The position numbers and the translations under genes were made by a program. Source: Pecten maximus (Eukaryota). Taken from it: a stretch of 64,000 nucleotides of DNA. The notes under the pieces are model-generated. The model saw nothing but the letters and a program-made list of their open reading frames with translations. It had not been told where the DNA came from and ran no database searches. Below are positions 1 to 64,000 of the stretch, piece by piece. The stretch spans positions 22,630,001-22,694,000 of the forward strand of contig NC_047015.1 of the NCBI RefSeq assembly GCF_902652985.1. The letters run 5' to 3'. Position 1 is the first letter of the stretch; each line of letters starts with the position of its first letter.

Positions 1-726
1 GGATTACTATGACTGACGGCTGTGCATTACTAGGTATAAAGGAACACTTTCACAGCTATAGCAAGACAATCACGTGGATTTACACACCAGCTTATCACCA
101 AACGTTGATTAACTGACAACTCCATAGCTAAATCACGATATCGCTAGTGTTTTATTTAAATATACGATTGATAGGCTACAACGCACATTACAAACGGCAT
201 AATTGTATTTTATAGCAAAGACACATAGGGCACTGAATGCATCAGCTAAGGTATGTTTGAATACGAGAGAGGCCAAAACAAAAGGGAAAAAACATCATGA
301 TACAAATATCAATTTTATATTTTATTGAAAGTTTTGAATAAAAATTATAAAAAAAAACACAGCAAGAAACTGACAGCAAATTAACATGGCCTGCAACAAA
401 CCCACAACATGGAGTTGGTGACATGGCTCTGGTTTCCCCGAAAACACCGCATAAACAACGTGTGGTAATCAGGGTCTCCGAAACCGGTCAGCCCCAAACT
501 CCGAGAGATGACTCAGCGACAATCTCCTCACACAGGATGTGCTACATGTTATCTAAATAGTCCATGCGACTTCCCATAAAAATACAATATTTTTCGTGAA
601 TCATTTTATCTGCTTTCGTGTCGACTCAACAATGATATGATACAGCGTTTACCTGAACAGCTTCAGTAAGCTGCTGACTTTGCCACACCTGTACTGGGAC
701 AGTCGTGCGCTCGTGCAATATTGTTT

Positions 727-2497
727 CAGTAGCCCTAGATATACCAATGGTCAGTAGCCCTAGGTATACCAATGGTCAATAGTCCTAGGTATACCAATGG
801 TCAGTAGCCCTAGGTATACCTATGGTCAGTAGCCCTAGATATACCAATGGTCAGTAGCCCTAGGTATACCAATGGTCAGTAGTCCTAGGTATACCAATGG
901 TCAGTAGCCCTAGGTATACCAATGGTCAGTAGTCCTAGATATACCAATGGTCAGTAGCCCTAGGTATACCTATGGTCAATAGTCCTAGGTATACCAATGG
1001 TCAGTAGCCCTAGGTATACCTATGGTCAGTAGCCCTAGATATGCCAATGGTCAGTAGCCCTAGGTATACCAATGGTCATTAGCCCTAGGTATACCTATGG
1101 TCAGTATACCTAACCACACCAATGTTCAGTAAACCTAGCCACACCAATATTAAGTAGACTAAGCTAGCCATGCCAATGTTCAGTAGACCTAACCATACCA
1201 ATGTTCAGTAGACCTAACCACAACAATGTTCTGTAGACCTAACCACACCAATGTTCTGTAGACCTAACCACACCAATGTTCTGTATACCTAACCATACCA
1301 ATGTTCTGTAGACCTAACCATACCAATGTTCAGTAGACCTAACCATACCAATGTTCTGTAGACCTAACCATACCAATGTGCTGTAGACCTAACCATACCA
1401 ATGTTCTGTAGATCTAACCACAACAATGTGCTGTAGAACTAACCATACCAATGTTCTGTAGACCTAACCACCCCAATATTCTGTAGACCTAACCATACCA
1501 ATGTTCAGTAGACCTAACCATACCAATGTTCTGTAGACCTAACCACCCCAATGTTCTGTAGACCTAACCATACCAATGTTCTGTAGACCTAACCATACCA
1601 ATGTTCTGTAGACCTAACCATACCAATGTTCAGTAGACCTAACCACAACAATGTTCTGTAGATCTAACCACACCAATGTTCAGTAGACCTAACCACAACA
1701 ATGTTCTGTAGATCTAACCACAACAATGTGCTGTAGACCTAACCATACCAATGTTCTGTAGACCTAACCACAACAATGTTCTGTAGACCTAACCACACCA
1801 ATGTTCTGTAGACCTAACCACACCAATGTTCTGTAGACCTAACCACACCAATGTTCAATAGACCTAACCATACCAATGTTCTGTAGACCTAACCACACCA
1901 ATGTTCTGTAGACCTAACCACAACAATGTTCTGTAGACCTAACCATACCAATGTTCTGTAGACCTAACCACAACAATGTTCTGTAGATCTAACCACACCA
2001 ATGTTCTGTAGACCTAACCACACCAATGTTCTGTAGACCTAACCATACCAATGTTCTGTAGACCTAACCACACCAATGTTCTGTAGAACTAACCATACCA
2101 ATGTTCAGTAGAACTAACCACACCAATGTTCTGTAGACCTAACCATACCAATGTTCTGTAGACCTAACCATACCAATGTTCTGTAGACCTAACCACACCA
2201 ATGTTCTGTAGACCTAACCATACCAATGTTCTGTAGACCTAACCACACCAATGTTCTGTAGACCTAACCACAACAATGTTCTGTAGACCTAACCACACCA
2301 ATGTTCTGTAGACCTAACCACACCAATGTTCTGTAGACCTAACCACACCAATGTTCTGTAGACCTAACCACAACAATGTTCTGTAGACCTAACCAGAACC
2401 AATGTTCTGTAGACCTAACCACAACAATGTTCTGTAGACCTAACCACACCAATGTTCTGTAGACCTAACCATACCAATGTTCTGTAGACCTAACCAT
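727..2497. repeat. 25-bp minisatellite, about 70 copies, in two sequential variants
   Basis: Unit CAGTAGCCCTAGGTATACCAATGGT (727-~1105) grades into CTGTAGACCTAACCAYACCAATGTT (~1105-2497). Period 25 (727/752, 1231/1256). Confidence 0.97.
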
Positions 2498-3643
2498 GCA
2501 GATGCCTATACTATAGGCCATGTGTAATGAATAACGTGTACGCTACAGGACGTAGACAGAAGGAGAACGCGTTAATGTAATATATACCTATTTGGGATAA
2601 AATGTCCCTAGAATGTCCCCAAATCATAAATTCGCTATTAACATACAGAAATCAATGTTTGACATACATGAAAAATGTCGCATTTCTTTGATACATCTTT
2701 AGGATTAGGGTAAGTAAACATTGTGTGGCCATGTTGAAGGTTTATGGAGGAAATCGGAGAAATAAAACATGGCATTTTCAGTGTGTTTATGAGTAACAAG
2801 AGGTCTGTGACTTAACAAGACAATCTCAGTAACATTTTTCATGTTGTCATTAAATCGTATCCTTGCCATCAAAGTCGGCCATACGTTTAACAACACTTGT
2901 CTGGTAGTAATAACGCCACCTCGCAAAAAGCTGCTTATCGACAATGACATTAACTATCGTTCATCAGGATCACTCTGGCGTTTGTCATAATGACACAACA
3001 CCATATATTCCAATGACGTGGAATGGAGTGCATTAGTGACTACAATGTCTGTCCTGTCAGGTATTAACCCGGTTTTACCGACAAATGACAGGGCGACTGC
3101 CTTTCTCATATGCATGTTTCTGTTAAATTGTCTTCGTAACGCGCGGAACCTCGAAGATCAAATTGACTTTCGTTTTCCATATATTTCTGTGTAGTTGTTA
3201 CATGTGGTTAGATTACGATTCCAATGGTATCCGGGTTACAATAAACATCTTATGTCCACATTGTCTCCGTTGTATGTACGTGACTAAGAGGAAAATAATC
3301 TATTGTTTACAATAGCAGGTATTGGAGTATGTTTACTTTACCATGCTATTAGATATATAAAACACTGGACTGATCCGTTCGGTCAATGTTTGTTGTCACA
3401 ATTTACGTTCTACTTTGGCCTTTCAAATTGATTTACTTGAGCTTGTTCAACAATACACGGTCATTAGAAGGGTTGATTTAAATTAGCCCCTAAGGGTCAC
3501 TCAACCCTGGGCTTAAAGCATAGACCATCACATCAAACAATTCCAGTACTTCGACAAACATGGATTTCTTTCCCGCAATGGCAATTTTCTCTACCAAATG
3601 TGAAAGTCTTACAACACGTGGTCATCAAAAGGAGAATGTCAGA

Positions 3644-3728
3644 AGACCCCGTGTCATGCCTTTACTAGTGGTACTTGGCTGGTCCCAGTGACCCCGTGTC
3701 ATGCCTTTACTAGTGGTACTTGGCTGGT
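3644..3728. repeat. Two-copy direct duplication (~45 bp period)
   Basis: GACCCCGTGTCATGCCTTTACTAGTGGTACTTGGCTGGT occurs twice in tandem. Confidence 0.9.
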
Positions 3729-4186
3729 ACCGTGCGTCGGTGATAAAGGCAGCGTTATTAAATATTTAACACGAGTGTAATCGTCCATTTCATCCCTTCC
3801 ATTACTGGGCCATTTAAAATGACGGTATTAAATATGAAAACAGGATAAGAGTACTGGACGAGATAGCAGAAATAGCATATTTGTGTCATTTCAATTGAAT
3901 TCGACCCGCGTTTGCAGCTCTTGATCTATCTATGCAGTTCGATACAGAATAACAATGTTCATGAATTAGCTTGTCACCTTGCTAGCATCACCCTGGACAG
4001 GTAACATCCGCCTAAACTCTGCACATTCTCATCTGATATTTATTGGCTTCATTAAAGAGAAATCCCTGAGATGAAATCTAGTGTGTCTATCATTTGTTTA
4101 ACAATGTTGACATTGACAGTGCCCATAGAGCGTTTACATAAGGTTGCTGACGTCAATAAATAAGTATCATATGAACATATGAAATG

Positions 4187-4536
4187 CTGCCCTGCATGAA
4201 GAGCGTAATAATTGTACCTGCTGCAGCTATTGCATGATCGTAAGAGACAACTTAAGTGGGGATCTTATCTTTTCTCTTATTTTTAAATAACTTTACTCTT
4301 CCTAATGTCTCCCTTGACACTACCTCACTATTGGCCTTTCGTCGAGCGCCCGCTTCCGTGAGAAAGGCTTTGGTTTCTGTCCCTTGACCGAAATATACCA
4401 GACTCTGTATACATTGTATGATAGTTTCTAATCCTGCTTAGCGCTCAGCATGTTGGGAGTGGGACGACTGGTTCGCCCATTGTTATTATAATGTTGGGAG
4501 TGGGACGACTGGTTCGCCCATTGTTATTATAATGTT
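4187..4536 (+). mobile_element. Diverged, 3'-truncated copy of the composite SINE at 46872-47403
   Basis: Colinear with the reverse complement of ~47100-47403 (shared AATTGTACCTGCTG, TTGCATGATCGTA, CTTCCTAATGTCTCCCTTGACA, CCTGCTTAGCGCTCAGCAT, GGACGACTGGTTCGCCC). Its last ~42 bp are tandemly duplicated. Confidence 0.85.
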
Positions 4537-4719
4537 CTTACAAAGGAAGCAGGGCGAAGAGAGAGCGTCGGAAATGACGTCAATGAAAGCGTCATATGTG
4601 GTGGGGTGGCGCAATGGTAGCATGTAGGTTTCTCCGCGTGATTTATATTTATATTATATTTATGTATGTTTTTCGGTCGGTCATCCCCAACATTAATAAA
4701 TTGAAAGCTGGCATTCCTA

Positions 4720-5470
4720 TGTAACCAATGACAACATCGACAGTGGAGCACTGCTACATCCCTTATTGGCCTCGTAACCATTGACAACATTGATAGTGCA
4801 GCACTGATACATCCCTTATTGGTCTCGTAACCAATGACAGCATCGACAGTACAGTAATGATACATCCCTTATTGGCCTCGTAACCAATGACAACATTGAC
4901 AGTGCAGCACTGCTACATCCCTTATTGGTCTCGTAACCAATGACAGCATCGACAGTACAGCAATGCTACATCCCTTATTGGCCTCGTAACCAATGACAAC
5001 ATTGACAGTGCAGCACTGCTACATCCCTTATTGGCCTCGTAGCCAATGACAACATTGACAGTGCAGCACTGCTACATCCCTTATTGGCCTCGTAACCAAT
5101 GACAACATTGACAGTGCAGCACTGCTATATCCCTTATTGGCCTCGTAACCAATGACAACATTGACAGTGCAGCACTGCTACATCCCTTATTGGCCTCGTA
5201 ACCAATGACAACATTGACAGTGCAGCACTGCTACATCCCTTATTGGCCTCGTAACCAATGACAACATTGACAGTGCAGCACTGCTACATCCCTTATTGGC
5301 TTCGTAACCAATGACAACATTGACAGTGCAGCACTGCTACATCCCTGATTGGCCTTGTAACCAATGACAGCATCGACAGTGCAGCACTGCTACATCCCTT
5401 ATTGGCCTCGTAACCAATGACAACATTGACAGTGCAGCACTGCTACATCCCTTATTGGCGTTGACATTGA
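4720..5470. repeat. 53-bp minisatellite, about 14 copies
   Basis: Unit CGTAACCAATGACAACATTGACAGTGCAGCACTGCTACATCCCTTATTGGCCT. Period 53 (5161/5214). Confidence 0.96.
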
Positions 5471-6383
5471 CTAACCAATATGAACCGTAACAATGTGACT
5501 ATTGGCACGAACTTTGACCCTTGTGTTCTCCATAATCGACCTTGACCTTGTGATAGTGACCATGACCTCAGGCATCATATACAACGATTGAAGGGGAGTA
5601 TCTGAAGTACTACACGTATGTTGATGATAAGAATTGATCGCGCGTGGTCAATGTCAATTTATCTGAATTTATAAATACTGTCGGCCAGAAGCACGGAATT
5701 TACAGCTGTCAGTGTTGGTCAGAGTTTACTACAGAATCGATTGGCAATTTTGTTTATAGCAATGTGTTACCATAGGAACAAACTTATATTTCACTGTTTG
5801 TGTGCAGGATTTGTATTATACATACAAGAATTGCAAATCCTTTGGGAGATTTCAAGACAATAAATGTAGGGAACATATCACATATACACGATCGCTATAA
5901 TCACCCTATCAGCCGTCGGAACTCTTGGCCTTCTATTTTCTCCTGCTGTGTTTACGTTCGTACAGGAAGTTTATACAACGTTGCACTTCTGGGTTTCGGC
6001 GTATCGGATCGTCGAGAACTTCGTCCGCCACATGGCCGAAACTTTTGATTAAGAACCAACTAATTACTGGAGGTATTACAGACATGTTGATGGAATGTTT
6101 CATCAGCTGACATCAACTAGTCCCTACTGTTGTGCCCTTGTCATCGTACCTGCACTATGCATTCAATTGTAAACAGTGCCGACTGTTTCCTCTCCAGACA
6201 CATATTTTTGTATCGCACTAGCTCCCTCTTACCAATACATAAGTAAACCTGTCTGATGCATCACCTGGATACACTCGGCCATGTAAAAACACGTTTTTCT
6301 TTGACATTAACTGTCACCGTGGCGATCCATCACTCGCGAATTAACGTCACTGCTCGCGTACCTCTACAACGTGGAGTGATTAG

Positions 6384-7880
6384 TACATCACACGCGTGGC
6401 TGGCTCCGTCACCTCAACTGTCCCCGTCATGGGACACTACGGACACTACATCACACGCGTGGCTGGCTCCGTCACCTCAACTGTCCCCGTCATGGGACAC
6501 TACGGACACTACATCACACGTGTCACTGACTCCGTCACCTCAACTGGCTCCGTCACCTCAACTGTCCCCGTCATGGGACACTACATCACACGCGTGGCTG
6601 GCTCTGTCACCTCAATTGTCCCCGTCATGTGACACTACGGACACTACATCACACGTGTCACTGGCTCCGTCACCTCAACTGTCCCCGTCACCTCAACTGT
6701 CCCCGTCATGGGACACTACAACACACGTGTCACTGGCTCCGTCACCTCAACTGTCCCCGTCATGGGACACTACATCACACGTGTCACTGGCTCCGTCACC
6801 TCAACTGTCCCCGTCATGGGACACTACATCACATGTGTCACTGGCTCTGTCACCTCAACTGCCCCCGTCATGTCACACTACAACACACGTGTCGCTGGCT
6901 CTGTCACCTCAACTGTCCCCGTCATGTCACACTACAACACACGTGCCGCTGGCTCTGTCACCTCAAATGTCCCCGTCATGTCACACTACATCACACTTGT
7001 CACTGGCTCCGTCACCTCAACTGTCCCCGTCATGGGACACTACAACACACGTGTCGCTGGCTCTGTCACCTCAACTGTCCCCGTCATGTCACACTACAAC
7101 ACACTTGTCACTGGCTCCGTCACCTCAACTGTCCCCGTCATGTCACACTACAACACACGTGTCACTGGCTCCGTCACCTCAACTGTCCCCGTCATGTCAC
7201 ACTACATCACACGCGTGGCTGGCTCCGTCACCTCAACTGTCCCCGTCATGTCACACTACAACACACGTGTCACTGGCTCCGTCACCTCAACTGTCCCCGT
7301 CATGTCACACTACATCACACGTGTCACTGGCTCCGTCACCTCAACTGTCCCCGTCATGTCACACTACATCACACGTGTCACTGGCTCCGTCACCTCAACT
7401 GTCCCCGTCATGTCACACTACCTCACATGTGACGCTGGCTCTGTCACCTCAACTGTCCCCGTCATGTCACACTACAACACACGTGTCACTGGCTCCGTCA
7501 CCTCAACTGTCCCCGTCATGTCACACTACATCACACGTGTCACTGGCTCCGTCACCTCAACTGTCCCCGTCATGTCACACTACATCACACGTGTCACTGG
7601 CTCCGTCACCTCAACTGTCCCCGTCATGTCACACTACATCACACGTGTCACTGGCTCCGTCACCTCAACTGTCCCCGTCATGTCACACTACATCACACGC
7701 GTCGCTGGCTCTGTCACCTCAACTGTCCCCGTCATGTCACACTACATCACACGTGTCACTGGCTCCGTCACCTCAACTGTCCCCGTCATGTCACACTACA
7801 ACACACGTGTCACTGGCTCTGTCACCTCAACTGTCCCCGTCATGTCACACTACAACACACGTGCCGCTGGCTCTGTCACA
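6384..7880. repeat. 54-bp minisatellite, about 27 copies
   Basis: Unit CACTACATCACACGTGTCACTGGCTCCGTCACCTCAACTGTCCCCGTCATGTCA. It gives 18-aa periodic ORFs in all three + frames. Confidence 0.97.
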
Positions 7881-9425
7881 TCAGTTGATAACTTATTCGT
7901 GTCACCCTACACCTAATCCTAATCGGACACAGTCATCTCAGGGACAATGACAAAGATGTTATTATCATAAACATACGAAATCAGATCCACTACATTTTAA
8001 CTTCTCAGCATACAATACGATAGCCTCAAATACAGTTTTCACGAGGCATCAGACATGTTCCCACGACACGTGTTTGATGAATGAAACGGCTAAACACTAG
8101 CCAATACGTTGTCTTCCCACTCAGCAAACATATCTTATTTTAACATTGGGCACAGGTAGTGTTAATTTACAGGTAAGGCTATAGTCTGTTTTGGGAAAGT
8201 GGCTGATCCTGTGTAAGTATATGTTATACATATCACGGCAAAAATTATTTTACTTGAAATAATTCATATTATCAGTATAAGTCATGATACATGTATTAAT
8301 ACAATACTATATTTAAAACTGTAAAAGGGAATTTTGATACCCGTTATACAAACATAACATTCACCGTGATACACAGTACAAAACTTACAGCTTATACTTG
8401 ATAAATCAGAGAAATTGCATGGGGAATGTATCGTTCGCCTTCGTGACACACTTACTCGTATGTTTGGGATATACATGTACATGTATCTTAATTGCACTAT
8501 GTACCTTGGCTGTAGGTTGATCTACGTTATGTATGTTTTGGTTAGGCTATAATAAAACTGTGTCCATGTAAACTCAGGTCATGTGATTTCTACAAGTGAA
8601 TCGCCAATACAGAGGTACCATCTCAAGCCTCCTGGCGATGTCTGATGGCCGATCACCTCAGGTAAATCAATTTCAAACACAGTGTTCTTACTCGATCCAG
8701 GGCTACCCTTGTCGGAATTGTCTACATCTGTCTGTCGGGAACTTGTTTCCAGCAAGTAGATGATTACCATGAAGCCTATCATCTATTTTTAAATCGATCT
8801 CTGTCTTAGATCGGCTTTTAAAGTTATGACAATACTTTCTCCGGAAATGTATTTGTCATTGGTACTTCAATACATGTATATCGCATCTGGTAGTGTATAT
8901 TACTGTCCCGTATAGACGTCCAAACTACGTCACAGAACAAGGTTAAACATATGGCTTTAAATGGCAACCCCATCCCTCATCCATTTATATTGACGTCATA
9001 ACCAGCATACACGAAAACATACTCCATTAGTTTTAAATAGCCCGAATAGAGATTATATATAGAAGGACGTTTATTGCCCATGATCACAGTCACTATAACT
9101 CTTTTAAGAAGTAGAGCAGGTCACTTGTCCCTTCAGGTGAATGATGGAACGCGTGAATAAATGTCCGGCGTAAAAAAGGAAAGAAAAAAGGGGGCCGACC
9201 GCGACGATGCATAACATGGTTCATTCATGGATCGCAATCTTCATACCGTCTGTGTCACCAAAGCTGACGTGACATATACATATGTAGGTTATGTGTGTAC
9301 AGTACCGTCCTGGACATGGAGTCCATGATATAGCGAATAATGCTGTCAATCATAAGCAAGTTACATTTAGCGTGTCCATGAAAGGTAATAATAAAGACAA
9401 TGAAAGACAATTGAATTTATCGACG

Positions 9426-12400
9426 AACAAGAGGCCCATGGGGCCTGTATCGCTCACCTGGTTGGATTTTACCAAATGTCAAAATAATGTACATGTTCAA
9501 TTTGTCAATACATATACAAAAATGTACTCTCTGAAAGACCATATGGATTATTTTTACACAATAATGGTGTTTAAAGAAACTAAGTCCCTTAGGGTGGGGA
9601 AAACCCTTTGGCCTATTTTTACATAAAAATTGTGTTTATCCCTTAATGCCCAGCGATACTATACATAGTTATGGGATTGAGGGTCACAGTAACCATTTAT
9701 GCAAAATCTGTTCCCCCATCACCAGGGATGTTTCTGACCAAATTGGGTTCAAATCCATTTAAAACTCAAATCTCTATTTCCCCTATTTGGCCCCTCCCTT
9801 CAGGCCCCTTGGGGGTCAGAGTCAATATTTATATAAACTCCCTTTCCCCCTTCCCCTAAGGATATTCCAGACCAAATTTGGTTCAAATCCATTCATAACT
9901 TTATGAAAATAACGATTTAAAGGAGTAACCCCTATTTCCCTATTTGGCCCAGCCCCTCAGGCCCCTCAATATTTATACAAACTCTTTCCCCCCCTTCCTC
10001 TCTGGATGTTCCTGACCAAATTTAGTTAAAATCCATTCGTAACTTAATAATTAATAGCGATTTAAAGGATTAACCCCTATTTTCCCTATCAGACCCCACT
10101 CCTCAGTCCCCTGGAGATTCAGAGTAAAACATTATACCAACTCGGTTCCCCTTCGCCAATGAATATTCCTGACCATATTTGGTTTAAGTCCATTAAAAAC
10201 TTTATGACTAGTAGCAATTAAAAGACTAATCTCTATTTCCCCTACTTGGCCCCGCCCCTTAGGCCCCTAGGGGTACAGAGTAAAAATTCATATAAACTCT
10301 GTTCCCCCTCCCCTCAAGGATGTTCCTGACCAAATTTGGTGAAAAGCTATTCAATACTTCAGGAGTAGTAGCGATTTAAAGGAGTGACCCTATTTCCCCC
10401 ACCCCTCAGGCCCCTGGGGGTTGAGAATAAAGATTTAAACAAACCCTGTTCCTCTTCCTCCAAGGATGTTCCTGACCAAATCTGGTTCAAATTCATTAAT
10501 AACTTTATGACTAGTAATGATTTAAAGGATTAACCCTATTTCCCCTATTTGGCCCTGCCCCTCAGGCCCCTGGGGGTTCAAAGTAAAAATGTATACAAAC
10601 TCTGTTTCCTTTCTGCCAAGGATGTTACTGACCAAATTTGGTTCAAATTCATTCATAACTTTATGACTAGTAACGATTTAAAGGATTAACCCTATTTCCC
10701 CTATTTGGCCCTGCCCCTCAGGCCCCTGGGGGTTCAAAGTAAAAATTTATACAAACTCTGTTTCCTTTCTGCCAAGGATGTTACTGACCAAATTTGGTTC
10801 AAATTCATTCATAACTTTATGACTAGTAACGATTTAAAGGATTAACCCTATTTCCCCTATTTGGCCCTGCCCCTCAGGCCCCTGGGGGTTCAAAGTAAAA
10901 ATTTATACAAACTCTGTTTCCTTTCTGCCAAGGATGTTACTGACCAAATTTGGTTCAAATTCATTCATAACTTTATTACTAGTAGCGATTTAAAGGAGTA
11001 ACCCTATTTCCCCTATTTGGCCCCGCCCCTCAGGCCCCTGGGGGTTCAGAGTAAAAATTTATACAAACTCTGTTCCCCTTCTGCCAAGGATGTTCCTGAC
11101 CAAATCTGGTTCAAATTCATTCATAACTTTATGACTAGTAGCGATTTAAAGGATTAACCCTATTTCCCCTATTTGGCCCCGCCCCTCAGGCTCCTGGGGG
11201 TTCAAAGTAAAAATGTATACAAACTCTGTTCCCCTTCTGCCAAGGATGTTACTGACCAAATTTGGTTCAAATTCATTCATAACTTTATGACTAGTAACGA
11301 TTTAAAGGATTAACCCTATTTCCCCTATTTGGCCCTGCCCCTCAGGCCCCTGGGGGTTCAAAGTAAAAATGTATACAAACTCTGTTTCCTTTCTGCCAAG
11401 GATGTTACTGACCAAATTTGGTTCAAATTCATTAATAACTTTATGACTAGTAACGATTTAAAGGATTAACCCTATTTCCCCTATTTGGCCCTGCCCCTCA
11501 GGCCCCTGGGGGTTCAAAGTAAAAATTTATACAAACTCTGTTTCCTTTCTGCCAAGGATGTTACTGACCAAATTTGGTTCAAATTCATTCATAACTTTAT
11601 GACTAGTAACGATTTAAAGGAATAACTCTATTTCCCCTATTTGGCCCCGCCCCTCAGGCCCCTGCGGGTTCAGAGTAAAAATTTAAACAAACTCTGTTCC
11701 CTTTCTGCCAAGGATGTTCCTGACCAAATTTGGTTCAAATTCATTCATAACTTTATGACTAGTAGCGATTTAAAGGAGTAACCCTATTTCCCCTATTTGG
11801 CCCCGCCCCTCAGGCCCCTGGGGGTTCAGAGTAAAAATTTATACAAACTCTGTTCCCCTTCTGCCAAGGATGTTCCTGACCAAATCTGGTTCAAATTCAT
11901 TCATAACTTTATGACCAGTAGCGATTTAAATGATTAACCCTATTTCCCCTATTTGGCCCTGCCCCTCAGGCCCCTGGGGGTTCAGAGTAAAAATGTATAC
12001 AAACTCTGTTCCCCTTCTGCCAAGAATATTCCTGACTAAATCTAGTTCAAATTCATTCATAACTTTATGACTAGTAGCGATTTAAAGGAGTAACCCTATT
12101 TCCCCTATTTGGCCCCGCCCCTCAGGCCCCTGGGGGTTCAGAGTAAAAATGTATACAAACTCTGTTCCCCTTCTGCCAAGGATATTCCTGACCAAATTTG
12201 GTTCAAATTCATTCATAACTTTATGACTAGTAGCGATTTAAAGGATTAACCCTATTTCCCCTATTTGGCCCCGCCCCTCAGGCCCCTGGGGGTTCAGAGT
12301 AAAAATGTATACAAACTCTGTTCCCCTTCCCCCAAGGATGTTCCTGACCAAATTTGGTTCAAATTCATTCATAACTTTATAACTAGTAGCGATTTAAAGG

Positions 12401-12685
12401 AATAACCCTATTTCCCCTATTTGGCCCCGCCCCTCAGGCCCCTGGGGGTTCAGAGTAAAAATGTATACAAACTCTGTTCCCCTTCCCCCAAGGATGTTCC
12501 TGATCAAATTTTGTGAAAATCCATTCAATACTTTAGGACTAGTAGCAATTTAAAGAAAAAGTTGACGGACGCCGGACGACGGACGACGGACGACGGACGC
12601 CGGACGACGGACGACGGACGCCGGACGACGGACGCTGCACCATGGCATAAGCTCACCGGCCCTTCGGGCCAGGTGAGCTAAAAAA
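9426..12685 (-). mobile_element. Non-autonomous Helentron (HINE/DINE-1/pearl-like) with an internal 156-bp tandem array
   Basis: On the minus strand: TTTTTAGCTCACCTGGCCCGAAGGGCCGGTGAGCT (subterminal repeat plus inverted repeat), then a CGTC/CGTCCGG microsatellite (~12565-12635), about 18 units of 156 bp, and a 3' subterminal repeat CCAGGTGAGC followed by the hairpin AGGCCCCATGGGCCT and CTTGTT. This is the canonical bivalve HINE architecture. Confidence 0.9.
9700..12550. repeat. 156-bp satellite-like array inside the HINE
   Basis: GATGTTACTGACCAAATTTGG recurs at 10621, 10777 and 10933, and at 11401 (5 x 156 from 10621). The leftmost units are more diverged. Confidence 0.95.
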
Positions 12686-12942
12686 CGACATGTTTTGTGT
12701 TTTTCCTCGTTGAACTAGAAAGATCATGAAAGACTTTGGGCAAGAAGACGTCATAGGTCACTTGACCGCCACGGCGACGGTTACACGAGTTTTGCTCTGG
12801 GTTCGACTGCCGCATTCGCTTGCAGCTTTTCGTTACTTTCGTTTCGTTTCGTTCTTACCAAGGAATACACTAGTGTGGAAGATAATAACTCAGAAAGTTC
12901 ACCAATTCATAATCATGTCTAATATATATATATATATACAAA

Positions 12943-13064
12943 ACACATACACCAGGGGGCGCAGTGTGGGTTAAACCTAAACAAAATACATACACCAGGG
13001 GGCGCAGTGTGGGTTAAACCTAAACAAAACACATACACCAGGGGGCGCAGTGTGGGTTAAACCT
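12943..13064. repeat. 43-bp triplication, each copy containing CACCAGGGGGCGCAGTG (CTCF-core-like)
   Basis: The motif starts at 12950, 12993 and 13036. Confidence 0.9.
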
Positions 13065-13614
13065 ACTACTGTCGAAAGTCGTCAACAAAAAAGGATCGAG
13101 TTGTTTGGGGGAGGGTTGTCAGTAAATGATTAGTTCAAGGCTGGGTGTCAATGATAACAGTGTATACACGTATCCAATCGTAATACCATATCTTTATATC
13201 GACATGAAAGGAAACACTGAAACCGACAATGGAATGGCTGCACGTGGGGATGAAGCTGTTTTGAAGGCTTATATTGGGCGTGCAGAGGATGAGTTTGTTT
13301 TGAAAGACTGCGCATGAGGATGGGGCTGTTTTCAAGGCCAATATTGAAAATGGACATTCGGATAGGGCTGTTTTGAACGCTGATGCAGCAGGAAGACGAT
13401 ATATATATACGATATATACGATAGCTTGATTGATAGTTTTGTGATAACGGATGTCTTCTGAATCCAAGATACCCATTACGTAAATGTTACCTAAGTACAA
13501 GTTGGTAATCAGTCCCCACAGCCATCGTAGTAGAACAGCAGGAGTTTATATGGTATTAACTTACAAATCATAAACAAAAAACACACCGTATACCATATAA
13601 ATCAGCGGTCTGTA

Positions 13615-14190
13615 TAGGTTAGCATTGGTTCGTGTAAGTTAGTATTGATTCGTGTAAGTAAGCATTGGTTCGTGCAAGTTACACTGAAGCATTGGTACGT
13701 GTAAGTAAGCATTGGTTCGTGTAAGTTACACTGTAGCATTGGTTCGTGTAAGTTAGCATTAGTTCGTATAAGTAAGCATTGGTTCGTGTAAGTAAGCATT
13801 GGTTCGTGTAAGTTACACTGTAGCATTGGTTCGTGTAAGTAAGCATTGGTTCGTGTAAGTAAGCATTGGTTCGTGTAAGTTACACTGTAGCATTTGTCCG
13901 TGTAAGTTAGCATTAGTTCGTGTAAGCATTGGTTCGTGTAAGTTAACATTGGTTCGTGTAAGTTAGCAGTGGTTCGTGTAAGTTAACATTGGTTCGTGTA
14001 AGTTAGCATTGATTCGTGTAAGCTAGCATTGGTTCGTGTAAGTTAGCATTGGTTCGTGTAAGTTACACTGTAGCATTGGTTCGTGTAAGTTAGCATTGGT
14101 TCGTGTAAGTTAGCATTGGTTCGTGTAAGTTAGCATTGGTTCGTGTAAGTTAGCATTAGTTCGTGTAAGTTAGCATTGATTCGTGTAAGA
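13615..14190. repeat. 20-bp minisatellite with 27-bp variants
   Basis: AGCATTGGTTCGTGTAAGTT repeated. Some units carry an extra ACACTGT. Confidence 0.95.
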
Positions 14191-14439
14191 TACGGGTCAA
14201 TGTACATAGAGGCTGAGCAGATTGGGAAGGGTGGAAAATGAGAGTGGGAGAGAGGGGACCAGGGAGGATATCAGGAAGGGTGTAGAATATGATGAAAATA
14301 TAACAAGGATGAGAAAGTAATTAAAGATTTAGATGGCGGGAGAGAGGGCAGATATTTAAAAATGGTGGGGAGAGAGGGTTGATATTATGAAGGACGGAGA
14401 GAATGCCCGTAGAGTAAGTTTAGAAAGGCTCTAAGTCTG

Positions 14440-15085
14440 TGACAGGAACGGAGGACGGAACACGTGAGGACGGATGAGGGAACATATTGGGGGAGAGGGG
14501 GCACGATGAGTGAGGAAGGAAACACACGGGGAGAGGAAAAGAGACATGAGGAGAGAGGAGAGAACACACGAGGAGAGGAAAAGAGACATGACGAGAGAGG
14601 AGGGAACACGCGAGGAGAAAGGTGGGACATGAGGAGACAGGAGGGAGCACATGAGGAGAAAGGAGGGACATGCGATGAGAGAGGAGGGAACACACAAGGA
14701 AGAGAGAGGAGGGAACACGAGAGGAGAGAGAGAGAGCTGAGGGAACACACGTGGAGAAAGGAGGGAACACACGAGGAGAAAGGTGGGACATGAGGAGATA
14801 GGAGGGAACACTTGAGGAGAAAGGAAGGGCATGCGATGAGAGAGGAGGGAACACACAAGGAGAGAGAGAGAGAGAGCTGAGGGAACACACGAGGAGAAAG
14901 GAGGAACATGCGAGGAGAGAGGAGGGAACACACAGGGGAAAAGGGGGGTAACAAATGAGGAGTGAGAGGGACACACGGGGAGAGTGGAGAGAACACAACA
15001 GGACAGAGAGAGGGGGACACAAAAGGAGAGCAGAGGGACACACGAGGGAACTGGGACACACGAGGAGAGAGGAGGACACAACGGG
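14440..15085. repeat. Purine-rich (GA) degenerate repeat tract
   Basis: GAGGGAACACACGAGGAGA-like units with (GA)n runs and internal block duplications. The + strand is nearly devoid of T. Confidence 0.85.
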
Positions 15086-16044
15086 TAAAATTAGGATAAA
15101 TAAAGATAGATGTTTCATTTCTCTACGATTAATTCCTCAAGAGTGGATTTCTTATCAAGGTCAAAGAGAGAAGGAATTGATAACGCTGATATGAAAACGT
15201 AATAGGACAAAAATCAAGTAAATCTGAAAGTAGTGATAAGCAAAGAGAGTAAGGACGAGATAACACATCATCTGGCCTATAAGTGTGCCTCGCATTTCTA
15301 GTTTTATCCATAGCCTAGCCGAGTAGCTTTGTACTGGAATGTATCACAGTGCGTGATATCTATGGTATTCGTATATCAGTATTAATGGACGATCTCCCTC
15401 CCCCGGGCCGACACATATCCCCTCCCCGGTGACGGCATCAAAGTTATTGGATAATAAAGGATGTATCCCAGACATAGATATAAAAATATCGGGCGACTTC
15501 TAAGTTTAAGCCTGAACGCCATTCTCAAAGATCCATGTTTTCTGGCAAGTGTGGCCAATGTATTCCCCCCTTGACTTCAGTCAATTCGGGACTCCGTCTA
15601 GATGTATGGAAATTCACAATTATTCAATTTCGAGGGGAAATAAAGTAGGGGAGATTCGGACTATTGTTCATTCAAATGATGCACAAATCATTCGATTTGC
15701 CACTTAGGTGAATTGACTTGGTCATTCACTGATTATTAGTGATCAACTTGCAAAAAAGTAGTTCCCCCGAGGCAGGATCTATTTAGGCGCATGATTAGTC
15801 CGCGCGAGTGACGGACACCACACGCGTCTACACGCCGTCGCCGGACATACCGGTGTCAGACAGGGAAACCAGACAATAGACCAGCCCGACGAATTAGACA
15901 CGTCGGTAAGACACAGGGATATCGTCACGGATACTGTCTAATTACCAGGCTTACATTTATATAAGTATAGACGAACGTGCTAATTGTATTGTATGTCTCT
16001 AAATAAAGGTTTCCTTGCGATTTCTTGTATTCCTTCTCACATGG

Positions 16045-17400
16045 ACACAAATGGAGCCGGGTCAGTATACCAATATCTACAACTCAATGTCATACCAATG
16101 GGGCCGGGTCAGTATACCAACATCTACAACTCAATGTCATACCAATGGGGCCGGGTCAGTATACCTACATCTACAACTCAATGTCATACCAATGGGGCCG
16201 GGTCAGTATACCTACATCTACAACTCAATGTCAGTATACCTACATCTACAACTCAATGTCAGTATACCTACATCTACAACTCAATGTCATACCAATGGGG
16301 CCGGGTCAGTATACCTACATCTACAACTCAATGTCATACCAATGGGGCCGGGTCAGTATACCTACATCTACAACTCAATGTCATACCAATGGGGCCGGGT
16401 CAGTATACCTACATCTACAACTCAATGTCATTCCGACGGGGCCGGGTCGGTATACCAACATCTACAACTCAATGTCATACCAACGGGGCCGGGTCAGTAT
16501 ACCTACATCTACAACTCAATGTCAGTATACCAACATCTACAACTCAATGTCATACCAACGGGGCCGGGTCAGTATACCTACATCTACAACTCAATGTCAG
16601 TATACCTACATCTACAACTCAATGTCATACCAACGGGGCCGGGTCAGTATACCTACATCTACAACCCAATGTCATACCAATGGGGCCGGGTCAGTATACC
16701 TACATCTACAACTCAATGTCATTCCGACGGGGCCGGGTCGGTATACCAACATCTACAACTCAATGTCAGTATACCTACATCTACAACTCAATGTCATACC
16801 AATGGGGCCGGGTCAGTATACCTACATCTACAACCCAATGTCATACCAATGGGGCCGGGTCAGTATACCTACATCTACAACTCAATGTCATACCAATGGG
16901 GCCGGGTCAGTATACCAACATCTACAACTCAATGTCATACCAACGGGGCCGGGTCAGTATACCAACATCTACAACTCAATGTCAGTATACCAACATCTAC
17001 AACTCAATGTCATACCAATGGGGCCGGGTCAGTATACCAACATCTACAACTCAATGTCAGTATACCTACATCTACAACTCAATGTCATACCAACGGGGCC
17101 GGGTCAGTATACCAACATCTACAACTCAATGTCATACCAATGGGGCCGGGTCAGTATACCAACATCTACAACTCAATGTCATACCAATGGAGCCGGGTCA
17201 GTATACCAACATCTACAACTCAATGTCATACCAATGGGGCCGGGTCAGTATACCAACATCTACAACTCAATGTCATACCAACGGGGCCGGGTCAGTATAC
17301 CTATATCTACAACTCAATGTCATAGAAATGGGGCCGGGTCAGTATACCAACATCTACAACTCAATGTCATACCAATGGGGCCGGTCAGTATACCTACATC
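16045..17400. repeat. 47-bp minisatellite interspersed with 28-bp deletion variants
   Basis: Unit GGGCCGGGTCAGTATACCWACATCTACAACTCAATGTCATACCAATG, period 47 (16104/16151). The short unit has period 28 (16203/16231/16259). Confidence 0.96.
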
Positions 17401-18231
17401 TTCGTGTCATTTTGACAAATCAAGATAACAATTCTATTTAAATTAGCTTAACGCATTCACAAAGGATGGCGAATCTTTTGAATGATCCTCAAAACTGAGC
17501 TCCATAAGGAATCGTGTACAGACTGGTAATACATTCATTGTGATAATTGTAATCTGGCTCTATGTAATTATGTGTGAGAACAGTATATAAAACTGTAAAT
17601 CTCAGTTTTTATTACCGAGATACAGAAACCCCAACTTCTTCAGCCACCAGAGGACATCTGCGTCGTGCATCTAACCCAAGTGATACACAAACTTAATTCT
17701 TCTAGACTATTTGACTGAAACTTGAAATTGGCTAAACAAGAATATAATACCGCGTTCGTCTCATTCAATACACGTATAAACCCCATTAGCGTGTGCAAAC
17801 CCTGCATGGCTTTTGGTACACGCCTTCAGTAAACTTTGATTTTCTAAATTTCGTTGCGTAACAAGACTGAGGTATACTGTTTTATTAATGATGGATGAGT
17901 TTAAATTCAAATTATTGTTATATTTAACATAGACTTCAGACAATAGGCTAGATTAAGGAATGCTGTTTTGGGAACCAGTGATTATAGGGTTCGACGGCTG
18001 TCCGGCGTCCGAACAGGTTCATACCACATTCCGGAGTGAATAAGTCGTGTAGGATCTCAGTAGTGTGTATTGACTGAGGTCACGAGACTCCCGAGTCTGC
18101 AGCACGTCTTTAGGGGCTCAAACGCATACCACGAACGTCTCAGAGTCTACAGGCCGTCCTTACCGCCCAATACCACGTCTCTGAGTATGTGTTATCCGAA
18201 TCACGAACGACGACAGGGACACACTGAAGAG

Positions 18232-18890
18232 ACCGGCTGGACGAAGACGAACACAATGGAAAGATCATTTACGAGACGACGAGGCGTAATTGAAGGGCCG
18301 TGCTGGACGACGACAAGGACACAATGGAAGGGCCGTGCTGGACGGCGACAAGGACACAATGGAAGGGCCGTGCTGGACGACGACAAAGGACACAATGGAA
18401 GGGCCGTGCTGGACGACGACAAGGACACAATGGAAGGGCCGTGCTGGACGATGACAGGGACACAATGGAAGGGCCGTGCTGGACGATGACAGGGACACAA
18501 TGGAAGGGCCATGCTGGACGATGACAGGGACACAATGGAAGGGCCGTGCTGGACGACGACAAGGACACAATGGAAGGGCCGTGCTGGACGACGACAGGGA
18601 CACAATGGAAGGGCCGTGCTGGACGATAACAGGGACACAATTGAAGGGCCGTGCTGGACGATGACAGGGACACAATTGAAGGGCCGTGATGGACGATGAC
18701 AAGGACACAATGGAAGGGCCGTGCTGGACGACGATAGGGACACAATTGAAGGGCCGTGCTGGACGATGACAGGGACACAATGGAAGGGCCGTGCTGGACG
18801 ATGACAAGGACACAATGGAAGAGCCGTGCTGGACGATGACAAGGACACAATAGAAGGGTCGTGCTGGACGACGAAGGGACACAATTGAAA
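18232..18890. repeat. 35-bp minisatellite, about 18 copies
   Basis: GGACACAATGGAAGGGCCGTGCTGGACGAYGACAR. Period 35 (18317/18352). Confidence 0.96.
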
Positions 18891-18977
18891 ACGTGAATGA
18901 CCCCGGGGGCTCCCCCTAGGACGGCGACTAAAATCATATCTAAAGGTGCCACTCATGTCTGTTTCTTTTAACAATCT

Positions 18978-19608
18978 TTTGTGTGATTAACAATGGATCT
19001 ATTGTGTGATTAACAATGGAATGTATTGTCTGATTAACAATGGAATGCATTGTCTGATTACCAATGGAATGTATTGTCTGATTAACAATGGAATGTATTG
19101 TCTGATTAACAATGGAATGTTTTGTCTGATTAAAAATGGACTGTATTGTCTGATTAACAATGGAATGTATTGTCTGATTAACAATGGACTGTATTGTCTG
19201 ATTAACAATGGAATGTATTGTGTGATTAACAATGGAATGTATTGTCTGATTAACAATGGACTGTATTGTCTGATTAACAATGGACTGTATAGTCTGATTA
19301 ACAATGGAATGTATTGTCTGATTAACAATGGAATGTATTGTCTGATTAACAATGGAATGTTTTGTCTGATTAAAAATGGACTGTATTGTCTGATTAACAA
19401 TGGAATGTATTGTCTGATTAACAATGGACTGTATTGTCTGATTAACAATGGAATGTATTGTGTGATTAACAATGGAATGTATTGTCTGATTAACAATGGA
19501 CTGTATTGTCTGATTAACAATGGACTGTATAGTCTGATTAACAATGGACTGTATTGTCTGATTAACAATGGAATGTATTGTCTGATTAACAATGGAATGT
19601 TTTGTCTA
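18978..19608. repeat. 24-bp minisatellite with a 240-bp higher-order duplication
   Basis: TGTCTGATTAACAATGGAMTGTAT. 19081-19320 is nearly identical to 19321-19560. Confidence 0.96.
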
Positions 19609-20029
19609 ACAATCGAATACATTGTCTGAGAGAGTCATTACACTGAGATATCCACTACAACACATACTGTTGATACATACAGAGATAACCGCCTGTATAG
19701 TCCAAAACTCCGTGGAAAAGCTGCTTTTTGTAAGATATGTCTTATCAATGCCCGTCTGAACGAATTCGTTTGCTCACCTCACATCTAGATATAAAGGATT
19801 ATAATGTTTTCTATTTCCTCGTTTGAATGTTAAACAGTTTAATTGTCTATGTGTGCTCAGATATAAGAAATGTTCGTCCTTTATGTGAATATGAACGAGT
19901 GGATATGTGGGATTACGAATGCTGATCACGTCATCGAGACTGGTGAATACCAGACGACTTCTAGCGGAATGTACAATACATGTACATGAACATTCAATTG
20001 GCTGAAGCCGTACCAAACCTGCTAGCATC

Positions 20030-23000
20030 AGAAGGACGATCAGAGGCTCTAACCTATAAAACAAGGAAGGCTTGCCTACAGAGGCCCCAACCTATAAAAC
20101 AGGAAGGACGGTTGTCTACAGAGGCCCCAACCTATAAAACAGGAAGGACGGTTGTCTACAGAGGCCTCAATCTATCAAACAGGAAGGACGGTGGTCTACA
20201 GAGGCCCAAGCTATAAAACAGGAAGGGTGGTGGTCTACAGAGGCCCCAACCTATAAAACAGGAAGGACGGTGGTCTACAGAGGCCCCAACATATAAAACA
20301 GGAAGGACGGTGGTCTTCAGAGGCCCCAATATATAAAACAGGAAGGACGGTGGTCTACAGAGGCCCCAACCTATAAAACAGGAAGGACGGTGGTCTTCAG
20401 AGGCCCAACCTATAAAACAGGAAGGACGCTGGTCTACAGAGGCCCCAACCTATAAAACAGGAAGGAAGGTGGTCTACAGAGGCCCAACCTATAAAACAGG
20501 AAGGACGGTGGTCTACAGAGGCCCCAATATATAAAACAGGAAGGACGGTGGCCTACAGAGGCCCCAACATATAAAACAGGAAGGACGGTGGTCTACAGAG
20601 GCCTCACCCTATAAAACAGGAAGGACGGTGGTCTACAGAGGCCCAACCTATAAAACAGGAAGGACGGTGGTCTACAGAGGCCCAACCTATAAAACAGGAA
20701 GGACGGTGGTCTACAGAGGCCCAACCTATAAAACAGGAAGGACGGTGGTCTACAGAGGCCCAACCTATAAAACAGGAAGGACGGTGGTCTACAGAGGCCC
20801 AACCTATAACACAGGAAGGACGGTGGTCTACAGAGGCCCAACCTATAAAACAGGAAGGGTGGTGGTCTACAGAGGCCCAACCTATAAAACAGGAAGGACG
20901 GTGGTCTACAGAGGCCCAACCTATAAAACAGGAAGGACGGCGCTCTACAGAGGCCCGAACATAAAAAACAGGAAGGACGGTGGTCTACAGAGGCCCAATA
21001 TATAAAACAGGAAGGACGGTGGCCTACACAGGCCTCAACCTATAAAACAGGAAGGACGGTGGTCTACAGAGGCCCCAATCTATAAAACAGGAAGGACGGT
21101 GGTCTACAGAGGCCCAACCTATAAAACAGGAAGGACGGTGGTCTACAGAGGCCCCAACCTATAAAACAGGAAGGGTGGTGGTCTACAGAGGCCCAATATA
21201 TAAAACAGGAAGGACGGTGGTCTACAGAGGCCCAATATATAAAACAGGAAGGACGGTGGCCTACACAGGCCTCAACCTATAAAACAGGAAGGACGGTGGT
21301 CTACAGAGGCCCCAATCTATTAAACAGGAAGGACGGTGGTCTACAGAGGCCCAACCTATAAAACAGGAAGGACGGTGGTCTACAGAGGCCCAACCTATAA
21401 AACAGGAAGGACGGTGGTCTACAGAGGCCCAACCTATCAAACAGGAAGGACGGTGGTCTACAGAGGCCCCAATATATAAAACAGGAAGGACGGTGGTCTA
21501 GAGAGGCCCAACATATTAAACAGGAAGGACGGTGGTCTACAGAGGCCCAACCTATAAAACAGGAATGACGCTGGTCTACAGAGGCCCCAACCTATAAAAC
21601 AGGAAGGACGGTGGTCTACAGAGGCCCAATATATAAAACAGGAAGGACGGTGGCCTACAGAGGCCCAATATATAAAACAGGAAGGACGGTGGTCTACAGA
21701 GGCCCCAACCTATAAAACAGGAAGGGTGGTGGCCTACAGAGGCCCAACCTATAAAACAGGAAGGACGGTGGTCTACAGAAGCCCAACCTATAAAACCGGA
21801 AGGACGGTGGTCTACAGAGGCCCCAATATATAAAACAGGAAGGACGGTGGTCTAGAGAGGCCCAACATATTAAACAGGAAGGACGGTGGTCTTCAGAGGC
21901 CCAACCTATAAAACAGGAAGGACGGTGGTCTACAGAGGCCCAACCTATAAAACAGGAAGGACGGTGGCCTACAGAGGCCCAACCTATAAAACAGGAAGGA
22001 CGGTGGTCTACAGAGGCCCCAATCTATCAAACAGGAAGGACGGTGGTCTACAGAGGCCCAAGCTATAAAACAGGAAGGACGATGGTCTACAGAGGCCCCA
22101 ATATATAAAACAGAAAGGACGGTGGTCTACAGAGGCCCAACCTATAAAACAGGAAGGACGGTGGTCTACAGAGGCCCAACCTATAAAACAGGAAGGACGG
22201 TGGTCTACAGAGGCCCAACCTATAAAACAGGAAGGACGGTGGTCTACAGAGGCCCCAATATATAAAACAGGAAGGACGGTGGTCTACAGAGGCCCAACCT
22301 ATAAAACAGGAAGGACGGTGCTCTACAGAGGCCCAACCTATAAAACAGGAAGGGTGGTGGTCTACAGAGGCCCCAATATATAAAACAGGAAGGACGGTGG
22401 TCTACAGAGGCCCAACCTATAAAACAGGAAGGACGGTGGTCTACAGAGGCCCCAACCTATAAAACAGGAAGGACGGTGGTCTTCAGAGGTCCAACCTATG
22501 AAACAGGAAGGACGGTGGTCTTCAGAGGCCCAACCTATAAAACAGGAAGGACGCTGGTCTACAGAGGCCCCAACCTATAAAACAGGAAGGACGGTGGTCT
22601 ACTGAGGCCCCAATATATAAAACAGGAAGGACGGTGGTCTACAGAGGCCCAATATATAAAACAGGAAGGACGGTGGTCTACTGAGGCCCCAATATATAAA
22701 ACAGGAAGGACGGTGGTCTACAGAGGCCCAATATATAAAACAGGAAGGACGGTGGTCTACTGAGGCCCCAATATATAAAACAGGAAGGACGGTGGTCTAC
22801 AGAGGCCCAATATATAAAACAGGAAGGACGGTGGTCTACAGAGGCCCAATATATAAAACAGGAAGGACGGTGGTCTACAGAGGCCCAATATATAAAACAG
22901 GAAGGACGGTGGCCTACAGAGGCCGAACATATTAAACAGGAAGGACGGTGGTCTACAGAGGCCCAATATATAAAACAGGAAGGACGGTGGCCTACAGAGG

Positions 23001-23610
23001 CCGAACATATTAAACAGGAAGGACGGTGGTCTACAGAGGCCCAATATATAAAACAGGAAGGACGGTGGTCTACAGAGGCCCAATATATAAAACAGGAAGG
23101 ACGGTGGTCTACAGAGGCCCAATATATAAAACAGGAAGGACGGTGGTCTACAGAGGCCCAATATATAAAACAGGAAGGACGGTGGTCTACAGAGGCCCAA
23201 CATATAAAACAGGAAGGGTGGTGGTCTACAGAGGCCCCAACCTATAAAACAGGAAGGACGGTGGCCTACAGAGGCCCAACCTATAAAACAGGAAGGGTGG
23301 TGGTCTACAGAGGCCCAACATATAAAACAGGAAGGACGGTGGTCTACAGAGGCCCAACATATTAAACAGGAAGGGTGGTGGTCTACAGAGGCCCAACCTA
23401 TAAAACAGGAAGGACGGTTGTCTACAGAGGCCCCAACATATAAAACAGGAAGGACGGTGGTCTACAGAGGCCCAATATATAAAACAGGAAGGACGGTGGC
23501 CTACAGAGGCCCAATATATAAAACAGGAAGGACGGTGGTCTACAGAGGCCCAACCTATAAAACAGGAAGGACGCTGGTCTCCGGGCCTACAATATAGAAA
23601 AACAGGAAGG
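20030..23610. repeat. 39/40-bp minisatellite, about 90 copies
   Basis: ACAGGAAGGACGGTGGTCTACAGAGGCCC(C)AACCTATAAA repeated. Confidence 0.97.
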
Positions 23611-25779
23611 AGGACTGGTGGTGTTCTAGGGTATAACTATTGAGGCTAATCCTGCTCAAATAACATACGGCCATTGTTGCTGTAGGTTATAATAGGTTTT
23701 TTATTGTTGCATTCTCCGATAAAATCGTGCGGATTGTTTACATTGCTTGCGTCACTACGACTTTAAATAAGCGGTGTGGTTTTATAGATGTGATTTATGC
23801 TAGTGATTGGCGATAGATCGATAGACGGCGGTAAATAACGGCTATGTACTGGTGGAAGTTCGTGTGCAGACAAGGCCTTATTGTACAATCACCCTATACT
23901 CACGAATGTTAATGAATTCGTCATACAATATCACCACTACGTCATAAGGATATCACTCACTTCCATAATGCTACTACCAGTAAACATGTCCTGTTCATTG
24001 TTTTTCTATCTAAAACATCAAGTTTATCTCGACCTGTTTATGTCACCCTGAACGAGCTGGAGACGCGCGTGAATTAAGACACACTCCAATCAAAATGCAC
24101 ACGTTCCATTGCACGACACACACCCTTACGCCGAGCCTTCTGGTCTGTAAATAAGACTAAGTGACCATGGATATATATTTTTCTGACGTCAGAGCCTCGC
24201 CAGCTGCTAAGAGAAGACGTTTGAAGTTCGGCGCAAACGTGTATCGGAGGGATTCCGAGGGCGGATGGCGATCAGGCGGCACGGCTATCGACATGGCCGC
24301 CATTCACAAAAATATACTTACAGATAATGGAGTGGCGATATGGAATTACAATTAGTGCCGGTTAGGTGTGGAGTAGCTGATTCACGGAAATGTGGGACGA
24401 GCTCCATATGTTATTGGGTATTTTCTAACGAACACGACACAAAGCTAGCTATGGGTAGGGGTCCACTATCAAATATACGTGCACCATAGCATGTTACCGC
24501 ATGTTGCGAGGCATATGATAAAAAATAATCTGGTTAATTCATTTGTTCCGCTAATGCGAGTTTACATGGTAGATGAACTCTTAATAGCAACTCGATGGTT
24601 TTACGAGAGCATATCCCAACAATAGCTGGCCGGGAGATAGCGCTGTTGTTTAGACCTATTTACCGCGCTCCAATTCATCAAGTCCTTCAATTTATTACCG
24701 AATCACCAATACATTTACCTAGCTCTCAGCGCGCTACCGAGTGGTAACGGGAGGAGGCCGGGGCTGTAACAATCAACTGTTTACGGCATCCACACTGGTA
24801 ATATGTTTAAGGAACTTTTTAAAGGACGGTGACGATATTTAGCCAGCCATCACGAAGTGAATGAATATGACACAGGGGACTTTCTGTAATTGAACTAGCT
24901 GTAGTACACAGCTGGCAATATTGTGTCTGATCCCGAGGGACAGTTCGCTATTCATAGTCCGGTCCCAGGAGGCTGGGGCAATTCTAAACGATTTCATTAC
25001 AGACAAACCACTAGGTGTTAGCCGTTTCCCGCCAGTCAAGAACAGTTACGGACATTTTGACAACGATATTGGTAATTCATAGTCCGGACAATTATACACT
25101 CATTTAAACAACTGAGAGACAGACAGGAAGCTTGCCTATAGTGTGATGTTGATGATAACCATCAAATCCTTCTTAGATCAGTAGAACAATGAATTCCATA
25201 CGTTTAGATATCTAACGTCAGCTTCATGTTTGACATATACTTCTGTACATTACAACTCCTGACATCGGTCAGTCAATCCTAATAACGACTCAGAACAGTA
25301 TTAATGTTGTGCCAGCTTGAATACATGGTATTGAGGTGAACGGACAATATCTATTCAGAATTACAACAATCGCGTGTTATTACAAAGTTAATACTGTGAC
25401 CAAAATCTCTCGCGCATTGTCTTCTGTTTCCTTAATACATTTCCTGCTGTAGAGAATACCTCCCTATTCCTACGGTAGCGACAAGATTCCAAATACACGG
25501 CTGTGAACTAGGCATGCTGCTTGGTGTTGTCAACGGGGTTTTTATATCGCACCATCATATGCAGTATCTAACACCATTCAATAGTAGGCGATCCGTGAGA
25601 TGTAATCCTATTACTGGGACAACCTAACATAGAAACAACTCGAGTTTGATCTTTCAACCGGAAGTTTAGGGAAATCGGATAATCAGTGATGCAAACTCGT
25701 GAAGAAATGAAGAAACCAGAAATCAAGCATACGTATAATGGGTTGAATACCACAGGGACATGATAATGTTTATAGTGTA

Positions 25780-26142
25780 GGTGTATTTCGACCTATCCTG
25801 GTCACAGGGACCCGGGAATTTGTTACAGGCTAAGTGTATTTCTACCTATCCTGGTCACAGGGACCCGAGAATTTGTTACAGTCTAAGTGTATTTCGACCT
25901 ATCCTGGTCACAGGGACCCGGGAATTTGTTACTTCGACCTTTCCTGGTCTCAGGGACATGGTAATTTGTTACAGTCTAAGTGTGTTTGGACCTATCCTGG
26001 TCACAGGGACCCGAGGATTTGTTACAGTCTAAGTGTATTTCGACCTATCCTGGTCACAGGGACCCGGGAATTTGTTACTTCGACCTTTCCTGGTCTCAGG
26101 GACATGGTAATTTGTTACAGTCTAAGCGTGTTTGGACCTATC
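25780..26142. repeat. Composite ~45-55 bp tandem repeat with a ~150-bp higher-order duplication
   Basis: CGACCTATCCTGGTCACAGGGACCCGGGAATTTGTTAC and its variants recur in the same order. Confidence 0.88.
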
Positions 26143-26144
26143 TT

Positions 26145-26395
26145 AGTAACGGTGACATTTTCACGCCAATCTGGAAATATGACCTAACAGTCTGTGTAAA
26201 ATGAAAAATTTCCAATAATGTATACAATTTTCTCAAGTGAATGTAAAGAGAACAGGTTACTGGTTTTTGTGTCGCCTAAGGCCAAAGGTTAATGTCACTG
26301 TTACCAAAAATACTAAATTCGTTGCCTTGTGATTACTCTTGTAATCACCAAACTTTCTGCGCAGGCGACACATCAACCTCCGTGGATTTCTTGTT
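26145..26395 (+). mobile_element. Probable 3'-end remnant of a second HINE/Helentron
   Basis: AAAGGTTAATGTCACTGTTACCAAAAATA core-like motif, and a terminus GCAGGCGACACATCAACCTCCGTGGATTTCTTGTT ending in CTTGTT like the element at 9426. Confidence 0.4.
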
Positions 26396-26929
26396 CTTAT
26401 TCAGATTACTATATGAGGTGATTATTTACGTCTGTTTTGATTCGATCACTTGACCTGCTGTTTTTATCCCACGACAAGCTGCGATAATGATGCCTCGAAG
26501 TTAAATATGAATAAATATCGACCAGTGCCAAGAAAGCGATCACGTACCAGTAATGAGCTCATTTGATATATTTGCACTGTGGCCTTTGTCTACCGCCGGT
26601 AAATAGGAACTTACAACTCTGTCACTCCCATTGAACATGTTAGCTCTCTACACTTTCGATCATAAGTCAGTTGGTATATATCCCTCCTCTTACCATCCCT
26701 CCTTCCAACTCATCCCATTGAAACCGACCTCCTTATCTTTGCGCCTACCCTGTTGAAATCATATCTAGACTCGTGCCGACCATTTAAAACTGAATCATAT
26801 TGATTTCCGTCATGTTTTCAACACGACTTGGTGTCATATGATTAAAACTATCCAATACAATTGATCGCTTTATCATTCAATACAAATAAACTCATTGTGG
26901 TCCCATAAATAAATCGCATTATAGCCAAA

Positions 26930-27235
26930 CCCAATTAACCGTACTATGATCCAATACAATTAACGGTACTATGATCCAATATAATTAACGGTACTAAGAT
27001 CCAATACAATTAACCGTACTATAATCCAATATAATTAACGGTACTGTGATACAATACAATTAACCGTTCTATGATCAAATACAATTAACTGTACTATGAT
27101 CCAATAAAATTAACCGTTCTATGCTAAAATGCAATTTAACCGTACTATGATCCAATACAATTTACCGTACTATGATCCAATATAATTAACGGTACTAAGA
27201 TCCAATACAATTAACCGTACTATGACCCAATAAAT
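26930..27235. repeat. 25-bp AT-rich minisatellite
   Basis: ATTAACCGTACTATGATCCAATACA repeated about 12 times. Confidence 0.92.
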
Positions 27236-27684
27236 TGATTTTGCTGTAATATGATCTAATATACAATGATATGTTATACTGTGACTGAGAACTTATCCGA
27301 TCGTTTCACACGGACCCCTGGACGTATCACATCCAGATTAGCATACTATATTGCTGGATAGGAGCGCCGATGTTTACTAGGCAAATATTTATCAACAAAC
27401 ATCCAACATTTTTATAATACGTGCTTGACGTTTTTCGGTGATTTTATGACACCGATTAACTAGCTAAATTAATTGTTATGACCCGCGCAATCATTGTTTT
27501 GTCATAAAGAGGACGTTTACAAGCAAACATTATCATACTGAACGTCACACAAAGAAGACGCCAACAGATAATGGAGTGCTGTTAGAAGTGTTGTACATAT
27601 TGACAGACTGTACAGGACTAGCGTAACGTTGTTTGGGAGACTAGGTTGATCTGTCTTGTTCGTGAAATAATGTTTTGTTCACTA

Positions 27685-29790
27685 TAGTTTGTGAGAAGGT
27701 GCAATGTAGTTTGTGACATGGTGTACTGTAGTTTGTGAGATGGTGTACTGTAGTTTGTGAGATGTTGTAGTGTAGTTTGTGAGATGGTGTAGTGTAGTTT
27801 GTGAGATGGTGTAGTGTAGTTTGTGAGATGGTGTAGTGTAGTTTGTAAGATGGTGTACTGTAGTTTGTGAGATGGTGTACTGTAGTTTGTGAGATGGTGT
27901 ACTGTAGTTTGTGAGATGGTGTAGTGTAGTTTGTGAGATGGTGTACTGTAGTTTGTGAGATGGTGTACTGTAGTTTGTGAGATGGTGTACTGTGGTTTGT
28001 GAGATGTTGTACTGTGGTTTGTGAGATGGTGTACTGTAGTTTGTGAGATGGTGTAGTGTTAGTTTGTGAGTGTTGTAAGTGTAGGTTTGTGAGATGGTTG
28101 TAGTGGTAGTTTGTGAAGATGTGTACTGTATGTTTGTGAGATGGTTTGTAACTGTACTTTGTGAGATGGTTGTAGTGTACTTGTGAGATGGTTTGTACTG
28201 TAGTTTGTGAGAATGGTTGTAGTGTAGTTTTTGTGAGATGGCTTTGTACTGTAGTTTTGTGAGATGGTGTGTAGTTGTTAGTTGTGAGATGTGTAGTTGT
28301 TAGTTTGTGAGATGGTTTGTAGTTGTAGTTTGTGAGATGTTGTACTGTGTTTGTTATGTGAAGCATGTTTGTACTATCGTTTGTGAGACTGGTGGTTTGT
28401 AGTGTAGTTTGTGAGATGTTGTACTGTAGTTTGTGAGATGTTGTACTGTAGTTTGTGAGATGGTGTAGTGTAGTTTGTGAGATGGTGTACTGTAGTTTGT
28501 GAGATGGTGTACTGTAGTTTGTGAGATGGTGTACTGTAGTTTGTGAGATGGTGTACTGTAGTTTGTGAGATGGTTGTACTGTAGTTTGTGAGATGGTGTA
28601 GTGTTTTGTTGTGTGTGTAGTGTAGTTTGTGAGATGGTGTACTGTAGTTTGTGAGATGGTGTACTGTAGTTTGGTGGAGGTTGTGTGTACTGTGGTTTGT
28701 GAGATGGTGTACTGTAGTTTGTAGATGGTGTAGTGTAGTTTTTGAGATGGTGTACTGTAGTTGTTGTGTACTGTATTGTGAATGGTGTATGTAGTTTGTA
28801 GATGGTGTACTGTAGTTTGTGAGATGTGTACTGTGTTGTGAGATGTGTATGTGTTTGTGATGGTGTATGAGTTGTAGATGTGTATGTTTTGTGAGATGTG
28901 TACTGTGTTTGTAGTGGTGTAGTGTAGTTTGTGAGATGGTGTAGTGTAGTTTGTGAGATGGTGTAGTGTAGTTTGTGAGATGGTGTAGTGTAGTTTGTGA
29001 GATGTTGTACTGTAGTTTGTGAGATGGTGTATTATAGTTTGCGTACTGTGGTTGGTGAGATGTTGTACTGTAGTTTGTGAGATGGTGTAGTGTAGTTTGT
29101 GAGATGGTGTACTGTAGTTTGTGAGATGGTGTACTGTAGTTTGTGAGATGTTGTACTGTGGTTTGTGAGATGGTGTAGTGTACTTTGTGAGATGGTGTAG
29201 TGTAGTTTGTGAGATGGTGTACTGTAGTTTGTGAGATGTACTGTAGTTTGTGAGATGGTGTACTGTAGTTTGTAAGATGGTGTACTGTAGTTTGTGAGAT
29301 GTTGTACTGTGGTTTGTGAGATGGTGTAGTGTAGTTTGTGAGATGGTGTAGTGTAGTTTGTGAGATGGTGTAGTGTAGTTTGTGAGATGTTGTACTGTAG
29401 TTTGTGAGATGGTGTAGTGTAGTTTGTGAGATGGTGTACTGTAGTTTGTGAGATGGTGTACTGTAGTTTGTAAGATGGTTGTACTGTGGTTTGTGAGATG
29501 GTGTAGTGTAGTTTGTGAGATGGTGTAGTGTAGTTTGTGAGATGTTGTACTGTAGTTTGTGAGATGGTGTACTGTAGTTTGTGAGATGGTGTACTGTAGT
29601 TTGTGTACTGTGGTTTGTGAGATGGTGTAGTGTAGTTTGTGAGATGGTGTACTGTAGTTTGTGAGATGTTGTGTAGTTTGTGAGATGTTGTACTGTAGTT
29701 TGTGAGATGGTGTACTATAGTTTGTGAGATGTTGTACTGTAGTTTGTGTACTGTGGTTTGTGAGATGGTGTATTATAGTTAGTGATATGA
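27685..29790. repeat. 22-bp GT-rich minisatellite, about 95 copies
   Basis: GTGTASTGTAGTTTGTGAGATG. Period 22 (27721/27743). The middle is indel-rich. Confidence 0.96.
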
Positions 29791-30954
29791 TACTATGTGT
29801 TTTTATTGTGAGATGGTATTCTCTAGAGTAGTTTGCATGATACGACCCCTGTACACAGTGACATGAATGCACGTTCTGTCAGTATGTCGAGTTTTGTCGA
29901 TGACTATTGATTAGGTCGGTTTCGATTATCACCGACAGGCAGGCATGACGGATGAGCCCTGATCGGGACTAAACCATGTATGATGTATCACTCCGCGGTG
30001 TAGTCGGAGCTTCCGCGGCACATTGTTATCTGTAGCAGCAAATAGACCAGCGTCCAACTGTGAAACCGCCATCCCCTTCATCACTCCAGGCCACGCTCTG
30101 GGTGTGACAGGCACCCACGAGTTTCAGTTCAAAAGTTCACCGTTCACCATGTTCTACGTAACGAACTTGCTGATGCTGTAGGTATTTCTGACCATTTTTG
30201 GACAAGAACGAACATCACACAAGATCGTCTGTCGTAGCCCTCAGTCTGTGTGTGATTCGTCAATAAGGACATCACTTACATTGTAAACCAGTAACTGACA
30301 GCACGAGCCCGTCCACAATCTCTATTCCTTCGTATTTTCATATTTAAAAAAAAAATCTTCATGTCGTGTCTATGTCAATGGATATGGCAGTGTCTCAGTT
30401 GAAATTCTACTTTTTACATTAGTACATGTATTGTATGATACTGACTCTTCCCGGTATAACGTATACAGCACGGTCTTAGTGGGCTCATACATTATTTACA
30501 GGCAGGTGAGGTGATGCATCTAAACCGAGTGGTCATCTGTTGATAGTGGTGAATGGCCGGGTCTATCGGAGACGACAATCGGACGCAACGCTTTGTGCAT
30601 AAAAATGATGATCGGACATGCAATCAATTGGGCACGCAGCACGTGAGCTTTGATCATCCGTAGATGTCTATCGGTGGACCTTGCGGCCGCTTCACTGGGA
30701 ATATAAATGGACCTAACTACTTCGTAAAAAAATCCCTTCACTTTCATGCTCAATTAGAAATTTGTTCTCTGAAGTCGACAAAGACTGAATATGTACATGC
30801 AGCAATAAGCACGCCACTTTGATCTCTGATATAGCTCTAGAGCGTGTTAATGGTCAGCTAACACTTAACGAAGAATCGTAAGATCAGAAAGAATTTACAA
30901 TATCAATAAACTAAACAGTTCCTGTAGCTATACATATTCATGCAGCTAGAGAAC

Positions 30955-31390
30955 ATCCATATAGCTTCCCATAGCTAACCGATATACATATATTTCCACA
31001 TAGCTAACCGATATACAGATCTCCCCATAGCTAACCGATATACATATCTCCCCATAGCTAACCGATATACATATCTCCCCATAGCTAACCGATATACCTA
31101 TATCCCCATAGCTAACCGATATACATATATCTCCCATAGGTAACCGATATACTTATATCTCCCATAGCTAACCGATATACATATCTCCCAATAGCTAACC
31201 GATATACATATCTTCTCATAGCTAACCGATATACATATCTCCCCATAGCTAACCGATATACCTATATCTCCCATAGCTAACCGATATACTTATATCTCCC
31301 ATAGCTAACCGATATACATATCTACCAATAGCTAACCGATAAACATATCTCCCCATAGCTAACCGATATACATATCTCGTCATAGCTAAA
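30955..31390. repeat. 27-bp minisatellite
   Basis: CATAGCTAACCGATATACATATCTCCC. Period 27 (31026/31053). Confidence 0.95.
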
Positions 31391-31418
31391 CAATATATAT
31401 ATTTTCATACAGCTAAAC

Positions 31419-31941
31419 GGGTATTTACAGGATCTCACTGTGTGACGTAAGAGTAGGTATTTACAGGATCTCACTATGTGACGTAAGAGGAATGTAATTA
31501 CAGGATCTCACTGTATGACGTAAGATGAGGACATTTACAGGATCTCACTGTATGGCGTAAGAGGAGGTATTAACAGGATCTCACTGTATGACGTAAGAGG
31601 AGGTATTACAGGATCTCACTGTATGACGTAACAGGAGGTATTTACAGGATCTCACTGTATGACGTAACAGGAGGTATTTACAGGATCTCACTGTATGACG
31701 TAAGATGAGGACATTTACAGGATCTCACTGTATGACGTAAGATGAGGACATTTACAGGATCTCACTGTATGACGTAACAGGAGGTATTTACAGGATCTCA
31801 CTGTATGACGTAACATGAGGTATTTACAGGATCTCACTGTATGACGTAACTGGAGGTATTTACAGGATCTCATTGTATGAGGTAACTGGAGGTATTTACA
31901 GGATCTCACTGTATGACGTAACTGGAGGTATTTACAGGATC
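31419..31941. repeat. 36-bp minisatellite, about 14 copies
   Basis: GGTATTTACAGGATCTCACTGTATGACGTAASAGGA repeated. Confidence 0.95.
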
Positions 31942-32254
31942 AGTGTGGTTTATTTTATGTCTTCCGTTTAATGGACATTAGAGAACCCCACAGAAAAGGC
32001 TTGCATGCCGTTACATGTTGACAGTAGGAGACGACTCATAGTGACAATCCTACCCAATCGGGAGTTTTCTTCTATGCATCCCTTTATCAAAATATAAATG
32101 TATTGATGGGATCTGCTGTCCCCATAACAGTACCTGTGATCTTTGTGGTTTATGTGTTTTGTTTTGGTCAGGTGTTGTCCCTTCCATTAACTTTAAAAAA
32201 GATCGGTCATTCACGGAATAGTTCTTCATAGAAACGTGCTTTCCTACACTGAAT

Positions 32255-32451
32255 GAATGACTTCCCATAGAGGCGTACAAGGAGTGAATAACTACCCATA
32301 GAGGCATTCATGGAGGGAATAACTTCCCATAGAGGCATTCATGGAGTGAATAACTTCCCATAGAGGCATTCATGGAGTGAATAACTTCCCATAGAGGCAT
32401 TCATGGAGGGAATAACTACCCATAGAGACATTCATGGAGGGAATAACTTCC
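32255..32451. repeat. 31-bp minisatellite, about 6 copies
   Basis: GAATAACTTCCCATAGAGGCATTCATGGAGK. Period 31. Confidence 0.92.
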
Positions 32452-33864
32452 TTTACCTTTTACACAACCAATTATACATATCTGTTTCACCGACAATAAA
32501 TCCGACACCTCGAAATAATGTTACTCAAACTTAAAACCAACATGTCCTATAGCTCGTCCTATTCAGTTCGGAGGTCAAACAAGTGCCCGACCTTGACAAA
32601 GACACGTGTTTCTGAGAGCTGGCCAGGGTGACGTAGGCATTGGATGCCATTATAACATGCTGTATAGCATCAAGTATGATACACATAATGCAGAATTGTA
32701 CGTAAAATTAAATATTCGGCCCCACGGCCAAACATACCATACTTTGTATTTCTGTCTTTATTGGTTTGTATATCTTTCAAAAGGTTTTATTGCTACATCA
32801 GCTTTTTGTTATTTACAATGCTGTTGCAAAACAATATCAATCTTATTGAAATATGTTGGGTCAAACAAATTAAAGAATTTAAACATTTAAACAAAAACTT
32901 TTTTCTGTTTACCATTTTGTACATTACTCATGACCGCTGATTAAATATACGAAGCTAGTAACAAATTATTGCGATAAAGAGTAAGGTATCTGGGTCATTA
33001 CTCTCAATTTACACTGGAAAACCGTGTTTATATGTTAATTTCATTTTTGAATAAGAGCCGGTGAGTTGGAAATGAATAACGGTCCGGTAAGTTGTCTATG
33101 TTGATATTTAGAACCACAAATTTGTTTTCTGATACAGAAGTGTGAATAGCATTTATTATTGGTGTGTTTGTAACAAGGGCGAGTATAATTAGTAGACGGA
33201 CAGAATGGTCATTTCGTCCCCGGCTCGCAGCATTTTATTCTGGTTTCAAATTTAAAAGTACAGGTCAATGGTTTAGTGTTAAAGATCGGTATATTTAACG
33301 TTTAATGGCTATTCACGATGTCAGAAGACTTTCAGAAAGGTACAAACAACGACATAGATATCACTTCACTCTCCCTTTGTCGCCATCGCTGACAACATGT
33401 ATATAGCCCGGGAGTTTGGGACCAGTCCGGCGCTGGAATAACTGTCGGTACTTTTCTCTTTAACAGTGTGAATTACATCTCTCACGCCACAAGAAACAAG
33501 TGCACGTGCCACGTCGTTACCAGACCGTGTAACTACTGATTACGCTTGGTTAATCACAGATTTCTGACGTATGAGCCTAGAATCGTATCATGGAGAAAGG
33601 TATCACCAGAGATAAAAACTATTTCATTTATAAATAATTATCGACTCATATTTTCAAAACCCAGAAGGCATTAAGTGACAAGCGTGTCTATTTGTAGCTT
33701 TACGTTGTAAGTAACACCTTCGGTTGTAAAGCTCTCTGACGGATGACATCACTCTACTGGTCTATTTTATATGTATAATATTACGGGTACTGTTACACAC
33801 GATACATGAGCATACCTAGCCTTAAAGTGATGACATCACGTCACCACGACACAATTTTACTTTG

Positions 33865-34630
33865 TAACACTATGGCAACAACATTTTACCAAGATACACC
33901 AAGACAACGGCAATTTTACTCTATACACCATGACAACGACAGTTTTACTCATATACACCAGGACAACGACAGTTTTACTCATATAAACCATGACGACAGT
34001 TTTTTTGATAAACGCAATGACAACGACAGTTTTACTCATACAAACCATGACAACGACAGTTTTACTCATAAACACTATGACGACGACAGCTCTACCCAAA
34101 TAAACCATGACAACGACACCATATACACCATGACAACGACAGTTTTACCCCTATACACCAAACCAACGACACATTTACCCATATATACCATAACAACTGC
34201 AGTTTTACCCAGATACACCATCACAACGACAGTTTTACCTAGATACATCATGACGACGACAGTTTTACCAATATATACCACGACAACGATAGTTTTATCC
34301 ATATATACCATTTCAACCACAGTTTTACCCAGAAACACCATGACAACGGAAGTTTTACCCAGACACACCATGACAACGACATTTTTACCCAGACACACCA
34401 TGACAAGGATTGTTTTACTCAGACACACCATGGCAACGACTGTTTTACCAAGACACACCATGGCAACGACTGTTTTACCAAGACACACCATGGCAACGAC
34501 TGTTTTACCAAGACACACCATGGCAACGACTGTTTTACCAAGACACACCATGACAACGACTGTTTTACCAAGACACACCATGGCAACGACTGTTTTACCA
34601 AGACACACCATGGCAACGACTATTTTACCC
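33865..34630. repeat. 30-bp minisatellite with a polar divergence gradient
   Basis: CACCATGRCAACGACWGTTTTACCMAGAYA. Degenerate on the left, homogeneous on the right. Confidence 0.94.
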
Positions 34631-34699
34631 AAATTCATATTGCAATTAGCCATCGTAGTATTACCATATACCGTTACACCATTATTGACACGGTATACA

Positions 34700-37600
34700 T
34701 AGCTATACACGGTTTACATATCTAGTATTGCACAGTTATACACGGTTAATATATTTATACGTAGTTTTACATGGTTAACATATTTATACGTAGTTTTACA
34801 TGGTTAACATATGTATACGTAGTTTTACATGGTTAACATATTTATACGTAGTTTTACATGGTTAACATATTTATAAATAGTTATACACGGTTTAAATAGT
34901 TATACACGGTTTACATCGTTATATAGTCATATACGGTTTACATAGTTATACACGGTTTACATAGTTATACAGTTGTACACGGTTTACATAGTTATACATA
35001 GTTATAAACGGTTTACATAGTTATACACTGTTTACATAGTTATACAGTTATACACGATTTACATAGTTATACACGGTTTACATAGTTATACATAGTTATA
35101 CACGGTTTACATAGTTATACACGGTTTACATAGTTATACATAGTTATACACGGTTTACATAGTTATACACGGTTTACATCGTTATACAGTTATACACGGT
35201 TTACATAGTTATACAGTTATACACGGTTTACATAGTTATACATAGTTATAAACGGTTTACATAGTTATACACGGTTTTCATAGTTATACATAGTTATAAA
35301 CGATTTACATAGTTATACACGGTTTACATAGTTATAGTTATACACGGTTTGCATAGTTATACACGGTTTACATAGTTATACACGGTTTACATAGTTATAC
35401 AGTTATACACGGTTTACATAGTTATGCAGTTATACACGGTTTACATAGTTATAGACGGTTTACATAGTTATAGACGGTTTACATAGTTATACACGGTTTA
35501 CATAGTTATACATAGTTATTAACTATTTACATAGTTATAAACGGTTTACATAGTTATAAACGGTTTACATAGTTATAAACGGTTTACATAGTTATACACG
35601 GTTTACATAGTAATACACGGTTTACATAGTTATACAGTTATACACGGTTTACATAGTTATACAGTTATACACGGTTTACATAGTTATACACGGTTTACAT
35701 AGTTATACAGTTATACACGGTTTACATAGTTATACACGGTTCACATAGTTATACACGGTTTACATAGTTATACAGTTATACACGGTTGACATAGTTATAC
35801 ATAGTTATACACGGTTTACATAGTTATACATAGTTATACACGGTTTACATAGTTATACATAGTTATACACGGTTCACATAGTTATACAGTTATACACGGT
35901 TTACATAGTTATACACGGTTTACATAGTTATACAGTTATACACGGTTTACATAGTTATACACGGTTTACATAGTTATACATAGTTATACACGGTTTACAT
36001 AGTTATACACGGTTTACATAGTTATACACGGTTTACATAGTTATACACGGTTTACATAGTTATACATAGTTATACACGGTTTACATAGTTATACACGGTT
36101 TACATCGTTATACAGTTATACACGGTTTACATAGTTATACAGTTATACACGGTTTACATAGTTATACATAGTTATAAACGGTTTACATAGTTATACACGG
36201 TTTTCATAGTTATACATAGTTATAAACGATTACATAGTTATACACGGTTTACACAGTTATACATAGTTATACACGGTTCACATAGTTATACAGTTATACA
36301 CGGTTTACATAGTTATACAGTTATATACGGTTTACATAGTTATACATAGTTATAAACGGTTTACATAGTTATACACGGTTTACATAGTTATACAGTTATA
36401 CACGGTTTACATAGTTATACACGGTTTACATAGTTATACACGGTTTACATAGTTATACATAGTTTTAAACTGTTTACATAGTTATAAACGGTTTACATAG
36501 TTATACACGGTTTACATAGTTATACACGGTTTAAATAGTTAAACAGTTATACAAGGTTTAGATAGTTATACACGGTTTAAATAGTTATACGGTTATACAA
36601 GGTTTAGATAGCTATACACGCTTTAAATAGTTATACGGTTATACAAGGTTCAGATAGTTATACACGCTTTAAATAGTTATACGGTTATACAAGGTTTAGA
36701 TAGTTATACACGCTTTAAATAGTTATACGGTTATACACGGTTTACATAGTTATACACGGTTTACATAGTTATACACGGTTTACATAGTTATACACGGTTT
36801 ACATAGTTATACAGTTATACACGGTTTACATAGTTATACACGGTTTACATAGTTATACACGGTTTACATAGTTATACACTGTTTACATATACTGTAGTCC
36901 GTAAGATCAAGTGCGTAAACAGCTGAAGTCTGAATATCTACGGTTTATTTATTACCGACACAGTTATACACGGTTTATTTAATACCGACACAGTTATACA
37001 CGGTATATTTATTACTGACACAGTTATACACGGTTTATTTAGTACCGACACAGTTATACACGGTATATTTAGTACCGACACAGTTATACACGGTTTATTT
37101 AGTACCGACACAGTTATACACGGTATATTTAGTACCGACACAGTTATACACGGTATATTTATTACTGACACAGTTATACACGGTTCATTTAGTACCGACA
37201 CAGTTATACACGGTATATTTAGTACCGACACATTTATACACGGTTTATTTATTACTGACACAGTTATACACGGTATATTTATTACTGACACAGTTATACA
37301 CGGTATATTAAGGACCGACACAGTTATACACGGTTTATTTAGTACTGACACAGTTATACACGGTTTATTTAGTACCGACACAGTTATACACGGTATATTT
37401 ATTACCGACACAGTTATACACGGTTTATTTAGTACCGACACAGTTATACACGGTATATTTAGTACCGACACAGTTATACACGGTATATTTATTACCGACA
37501 CAGTTATACACGGTTTATTTAGTACCGACACAGTTATACACGGTATATACATAGTTATACACGGTTCACATAGTTATACAGTTATACACGGTTTACATAG

Positions 37601-40600
37601 TTATACAGTTATACACGGTTTACATAGTTATACACGGTTTACATAGTTATAGTTATACACGGTTTGCATAGTTATACACGGTTTACATAGTTATACACGG
37701 TTTACATAGTTATACAGTTATACATGGTTTACATAGTTATACAGTTATACACGGTTTACATAGTTATACACGGTTTACATAGTTATAGTTATACACGGTT
37801 TGCATAGTTATACACGGTTTACATAGTTATACACGGTTTACATAGTTATACAGTTATACACGGTTTACATAGTTATGCAGTTATACACGGTTTACATAGT
37901 TATAGACGGTTTACATAGTTATACACGGTTTACATAGTTATACATAGTTATTAACTATTTACATAGTTATAAACGGTTTACATAGTTATAAACGGTTTAC
38001 ATAGTTATACACGGTTTACATAGTAATACACGGTTTACATAGTTATACAGTTATACACGGTTTACATAGTTATACAGTTATACACGGTTTACATAGTTAT
38101 ACACGGTTTACATAGTTATACAGTTATACACGGTTTACATAGTTATACACGGTTCACATAGTTATACACGGTTCACATAGTTATACAGTTATACACGGTT
38201 TACATAGTTATACATAGTTATACACGGTTTACATAGTTATACATAGTTATACACGGTTTACATAGTTATACATAGTTATACACGGTTCACATAGTTATAC
38301 AGTTATACACGGTTTACATAGTTATACAGTTATACACGGTTTACATAGTTATACACGGTTTACATAGTTATACATAGTTATACACGGTTTACATAGTTAT
38401 ACACGGTTTACATAGTTATACATAGTTATACACGGTTTACATAGTTATACACGGTTTACATCGTTATACAGTTATACACGGTTTACATAGTTATACAGTT
38501 ATACACGGTTTACATAGTTATACATAGTTATAAACGGTTTACATAGTTATACACGGTTTACATAGTTATACATAGTTATAAACGATTTACATAGTTATAC
38601 ACGGTTTACACAGTTATACATAGTTATACACGGTTCACATAGTTATACAGTTATACACGGTTTACATAGTTATACAGTTATATACGGTTTACATAGTTAT
38701 ACATAGTTATAAACGGTTTACATAGTTATACACGGTTTACATAGTTATACAGTTATACATGGTTTACAAAGTTATACACGGTTTACATAGTTATACACGG
38801 TTTACATAGTTATACACGGTTTACATAGTTATACATAGTTATAAACTGTTTACATAGTTATAAACGGTTTACATAGTTATACACGGTTTACATAGTTATA
38901 CACGGTTTACATAGTTATACAGTTATACACGGTTTACATAGTTATACACGGTTCACATAGTTATACACGGTTTACATAGTTATACAGTTATACACGGTTG
39001 ACATAGTTATACATAGTTATACACGGTTTACATAGTTATACATAGTTATACATGGTTTACATAGTTATACATAGTTATACACGGTTCACATAGTTATACA
39101 GTTATACACGGTTTACATAGTTATACACGGTTTACATAGTTATACAGTTATACACGGTTTACATAGTTATACACGGTTTACATAGTTATACATAGTTATA
39201 CACGGTTTACATAGTTATACACGGTTTACATAGTTATACACGGTTTACATAGTTATACATAGTTATACACGGTTTACATAGTTATACACGGTTTACATCG
39301 TTATACAGTTATACACGGTTTACATAGTTATACAGTTATACACGGTTTACATAGTTATACATAGTTATAAACGGTTTACATAGTTATACACGGTTTTCAT
39401 AGTTATACATAGTTATAAACGATTACATAGTTATACACGGTTTACACAGTTATACATAGTTATACACGGTTCACATAGTTATACAGTTATACACGGTTTA
39501 CATAGTTATACAGTTATATACGGTTTACATAGTTATACATAGTTATAAACGGTTTACATAGTTATACACGGTTTACATAGTTATACAGTTATACACGGTT
39601 TACATAGTTATACACGGTTTACATAGTTATACACGGTTTACATAGTTATACATAGTTTTAAACTGTTTACATAGTTATAAACGGTTTACATAGTTATACA
39701 CGGTTTACATAGTTATACACGGTTTAAATAGTTAAACAGTTATACAAGGTTTAGATAGTTATACACGGTTTAAATAGTTATACGGTTATACAAGGTTTAG
39801 ATAGCTATACACGCTTTAAATAGTTATACGGTTATACAAGGTTCAGATAGTTATACACGCTTTAAATAGTTATACGGTTATACAAGGTTTAGATAGTTAT
39901 ACACGCTTTAAATAGTTATACGGTTATACACGGTTTACATAGTTATACACGGTTTACATAGTTATACACGGTTTACATAGTTATACACTGTTTACATAGT
40001 TATACAGTTATACACGGTTTACATAGTTATACACGGTTTACATAGTTATACACGGTTTACATAGTTATACACTGTTTACATATACTGTAGTCCGTAAGAT
40101 CAAGTGCGTAAACAGCTGAAGTCTGAATATCTACGGTTTATTTATTACCGACACAGTTATACACGGTTTATTTAATACCGACACAGTTATACACGGTATA
40201 TTTATTACTGACACAGTTATACACGGTTTATTTAGTACCGACACAGTTATACACGGTATATTTAGTACCGACACAGTTATACACGGTTTATTTAGTACCG
40301 ACACAGTTATACACGGTATATTTAGTACCGACACAGTTATACACGGTATATTTATTACTGACACAGTTATACACGGTTCATTTAGTACCGACACAGTTAT
40401 ACACGGTATATTTAGTACCGACACATTTATACACGGTTTATTTATTACTGACACAGTTATACACGGTATATTTATTACTGACACAGTTATACACGGTATA
40501 TTAAGGACCGACACAGTTATACACGGTTTATTTAGTACTGACACAGTTATACACGGTTTATTTAGTACCGACACAGTTATACACGGTATATTTATTACCG

Positions 40601-43600
40601 ACACAGTTATACACGGTTTATTTAGTACCGACACAGTTATACACGGTATATTTAGTACCGACACAGTTATACACGGTATATTTATTACCGACACAGTTAT
40701 ACACGGTTTATTTAGTACCGACACAGTTATACACGGTTTATTTAGTACCGACACAGTTATACACGGTATATACATAGTTATACACGGTTCACATAGTTAT
40801 ACAGTTATACACGGTTTACATAGTTATACAGTTATACACGGTTTACATAGTTATACACGGTTTACATAGTTATAGTTATACACGGTTTGCATAGTTATAC
40901 ACGGTTTACATAGTTATACACGGTTTACATAGTTATACAGTTATACATGGTTTACATAGTTATACAGTTATACACGGTTTACATAGTTATACACGGTTTA
41001 CATAGTTATAGTTATACACGGTTTGCATAGTTATACACGGTTTACATAGTTATACACGGTTTACATAGTTATACAGTTATACACGGTTTACATAGTTATG
41101 CAGTTATACACGGTTTACATAGTTATAGACGGTTTACATAGTTATACACGGTTTACATAGTTATACATAGTTATTAACTATTTACATAGTTATAAACGGT
41201 TTACATAGTTATAAACGGTTTACATAGTTATACACGGTTTACATAGTAATACACGGTTTACATAGTTATACAGTTATACACGGTTTACATAGTTATACAG
41301 TTATACACGGTTTACATAGTTATACACGGTTTACATAGTTATACAGTTATACACGGTTTACATAGTTATACACGGTTCACATAGTTATACACGGTTCACA
41401 TAGTTATACAGTTATACACGGTTTACATAGTTATACATAGTTATACACGGTTTACATAGTTATACATAGTTATACACGGTTTACATAGTTATACATAGTT
41501 ATACACGGTTCACATAGTTATACAGTTATACACGGTTTACATAGTTATACAGTTATACACGGTTTACATAGTTATACACGGTTTACATAGTTATACATAG
41601 TTATACACGGTTTACATAGTTATACACGGTTTACATAGTTATACATAGTTATACACGGTTTACATAGTTATACACGGTTTACATCGTTATACAGTTATAC
41701 ACGGTTTACATAGTTATACAGTTATACACGGTTTACATAGTTATACATAGTTATAAACGGTTTACATAGTTATACACGGTTTACATAGTTATACATAGTT
41801 ATAAACGATTTACATAGTTATACACGGTTTACACAGTTATACATAGTTATACACGGTTCACATAGTTATACAGTTATACACGGTTTACATAGTTATACAG
41901 TTATATACGGTTTACATAGTTATACATAGTTATAAACGGTTTACATAGTTATACACGGTTTACATAGTTATACAGTTATACATGGTTTACAAAGTTATAC
42001 ACGGTTTACATAGTTATACACGGTTTACATAGTTATACACGGTTTACATAGTTATACATAGTTATAAACTGTTTACATAGTTATAAACGGTTTACATAGT
42101 TATACACGGTTTACATAGTTATACACGGTTTAAATAGTTAAACAGTTATACAAGGTTTAGATAGTTATACACGGTTTAAATAGTTATACGGTTATACAAG
42201 GTTTAGATAGCTATACACGCTTTAAATAGTTATACGGTTATACAAGGTTCAGATAGTTATACACGCTTTAAATAGTTATACGGTTATACAAGGTTTAGAT
42301 AGTTATACACGCTTTAAATAGTTATACGGTTATACACGGTTTACATAGTTATACACGGTTTACATAGTTATACACGGTTTACATAGTTATACACTGTTTA
42401 CATAGTTATACAGTTATACACGGTTTACATAGTTATACACGGTTTACATAGTTATACACGGTTTACATAGTTATACACTGTTTACATATACTGTAGTCCG
42501 TAAGATCAAGTGCGTAAACAGCTGAAGTCTGAATATCTACGGTTTATTTAATACCGACACAGTTATACACGGTATATTTATTACTGACACAGTTATACAC
42601 GGTTTATTTAGTACCGACACAGTTATACACGGTATATTTAGTACCGACACAGTTATACACGGTTTATTTAGTACCGACACAGTTATACACGGTATATTTA
42701 GTACCGACACAGTTATACACGGTATATTTATTACTGACACAGTTATACACGGTTTATTTAATACCGACACAGTTATACACGGTTTATTTAGTACCGACAC
42801 AGTTATACACGGTTTATTTAGTACTGACACAGTTATACACGGTTTATTTAGTACCGACACAGTTATACACGGTATATTTAGTACCGACACAGTTATACAC
42901 GGTATATTTAGTACCGACACAGTTATACACGGTATATTTAGTACCGACACATTTATACACGGTTTATTTAGTACCGACACAGTTATACACGGTTCATTTA
43001 GTACCGACACAGTTATACACGGTATATTTAGTACCGACACATTTATACACGGTTTATTTATTACTGACACAGTTATACACGGTATATTTATTACTGACAC
43101 AGTTATACACGGTATATTTAGTACCGACACAGTTATACACGGTTTATTTATTACTGACACAGTTATACACGGTATATTTGGTACCGACACAGTTATACAC
43201 GGTTTACTATAACCGACACAGTTATACACGGTATATTTAGTACCGACACAGTTATACACGGTATATTTAGTACCGACACAGTTATACACGGTATATTTAG
43301 TACCGACACAGTTATACACGGTATATTTAGTACCGACACATTTATACACGGTTTATTTAGTACCGACACAGTTATACACGGTTCATTTAGTACCGACACA
43401 GTTATACACGGTATATTTAGTACCGACACATTTATACACGGTTTATTTATTACTGACACAGTTATACACGGTATATTTATTACTGACACAGTTATACACG
43501 GTATATTTAGTACCGACACAGTTATACACGGTTTATTTATTACTGACACAGTTATACACGGTATATTTGGTACCGACACAGTTATACACGGTTTACTATA

Positions 43601-43690
43601 ACCGACACAGTTATACACGGTATATTTAGTACCGACACAGTTATACACGGTTTATTTAGTACCGACACAGTAATACACGGTTTATTTTGT
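34700..43690. repeat. 9-kb composite higher-order satellite
   Basis: Blocks of the ~19-bp ACATAGTTATACACGGTTT (with 8-10 bp subunits) alternate with blocks of the 30-bp GACACAGTTATACACGGTWTATTTAGTACC. Each short-to-30-bp transition is marked by an identical ~50-bp linker, at 36891, 40084 and 42490. Confidence 0.96.
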
Positions 43691-43900
43691 ACATACAAGG
43701 TTATGATGTACAGGCGTAGAAGTTCACTCTAATTACATTAGTATTGTTGCCGTAGCTACAGAGTTAGATTGACTTCCGTACATACGGTGTACTATATGAG
43801 CTATATTTAATACTGACACAGTAACCGGGGCATTTCCGCGTTACTGTTAGCGGCATATGTATGTACATGCCTTAACAGTGTCAATGCATATCATTGTTTT

Positions 43901-44060
43901 TGTTACCTATACATTTCAGTCCCTGCCGGACCGTTACACCTATACATTTCAGTCCCTGCCGGACCGTTACACCTATACATTTCAGCCCCTGTCGGACCGT
44001 TACACCTATACATTTCAGTCCCTGCCGGACCGTTACACCTATACATTTCAGTCCCTGTCG
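43901..44060. repeat. 33-bp minisatellite, about 4.5 copies
   Basis: GTTACACCTATACATTTCAGTCCCTGCCGGACC repeated. Confidence 0.93.
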
Positions 44061-44310
44061 TGTTGTTACAATATCCATGTTTATTAAGTATATCACAATA
44101 ACCACAAGCACTCTGTCTTCTATCCGATCTAACATGTAAACAAACGAGGTATAGCTGCCTTTACTATAAAAACCAGTGTTTACACGTTCCGGTGATTGCC
44201 TTTAATTCCTGTCCGGATGGCCTCGCGCTTAAGCCTCCGGGCCTAGTGACGTACCGGAATGTATTTAGTGATTACGTTATGACAATATAACATGTCTATC
44301 CCATGCTTAC

Positions 44311-45036
44311 CTTGTATGCATCCGGAATGTTTTGTGGTTCTCCCGTTTTCGCCACATATCCTATTATTCCCGTTCCCCATGCTATTCGGATACTCTCTCG
44401 ATTTTCCGACACTTCATCTAACGACGTTTCGGCGTTAACGTCAAACAGTTTGGACACCAGGTGCTTTTCCTCCGTACCACTACCGTGCACGAGGAAGAGG
44501 GAGCACCTGTCTGCGTCAAGGAGTATGCACACGTTTTGGAGTATTTTATGACAGAGACTGGTGACATCCAGGTCGTTACATATGTCTATCACTAATTCGT
44601 ACATTAGTTCCTTTTCGTCAAGCGCCTTAAGCTCGCTGCGCGAGCGACGTTGACACTTGTTATTGGTACTGCTCTGGCTGGACGGGGCAGATGAGGGGCC
44701 CAGAAACGTAGGCAATCCATCTACTGTCGATACTATAGGATCTAGGGTATCGCCTTTGTCGAATTCTTGAGCAGAGATTTTCCGAACAGGTGTATTTGTT
44801 CCGGAGTTGTTCCTGGAGTTCGAATCACTGGAATTGTTATCCGACTGGACATGGAGCCCGGGACTGTGGTTGAAGGCATGGGCCAGAAGCCAGCCGTCTA
44901 CCATGCTCTTCTTGGCTTTCCGAGCAAAGTAGTCATGGACAAATTCCGGGTGGTCGTCCATCCAACGCTCCATCCGGGAAAACTCCTCCGACTGTTCCGG
45001 GGACTGTCTGTCACCACAGACCGGGTCGACCGACAT
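44311..45036 (-). CDS. PDE11: First coding exon of a dual cAMP/cGMP phosphodiesterase 11-like protein (N-terminus and first half of GAF-A); partial gene
   Basis: Translation contains RMERWMDDHPEFVHDYFARKA, TPVRKISAQEF, RRSRSELKALDEKELMYELVIDICNDLDVTSLCHKILQNVCILLDADRCSLFLV, LVSKLFDV and WGTGIIGYVAKTGEPQNIPDAYK, matching invertebrate PDE11/PDE5-6-type GAF PDEs as I recall them. It ends at a phase-0 donor AAG|GTAAGC (exon end 44311). The ORF track's final VSMG is intron read-through. Confidence 0.92.
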
Positions 45037-46871
45037 TTTCCTGAAACCGCCTTTGGTCTTTCCTTTAGTCCGCCTAGACCTACATGTGGACGACGATGAA
45101 CATGGGAACAGTTTGGAGGAGAAACTTTGGCGGAGCGAATCCAGTTTGCTGTTTCCGATAGGAAGCTCCGTTAAGAAGTGTTACACGAGAACACAGAAGC
45201 CTTCAGCTGACAGCTGACAAACTTCCCAGCCCAGGCATGAATATACTTACGGATCCATAAACTACTAGGTAAATATTTGACCCGGCGACACGCTGTATGC
45301 CACGGTACGGTGGTTAAAGAGCTGTCCCGCTATCTGACGGAGCACCGGTATTGTGGTCTCCAATAGTTCCACACGTTCGGTATTGACCCGACTCCGTACT
45401 ATATAGTTATCACATGGCTATGTTTACAACGTGGCCCGGGTTCCTGGGGACGATACAGCCTAGAGTACCGCCGTCCGTAAACGATTCAACGCACCAACAC
45501 ACACGGTTGTAGCCATGTTACACACTAGTCATGTTAGGTAGGCCATAGAAAGTCGCCTAAACCTACAAACGTAAACTGATTCACAAAAGTTGGCTATATA
45601 CTACCCCCTCTCTGCTGTTCAATAGGCGTACCTGAGGCCTTGTATTTCTGTATTGGGCCATGCGATTGGTTTGGAGTTCTACTATCGTCATAAGGTTCAA
45701 GGGTCACTTCGTGGGAGATCAAAATACTTCAGTGTTTCTACAAATTCTTCTCGCTGGGCCGGGTCTCTCCAGTCTCCGCATGCTAAAGCTCTAGAGTTAA
45801 TAACAGTAGGTAATCCACGAGGGCTGCTAGAGCCATGGAGATATCTATAATCCCTATCATTTCCTTTAACCAACTTTTTCTCCGATTCTGAGACATATCC
45901 AGCTAATTTCCATATCCACTTCGTATGCGTCAACATAAGCACGTGGCCACATGGCCTTTGTATATGTGCTGTATAACACCGACAATGCAACGCATATCAT
46001 TATATCATACCGGCAGATTGTGTTGATCGTCAGACTGGTATTTTACATGGGCGTTGACAATCACAGTCGGCTGGATAGGTCAATACTCAGTGGCGTGCAG
46101 CTTCATTCGTTATTTGTTTTTTATTGTATCTATTACTGAATTTTAATTTGGTATTCATTAATATGTTTGTTATTGTCTCACTTGTAAAAGGTCTATGCTC
46201 ATTTGCGTCTGTTATTCTCCAAGTTTGGTATATAAGTTTTCATCTTGCGATGGAGAAGACGTCGTGTCGCGTGCCAGAGATAGGTCACTGCTATGCAGTA
46301 TGCATGTACCTAGTGTTTGACCTTTTGACCTTCAGATGATAAAAACAGTGTCCGGGTGTATGGCCCCATCTCAGGAAATTCGTATGTCGTGTATCAAATA
46401 TAGATCACTGCGACCTAGATTTTGAGCTTTAACCTTCATCTTTCTGATTTACTTCCGGGGTATCGCTTATCTCATGTCGTACAAGTGAGTGTACGACAGC
46501 ATCTTCTATACCAATGCTGTTACTGTTATCAATATTTTGACCTTGCTTCTTTGGGAGACTGTTTCATTTAATGTCTTCACATATTTGTATTTAAAGATAA
46601 TTCAAGTTTGTAAATCGTACTTCAATTTTACGAATGATTATCCTGTACTCCCAAGAAAGCAACTACTATATCTTGATCCCAAACACTATCCTACTATAGT
46701 TATAGCGTGTCACAGGAGGCGACTAATGTGAGGAAGTGTAGGATTCAATTTGTCAACCATGTTTTTTAACGCGACAGACAATATAGATAAAATTTGACTT
46801 GCTGACTGGAAGACCTGTTTTCCTCTACCTGTTCCCGACTACTGTCACTGAACATCTATGGTCATACAGGT

Positions 46872-47403
46872 TGGTTGGTTTATTTTGTTGAACGTCCTAT
46901 ACACAGCTAAGGTCATTTAAGGACGGCCTCCCGTGCGTGCGACATGCATGCGTGTGGTGAGTGCTTATGTGTGTTTGGCAGGCTTCGGTTCATGTTCGTG
47001 TTAAGTCTCCTTGTGATAGGCCGGAACCTTTGCCGATTTATATTGCTACCTCACTGAAGCATACTGCCGAAGACAACCAGCAGGACACCCCACCCGGTCA
47101 CATTATACCGACAACGGGCGAACCAGTCGTCCAGCTCCAAAATATGCTGAGCGCTAAGCAGGAGTAGCAACTACCATTTTTAAAGACTCTGGTATGTCTC
47201 GGCCAGGGGACAGAACCAAAAGCCGTCCTCACAGCGGCGAACGCTCAAATAAAGGCCAAAAGTGAGGCATTGTCAAGGGAGACATTAGGAAGAAGAAAGT
47301 TGTTCAGAAATAAGAGAAAAGATAATATCCCAAATTTAGTCGCCTCCTACGATCATGCAATTGGGGCAGCAGGTACAATTCTTACGCCCTACCTGCAGGG
47401 CAG
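46872..47403 (-). mobile_element. Full-length 532-bp composite SINE (structured 5' head, degenerate tRNA/Meta-like body, (AACC)n tail)
   Basis: 12-bp target-site duplication GGTCATACAGGT at 46860-46871 and 47404-47415. Body GAGACATACCAGAGTCTTTAAAAATGGTAGTTGCTACTCCTGCTTAGCGCTCAGCAT. Tail AAATGACCTTAGCTGTGTATAGGACGTTCAACAAAATAAACCAACCAA. Related copies at 4187 and 56853. Confidence 0.88.
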
Positions 47404-48414
47404 GGTCATACAGGTATGACTTCACTAGTAGATGGCGTGAAATCGGAAAACTTGAGCCGCAGCATGAGTTTCCATATTGAAGAGGAAACAGCTGATGGCA
47501 GTTTGCTAGGCTTGCCATTTATAGTAGATTTAAGGGCTATTATATAATGCTTAAAATTTTAATTTTGTACACTCGAGTTTTAGTTGGTTATTTAAAAGGT
47601 ACATATCATTAATACATTGAAAGGCATATTTATCTATATGTTCATCTAAATAGGTGGATTTATTCTAAGGCACGTATCCAATCAGTAATTGAAACCATGT
47701 GACAATATTAGCCCCTGCATAGACGACTAGCTTTGCTCGTAAAGTTTCCCGCCATTACAGCAGCTTCCAATGACGTCATGCAACTTACACCATATGTTTG
47801 TAGTATAAATAGACAAATCGTGCAATTCAATTACTTTGCCTGGCCAACCCTGAATTATGCATGATGTCGGAATAATTTCCTATTAGGAATTCCACAGTGG
47901 ACAGATCTACGAGATGTATAAACCCATGGAACTTCTCAATCTGGACCTTGGCGGGATACCTGGTTAATTAGTTAATTGTAGTCAAGACGATATTGGACTA
48001 TGTAATAAATGGTCGAAATGACCTCGACCCACTTAACTGGACAAGTTAAAACAAGGACACAAAACATCGAGCAGGGAACGCCATTAATGGTATAGTGTCT
48101 GTAGGTATATGGTGGCCTGTTCGGGATAATCTATATCGCGTATCGCCCTTCTGAAGTCGACAACGTGAACACGTGAGAATATGACGGTTACGACGAGAAA
48201 ACAATATAGTCGTCGACGACGCATAAAAACCGGAGAGGGAACGACTCGCTTTCTTGTGTAAGGAAGTTAAGAGTTTGTAAAATGTAATGAAGATGGATAA
48301 GATTACGATGGCCGACAGCGGACTGTCAAAAAGTTGCTTGACTAACGACTTTTAGTACCAAAATATGTTACAACATTAAGTATAAACAGCTATTAGTGAC
48401 AGCGTTTTCTGTAC

Positions 48415-49240
48415 GTCGCCGTAAAATTATCATCCCCTCCACGTCGTATGAATGCTCCCCCCCCCCCTCACCGTCGTAAAATTCTCATCCCAATCCACGT
48501 TGTATGAATGCCCCCCCCCCCCCTAACCGTCGTATAATTCTCCTCCCCTCACCGTCGTATAATTATCATATCCTCCTCGTCGTATGAATGCTCACTCCCT
48601 TCCGCCGTATAATTCTCCTCCCCTCACCGCCGTATAATTCTCCTCCCCTCCCCGTCGTATGAATGCTCACTCCCTTCCGCCGTATAATTCTCCTCCCCTC
48701 ACCGTCGTACGAATGCTCTCCCCTCACCGTCGTATAATTATCATATCCTCCTCGTCGTATGAATGTTCACTCCCTTCCGCCATATAATTCTCCTCCCCTC
48801 CCCGTCGTATGAATGCTCACTCCCTTCCGCCGTATAATTCTCCTCCCCTCACCGTCGTACGAATGCTCTCCCCTCACCGTCGTATAATTATCATATCCTC
48901 CTCGTCGTATGAATGCTCTCTCCCTTCCGCCGTATAATTCTCCTCCCCTCACCGTCGTATAATTATCATCCCCTCCCCGTCGTATAATTCTCCTCCCCTC
49001 ACCGTCGTATAATTATCCTCCCCTCACCGTCGTATGAATGCTCTCCCCTCACCGCCGTATAATTATCATCCCCTCACCGTCGTATGAATGCTCACTCCCT
49101 TCCGCCATATAATTATCATCCCCTCACCGTCGTATGAATGCTCACTCCCTTCCGCCATATAATTATCATCCCCTCACCGCCGTATAATTATCATCCCCTC
49201 ACCGTCGTATAATTTTCTCTCTCTCGTCGTCGTATGAATC
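48415..49240. repeat. Composite ~23-26 bp pyrimidine-rich minisatellite
   Basis: Alternating CGTCGTATAATTCTCCTCCCCTCAC and CGTCGTATGAATGCTCACTCCCTTC units. Confidence 0.92.
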
Positions 49241-50201
49241 ATCGCGCTCTCGCCGTCAATTCTCGCTCCATGACCGCCGTGTTGACACGTCGTCAATGGA
49301 AAGTGTGAACCTAACCAGTCACCATACATGTAAGCAATGTGTTAGCCCAAATATCCATCAACCCTGCCAACACTCAAAGAGAGGTTTTTTAAACAATGCT
49401 TCTGTTAGAGATGTAGAGGAGGTCGTTATAAAGATCCTTGGAAAGACCGCCCGGAGCACCACTTTTAAGGAGTGTCACTGAGCGGAGAGACCCGGATGCG
49501 AAAGGAAACATTGCCATGCGAGATGGTGTAACACGTAACAATAAACTCTCTTCGCTGTAATTATCTTCACAATGACGTCACAAACTCGGATGCCGGCGAC
49601 GCGTTCATTAGTGTCCACTTCGGAAACTCCTTACTTCTGTCAAGCGTTTCCCGGAACCTACCGCTCGTGTCCGCTAGTTCGTTATCCCAGACACGTGCGG
49701 GTCTGGTATTGTCATCACAATTATATTATTTCTGATTCTCATGCGGAAGATGATCACAATGGATACGTGTGGTGGTTTTTATATATACTATCATATTATT
49801 AATGGAAACGTGGATGTTAAATCGAGCTAACATCATGTGCCTGGAGAAATCCACGTAAAAGCCTGAACTCAATGCTTGTGTGACATGGAAGTCAGGGAAT
49901 CGCATATTAACCTCGGTTAATGTTCGCCAGCTCTTGTCAGTCCCAATCAACATTCTTCATTGACTATTTAGAATACGATATGGCCAGACAAATAACAACA
50001 GTTTGATACAAGTACTTGGTGATAATTCTTCATCCCATTGAACAATATTGTTTATAACCTGGAACTGATTCCTTTAATTCGTTGAATTACCATTTCATAT
50101 CGACTGTTGGTGTCTGGACGGACGGGTGAATACTATGACTTCGAGCGTGACATGTCGGCAGTGGGTGTCTGGACGGACGGGGAATACTTTGACTTCGATC
50201 A

Positions 50202-52785
50202 CTGTATCTCCTTGAACAGAACCACTTGTTGTTGGTCAGTGTATGTATCTTGAACAGAACCACTTGTTGTTGGTCAGTGTCTGTATCTCCCTTGAACAGA
50301 ACCACTTGTTGTTGGTCAGTGTCTGTATCTCCCTTGAACAGAACCACTTGTTGTTGGTCAGTGTCTGTATCTCCCTTGAACAGAACCACATGTTGTTGGT
50401 CAGGGTCTGTATCTCCCTTGAACAGAACCACTTGTTGTTTGTCAGTGTCTGTATCTCCCTTGAACAGAACCACTTGTTGTTGGTCAGAGTCTGTATCTCC
50501 CTTGAACAGAACCACATGTTGTTGGTCAGGGTCTGTATCTCCCTTGAACAGAACCACTTGTTGTTTGTCAGTGTCTGTATCTCTCTTGAACAGAACCACT
50601 TGTTGTTGGTCAGTGTCTGTATCTCCCTTGAACAGAACCACTTGTTGTTTGTCAGTGTCTGTATCTCCCTTGAACAGAACCACTTGTTGTTGGTCAGTGT
50701 CTGTATCTCCCTTGAACAGAACCACTTGTTGTTGGTCAGTGTCTGTATCTCCCTTGAACAGAACCACATGTTGTTGGTCAGGGTCTGTATCTCCCTTGAA
50801 CAGAACCACTTGTTGTTTGTCAGTGTCTGTATCTCCCTTGAACAGAACCACTTGTTGTTGGTCAGAGTCTGTATCTCCCTTGAACAGAACCACATGTTGT
50901 TGGTCAGGGTCTGTATCTCCCTTGAACAGAACCACTTGTTGTTTGTCAGTGTCTGTATCTCTCTTGAACAGAACCACTTGTTGTTGGTCAGTGTCTGTAT
51001 CTCCCTTGAACAGAACCACTTGTTGTTTGTCAGTGTCTGTATCTCCCTTGAACAGAACCACTTGTTGTTGGTCAGTGTCTGTATCTCCCTTGAACAGAAC
51101 CACATGTTGTTGGTGAGTGTCTGTATCTCCCTTGAACAGAACCACTTGTTGTTGGTCAGTGTCTGTATCTCCCTTGAACAGAACCACTTGTTGTTTGTCA
51201 GTGTCTGTATCTCCCTTGAACAGAACCACATGTTGTTGGTCAGTGTCTGTATCTCCTTTGAACAGAACCACTTGTTGTTGGTCAGTGTCTGTATCTCCCT
51301 TGAACAGAACCACATGTTGTTGGTCAGTATCTGTATCTCCTTTGAACAGAACCACATGTTGTTGGTCAGTATCTGTATCTCCTTTGAACAGAACCACTTG
51401 TTGTTGGTCAGTGTCTGTATCTCCCTTGAACAGAACCACTTGTTGTTGGTGAGTGTCTGTATCTCCTTTGAACAGAACCACATGTTGTTGGTGAGTGTCT
51501 GTATCTTGAACAGAACCACTTGTTGTTGGTCAGTGTCTGTATCTCCCTTGAACAGAACCATATGTTTTTGGTCAGAGACTGTATCTCCCTTGAACAGAAC
51601 CACATGTTGTTTGTCAGTGTCTGTATCTCCCTTGAACAGAACCACATGTTGTTGGTGAGTGTCTGTATCTCCCTTGAACAGAACCACATGTTGTTTGTCA
51701 GTGTCTGTATCTCCCTTGAACAGAACCACATGTTGTTTGTCAGTGTCTGTATCTCCCTTGAACATAACCACTTGTTGTTGGTGAGTGTCTGTATCTCCCT
51801 TGAACAGAACCACATGTTGTTTGTCAGTGTCTGTATCTCTCTTGAACAGAACCACTTGTTGTTGGTCAGTGTCTGTATCTCCCTTGAACAGAACCACTTG
51901 TTGTTGGTCAGTGTCTGTATCTCCCTTGAACAGAACCACATGTTGTTTGTCAGTGTCTGTATCTCCCTTGAACAGAACCACTTGTTGTTGGTCAGTGTCT
52001 GTATCTTGAACAGAACCACATGTTGTTGGTCAGTGTCTGTATCTCCCTTGAACAGAACCACTTGTTGTTGGTGAGTGTCTGTATCTCCCTTGAACAGAAC
52101 CACATGTTGTTTGTCAGTGTCTGTATCTCCCTTGAACAGAACCACTTGTTGTTGGTCAGTGTCTGTATCTCCCTTGAACAGAACCACTTGTTGTTGGTCA
52201 GTGTCTGTATCTCCCTTGAACAGAACCACTTGTTGTTGGTCAGTGTCTGTATCTCCCTTGAACATAACCACTTGTTGTTGGTGAGTGTCTGTATCTCCCT
52301 TGAACAGAACCACATGTTGTTTGTCAGTGTCTGTATCTCTCTTGAACAGAACCACATGTTGTTGGTCAGTGTCTGTATCTCCCTTGAACAGAACCACTTG
52401 TTGTTGGTCAGTGTCTGTATCTCCCTTGAACAGAACCACATGTTGTTTGTCAGTGTCTGTATCTCCCTTGAACAGAACCACTTGTTGTTGGTCAGTGTCT
52501 GTATCTTGAACAGAACCACATGTTGTTGGTCAGTGTCTGTATCTCCCTTGAACAGAACCACTTGTTGTTGGTGAGTGTCTGTATCTCCCTTGAACAGAAC
52601 CACATGTTGTTTGTCAGTGTCTGTATCTCCCTTGAACAGAACCACTTGTTGTTGGTCAGTGTCTGTATCTCCCTTGAACAAAACCACTTGTTGTTGGTCA
52701 GTGTCTGTATCTCCCTTGAACAGAACCACTTGTTGTTGGTCAGTGTCTGTATCTCCCTTGAACAGAACCACTTGTTGTTGGTCAC
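50202..52785. repeat. 42-bp minisatellite, about 60 copies
   Basis: GTCTGTATCTCCCTTGAACAGAACCACWTGTTGTTGGTCAGT. It gives 14-aa periodic ORFs on both strands and has a 500-bp higher-order duplication near its right end. Confidence 0.97.
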
Positions 52786-52979
52786 TTAACAGGTTACCAA
52801 TTTGAATATAAACACCTGCAAACGTGACCCTCGTCATCAACATGTAAAACCATAGGTATGTCGTTCTGTTCTCCTATTTCTGGTGATTTTATTTTATTGA
52901 ATAAATAAATGGTAAGAAAATGCAGAGGAAAGCATTAATGTCACTTGTGATTGTCTCGTTTGAGTGCACATTTTGTTAC

Positions 52980-53199
52980 CAAAATACTTATTTGTCCAGC
53001 GTCTGGACCAAAATACTTATTTGTCCAGTGTCTGGCACAAAATACTTATTTGTCCAGTGTCTGGCACAAAATACTTATTTGTCCAGTGTCTGGCACAAAA
53101 TACTTATTTGTCCAGTTTGTCCAGTGTCTGGCACAAAATACTTACTTGTCCAGTGTCTGGCACAAAATACTTACTTGTCCAGTGTCTGGCACAAAATAC
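52980..53199. repeat. 29-bp minisatellite, about 7 copies
   Basis: CACAAAATACTTATTTGTCCAGTGTCTGG repeated. Confidence 0.93.
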
Positions 53200-53959
53200 G
53201 CGGCTCACATTGTTTATCAACCAAATTATCAACAGCAAAATATTAAAAAAGAAACAAACCCTGAGACAATAACATTTGTTTGTTTTCGTTTTAATTATCT
53301 AAAAGATAAATGTGTCCCAACAAAAATTAGGTAAAGCTGTGTTGATGAATTTACTTCACACTCACTTCACTTCGTGTCATGTAACTAGTTAAGTTTTGGG
53401 CGACATATTTGATTTGATGCTGCCAAATTGTCACGGCGACACATTCAGCTTCATCAAAAGTCTCCACCAGACGTGGAGTGACTGACAACAAACTCATACC
53501 GGTCACTTTTTTGTACCTACGTAATTGTTGACAATTTCAATATTGTTTATCAACAGTCCCCGGGAGTCTGTTTCCTGTTCCACGTTATCCTCGCTCGGAC
53601 GATAGGACAGATACTGTATGTTATGTAACGTAGTCGAACCGTGTCGGGTAAACACTCACGGTCTAAAACACGTGCAAGAACCCCACAGGATTGAAAGATT
53701 TTCAGTTAGTAACCAAGGTTACACGAGTAATCTCCCCTTCATCGAACTAGCTACAAACCACCTTGTTATCGATAAGAAATGAGAGTTACTCCGCTTGGCA
53801 AATGAAAAAGAAACTCTATGCCAATATACTCGACTGATAATTAATTTTGCAGTGCTACGAATACAAATAACAAAATGATACCAAGTCAGTTAAGTGATTT
53901 AACTAACAGACCGCAGGTATCTCGAAGTTTATGCGACTACTAACTATCCATCGGCCAGT

Positions 53960-54816
53960 TAGCTACAGTTACCATCTAACTAAAAGTGTACCTATATATT
54001 AGGTGACTACAGTTACCATCTAACTAAAAGTGTACCTATATATTAGGTGACTACAATTACCATCTAACTAAAAGTGTACCTATATATTAGGTGACTACAG
54101 TTACCATCTAACTAAAAGTGTACCCATATATTAGGTGACTACAGTTACCATCTAACTACCCATATATTATGTGACAACAGTTACTATCTAACTACCCATA
54201 GGTTTGGTGACAACAGTTACTATTTAACTACCCATAGGTTTGGTGACTACAGTTACTATTTAACTACCCATAGGTTTGGTGACAACAGTTACTATTTAAC
54301 TACCCATAGGTTTGGTGACTACAGTTACTGTCTAACTACCCATAGGTTTGGTGACAACAGTTACTATTTAACTACCCATAGGTTTGGTGACTACAGTTAC
54401 TATTTAACTACCCATATATTATGTGACAACAGTTACTATTTAACTACCCATATATTATGTGACAACAGTTACTATCTAACTACCCATAGGTTTGGTGACA
54501 ACAGTTACTATCTAACTACCCATAGGTTTGGTGACAACAGTTACTATTTAACTACCCATAGGTTTGGTGACAACAGTTACTGTCTAACTACCCATAGGTT
54601 TGGTGACTACAGTTACTGTCTAACTACCCATAGGTTTGGTGACAACAGTTACTATTTAACTACCCATAGGTTTGGTGACAACAGTTACTGTCTAACTACC
54701 CATAGGTTTGGTGACTACAGTTACTGTCTAACTACCCATAGGTTTGGTGACAACAGTTACTATTTAACTACCCATAGGTTTGGTGACAACAGTTACTACC
54801 TAACTACCCATAGGTT
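53960..54816. repeat. 44-bp array converting to a 36-bp array
   Basis: GGTGACTACAGTTACCATCTAACTAAAAGTGTACCTATATATTA (period 44, 54002/54046), then GGTGACWACAGTTACTATYTAACTACCCATAGGTTT (period 36, 54206/54242). Confidence 0.95.
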
Positions 54817-54826
54817 AGGATGCTAG

Positions 54827-54882
<56 letters not shown>
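54827..54882. repeat. Poly-C homopolymer (56 nt)
   Basis: Uninterrupted C run. Confidence 0.95.
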
Positions 54883-55275
54883 ATTAAACGGGTTACACAT
54901 TATCACAAATTGTTGCTCCTCCTGTTCTCTAGCTATTACAGCATCTTTGGATCTTTCGTAGGAAAAACTGTTTATGATGTTAAACTTATTGAGCTGTACT
55001 CCTTGTATGATCCACAACCATATTGGAGTATTATTGATCGACCAGTGGAATCGGCTTGTATTAATAACCGAAATCTACATACAGCTAATTGGCGTACCAT
55101 TATCTAAATTATCTTTGACAAAAAGTATGGACATGTACTGTACCAATATTGAGAGTATTTTAGAAGGGTGAGAACTGTCTCCCGGTTTGACATGATATAG
55201 CCATGTGAAGCATTTAAATTTGGTTAGACATTTTATTTTTACTTGTGTCCTTAGTTACATTCTCTAGGACTTTAA

Positions 55276-56150
55276 AGCCACATATTCCCGAAGAAACATA
55301 TATCAATGTTTACATTTTGAGCTGTTTACAGTTTTCGGACATGATGCATACCTAACAGATTATCGTGAATCAGAAACCGAAAGAAAATGTGTATTTATGA
55401 AAGTATACGGGGAATTCCCAAAAATAATAACTGTGGCTGCCGGACCAAGTTTCTCTGAAAATTAGTTCCACAATGCAACGGCGGGTTTTACAGTCCATAC
55501 AAAATGGCGGAACGCCGCAAGCGTGGAACTGCGAAAACGCAGGCAGATTCTGAAAAAAAAACAAAAAAACACAAAAGTGTGTGGAATCGGCAAAACCCGA
55601 GTATTTCCTTAGGAAATGAATCGTTGGAACTTAACGAGAGAAGAAAAAGGAATAGACTTGAATTCAGATTTTTCCGGACGTCTATTGGATTGCTGATTAG
55701 ATTGAATATTGTCAAATTCACCGATCTAAGATTTTATCGATGTTTTGTTGTATGCATATTGCTACATTTTAAAATCAAGTATTTAAATGTAAACTATGTT
55801 TTTTTTTATTTTCTTCAGTTACCTGGGTATTGCGCGAATATTCTGTTAATATGTTTAAATGAAAGCATTATTAGGCAAAGTTCACGTATGCTCGATATGT
55901 AAACAACGGCCATGTGTGTAGTTTATGTGCAGAGCACGTTGTTATAGCCTCGTTCTCGGCTCCGTGACAAATCTCCCTATAAATATAAATGCGACGAGTT
56001 ATTTGTATACACTGATGTCTCAAGGACTCTCCCAGTCAAGTGTCCAGGCCAGAGGTCATTTTAATGTTGGGAGAGCGTGAATGAGCATCTTGGATTGCCA
56101 TTAATACACGTGTGCAACTAGAATTTTAGGTTGTTCGGGAGTATGTGGCT
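55276..56150. mobile_element. Non-autonomous TIR element at a TTAA site (Kolobok/Crypton-like)
   Basis: Left end TTAA|AGCCACATATTCCCGAAGAA and right end TTGTTCGGGAGTATGTGGCT|TTAT form a 20-bp inverted repeat with 2 mismatches. The right TTAA appears mutated to TTAT. Confidence 0.7.
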
Positions 56151-56210
56151 TTATTTGTTTGGGCCTGTAATGAAAGAGTAATATTGCTGAATTGTACAAA
56201 TTCACTTCAA

Positions 56211-56357
56211 ATGCGACACCAATTACAATTAACTAGCTTACCAAAACTTACCAAGCTTGTTTTAGTGATTCTCAATGTATTGTTTATTATGATGAGTTTC
56301 TGTTTGATTGTACCGGGGATTCTTGTACAACTAGACACCGACTTGTTTAACGACAAA
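56211..56357 (+). pseudogene. Tetraspanin pseudogene, 5' part (N-terminus, TM1, start of small loop)
   Basis: MRHQLQLTSLPKLTKLVLVILNVLFIMMSFCLIVPGILVQLDTDLFNDK has the K-x-x-L-x-x-L-N-x-L-F TM1 pattern, then abuts LINE sequence. Confidence 0.72.
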
Positions 56358-56852
56358 CGTGTTCTGTTATTATCAATAACTTCAAACATTCCTTTTCCTT
56401 ATTCATCTATTTCGTTGAGGATTCTATACACTTGGATGACTGTACTGTAAAGATGGTATTCCAAGTTCTATTAATCTTTCCGGATACGATAAGTCCTTAA
56501 TAGATATAACAAGTTTGGTGGCCCTTCTCTGTACCGTTTTCAATAGCCCTAACATCTTTTTATACAGAGGGTTCAAGACAGTCACTGTATACTCCAAATG
56601 TGGTCGAACATAGATTTGTCCATATGTATGAAGGATCTCTTTAATAGGCCTAATCGCCTGTTCGCTTTTTTCACATTGGCTGCTTCGTGGCTGCTAAACT
56701 TCAAGTCGCAGTCAAATATGACACCAAAGTCTTTTTCATCATCACCCCGAGGAATGTCTTCACCATACATTGTATATTTATGTCTACTGTTGCTATGCCC
56801 AAGGTGAAGGGATTCACATTTACCGGAAGTGATTTCGGCTGCCATTGTTGGA

Positions 56853-56900
56853 TGACCCTGGCTGTTAATAGGACGTTTAACAAAAACAAACCAAACCAAA
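56853..56900 (+). mobile_element. 48-bp 5'-truncated SINE tail inserted in the CR1 RT region
   Basis: TGACCCTGGCTGTTAATAGGACGTTTAACAAAAACAAACCAAACCAAA flanked by TSD TGTTGGA (56846-56852, 56901-56907). It matches the 3' tail of the SINE at 46872. Confidence 0.85.
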
Positions 56901-58458
56901 TGTTGGACCACTCTTCCAGGTTATTAAGGTCATCTTGTAATTTCCTGTTGTCAGAGTTGTTGCTTTCTCCATATATTTTGGTGTCGTCTGCAAATAGTTT
57001 TTTGGCGGAAGTTATTGTTTCTGGTAGGTCGTTGTTGTAGATTAAAAAGAGCACTGGGCCCAATACACTCCCTTGGGAGACCCCACTGGTGACACTTGAC
57101 CAATCCGAAGTTTTTCCATTGACCATAACTCGTTGTTGCCTGTAGCTCAGACAGGATGCTATCCATTTCGATACTTTATTTTCAATTCCGATTTTTTGGA
57201 TTTTTTTTATAGTCTTTGATGAGAGACTGTGTCGAAAGCTTTTTGAAAGTCTAGGTAAATCATGTCCATCATGTTGCCGTCATCTATTGTTTTGGTGATA
57301 TCATCCAGGACCTCCAGGAGCTACAGTGTTGTCGTTTACCCTTTCGGAATCCATATTGACAATCGTTTAATAGCTTATTTTTCTCCAGGTAGTCTATGAT
57401 GCTGTGCCTTAGGATTGATTCCAGGACCTTACATATAATGCTCGTCAAGCTGACCGGCCTATAGTTTAAAGGGTCTTTCTTACTGCCTTTTTTTGAAAAT
57501 TAGGGTAATATTTGCCTCTTTCCAGTTGGATGGTAGTTTTCCTTCTTCCAAAGATTTATTGAACATTTTACTTCGAGGTTTACTTATAATATCTCTTGTT
57601 TCATGCAGTATTTTTGTGTGAATACCGTCAGGTCCTGGCGCTTTTGATGTTTTTAGTTTTGAAAGTTTGGCTTGTACTTTTTCAGCAGTGATCCCCATCT
57701 GTCCCCGTATTTTGAGGGTTGATCGTCGTCGTTGGAATATTTTCAGTATCTTCATTTGTGAAGATTTTACAAAAGCATTAGTTTTGTTTAGGACTTCAGC
57801 CTGTTCTTTGTCATCAGACACTATTGTTCCGTCTTCTGTCTCAATTGGTGAGATACCTGTTTTTGTCTTGATTTTGATGTATTTCCAAAAGCTCTTTGGG
57901 TCCGTTTTGAATTCTATCGTTTTTTCTCATAATCTTTTACAGGCTCTCTTTTCACATTTGTCGCTTGGTTTCTGGCTCTTTTATAACTTGATAGATTTGT
58001 CTGGTTACTATTGCCTCTGTATTTGTACCATTCTTTTCTCTTGTTCTGTAGTGCCTTGATTGTAGTTTCGTTCATCCATGGTTTCCTTGGCCTCATAGGA
58101 CTACCTTTGTTTACTGGTACAGATTTATCCATACACGTCATAATCCGTCAATAAAGTAGGCCCATGATTCCTCCAGGTCCATCTTATTCATCTCTTCCCA
58201 ATTTTGTCGGTCTAGCTCTTGGCAAATTCTTTCGTAGTTGCCTCTATAGAAACAATATCTCTTTTGTGGCGATGTGTTTGAATCAGGCTCTTCTACATTG
58301 ATTATAAAGTTGAATTTTAGGGTGACATATTCACTTTTCCCTAAAGGGTCCCCTACTGTCACGTCTTCCACCATTCCTTCCTCATTAGTGAATACCAGGT
58401 CTAAAATTGATGGTGTGATGCCATGTCTAAATTTTGTGCTTTCGTATATGTGCTGATG

Positions 58459-58695
58459 CACAGGGGCTTGGCACGATTTTCCAAATGATAGTCCATATAT
58501 ATATGTATATAGTATCAAGGGTAGTAACTACAAAGAGGGGGAAGACGAACGTATTTTAAAAAAAATAATTTGTCGTATTCTGCGGGTCAAAAATCTTAGT
58601 GACACATACATTACCTTAAAGAGAAATGTTTTATCTTGATACTATATACATATATATATGGACTATCATTTGGAAAATCGTGCCAAGCCCCTGTG
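58459..58695. mobile_element. 237-bp MITE with perfect 61-bp TIRs and an 8-bp TSD (P-element-like CACAG termini)
   Basis: TIRs at 58459-58519 and 58635-58695. TSD TGCTGATG at 58451-58458 and 58696-58703. Removing it restores the CR1 endonuclease reading YLHQHIYE. Confidence 0.93.
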
Positions 58696-59473
58696 TGCTG
58701 ATGGAGGTAAAGATCTTGGATACATTCTTAAAAACTCCTGGATTGTAGGTTCATTGTTTCCCTTTGTAGTTTCTAGTTCCCAATTTATGTCTTTGTAGGT
58801 GAAGTCGCCCAATATCAGTAAATGCGATGTTCTATTGTTTGCTTCTCTTAGTACTGTTTGTAGACTGTCCGAGTTATTTCTAGAGCTTGATGGGCTTCTA
58901 TATACACATCCTATCAATAGTTTCTCGGGTCCTTCTAATTTAACAGTACACCATACCATCTCCTTAAGTTCATCTCCATCAAATCATCTTCGGTTTCTCC
59001 TGGTAGTTCACTTTTAATGTATAGTATAACTCCACGGCCCTCTGTAAGACTATTGACAAACATGTCATAGCCTTTCAAGCTAAATGAAGACAGTACCACA
59101 GATCACACACATTTAATGGCCATATCGTTTTCCTTGATCTGGATATCACATTTTGAGCACAGGGTCTTCTCATCACTTTCCATTCTCCTTTTAAGACTGT
59201 TTCTCTCAGACATTTTATAGATTATCTGTACAGTTTGCTAAACATCAATATATCTAAGTTACTGTGGTGGAGCAATCTCCAGTCATCAGGTTACTGAGAG
59301 CGTCTATTCGTAGCGACTATGATAGTCCGTAACACTCACGTAGCCAAAAAGTGATTCCTATTTTACCTGCCCAGTATCTACACAGGGCCGGGTTGGGGTG
59401 GACACCATCAGTTAATTGATTGTATATGATTCTTGTGCGTCCTCCTCAGGATTTTTCTTGATCTATACTGAAC

Positions 59474-60705
59474 TTTGGTGCTGTAACGGTAGCCATTTTC
59501 TGGATTGTGCTGAAGACTGATATAGAATCCAAAGTTAAAGACGAATTCCTATCACAACTACAAAATAACTATCAAGTTGACGATCTGACGTCACATCAGC
59601 TCTCTACATCGTGGAACTCGCTCTTCATACAACTGTCGTGTTGTGGTGTTAATTACCTCACAGGACTGGCTAACGACTTCGACAACACTGTTTGGCAGGG
59701 GACGGGTCCGTCTGTGGACATTCCGAAGAACTGCTGCGGAGCAACACTAAATGACTACGGAACGTATTCCAACGGTGTGTGTAGAGATCCAACAGTGTGT
59801 GTAGAGATCCAAGAGTTTGTGTAGAGATCCAAGAGTTTGTGTAGAGATCCAACAGTGTGTGTAGAGATCCAACAGTGTGTGTAGAGATCCAACAGTTTGT
59901 GTAGAGATCCACCAGTGTGTGTAGAGATCCAACAGTTTGTGTAGAGATCCAACAGTGTGTGTAGAGATCCAACAGTGTGTGTAGAGATCCAACAGTGTGT
60001 GTAGAGATCCAACAGTGTGTGTAGAGATCCAACAGTGTGTGTAGAGATCCAACAGGTTGTGTAGAGATCCAACAGTTTGTGTAGAGATCCAACAGTGTGT
60101 GTAGAGATCCAACAGTGTGTGTAGAGATCCAACAGTTTGTGTAGAGATCCAACAGTTTGTGTAGAGATCCAACAGTGTGTGTAGAGATCCAACAGTGTGT
60201 GTAGAGATCCAACAGTGTGCGTAGAGATCCAACAGTGTGCGTAGAGATCCAACAGTGTGTGTAGAGATCCAACAGTGTGTGTAGAGATCCAACAGTGTGT
60301 GTAGAGATCCAACAGGTTGTGTAGAGATCCAACAGTGTATGTAGAGATCCAACAGTGTGTTTAGAGATCCAACAGTGTATGTACAGATCCAACAGTGTAC
60401 ATTTGTATGTAGAGATCCAACAGTGTGTTTAGAGATCCAACAGTGTGTGTAGAGATCCAACAGTGTGTGTAGAGATCCAACAGTGTGTATACAGATAATG
60501 TTAGTTCCAGCTTCTACTCCAGCGGTTGTTTTAACGCCATGAAAAAAAAATCTTTTCGACGTATAGTGATATTTTTATTGGGATAGGGGTATCGGTCATT
60601 ACGACGGAGGCTCTGGGCATTATTTGTGCCATAAATGTTTTTAGAAATATTAATAAAGTTCGTGCGATTAACAATAGGCCGAATACAAAGACAGATATTT
60701 ACTAA
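59474..60705 (+). pseudogene. Tetraspanin pseudogene, 3' part (end of TM3, large extracellular loop, TM4, C-terminal tail)
   Basis: FGAVTVAIFWIVLKTDIESKVKDEF..STSWNSLFIQLSCCGVN..DIPKNCCG..NGVC, then the 20-bp array, then TDNVSSSFYSSGCFNAMKK, an A9 frameshift, and IFSTYSDIFIGIGVSVITTEALGIICAINVFRNINK..TDIY-stop (60703-60705). CCG, PxxCC, GC and the TM4 glutamate are tetraspanin hallmarks. Confidence 0.88.
59769..60497. repeat. 20-bp minisatellite, about 36 copies, inside the tetraspanin coding region
   Basis: CCAACAGTGTGTGTAGAGAT repeated with period 20. Confidence 0.98.
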
Positions 60706-61289
60706 CTTGACATTCACCTCCTCATTCGTCTGTTATAATGTAGATCAACTTATTAACATCTTCCATGTCAGTGAGTTAGACGATACACCCAAATGTTGAG
60801 AAATGGATAGAAAAATGCATACTGTATTTTACATTCATCGACCGTAAGTTATATTCGGAGTGATCTCCCTTGTGGAAATGGAGTAAATTAAAGGTACATC
60901 GAACGTACAACATACAACAATGCATGTACTGTATAATTTGGACCCGATTTGACAAATGACTTAAATATAGGGGATATAACGTATAAATCTGATACATGTT
61001 AAAAGTTAGCATTAATGTAATTGTATGTGAGATCATGTGTAATAATGAGACCAATTGTTCCGTGTTCGAGGAAATCCTGAAGGTGTTATCATTTGTTGTG
61101 TTGCCAAGAATCCAAACGTTTAACATAACACTATGTAAGAGTTGTCTGCTCCTAGCCAGATAAAGGGTATCAGCTGTACTGATCTACTAAATTGGAGTTG
61201 AATTGTCTGATAGTTATCCATTAGAACATTTACCTGATATTTGATGCCCGAGTTTTTGTGTGGCAATATCAAAATACGTGCCCAGATTT

Positions 61290-61500
61290 TAAAGGGATAA
61301 CTTATATTAATCACGGTTGGTGGCCCGAATGGAAGCAAGCGAGGGGTCTTACTGTGGGAGGAAACCGGAATAACGGGGGAACCCACGTGGTCGGCAAGGT
61401 GAACCAATACCTTTGTCGCATTGATCGGGGAATCGAACCAAGGCCTCCTAGGTTAAAGGCCAGTGTACATGAGTGGCATATACCACTGGATTACCCGATC
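61290..61500 (-). mobile_element. tRNA-derived V-SINE copy (RUDI/BivaV-like)
   Basis: Minus strand has an A-box-like TAATCCAGTGG, B-box GGTTCGATTCC, and V-domain-like GTGGGTTCCCCCGTTATTCCGGTTTCCTCCCAC. Confidence 0.8.
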
Positions 61501-61509
61501 AACCATGTA

Positions 61510-63625
61510 ACCTTGATGTGTGACGTAGTACGGTAACAAATGTAGCCCCACCATCGACCGGACCCTGATGTGTGACGTAGTACGGTAACATATGTAGCCC
61601 CACGTGCACTATCGGCCGGACCCTGATGTATGACGTAGTACGCTAACATATGTAGCCCCACCACCGGCCGGACCTTGATGTGTGACGTAGTACGCTAACA
61701 TACATTGTATGTAGCCCCACCATCGACCAGACCCTGATGTGTGACGTAGTACGCTAACAAATGTAGCCCCACCATCAACGGACCCTGATGTGTGACGTAC
61801 AGTGTAGTACGGTAACAAATGTAGTCCCACCATCGACCAGACCCTGATGTGTGACGTAGTACGGTAACATATGTAGCCCCACGTGCACTATCGGCCGGAC
61901 CCTGATGTATGACGTAGTACGCTAACATATGTAGCCCCACCACCGGCCGGACCTTGATGTGTGACGTAGTACGCTAACATACATTGTATGTAGCCCCACC
62001 ATCGACCAGACCCTGATGTGTGACGTAGTACGCTAACAAATGTAGCCCCACCATCAACGGACCCTGATGTGTGACGTACAGTGTAGTACGGTAACAAATG
62101 TAGTCCCACCATCGACCAGACCCTGATGTGTGACGTAGTACGCTAACATATGTAGTCCCACCATCACCGGACCCTGATGTGTGACGTACAGTGTAGTGCG
62201 GTAACATATGAAGTCCCACGTGCACTATCGACTGGACCCTGATGTGTGACATTGCACCGCAACATGTTTCCCACCAAATTGACCGGGCCCTGAGGTATGA
62301 CGTAGTATTATATCACACATAGTCTAACCATCGGCCGGACCCTGATGTGTGACGTAGTATGGTATTATTTAACCCCACTATCGGCCGGACCCTGATGTGT
62401 GACGTAGTATGGTATTATTTAACCCCACTATCGGCCGTACCCTGATGTGTGACGTTGTATCAGAGACCTATATACAGAGATTGGCAACACTCTCTTTGCC
62501 TTTGTGTTTACGTAGTGGTCCCTGACCTTCCCACAATCCTTTGCGGTCGCTCGGTTCAGTCTTCACTAGACGCCATATTGGAGAAAACTTGAAAACCAGA
62601 CACATAATTATCGATAATTTCTATTTGAAATCATCACCAAGATCCAATACTGTGCTTTAATTTCATTAATATCAAAGTTCAGAAGTGTCATCAATATGAA
62701 ATATATCACAATTTGCTGTCCAAGTGTTTGTATTTTGAGTATGAAAGTCAAGCACAACGCAGGAAAGATCGGCGGGAATCTCCAATTTTCGAAAAGTCCC
62801 TATGGGGTTTTCGAGAATACGGATAAATGACAACAATGTGCATGATAATCAAGACCACATTCCATAAGTATGATAGTTTTTGGTCAATGTGGTTACTTTT
62901 GTAGTGGCCAAAATAAAACGATGTGCTTTTTGTGTACGTTTGAAATTGACGATGTTTTGGTCTGACGTAATGGCGGCTATTTACAAACTTGGACATGTCG
63001 AATAGGACCCAGTGGATTTTAGAAAATACGGATAAATGGCAACAATGTGCATGATCAATAAGACTATATCCCATAAGTTTGATAGTTTTTGGTTAATGTG
63101 GTTACTTTTGTAGTGGCCAAAATAAAACGATGTGCTTTCTGTGTGTATTTAAAATGACGATGTTTTGGTCTGACGTAATGGCGGATTAACCAGAACATGT
63201 CGAATAAGTTCCAATACTACGATACACACATGCGCAAAGCCCGATTTACCTGCGCTGGCGTGTGTTTGATAGGAGACAAGACGCTCTCGATAAGGGATAT
63301 GCTTGAGTGGTCACGAATAAAGGGAGCCACTACGTGTACGGGGAAATAGCGATGTTACTAATCTCTCTGTATATATGTCTCTGGTTGTATGGTATTATTT
63401 AACCCCACTATCGGCCGGACCCTGATGTGTGACGTTGTATGGTATTAGTTAACCTCACTATCGGCCGGACCCTGATGTGTGACGTTGTATGGTATTATTT
63501 AACCCCACTATCGGCTGGACCCTGATGTGTGACGTTGTATGGTATTATTTAACCCCACGATCGGCCGGACCCTGATGTGTGACGTTGTATGGTATTATTT
63601 AACCCCACCATCGACCGGTCCACTG
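61510..63625. repeat. ~50-60 bp minisatellite with a 279-bp higher-order duplication, interrupted by a TIR element
   Basis: GGACCCTGATGTGTGACGTAGTACG..TGTAGCCCCACCATCG units. A 60-bp variant continues on both sides of 62461-63383. Confidence 0.93.
62461..63383. mobile_element. 923-bp non-autonomous TIR element with a 7-bp TSD (P-element-like CAGAG termini)
   Basis: Left end CAGAGACCTATATACAGAGA versus right-end reverse complement CAGAGACATATATACAGAGA. TSD GTTGTAT at 62454-62460 and 63384-63390. Internal ~209-bp duplication (62821/63030). Confidence 0.88.
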
Positions 63626-64000
63626 TATGTGACACAGTACGGTCAAATGAAGTCCTACCATATATAGACTGAACCCGATTAAAATACGTTAATACACAAA
63701 ACTATCCTCGCTCATCAGAGACTTATACACCTTTAAATGAGGCCAATATTCTTGGTTGATTCGACAAATTTTGCAATTCTGAAGGTATACATAAAATGTA
63801 ATTAATTGTAATATAGATGAAATACAAATGTACACATTATGAAATTCGTTGAAGCTAGTCGGAAAATAATATTATTGAACACGCCTGCCTCTTACTAAAA
63901 TGACGCAACGTCTCGAAGTTATCTGTATACAACCCCAGTCTGACCTGAAACATTTGGCAACGGATGTTGTTGGACCGAAATCAGTTCGCCACCATCAAAA

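What the first reader, a model, noticed from the sequence alone, without database searches (positions are those of the whole stretch)
59760..60545. A minisatellite caught at birth: 20 bp of tetraspanin coding sequence amplified about 36-fold in place
Seen: the array starts with the gene's own CCAACGGTGTGTGTAGAGAT (codons S-N-G-V-C-R-D) and ends with CCAACAGTGTGTATACAGAT followed by AATGTTAGT. Collapsing it to one unit restores a continuous large extracellular loop, YSNGVC(T/R)DNVSSSFYSSGCFNAM, with the conserved cysteines. Inference: the unit was not imported by a transposon but generated de novo from unique local sequence, with no obvious pre-existing repeat as seed. This is the one array in the window whose ancestral single-copy state can be read directly, so it calibrates how the others may have arisen.
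Basis: partly seen in the sequence, partly recalled or inferred. Interest (0 to 1): 0.8.

Follow-up and report, generated by a model that had tools for sequence, protein, structure and literature searches.

The report
Home-grown minisatellite in a dead tetraspanin gene
A 20-base piece of a scallop tetraspanin gene's own reading frame was copied head-to-tail about 36 times on the spot; an intact one-copy version in another scallop shows the starting state, but the host gene is an already broken pseudogene, so this is a clean example of a known process rather than a new one.

Summary
Window 59768-60496 is a 729-bp array of 36 units: 35 of 20 bp and one of 28 bp.

- **Unit is private to this locus.** At 0-1 mismatch all 29 hits in the 918-Mb genome lie in this array. 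At 3 mismatches, hits elsewhere are no more frequent than for a reversed control.
- **Flanks are tetraspanin large-loop coding sequence.** The syntenic Argopecten irradians orthologue is an intact, intronless 280-aa gene. It and four in-genome paralogues carry the segment once (S-N-x-x-C-T-D). The window pieces tile the orthologue with no residue gained or lost.

In-place origin from unique sequence is therefore well supported.

Two corrections are needed.

- **The host is a pseudogene.** 208 bp (EC1/TM2/TM3 start) are replaced by about 3.1 kb that includes a non-LTR retrotransposon. A net +2 frameshift precedes TM4 and is identical in three independent DNA samples. The array has stops in every forward frame, and no RNA run holds the locus.
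- **"At birth" is overstated.** The array has 12 unit variants, and its 3' end is shared by three individuals.

The junction microhomology is only 1 nt. Three other arrays tested in the window are also private to their loci.

The parts
56223..56356 (+). N-terminal/TM1 piece of the tetraspanin pseudogene (..KLTKLVLVILNVLFIMMSFCLIVPGILVQLDTDLFNDK..)
   Evidence: blastn to Argopecten orthologue L027 6026-6137, 75% over 112 bp, no gaps; tblastx to paralogue exon 1; protein alignment A1.
56360..59085 (-). Non-LTR retrotransposon (endonuclease + reverse transcriptase) inserted in the gene
   Evidence: Other genomic copies stop matching at 56360 and 59085; Pfam RVT_1 and Exo_endo_phos_2 on minus-strand ORFs.
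59086..59491 (.). Filler with no tetraspanin homology; with the retrotransposon it replaces the 208 bp that encode EC1, TM2 and the TM3 start in the orthologue. 59369-59483 is a repeated fragment.
   Evidence: Orthologue 6138-6345 has no counterpart in the window; 59369-59483 matches C14:18319499-18319613 at 82% and the match does not extend into the loop; TM2 not detectable.
59492..59767 (+). End of TM3 and large extracellular loop up to the array (CCG and PKNCC motifs), open frame
   Evidence: Pfam Tetraspanin E 7e-8; 77% DNA identity to orthologue 6346-6627, no gaps; 71% aa identity to P0001.
59768..60496 (+). The minisatellite: 36 units (35 x 20 bp, one 28 bp) derived from the codons S-N-S/G-V-C-T/R-D of the loop
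   Evidence: unit private to the locus; 3' units present in three DNA samples.
60497..60549 (+). Distal loop piece NVSSSFYSSGCFNAMKK, same frame as the pre-array flank
   Evidence: aligns to orthologue TVTSGYYSTGCYNAMKN without gap.
60538..60560 (+). Frameshift zone: net +2 nt relative to the orthologue (A-run of 9 at 60541-60549 and an extra C)
   Evidence: Pairwise alignment; 2 gaps in blastn; no indel here in contigs of X1, X3, X5.
60550..60705 (+). TM4 and C-terminal tail with stop, in a frame shifted by +2 from the loop
   Evidence: 73% DNA identity to orthologue 6622-6819.

Best explanation
The array is a locus-private minisatellite that arose in place in the Pecten maximus lineage. A 20-bp segment of the large-extracellular-loop coding region of an intronless tetraspanin gene was duplicated in tandem and then expanded. 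The gene is the orthologue of Argopecten irradians 'tetraspanin-18B-like'. The ancestral segment was about TCC AAC AGT GTG TGT ACA GA. The first duplication happened with at most 1 nt of junction microhomology. The array then grew to about 36 copies by out-of-register events: replication slippage, or unequal sister-chromatid or repair-synthesis exchange of one to several units. The host gene is now a pseudogene and the array has no evident function; it is a neutral by-product. Shown: the array, its private unit, the single-copy state in orthologue and paralogues, synteny, and the gene's other lesions. Inferred: the mechanism of the first duplication and of growth, and that the array began at or after loss of function, because a 20-bp duplication shifts the frame.
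For: Array anatomy. Unit uniqueness: 29 of 29 hits at 0-1 mismatch lie in the array; at 3 mismatches 84 non-array hits against 101 for the reversed control. Single-copy state: paralogues read YSNAACTD, FSNPQCTD, YTNAACTD and YINAACTD once, inside an exon; the Argopecten orthologue reads FSNSACTD-TVTSGYYSTGC once in an uninterrupted 843-bp ORF. Synteny: five collinear blastn blocks. Tiling without indel at the array position: alignment A1. Edge units keep flank-side ancestral bases: ACA GAT appears in the last unit as in the orthologue. Adjacent identical variant units and 68-108-bp higher-order repeats near the 3' end point to stepwise local growth. Pseudogene status: 208 bp missing with a retrotransposon in place; net +2 frameshift present in three samples; 29-32 lineage-specific amino-acid changes against 7-14 in Argopecten; no RNA run holds the locus and run X7 has zero depth. 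No other close copy in the genome.
Against: The copy number and the left junction are known only from the reference assembly. No 1x or 2x allele was seen, so the early steps are reconstructed and not observed. One nt of microhomology is less than the 3 bp or more typical of microhomology-mediated tandem duplication (PMC13167724), so the first step may follow another route. Overall dN/dS of 0.15 against Argopecten, and no stop in 216 aligned codons outside the lesions, show the gene was functional until fairly late. The array could therefore have been the killing lesion and not a post-mortem event. A 28-bp array 4.4 Mb away shares a 16-nt core.
Confidence: 0.85

Rival explanations
1. Timing variant: the first 20-bp duplication struck a still-functional gene and was itself the inactivating mutation; the retrotransposon insertion and the +2 frameshift came later.
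For: dN/dS of 0.15 overall and third-position identity of 54% against 82% at second positions show long constraint. There are no stops in the 216 aligned codons outside the three lesions. The excess dN on the Pecten branch is modest, 0.154 against 0.077.
Against: Nothing orders the three lesions. A frameshifting duplication in a constrained gene would normally be purged. The retrotransposon-associated loss of 208 bp is an equally good first hit.
Confidence: 0.25
2. The unit was imported or templated from another repeat, for example the 28-bp array at C1:27.08 Mb that shares the core ACAGTGTGTGTAGAGA, or from a transposon.
For: A shared 16-nt core with units of that array.
Against: The period differs (28 against 20), and the other 10-12 nt of that unit are absent here. 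Every base of the window unit is accounted for by the orthologue's single-copy codons. A chance 16-18-mer match to one of 20 rotations in 918 Mb is expected about 0.5 times or more. At 2 mismatches or fewer there are only two isolated hits elsewhere.
Confidence: 0.03
3. The array is tolerated because it is spliced out as an intron (GT..AG sites exist in the units) and the gene still works.
For: The extra 708 bp is a multiple of 3. GT and AG dinucleotides flank possible splice points.
Against: The TM2-coding part is missing. TM4 is out of frame in three individuals. None of 18 RNA-labelled runs holds the locus and the one laid has zero depth. The simplest splice would delete the conserved loop cysteine.
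Confidence: 0.03
4. Assembly artefact: the array or its length is produced by mis-assembly of repetitive reads.
For: Copy number cannot be checked with short contigs. Depth of the consensus 50-mer relative to flanks (9.6x in X1, 7.2x in X3) is below the reference multiplicity of 13.
Against: Independent samples X1 and X3 reproduce the variant-rich 3' part (98-bp contigs with no difference) and the junction. The consensus words are multi-copy in all three samples.
Confidence: 0.02

Closest known systems
Minisatellite birth by tandem duplication of unique sequence (Haber & Louis 1998; Taylor & Breden 2000; microhomology-mediated tandem duplication, PMC13167724)
   Same: A non-repetitive segment goes from 1x to 2x and then expands. 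The ancestral single copy is identifiable in relatives. Edge units are the least homogenised.
   Different: Only 1 nt of junction microhomology, against the usual 3 bp or more. No 2x or 3x intermediates seen. The host is a metazoan pseudogene in an exceptionally array-rich region.
Coding minisatellites of yeast cell-wall genes (PMC2566889, PMC6162428)
   Same: A repeat made from a gene's own coding sequence.
   Different: Those units are multiples of 3 and are translated and selected. This 20-bp unit breaks the frame and carries stops, and the gene is dead.
Transposon-derived or transposon-borne tandem repeats (PMC3389668, PMC6947457)
   Same: Minisatellite-sized arrays in a repeat-rich animal genome.
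   Different: The unit is not found in any other locus or element. The retrotransposon in the same gene lies 680 bp away and is unrelated to the unit.
Argopecten irradians tetraspanin-18B-like (P0001) and the Pecten maximus tetraspanin-9-like cluster on C13 (P0106)
   Same: Same family. The window pieces are 63% identical to P0001 over 213 columns and 42% to P0106. The CCG, CC, C and GC loop cysteines are conserved.
   Different: The window copy lacks TM2, is frameshifted and carries the array. The C13 genes have five introns that the window copy (four positions testable) and P0001 lack.

Membership tests
Minisatellite / VNTR | Head-to-tail units of about 10-100 bp in many copies | tested here: met
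   36 units of 20 bp, TRF score 1218.
Minisatellite / VNTR | Copy number or unit order varies between individuals | tested here: inconclusive
   Depth ratios of 9.6x, 7.2x and about 4.5x against reference multiplicity 13. X5 lacks contigs for 60330-60401 and differs at 4 letters in 60414-60483. Contigs cannot size an array.
De novo tandem repeat born from unique sequence (Haber-Louis model) | Single-copy ancestral state at the same position in relatives | tested here: met
   Syntenic orthologue and four paralogues carry the segment once.
De novo tandem repeat born from unique sequence (Haber-Louis model) | Short direct repeats (microhomology, typically 3 bp or more) flanking the duplicated core | tested here: not met
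   Periodic extent is 20n+1; only a single T is shared. Later mutation could have erased more.
De novo tandem repeat born from unique sequence (Haber-Louis model) | Low-copy (2x, 3x) alleles segregating or present in close relatives | not tested
Dispersed or transposon-borne satellite | Unit occurs at other loci or inside a mobile element | tested here: not met
   All hits at 0-1 mismatch are in the array; hits at 3 mismatches are at control level.
Tetraspanin (Pfam PF00335), functional gene | Family signature with the CCG motif and paired loop cysteines | tested here: met
   Pfam E 7e-8 on the flank. CCG, PKNCC, NGVC and SGC align with conserved cysteines.
Tetraspanin (Pfam PF00335), functional gene | Four transmembrane segments in one open frame | tested here: not met
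   TM2 and the TM3 start are missing, there are stops in the array, and TM4 is out of frame.
Processed retrogene | Lacks the introns of its multi-exon relatives | tested here: met
   Paralogue introns after ..MRGK..SIE..YYAT and ..VIE are absent in the window. All five are absent in the 843-bp Argopecten ORF.
Processed retrogene | Poly(A) remnant, target-site duplications, identifiable parent | not tested
   Not examined. The nearest multi-exon relatives are only about 42-53% identical, so any such marks are probably erased.

The most novel reading that the evidence does not exclude
The Pecten maximus lineage has an unusually active, sequence-unspecific process that turns arbitrary unique 20-40-bp segments into long private minisatellites with essentially no microhomology and no transposon vehicle. 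The process would be strongest in particular regions. The window is 53% arrays in 27 arrays, and all four units tested are private to their locus. The syntenic Argopecten segment has none. The tetraspanin-derived array would be the one case where the substrate is known to the base, making the process measurable.
Probability: 0.3. Interest if true: 0.65.

Novelty: new member of a known kind. Interest (0 to 1): 0.4.

Why it matters
Cases where a long animal minisatellite can be traced base by base to a known single-copy ancestor are uncommon. A recent paper still describes why particular segments expand as unresolved (PMC13167724). This locus gives a clean before/after pair: the Argopecten 1x state and the Pecten 36x state. 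It arose with 1 nt of microhomology, in a genome region where every array tested is private. It is therefore a useful calibration point for how bivalve minisatellites arise without transposons. It does not reveal a new mechanism, and the array has no functional consequence, because the gene is dead.

Tried and rejected
1. **Laying reads on the whole locus:** Only 60330-61400 was laid, so the left junction, the retrotransposon insertion and a possible 1x allele were not checked in other individuals.
2. **Word-based protein search with the 109-aa flank:** nothing found, because that search only considers proteins of 60-190 aa. The exhaustive search was then used.
3. **Looking for TM2 between the retrotransposon and the loop block:** only a non-significant trace at 59360-59398. 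That stretch turned out to belong to a repeated fragment also found on C14, so my early idea of a contiguous TM2-TM3 remnant, and of a splice acceptor at 59450, was dropped. One search included one local query made by joining two paralogue exons. The window pieces were merged only inside scripts, for identity and dN/dS counts.
4. **Guess that the C14-like fragment is an esterase part of a LINE ORF1:** no Pfam hit, so left unnamed.
5. **My first inference that the G of AAC-GGT in unit 1 is ancestral:** reversed by the orthologue, which has AAC AGC.
6. **dS per branch:** could not be computed because of saturation.
7. **TM4 piece searched in the genome:** matches only itself.
8. **Long minus-strand ORFs through the array:** a by-product of a unit with no stop on that strand, not evidence of a gene.

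Full report
**1. Observation**

The sequence at 59768-60496 is a head-to-tail array with a 20-bp period. TRF reports 36.0 copies, 92% matches and score 1218.

- Read unit by unit, there are 36 units. Seventeen are identical to the consensus TCCAACAGTGTGTGTAGAGA.
- There are 12 variant types, and one unit is 28 bp long.
- The periodic extent is 36 x 20 + 8 + 1 bases. The final shared base is a single T.
- The DNA added relative to one copy is 708 bp, so the reading frame before and after the array is the same.
- A 20-bp unit rotates through all three frames, so the array has a TAG every 60 bp in each forward frame.
- The reverse strand of the unit has no stop. This explains the long minus-strand ORFs; they are not evidence of a gene.

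**2. Is the unit private?**

- At 0-1 mismatch, all 29 hits in the 918-Mb assembly lie inside this array. The reversed control gives none.
- At up to 3 mismatches there are 84 hits outside the array, against 101 for the reversed control, so this is background.
- A 28-bp-period array at C1:27.08 Mb shares a 16-nt core.
- The period and the rest of that unit differ. A chance match of that length to one of the 20 rotations of the unit is expected about 0.5 times or more in a genome of this size.
- I therefore treat the shared core as coincidence.

**3. What the flanks are**

- Window 59462-59788 hits Pfam Tetraspanin (E 7e-8).
- The assembly's own paralogues cluster on C13 at 16.19-16.24 Mb.
- Each paralogue reads the homologous segment once, inside an exon, and continues into the loop: YSNAACTD-TVTSGYYAT, FSNPQCTD-SLVTGYYES and YTNAACTD/YINAACTD-TANSGTYWPE.
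- The paralogues have introns after ..CMLVV..MRGK..SIE..YYAT and ..VIE.
- The window reads straight through the last four of those positions.

**4. The orthologue**

- The word-based search saw nothing in its length range, so I ran the exhaustive search.
- It found P0001: 280 aa, 71% identical over the whole flank, E 3e-46.
- One source names it tetraspanin-18B-like of Argopecten irradians.
- It is encoded by a single uninterrupted 843-bp ORF in assembly GCA_041381155.1.
- That locus is collinear with the window in five blastn blocks, including blocks outside the gene, so it is the syntenic orthologue.
- At the array position the orthologue reads TTC TCC AAC AGC GCA TGC ACA GAT ACC GTC.
- The window's first unit reads TAT TCC AAC GGT GTG TGT AGA GAT. 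Its last unit reads TCC AAC AGT GTG TAT ACA GAT, followed by AAT GTT AGT.
- In the protein alignment, the four window pieces tile the orthologue with no residue gained or lost at the array. The loop cysteines (CCG, CC, C, GC) are aligned.
- The last unit keeps the orthologue's ACA GAT; the consensus unit has the derived AGA GAT.
- The ancestral Pecten segment was therefore about TCCAACAGTGTGTGTACAGA.
- The Pecten lineage had converted AGCGCATGC into AGTGTGTGT, a (GT)4 tract, inside the future unit.

P0106, named as a Pecten maximus protein, lies on a contig of 39,606,779 bp. That is exactly the length of this assembly's C13, so the window genome is Pecten maximus.

**5. The host gene is dead**

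- Orthologue bases 6138-6345, which encode EC1, TM2 and the TM3 start, have no counterpart in the window.
- In their place lies a non-LTR retrotransposon at 56360-59085. Its ends are mapped by where its other genomic copies stop matching. It has endonuclease and reverse-transcriptase domains on the minus strand.
- A further 59086-59491 is unrelated filler. It includes a fragment that is 82% identical to a place on C14.
- TM2 cannot be found.
- Downstream of the array, the window has a net +2 nt relative to the orthologue within 60538-60560, involving an A-run of 9 and an extra C. This puts TM4 out of frame.
- Contigs from three independent DNA samples (X1, X3, X5) cover this zone with no indel. 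X1 and X3 also reproduce the last units and the 3' junction. The frameshift and the array end are therefore real and shared, not assembly errors.
- None of 18 RNA-labelled runs of the species holds any word of the locus. The largest one laid (X7) has zero depth over 60330-61265.
- No other close copy of the gene exists in the genome.

**6. How long has it been dead?**

- Over 216 aligned codons, dN/dS against Argopecten is 0.15. Third positions are 54% identical and second positions 82%. The Pecten copy was therefore under constraint for most of the time since the split.
- It also carries 29-32 lineage-specific amino-acid changes, against 7-14 in Argopecten, and twice the branch dN (0.154 against 0.077).
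- There are no stops outside the three lesions.
- Together these fit a late but not very recent loss of constraint.
- A 20-bp duplication is frameshifting. The array's first step was therefore either the inactivating mutation or came after inactivation. The data do not order the three lesions.

**7. Mechanism**

Shown: the single-copy substrate, the private unit, and the least-homogenised edges.

Inferred:
- A first tandem duplication occurred with at most 1 nt of microhomology.
- Growth then followed by out-of-register replication or repair events.

Adjacent identical variant units support stepwise local duplication: two CAAGAGTTTG units, two GTGCG units, and pairs of TTTG units. So does a repeated [consensus x3, GGTT] block 13 units apart, and 68-108-bp higher-order periods near the 3' end.

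The standard model (Haber & Louis 1998, and Taylor & Breden 2000, as cited in PMC13167724 and PMC3389668) expects flanking microhomology. PMC13167724 reports arms of 3 bp or more at 90% of the recurrent loci it analysed. That feature is not met here. The internal (GT)4 tract may have favoured stalling or slippage, but this is speculation.

**8. Context**

- The window is 53% tandem arrays, in 27 arrays.
- Three further arrays tested (units at 741-2497, 20041-23580 and 50202-52784) are each private to their own locus genome-wide.
- Three unselected 10-kb Pecten stretches on C13 are 10-20% arrays, and one on C14 is 0%.
- The syntenic 12.8-kb Argopecten stretch has none.
It also motivates the novel case.

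**9. Verdict**

The core inference, de novo in-place origin from the gene's own unique sequence, is well supported. Two qualifiers need correction:
- 'Coding sequence' should be 'pseudogene'.
- 'At birth' should be 'an established array'.

This is a well-documented new example of a known process, of moderate interest. My tests agree with that note, except that its PDE11 context was not examined.

Noticed in passing
window 1-64000: 53% of the window is minisatellite arrays (27 arrays, periods 18-156 bp). Three tested units (arrays at 741-2497, 20041-23580 and 50202-52784) are each private to their own array in the 918-Mb genome. The syntenic Argopecten stretch (L027) has no arrays. Other Pecten stretches have 0-20%.
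   Followed up: partly
window 56360-59085 (minus strand): Non-LTR retrotransposon with Exo_endo_phos_2 and RVT_1 domains. Its closest copies are on C18:13.418-13.421 Mb and C1285, at 82-93% identity. It sits where 208 bp of the tetraspanin ORF are missing.
   Followed up: partly
window 59369-59483; L026 4996-5115: A 115-bp fragment 82% identical to C14:18319499-18319613. The best frame is on the window's minus strand (..RTRILLNQLTDGVHPNP..) and has no Pfam hit. Its origin is unknown.
   Followed up: partly
G000:C1:27081943-27083368 (L022 943-2368): A 28-bp-period, 51-copy array whose unit shares a 16-nt core (ACAGTGTGTGTAGAGA) with the tetraspanin-derived unit. Judged coincidental, but GT-tract-containing units may be over-represented among arrays.
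   Followed up: partly
window 61298-61400: A very high-copy short element. Word depth is in the thousands to hundreds of thousands in all DNA runs, and it is also present in the RNA-labelled run. It is probably a SINE- or MITE-like repeat.
   Followed up: no
L028, L029, L030 (Logan contigs of three runs): P0103 is a 275-aa tetraspanin, 64% identical to the Argopecten protein and 53% identical to the window pieces. It is encoded as one uninterrupted ORF. It may be a third member of the intronless lineage in an unnamed species. Whether those runs are DNA or RNA is unknown.
   Followed up: no
window 54827-54882: A run of 56 C. It matches G/C runs near the Argopecten locus only as low-complexity sequence.
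   Followed up: no
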